Below are positions 1-7,805 of a stretch of DNA of 7,805 bases, piece by piece (the first letter of the stretch is position 1; each line of letters opens with the position of its first letter). The DNA comes from Octopus sinensis. Lineage: Eukaryota. The stretch lies in assembly GCF_006345805.1 (NCBI RefSeq), contig NW_021828765.1:1-7805 (forward strand), written 5' to 3'. Under the pieces are notes generated by a model that worked only from the letters and a program-made list of their open reading frames with translations, did no database searches and was not told the origin of the DNA. Both the position numbers and the translations under genes were made by a program.

Positions 1-66
1 TTATTTAGGGGTGTCGAGGATAATATTTTTAGGGGTGTCGCGAAAGAAAAAGTTTGGGAAACCCTG
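1..66. mobile_element. Terminal end of a hAT (Buster/Charlie-like) DNA transposon that continues beyond the window start
   Basis: 51-66 reverse-complements to CAGGGTTTCCCAAACT, 13/16 identical to the hAT end at 2984. The subterminal motif TTTAGGGGTGTCG occurs twice (4-16, 28-40). The flank 67-74, ATCTACGG, fits the NNNTANNN Buster-type target. The other end and second TSD copy are not visible. Confidence 0.7.
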
Positions 67-329
67 ATCTACGGTATTTTTTCTATTCAGTCAGCATTTT
101 AGTAACTGTTTTTAATTGATTAGTTTATCTTTATTAACCAATTCTAATTTCCGTGAAAATATGTAACTAAAGTATTTTTCAAATAAAATTTATCTTAAAA
201 CTTGAATTATTTTAGATAAATTGCCTCAATTCAAACATCTATGTTACAATGAAAAATATTTTGGGTTTTATAAAGTCCAAATAGATTATTCAGAATTTAT
301 CACATAAATATTGTAATGTTTCATCGTCT

Positions 330-515
330 TTACGATAAATAGATTCTATCCTGTTTTGTAGAGGTTGATGCTTGAAGAATAAAAGAATTTTTATTGAAAT
401 GCTATTTCAACATGGGTTCAAAAATGAAAAATCTACATACATGCATTGAATGGTTTCATTCATGCTGGATTTGCAACTAAAAAACAGTTATCTGTTTCGT
501 CGATATACACAAACC
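330..515 (+). pseudogene. Degenerate non-LTR retrotransposon reverse transcriptase, 5' part
   Basis: QHGFKNEKST at 408-437 resembles the QxGFRxxRST motif. FIHAGFATKK and KTVICFVDIHK (to 513) resemble the region leading into DxxKAFD. Several stops and frameshifts; left boundary approximate. Confidence 0.7.
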
Positions 516-549
516 GGTACTTTTGTCGAAGTGGTCGCAGTTTTTTTAG
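516..549 (+). repeat. Merlin TIR (left)
   Basis: GGTACTTTTGTCGAAGTGGTCGCAGTTTTTTTAG, the exact reverse complement of 1547-1580. Confidence 0.97.
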
Positions 550-778
550 AAGATAATTAAAATTAATTAATTTTTTTAGTGAAAAATAGATTATTTAATT
601 TATAACCCTCTATCAATAATTTAAATGGTTATTAAAATTATTTAAAAATTTATTTAACCAATTTAGTCATTTTTAGTACGCGGCATCCAAATTCCAGGAC
701 TGTAGAAGGAATTTATGTCTTTTACAATCTGTGCAAAAGATTCCTTATAGTTCTGTATTTGTTTTCGCCACATAAATT

Positions 779-804
779 CTGAAAAAATAACTAACTAAAA
801 AAAC
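779..804 (-). other. 26-nt spliceosomal intron (Merlin intron 3)
   Basis: GTTTTTTTAGTTAGTTATTTTTTCAG; removal gives SYFA-E-FMWRK. Confidence 0.85.
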
Positions 805-932
805 CTGCGAAATAAGATCCCAGATGATGTCTTACAGCTCCTCTTTGAGCTTTATTCTTGCATTTTGCACTTCCCCACATTCGTTCTACTGTCTGGGTGT
901 GCACTCCCGTCGTTGGATCCACAAAGAATTTT

Positions 933-955
933 CTGAATATATTATATTTCCTTAC
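933..955 (-). other. 23-nt spliceosomal intron (Merlin intron 2)
   Basis: GTAAGGAAATATAATATATTCAG; removal eliminates an in-frame TAA and gives TVNHK-KFFVDP. Confidence 0.88.
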
Positions 956-1140
956 TTATGGTTAACGGTTTCGTGCGTCCACACAGACTTCACGTAAAAA
1001 CATAGCCCAATCGACATATGTATGTTCACCCCAATTGTATTCGTGATGAAGCCATTTGAAGGTATGCCTATCGTAACTCCATAAGTATATGTAGGCGATG
1101 ACATCCTCAAATGGCAATCTACAATTCTCTAACCAGGTAT

Positions 1141-1166
1141 CTAGAATTATTTGAGAGAAATTATAC
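1141..1166 (-). other. 26-nt spliceosomal intron (Merlin intron 1)
   Basis: GTATAATTTCTCTCAAATAATTCTAG; removal joins SIKK-D-TWLEN and extends the 76-aa ORF at 1147..1377. Confidence 0.88.
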
Positions 1167-1546
1167 CTTTTTTAATAGAACATTGGACTCTACAACCAAC
1201 TCTTGAGCATTTCCAATTGAGCTTCGGTCCCAAGACTAATTCCATCTGATGTCCCTTCGGACATATACGTGATTTTGAAAGGATATCCACATTTTGCAGA
1301 AAATGCACTGCATCCTCCTTACTTATTGGGAGCTGTCGGAATTTGATGTTGCATAAGTCCACAACAGAATTTTCCATGTGACCTATAGTGCCAGTTTATA
1401 TCAATATTAGGTACATGCTCGCCATAATATTAAAAAAATTAGAAAATAAATAGTAAAAAATTTAATAATATTTTAAATTATTGATAGAGCGACTTAAATA
1501 AATATAATATATTCCACCTCAAAAATTATTAGATTTTTTAAAAGGC

Positions 1547-1580
1547 CTAAAAAAACTGCGACCACTTCGACAAAAGTACC
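1547..1580 (-). repeat. Merlin TIR (right)
   Basis: Exact inverted copy of 516-549. Confidence 0.97.
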
Positions 1581-2330
1581 CACAAAACCTTGTAACTCAG
1601 TTTCAAGGAAGATTCTATCAAGGAAAATATTTTAAGCAGAGTTTCCAGGGAAGCTCAAAATATGGATCACCAACTTCCTCAGTGGACGAAGAGGCAGGGT
1701 GTGAATCGGAAAACTAAAGTCTATTTAACGTCTCCTGCCCAGCGAAGTATATCAGGGTTCTCCCTTATCTCTTGCTTTATTCGATCTCTTCTTGGAAGAC
1801 CTTCCGCCTCTGGTGCAAGATGATGATATTTTACTGTCTTACGCGAATGACATTGTATTGGCTTCACGGGATCTAAACATCCAGGAGACCAGTGAAAGGA
1901 TCCAATTTAACCTGGATCGGCTCAATGCCTGGTTAATGGATAATCGGTTTGCTACGAATGTTAAGAAGTCATTTATGTCTCTTTTCAATCTAATAAAAGA
2001 TTGGAAGAAAGACAGTTTCTTTAAAGCTGAACAAAGTCATCATATGTTTCAACAGAATTTAGAGGATCATAGGAGTGACTCTTGATATTCATCTCTGCTT
2101 TTCTCCACATGTAGATAGCATATTTCTGAAATGTAAAAAGGAAATGAATGTGTTAAAAAACTTATTGGCAACATGTAAGAATGATTCTTACCCGGTCTTA
2201 GCAAACACATATCATCAATAAATCGAACTATGCATTTTCTACGGTTGTGTTGTATGAGGATTGGTTTTATCTTGGACAAACAGGAGAAAAATCAAGAAGC
2301 AGATTAACCGAACGTTGGTTGTATGGAAAC
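1581..2330 (+). pseudogene. Degenerate non-LTR retrotransposon ORF2 (RT core and downstream region), 3' part
   Basis: WITNFLSGR; SEVYQGSPLS (from GVPQGSxLS); YAND at the YADD position; LDRLNAWLMDN..NVKKS; then in a shifted frame IGVTLD..HVDSI..K and FYGCVV*G. Includes ORF 1792..2085. Right boundary approximate. Confidence 0.85.
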
Positions 2331-2636
2331 GGACGTTCCGGATCGGATCCTCTGAAGGATCTGATTAATCTGAACTCTAGAATGCCGGTCTATGTTGCTA
2401 AAAAACTGACTGGCCGCCGGTGCGGTCTTTTGTGGGCTCGTGGGGAAATCATCGAGCGAAGATGAGGTCGCTCGTGAAATACATCGGGATCACGTGATTA
2501 ATTTGTTCTGTTTTTACCGTGGCTTTGGTGTTAAAAGTATTATTTTATTATTATCTGTTCTATTTTAAATTAGGTTGGAATTTTATAATAATTTTAAATT
2601 TAAACCTAAATTTATCTGATAACCTAAATATTATTA

Positions 2637-2660
2637 CAGTACGACCCCGGTTTGGGGCAG
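2637..2660 (+). repeat. pogo TIR (left)
   Basis: CAGTACGACCCCGGTTTGGGGCAG, the exact reverse complement of 5041-5064. Confidence 0.97.
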
Positions 2661-2674
2661 CATTTTTATCATAG

Positions 2675-2711
2675 TGCCCCAAAAAGCGGGGGTGCCCCAA
2701 AATGCGAGGGT
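2675..2711 (+). repeat. Subterminal 37-bp direct repeat with TGCCCC units, copy 1
   Basis: 34/37 identical to 4988-5024, in the same orientation. Confidence 0.9.
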
Positions 2712-3249
2712 AAAGATTTTTTGTTTTTATTTTCTCCTCAATAGATTTTTATTGCATTTTAGACTATAAATTAAAATTATTTAATATTAATAAAAATTCT
2801 AACATAGTCCTTTCTTAATAAAATTTAAAAATTTTAATAAATCCAACAAAAAATACTATTAAAAGTAATCAGTAATTTTCTCACCGAATTGGTTTTTTTT
2901 CAGTTCTCCTGATAGGTTTTTTCTAAATTCGTAGTAGATTTTCAAAAATTGTGGACATGTACTGAAAATATTATCTTCTAGAGCAGGGGTTCTCAACCTT
3001 TTTAGCTCAAGGGCCAAATCGATAATTAAGATTAGCTTCGCGGGCCGCACAAAAAATATTTTATATATTTTTATATTTTCCAAGCCGGTAACTCGCTTGC
3101 AATTCGAAGTGCAGCCACTGTTGATGCGTAATGAGTTTTTGGACTCTTTTTTTTCTTTTTTTAATTTCCATTTCCTTTATAAAGAAATAAAAGCTAAAAA
3201 ATCTACAAAAGGCGTTGTAACTAAAAAGAAAGTATTATTTGTTTATTCA

Positions 3250-3570
3250 GTTTTTGAAATCCGGAATAAGTGAAGTCGAAGAAGTTCGTAAAAGCTGACG
3301 TAAAATTTTTCGAATTTGTCTTGAGGAATTAATTCGTAAAAATTAATAATGGACGCATTTTTGAACAATGCCGCCAGTTCTATATCATGTTGTAAATTAA
3401 TGAGTTCTAGTTAAAACTTTGCAGGCGCATCCTTAATTTCCACGCTGAATGGAGTTGCGAATATTTTCATTAAAAGAAGGAATTCTTTAAAATTCTAAAA
3501 ATTAAATTTATATAAATGTACCCCAAAACGTGCTTCAAATTGATTAATTAAATCACCAATTATGGATATG
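3250..3570 (-). pseudogene. Remnant of a Buster/Charlie-type hAT transposase C-terminal region
   Basis: LINQFEARFG|NFKEF..IFATPFSVEIKDAPAKF*LELINLQHDIEL..F..INFY, then after an apparent deletion LRTSSTSLIPDF, which resembles the extreme C-terminus of this family. Confidence 0.75.
3495..3521 (-). other. 27-nt spliceosomal intron in the hAT transposase remnant
   Basis: GTACATTTATATAAATTTAATTTTTAG; removal deletes an in-frame TAG and gives FEARFG-NFKE, matching the RFxDF motif. Confidence 0.75.
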
Positions 3571-4987
3571 TTTAACCTTAAGAATAAATAATTAAATTTT
3601 AACTTTATTAAAAAAATATAAAAGTTAGTTACTCTAAAGGGGCCGCAAAAAAAATTCTGGGGGCCACATGCGGCCCCGGGGCCGCATTTGAGAACCGCTG
3701 TTCTAGAGAATTCACGATGTTTATGATTTCTTTAATTGATGATTTTTTAGATTCATATCCATCATAAGTAATTTTGTCCTCAATAATATCTGTCGAATCC
3801 ATTGAAATAACATCTGAAATCACGTCATCTATTAATTCTTCGTCCAACTGTACATTATCCGAAATTTTTGATCTGTTTTCATTTATTTTCTGCCAGCAAT
3901 TAATTCGTTGTCTCTGACTCATTTTCCATGCCTCCCCGACAACTGTAATGACTTGTCTAAGATTGACATTATTCAAATTCAAATCAGAAAGCTGTTCTTT
4001 TTCAATATAAGAGTAAAATCAATCAGTTTATTGAAATAGAGGGACTTGAAGGATTTTATTATTCCCATATCTAGGGGTTGAATTAAAGCGGTCGTATTTT
4101 TGGGAAGAAAAGTAAATAAACATTGGAATATTCTGTATTTCTGTGACAGCTCGCATTATCCAGTATTAAGACATTTTTCTCTTTTCATTGATCATATCTT
4201 GATTTACTTTCCATAACCATTTCCCAAAATTATCACTAGTCATCCACGAATTTTTTGATGCAGCATATAGTACTCCTCCGTGATCCTCAGCGTTAAAATT
4301 TTTTAAACACCTAGGAGATTTGAATTTTCCAATTAATAGAGGTTTTAACTTTTCACCAAGTGCATTACAACAAAGGAGAAGGGTAACTTTCTCTTTGCTC
4401 ATTTTAATTCCATTGCATTTGTCATTAAATTGAACAAAAGATTTCGACGGCGTTCGCTTTATGTATAAAGCTGTTTCATCACAGTTAAAAATATTTTCAC
4501 TTCCTACAGTTTCCAAACAGTTGTCATAATCAGCAAAAAAATTGGAAACCGTAGAAAGGTCAGATGAATTCTTTTCTCCACTTATAGTTTTAAATAGCAA
4601 TCGTGTCTTTTCTTGAACCCGTCTAGCCATCCATTTGATGCCTTAAATGATTCATAATTTATCTTTTAGATAATTTTTTTTGCAATCAGTTTTAAGATAG
4701 TTCCAGAAATTGGAAGAAATTCATCTCTCAGACGTAGAAAAGTTTCAAAAACTAATCTATCTAATTCATTATTTGGATCATGTGATTCCTTGATTCTATC
4801 GGATTCAGTTAATCCCGCGTCAAAATAATAAACAAATTTTGTTTAATGCGAGATAGTACCTGTAGTATTAATTATTAATTAATAATTAATAAATAAACTA
4901 ACATTTTTTAATTAATAATTAAATAAGTGCCCCAAACCGGGTCATCAAAATAAAAATAGAATGAAAAATTTACTGTTTTTCAAAAAC

Positions 4988-5047
4988 TGCCCCTAAAAGC
5001 GGGGGTGCCCCAAAACCCGAGGGTGCCCCACCCATGGGGTCTGCCCC
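4988..5047 (+). repeat. Subterminal array of TGCCCC-headed units with 18-bp period
   Basis: TGCCCC starts at 4988, 5006, 5024 and 5042; an extra TIR-like copy GTGCCCCAAACCGGG lies at 4927-4941. Confidence 0.9.
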
Positions 5048-5064
5048 AAACCGGGGTCGTACTG
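5041..5064 (-). repeat. pogo TIR (right)
   Basis: Exact inverted copy of 2637-2660. Confidence 0.97.
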
Positions 5065-5410
5065 TATACTAAGTCTCCAATGTCCATTTGTTTTATGCTT
5101 TTCAGAATCTTTTAAATCTTTGGTAATTTGCAGACACCAGATTAACATGCCTAATCAACGTGCATCAAATAAGCCAAGAATTTGTCTTTTAAGAGACGAT
5201 ACAAACATAATTTCAATAAAGCGACAGAACCAATATTTTAAATTTGAGAATAAAAAGGATATTTATAAAAAAAGTCCATTTAAAAACATTAAAAATGAGT
5301 CATCTTTTACTAGTTAATAAACGACAATAGTGAAGAATCGGGTTTGAAAAAGCCCTGATTGTCAAAGCAAAGAATATTTGACAAATAACAAAAATATGTT
5401 GTTTTCTAAG

Positions 5411-5915
5411 CTAATTATATATCAAATAGTAGAAAGTAACAATCGAGTAATTGTTGTAAAGATTAATTAGTTTTAGAATTTTTCGTAGAATTTTAGATTC
5501 TACCCTCATCCAAAATATCGCCGTCCGTTGTTGTATTAATTTGATCTTTTTTGTGCCTGATTTTTGTGATTTTGACACTGCATTATTGCTAAAATTCATT
5601 TACCTGGATATTGGTAAACTTTACTTCCTCTGGCTTTTTTCAATATTTTTTCTGAATATTCAGAACTCCTTTCTACTTCTATATTAAATCCACTTTCACA
5701 TTTCATAATGAGTTTATGAATATCTTTGTAACTTTTATTTTTAACATTTATATTGTCAATTTTTAAATGACGTCTTTAACCTGTAAACCAGCTTTTTCAG
5801 CAGGCGAATTGGGAATTATCTCATTTATTATGTGAGTTTTTTGACCCGGAATCGAATCCAAGATGATTCCGTACATAAAGTATGGGCGTTTCAATACTAT
5901 TCTGCGTTGATCCAT
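5411..5915 (-). CDS. PDZ-domain protein (host gene or recent pseudogene); one apparent 1-nt frameshift; 3' end uncertain
   Basis: ATG at 5915: MDQRRIVLKRPYFMYGIILDSIPGQKTHIINEIIPNSPAEKAGLQVKDVI, then with +1 nt at 5765-5767: LKIDNINVKNKSYKDIHKLIMKCESGFNIEVER. PxSPAxxAGLxxxDxI is a PDZ hallmark. A putative 26-nt intron at 5578-5603 joins it to ORF 5411..5599. Confidence 0.75.
5578..5603 (-). other. Putative 26-nt intron in the PDZ gene
   Basis: GTAAATGAATTTTAGCAATAATGCAG; removal deletes an in-frame TGA and opens into the 5411..5599 frame. No conserved motif spans the junction to confirm it. Confidence 0.55.
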
Positions 5916-6204
5916 TTCAGTAAAAGTTTAAAATTAATTCAACAACTTAAAAAATAACTTTAAATTTATTGTCTTCATTAATAAAAAAATAAATTACCTA
6001 AAATTTACAAAGACTGTCTATTTTTCAATCAGCCAAAAAAATGTTTTTCTCGATAGAATTTAATTTTACAAATCCTTTCAATACACAACAGAATTTATAT
6101 TAGTTTGAGTCTTTAGCTGTTGTTAACTAATCAACTTTTTAAAAACCAGGAATAACGACAAGTTGCTTCCCCGTTACCTACCTTTCTCTATAAAAGATTT
6201 ATTG

Positions 6205-6350
6205 AGCGTCCAGCAATAGCTGGATGATACCTTTAAGGTTCCATTGTCGTTTGGAATTGAAAATAAACGCTGGAAAACTCAGAAAATGTAAGATTGCCTC
6301 TTTCCTCTTCCAGAAGTGAACATATTAATTCTTAGGCGTACAAATGCAAA
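6205..6350 (+). pseudogene. Possible highly decayed non-LTR RT fragment
   Basis: Weak similarity, needing compensating indels: QQ*LD..SFGIEINAGKTQKM and FLGV, versus LQxxLD..FGLxINxxKTxxM..YLG. Confidence 0.25.
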
Positions 6351-6839
6351 AGAAGCATCCGACAAGGATATCTCCAAAATTTTTTTTCCTGTGGTCTTGG
6401 TGTTAAAATTTTTTATTCTTTTGTTTCTAATCCAAGAGATCATTAAAGGAATATTCATTCCAACCAATCTAGGTGAGCAATCAATTTTTAAGGTGTAATT
6501 CTAAGTAGGGTATCGTTAGTTTTTCTAAAGTACAAATATATTGAGAATCATACTTATAACTGCTATGGTACTACCTTATTGACATTACAGAAATATTGTG
6601 ATTTAAGTAAATATCTTAAGTTGCTATTTGGTATAACACAATTGAGGAGATGATTTCATAAATCTTATGAATCAGGGGAAACGGAGCAACTTTTAGCTTG
6701 TGTTTTGACAGAATTATCATAGGTACGAGATAGTGAATTAGAAAATTTAATTATTGCCGGCGAAAAAATGATTGTAAAAATGAGATACACGAAAAAATAT
6801 CAATGTTGGAACGACTGTGCTTTTAAGGTCTCAGCATCA

Positions 6840-6990
6840 AATTAATTTATATACAGGACAACGATGCCAATGTTCGGCAGTATCCAATGTATGGTGGACT
6901 TGATGTTGACAAGTATATTGTTGTCAAGCAAACAATTGATCTCTATGTTATCGAAAAAAAGACGGAGAATGGTTATATGGAAATCATAAT
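6840..6990 (-). pseudogene. Possible decayed C-terminal CCHC zinc knuckle of a LINE ORF2
   Basis: CQHQVHHTLDTAEHWHRCPVY (6911-6849) resembles CxxC..DTxEH..CPxY; flanked by stops. Confidence 0.25.
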
Positions 6991-7805
6991 TCTTGTAACG
7001 CGTTTTAACTTTATTCATAGTAACTATCTAGGTTTCATTTTGGAATTCGATCTAATTCTTATGAATTAGCTATTAATCTGTTATCAGACACTACATTTTT
7101 TACTTTCCCATTTTCTTTATATAAGAATTCAAACATAAACTGTTACTATTTAATTATGCCTCATTCTTTATTTTATTTTGGATCATTCCTTATTTAAAAT
7201 ATGCCGATCGTCTATTATCATAAATCGATTTGTTTTTTCCTATAAGTTTGTATTTTTTGATTACTTTATTTATACATATTTTTAATAAATTTAAAATAAA
7301 AATAATATTGAATAAAAAGATTCTCTTAAATACTATCATCTTTGTTATTTATCACGTTGGATATAATTCTAATGAGTCCTTATAGTAACTAATTTTTTAG
7401 CGACTGAAAAAATGCAAGACTTCTGGGCAGATACTCTAAATACTAAAAAAATTGATTCATTGTCACTTGAAAATTGCAGCCATGTATTTTAAAAATATAT
7501 TAATCTTAAAAAATTTATCAGTAAAATAACTATAAATTAGTTATTACTGAAATCCCTTCCAAAAATGGACCTTCTCGATGTAACTGTCGCTGTGCCATTT
7601 TATGAAGATGATAAAAAATTTTGCAACTTGGGAGTAACTGTAGATACATGCGGATTCTACGTCAAAGTCAAGTTCTACGTTATTTCCAATACTTTCCATT
7701 ACGAATGGGTGCATTTGCTTGACCTTGATTTGGGATTTTTGGACCCTCATTTGGGCATCGACTCAAATTGAGGTTCAAATCTAGTTTAAAGTTGACACCT
7801 GAAGA

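Follow-up and report, generated by a model that had tools for sequence, protein, structure and literature searches.

The window analysed here is the whole stretch of 7,805 nucleotides that forms positions 1-7,805 of contig NW_021828765.1 (GCF_006345805.1). On its minus strand it holds a Merlin-superfamily DNA transposon copy with the remains of a transposase gene that is divided by three very short GT..AG segments (Table 1). The window was compared by blastn with two further stretches of GCA_006345805.1, 44 kb in all, that are referred to below as L002 (VCDQ01002911.1, 95228-116428) and L003 (VCDQ01013367.1, 68392-91662). A fuller copy of the same family on L003 is called copy A, and exons and introns are numbered as in the complete family gene.

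Table 1. Features of the Merlin copy and its insertion site in the window (a slash marks a junction or a split codon)
Feature	Position	Strand	Basis
Whole element: internally deleted, non-autonomous Merlin-superfamily DNA transposon copy, 1065 bp	516-1580	-	Perfect 34-bp inverted repeats and target duplication
5' terminal inverted repeat GGTACTTTTGTCGAAGTGGTCGCAGTTTTTTTAG, starts 5'-GG	1547-1580	-	34/34 against opposite end
3' terminal inverted repeat	516-549	-	34/34 against opposite end
Target-site duplication, right copy CACAAAACC	1581-1589	+	Reverse-transcriptase frame reads through once the element and these 9 bases are taken out
Target-site duplication, left copy CACAAACC	508-515	+	Flank comparison
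Decayed non-LTR reverse-transcriptase gene, the insertion target	1590-2470, other part ~380-515	+	Pfam RVT_1, 27 bits; frame rejoined across empty site
Exon 1 from the ATG at 1375-1377 (70 codons and 1 further base), encoding the N-terminal Cys/His DNA-binding region	1167-1377	-	Aligns to Merlin transposase N-termini
Family intron 1 GTATAATTTCTCTCAAATAATTCTAG, 26 nt, GT..AG, phase 1, splits G/AT (Asp71)	1141-1166	-	Best of 30 GT..AG pairs (34.7 bits, runner-up 18.0)
Exon 2, 3' side cut by the internal deletion	973-1140	-	Identical to L003 5835-6002
Deletion junction GACGCAC/GAAACCG, out of frame	972-973	-	Alignment with L003 copy A
Premature TAA in the ATG frame (...REVCVDARNR*)	962-964	-	With intron 1 spliced out, the predicted product is an N-terminal fragment of 129 aa
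End of family exon 4 (..HETVNHK)	956-972	-	Translation and copy A alignment
Family intron 4 GTAAGGAAATATAATATATTCAG, 23 nt, GT..AG, phase 2, splits AA/A (Lys)	933-955	-	Best of 13 GT..AG pairs (53.1 bits, runner-up 38.8)
Family exon 5 (KFFVDPTTGVHTQTVERMWGSAK...SYFA), catalytic Glu inside	805-932	-	DDE_Tnp_IS1595 profile 97-152; homologue alignment
Family intron 5 GTTTTTTTAGTTAGTTATTTTTTCAG, 26 nt, GT..AG, phase 1, splits G/AA (Glu)	779-804	-	Best of 14 GT..AG pairs (37.6 bits, runner-up 26.4)
Last exon (EFMWRKQ...PRTKND), stop TAA at 663-665	663-778	-	Translation

The window also contains features outside the Merlin copy. At ~2631-5067 on the minus strand lies a frameshifted pogo/Tigger element (HTH_Tnp_Tc5 and DDE_1 domains) that matches L002 and L003 copies at 98% identity, carries ~717 extra bases at 2984-3700 relative to the L002 copy and has G-rich repeat ends (GGGGTGCCCCAAA...) at ~2632-2711 and ~4988-5067; an exact-sequence look-up of its 154-aa ORF returned no record. 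A six-frame Pfam scan of 5150-7805 for host genes gave a PDZ domain only, which belongs to a minus-strand ORF at 5600-5915 (PDZ_6, E 2e-11) whose frame has to be corrected by 1 base near 5765-5772. This ORF, whose peptide has no homologues among 5.8 billion proteins, could belong to a rapidly evolving host gene in which an assembly indel obscures the frame, or it could be a pseudogene. A 15-nt GT..AG segment that follows it (GTAAATGAATTTTAG) was considered as an intron and rejected, being too short for the host and having nothing in its support.

The Merlin superfamily of eukaryotic DNA transposons, reportedly described by Feschotte in 2004, is related to bacterial IS1595/IS1016 elements. Its hallmarks include a target duplication of 8-9 bp and inverted repeats of 24-462 bp that begin 5'-GG (PMC8101967), and the window element has perfect 34-bp repeats beginning GGTAC together with a duplication (CACAAACC/CACAAAACC) that can be read either as 9 bp with one homopolymer A fewer at the left or as 8 bp with one mismatch. 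When the element and 9 bases are taken out, the reverse-transcriptase frame reads through the empty site (...FVDIHKPCNSVSRKILSRKIF...KLKIWITNFLSGRRGRV...). The repeat in the flanks and the restored frame thus show that the element is a transposon that inserted into a non-LTR retrotransposon, now decayed. Its 3' terminal repeat recurs on L003 at 6755-6778, 6821-6848 and 20185-20212. The assignment to Merlin/IS1595-type elements made by the sequence-only reading is borne out by the Pfam profile DDE_Tnp_IS1595. The window copy matches only profile positions 97-152, the final third of the domain, at 25.6 bits, and falls just below the 27-bit cut-off because of its internal deletion; a composite family protein, described below, scores 64.3 bits over profile positions 14-151, which is above the cut-off.

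That reading had also proposed three GT-AG introns on the minus strand, and all three segments are located exactly where it had placed them. Excision of the segments joins SIKK/DTWLE, VNHK/KFFVDP and SYFA/EFMWR, so that the frame is restored inside conserved Merlin motifs and the spliced pieces are colinear with Merlin transposases at all three junctions. It had named homologous residues aligned to the segments as evidence that would speak against introns; in alignments with 10-13 Merlin transposases of ~293 aa the junctions show neither a residue nor a gap. As a control, all GT..AG pairs of 15-60 nt at each site were enumerated (30, 13 and 14 pairs), those giving stop-free products were retained, and the products were scored with an HMM made from homologues only as a guard against cherry-picking. 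At each site the proposed segment scored highest, by the differences given in Table 1. GC content is 19-23% in the introns against 40% in the exons, and an unspliced RNA would meet a stop codon six codons into intron 1. The segments thus behave as spliceosomal introns of the U2 type, with GT..AG ends and with a frame that is colinear with intronless homologues once they are removed. We infer from these properties of the DNA that they are actually spliced. The spliced product of this Merlin family was not found among 5.8 billion proteins, and an exact-sequence look-up of the 76-aa exon 1 read-through ORF gave no record.

What was described as a transposase gene is, in the window, a gene that lacks ~95 codons including those for the first two catalytic Asp residues and that is frameshifted. 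Relative to L003 copy A, ~329 bp (94-98 codons plus two introns) are missing, with breakpoints at GACGCAC/TTGTT... and ...ACACAC/GAACCG that share a (C)AC microhomology. The missing stretch encodes VEVDES and YSDCW, which carry the first two catalytic Asp, and the alignment with homologues likewise shows that the block between REVCV and VNHK, with VEIDES and SD.W..Y, is absent. Across the deletion, ...REVCVDA is followed by HETVNHK in a different frame. Of the D-D-E triad the window copy retains only the Glu (in TVERMW), while copy A has all three residues. Given the missing Asp residues and the frameshift, the window copy is therefore a non-autonomous remnant.

The same Merlin family is present on L003 in three pieces, namely copy A at 5745-6778 (97-99% identity), a 100% identical piece at 19955-20213 and an additional end at 6790-6854. 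Copy A lacks its 5' part and has 1-2-nt deletions, and it retains the stretch that is deleted from the window copy (...ALVKDLTAKI/GGPGMIVEVDESMF.KRKNNSGRVLPKQWVFGGICR...GSIIYSDCWK/G...). Within this stretch are two additional GT..AG segments of 21 nt (gtattattatgtttatttcag) and 26 nt (gttagcattatttgattaacatttag). Intron 1 is 24 nt long in copy A, and intron 4 is identical there. The segments of copy A and of the window together therefore give a family gene with five introns of 21-26 nt. The three introns proposed for the window hold up, but the family total is five, with two more in the part that the window copy has lost. The search for fuller copies that had been recommended yielded copy A and this intron count, and gave no intact full-length copy of the family on the window, L002 or L003. 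A 309-aa composite of the family protein, in which X marks three sites of single-base deletion in copy A, aligns without gaps to intronless Merlin transposases, shares 47% identity with the relative P0001 and contains D145, D206 and E245.

Comparison of window positions 516-1300 with L003 5745-6778 shows approximately ten indels of 1-2 nt, several of them in homopolymer runs, and zero substitutions. This pattern suggests that the differences between copies are uncorrected long-read assembly indels and that the family is very young and otherwise identical. Since the differences are confined to indels, apparent frameshifts on these contigs are not to be read as decay. At L003 6755-6854 the 3' end of copy A is followed by AATAAG, by a second 65-bp copy of that end and again by AATAA; this doubled end stems either from a duplication at this site or from a misassembly.

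A second Merlin family is present on the minus strand of L002 at ~9447-8620, where it is itself internally deleted; its inverted ends were looked for and none could be delimited. The two families are 43.8% identical over 217 shared columns, and the second is no nearer to the window family than each is to outside relatives. A neighbour-joining tree pairs them with a bootstrap value of only 52%. The second family contains GT..AG segments of 28, 23, 31 and 23 nt, all in phase 1, that occupy the same codons and phases as introns 1, 2, 3 and 5 of the window family, so that four of the five positions are common to both. The sequences of these introns are unrelated. Intron 1 has a 28-nt counterpart and intron 5 a 23-nt counterpart at the same position and phase. 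At the VNHK/K site the second family has no intron, and the segment at 933-955 is specific to the window family. When position is conserved while sequence and length diverge, comparison classically points to real introns, and among the three in the window this pattern is shown by 1141-1166 and 779-804. As four of five positions are common to a family with only 44% identity, the introns are old when measured against the separation of the two families.

The organism that carries this element was approached through the transposons that the window shares with L002 and L003. A stitched translation of the window pogo remnant is 91-93% identical to proteins named tigger transposable element-derived protein 6-like (Octopus sinensis), which are encoded on the contigs VCDQ01002911.1 and VCDQ01013367.1 from which L002 and L003 are taken. 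At the DNA level the pogo remnant and short repeats of the window are 96-99.7% identical to copies on L002 and L003 (98% for pogo and 99.7% for one short repeat), and the window Merlin is 97-100% identical to the L003 copies. Two kb from Merlin copy A, at L003 8726-9950, is a MARK/Par-1 kinase gene in which removal of ten GT..AG segments (23, 28, 25, 24, 24, 26, 24, 24, 24 and 24 nt) gives one ORF that covers the full Pkinase profile and aligns without gaps to human MARK3 residues 11-323 (E 8e-144). Additionally, removal of seven segments of 25-31 nt from a gene at L002 4880-6470 yields a match to human topoisomerase I (TOP1, E 1e-191). The expectation of a host with ultra-short introns is thus supported by 17 introns of 23-31 nt in linked host genes, a range that fits the Merlin introns of both families (21-26 nt and 23-31 nt). 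Introns of this length class are a feature of dicyemid gene architecture, a subject for which PMC6543705 cites work by Ogino from 2010.

Among animals, introns below 30 nt have been reported only in myxobolids and in the dicyemid Dicyema japonicum (PMC13644364). Dicyemid genes have a median intron of 27 nt, the value given for Dicyema sp. (PMC6543705), with two thirds of introns below 30 nt, weak splice signals and GT..AG ends only (PMC6543705, PMC6736024, PMC13644364). The published cases are host genes, in which respect they differ from the window Merlin, although its introns share the length class and the splice signals reduced to GT..AG. D. japonicum was isolated from the kidneys of O. sinensis and has a genome that consists of 49% repeats (PMC6736024). 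The simplest reading would therefore be that the window and the "octopus" stretches L002 and L003 are dicyemid DNA. The dicyemid assignment is based on intron size, the octopus label of the contigs and the literature, and not on a named dicyemid sequence. In the window no host gene has a demonstrable micro-intron, the frameshifted PDZ ORF without homologues being the only candidate, and the host assignment consequently rests on transposon identity with L002 and L003.

At least two large contigs of GCA_006345805.1 (116 kb and 500 kb) have housekeeping genes that contain the 17 introns of 23-31 nt, and judging from this gene structure they are probably DNA of the dicyemid parasite. By eye, a tetraspanin-like exon with a CCG motif is also present at L003 1916-2191, and a GMP-reductase/IMPDH-like ORF and a retroviral-type integrase fragment at L002 19311-19757 and 3252-3554. 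We found no literature on dicyemid contamination of the octopus assembly. RefSeq proteins named O. sinensis "tigger ... protein 6-like" come from these contigs with parasite-type introns, which matters to users of this assembly for work on transposons or horizontal transfer. In practice, the presence of parasite contigs in a public octopus assembly may outweigh the transposon finding.

There is a slim chance that the element is a genuine part of the octopus genome, either as one of its own transposons or through parasite-to-host transfer, and that its 21-26-nt introns are unspliceable there. In octopus genes, introns are much longer. The nearest copies lie on contigs that are deposited and annotated as Octopus sinensis, and the window has no host gene that would prove its own origin; however, both octopus-labelled contigs carry genes, the MARK kinase and topoisomerase I, whose introns belong to the size class that dicyemids and myxobolids alone among animals are known to possess, and the PDZ peptide of the window has zero matches in the protein database that was searched.

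A comparably low probability attaches to a different tiny-intron host, for example a myxobolid myxozoan or a ciliate such as Paramecium, whose introns are ~25 nt long. Merlin-like genes are known in ciliates (PMC8101967), but a ciliate genetic code is excluded as the Merlin ORF specifies its nine Gln exclusively by CAA or CAG and has no in-frame TAA or TAG; the PDZ reading, if read through, contains an in-frame TGA. For these reasons a ciliate host (Paramecium, Stentor) was rejected. The median intron length is 22-27 nt in myxobolids, and the GC content of Henneguya is 29%, but myxozoans parasitise fish and annelids (PMC13644364). The contigs related to the window were produced by octopus sequencing, and D. 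japonicum is the known resident of that octopus (PMC6736024). The myxozoan lead, which had come from PMC13644364, was overtaken by the 98% pogo match to "Octopus sinensis" contigs with micro-intron housekeeping genes.

It is scarcely credible that the segments are small insertions or decay in a dead pseudogene with a frame restored by chance: the window copy is dead in any case from its deletion and frameshift and the case for introns comes from DNA comparisons, but all three segments are AT-rich GT..AG segments of the host size class and the best local choice, two of the three and both from the lost stretch have counterparts at identical codon and phase in a 44%-identical family with unrelated intron sequences and different lengths, and the copies are otherwise free of substitutions, which leaves no time for decay.

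We therefore regard it as highly probable that 516-1580 is a young, internally deleted Merlin copy in an animal with ~25-nt introns, most probably a dicyemid (Dicyema, the kidney parasite of O. sinensis). Comparison of the intron positions with those of other Merlins, a check that had been proposed from the sequence, showed that four of five are common to the second family and that four other relatives are intronless over the Merlin part. An uninterrupted Merlin frame is present in the DNA of P0001, P0006, Branchiostoma P0068 and Araneus P0008 (residues 77-297). P0001 is on a 1048-bp Logan contig with its own inverted ends, and P0006 is likewise from a Logan contig. Within this thin sampling of four intronless relatives, the introns look derived within the dicyemid lineage. 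They could have been gained at their present size, or gained longer and then shrunk alongside the introns of the host. Conserved positions in two families would also argue for long vertical residence of Merlin in dicyemids.

Transposase genes with host-type introns are common knowledge. In the Drosophila P element, which has three introns, the third is spliced only in the germline, and there are truncated KP-type repressors. Like Merlin the P element is cut-and-paste, its transposase depends on host splicing, and deleted copies can encode N-terminal DNA-binding fragments; regulated splicing and repressor activity are features of the P element, which serves as no more than an analogy for "splicing-based control". 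A precedent for transposase genes with tiny introns of the host type is provided by the germline Tc1/mariner elements Sardine, Thon and Anchois of Paramecium, whose ORFs, including the DDE transposase, have predicted introns in a tiny-intron host (PMC3464196). These elements differ in belonging to another superfamily and in having a ciliate host with a variant genetic code, while the window family is in an animal, is denser in introns (five in ~930 nt of coding sequence) and has positions that are kept between two divergent families. With other Merlins the window family shares the DDE_Tnp_IS1595 domain, 5'-GG inverted ends within the 24-462 bp range, the 8-9-bp target duplication and a single transposase of ~300 aa with an N-terminal Cys/His region. 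In contrast to the four relatives examined, its coding sequence is interrupted by five introns, each of 21-26 nt. A eukaryote-wide survey of Merlin does not mention introns (PMC8101967), a text search of two dicyemid genome papers (PMC6736024, PMC6543705) for transposons gave no match, and we found no literature on intron-bearing Merlin elements or on the gene structure of dicyemid transposons. The window element is accordingly an unsurprising case of a mobile element that matches the gene structure of its host.

A Merlin DDE transposase binds the inverted ends of the element, cuts and pastes it, and duplicates 8-9 bp of the target. In the window family, production of a ~309-aa transposase that has the D-D-E triad would require the host spliceosome to remove all five introns, which are 21-26 nt long. 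Because the gene is split and the unspliced RNA has a stop in intron 1, a full-length gene would yield transposase only after removal of the five micro-introns. The loss of ~329 bp, which eliminated exon 3 and a portion of exon 4 together with two introns and two catalytic residues, probably occurred by microhomology-mediated repair. The window copy cannot make transposase owing to this deletion and the frameshift, while with its perfect 34-bp ends it could still be moved in trans by a full-length copy; such mobilisation we infer from the ends. If transcribed and spliced once, it would give at most the 129-aa N-terminal fragment, which might bind the ends without cutting, as suggested by analogy with the truncated repressors of the P element.

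The earlier suggestion that such introns could form a barrier to horizontal transfer, or may allow splicing-based control of transposition, is plausible. It is possible, and we propose it only tentatively as the less probable course of events, that a Merlin lineage acquired four to five introns inside dicyemids and then diversified vertically, and that its need for a spliceosome able to remove introns of 21-31 nt acts as a "host lock". If such a lock exists, a transposon of the parasite would be kept from working in its cephalopod host despite the intimate contact of the two organisms. In a bolder version, Merlin copies may nevertheless be present inside the octopus genome. The gene structure of this DNA transposon matches an extreme feature of its host, the shortest introns known in animals, and the system also offers a simple test of tiny introns as a barrier to the spread of transposons between parasite and host.
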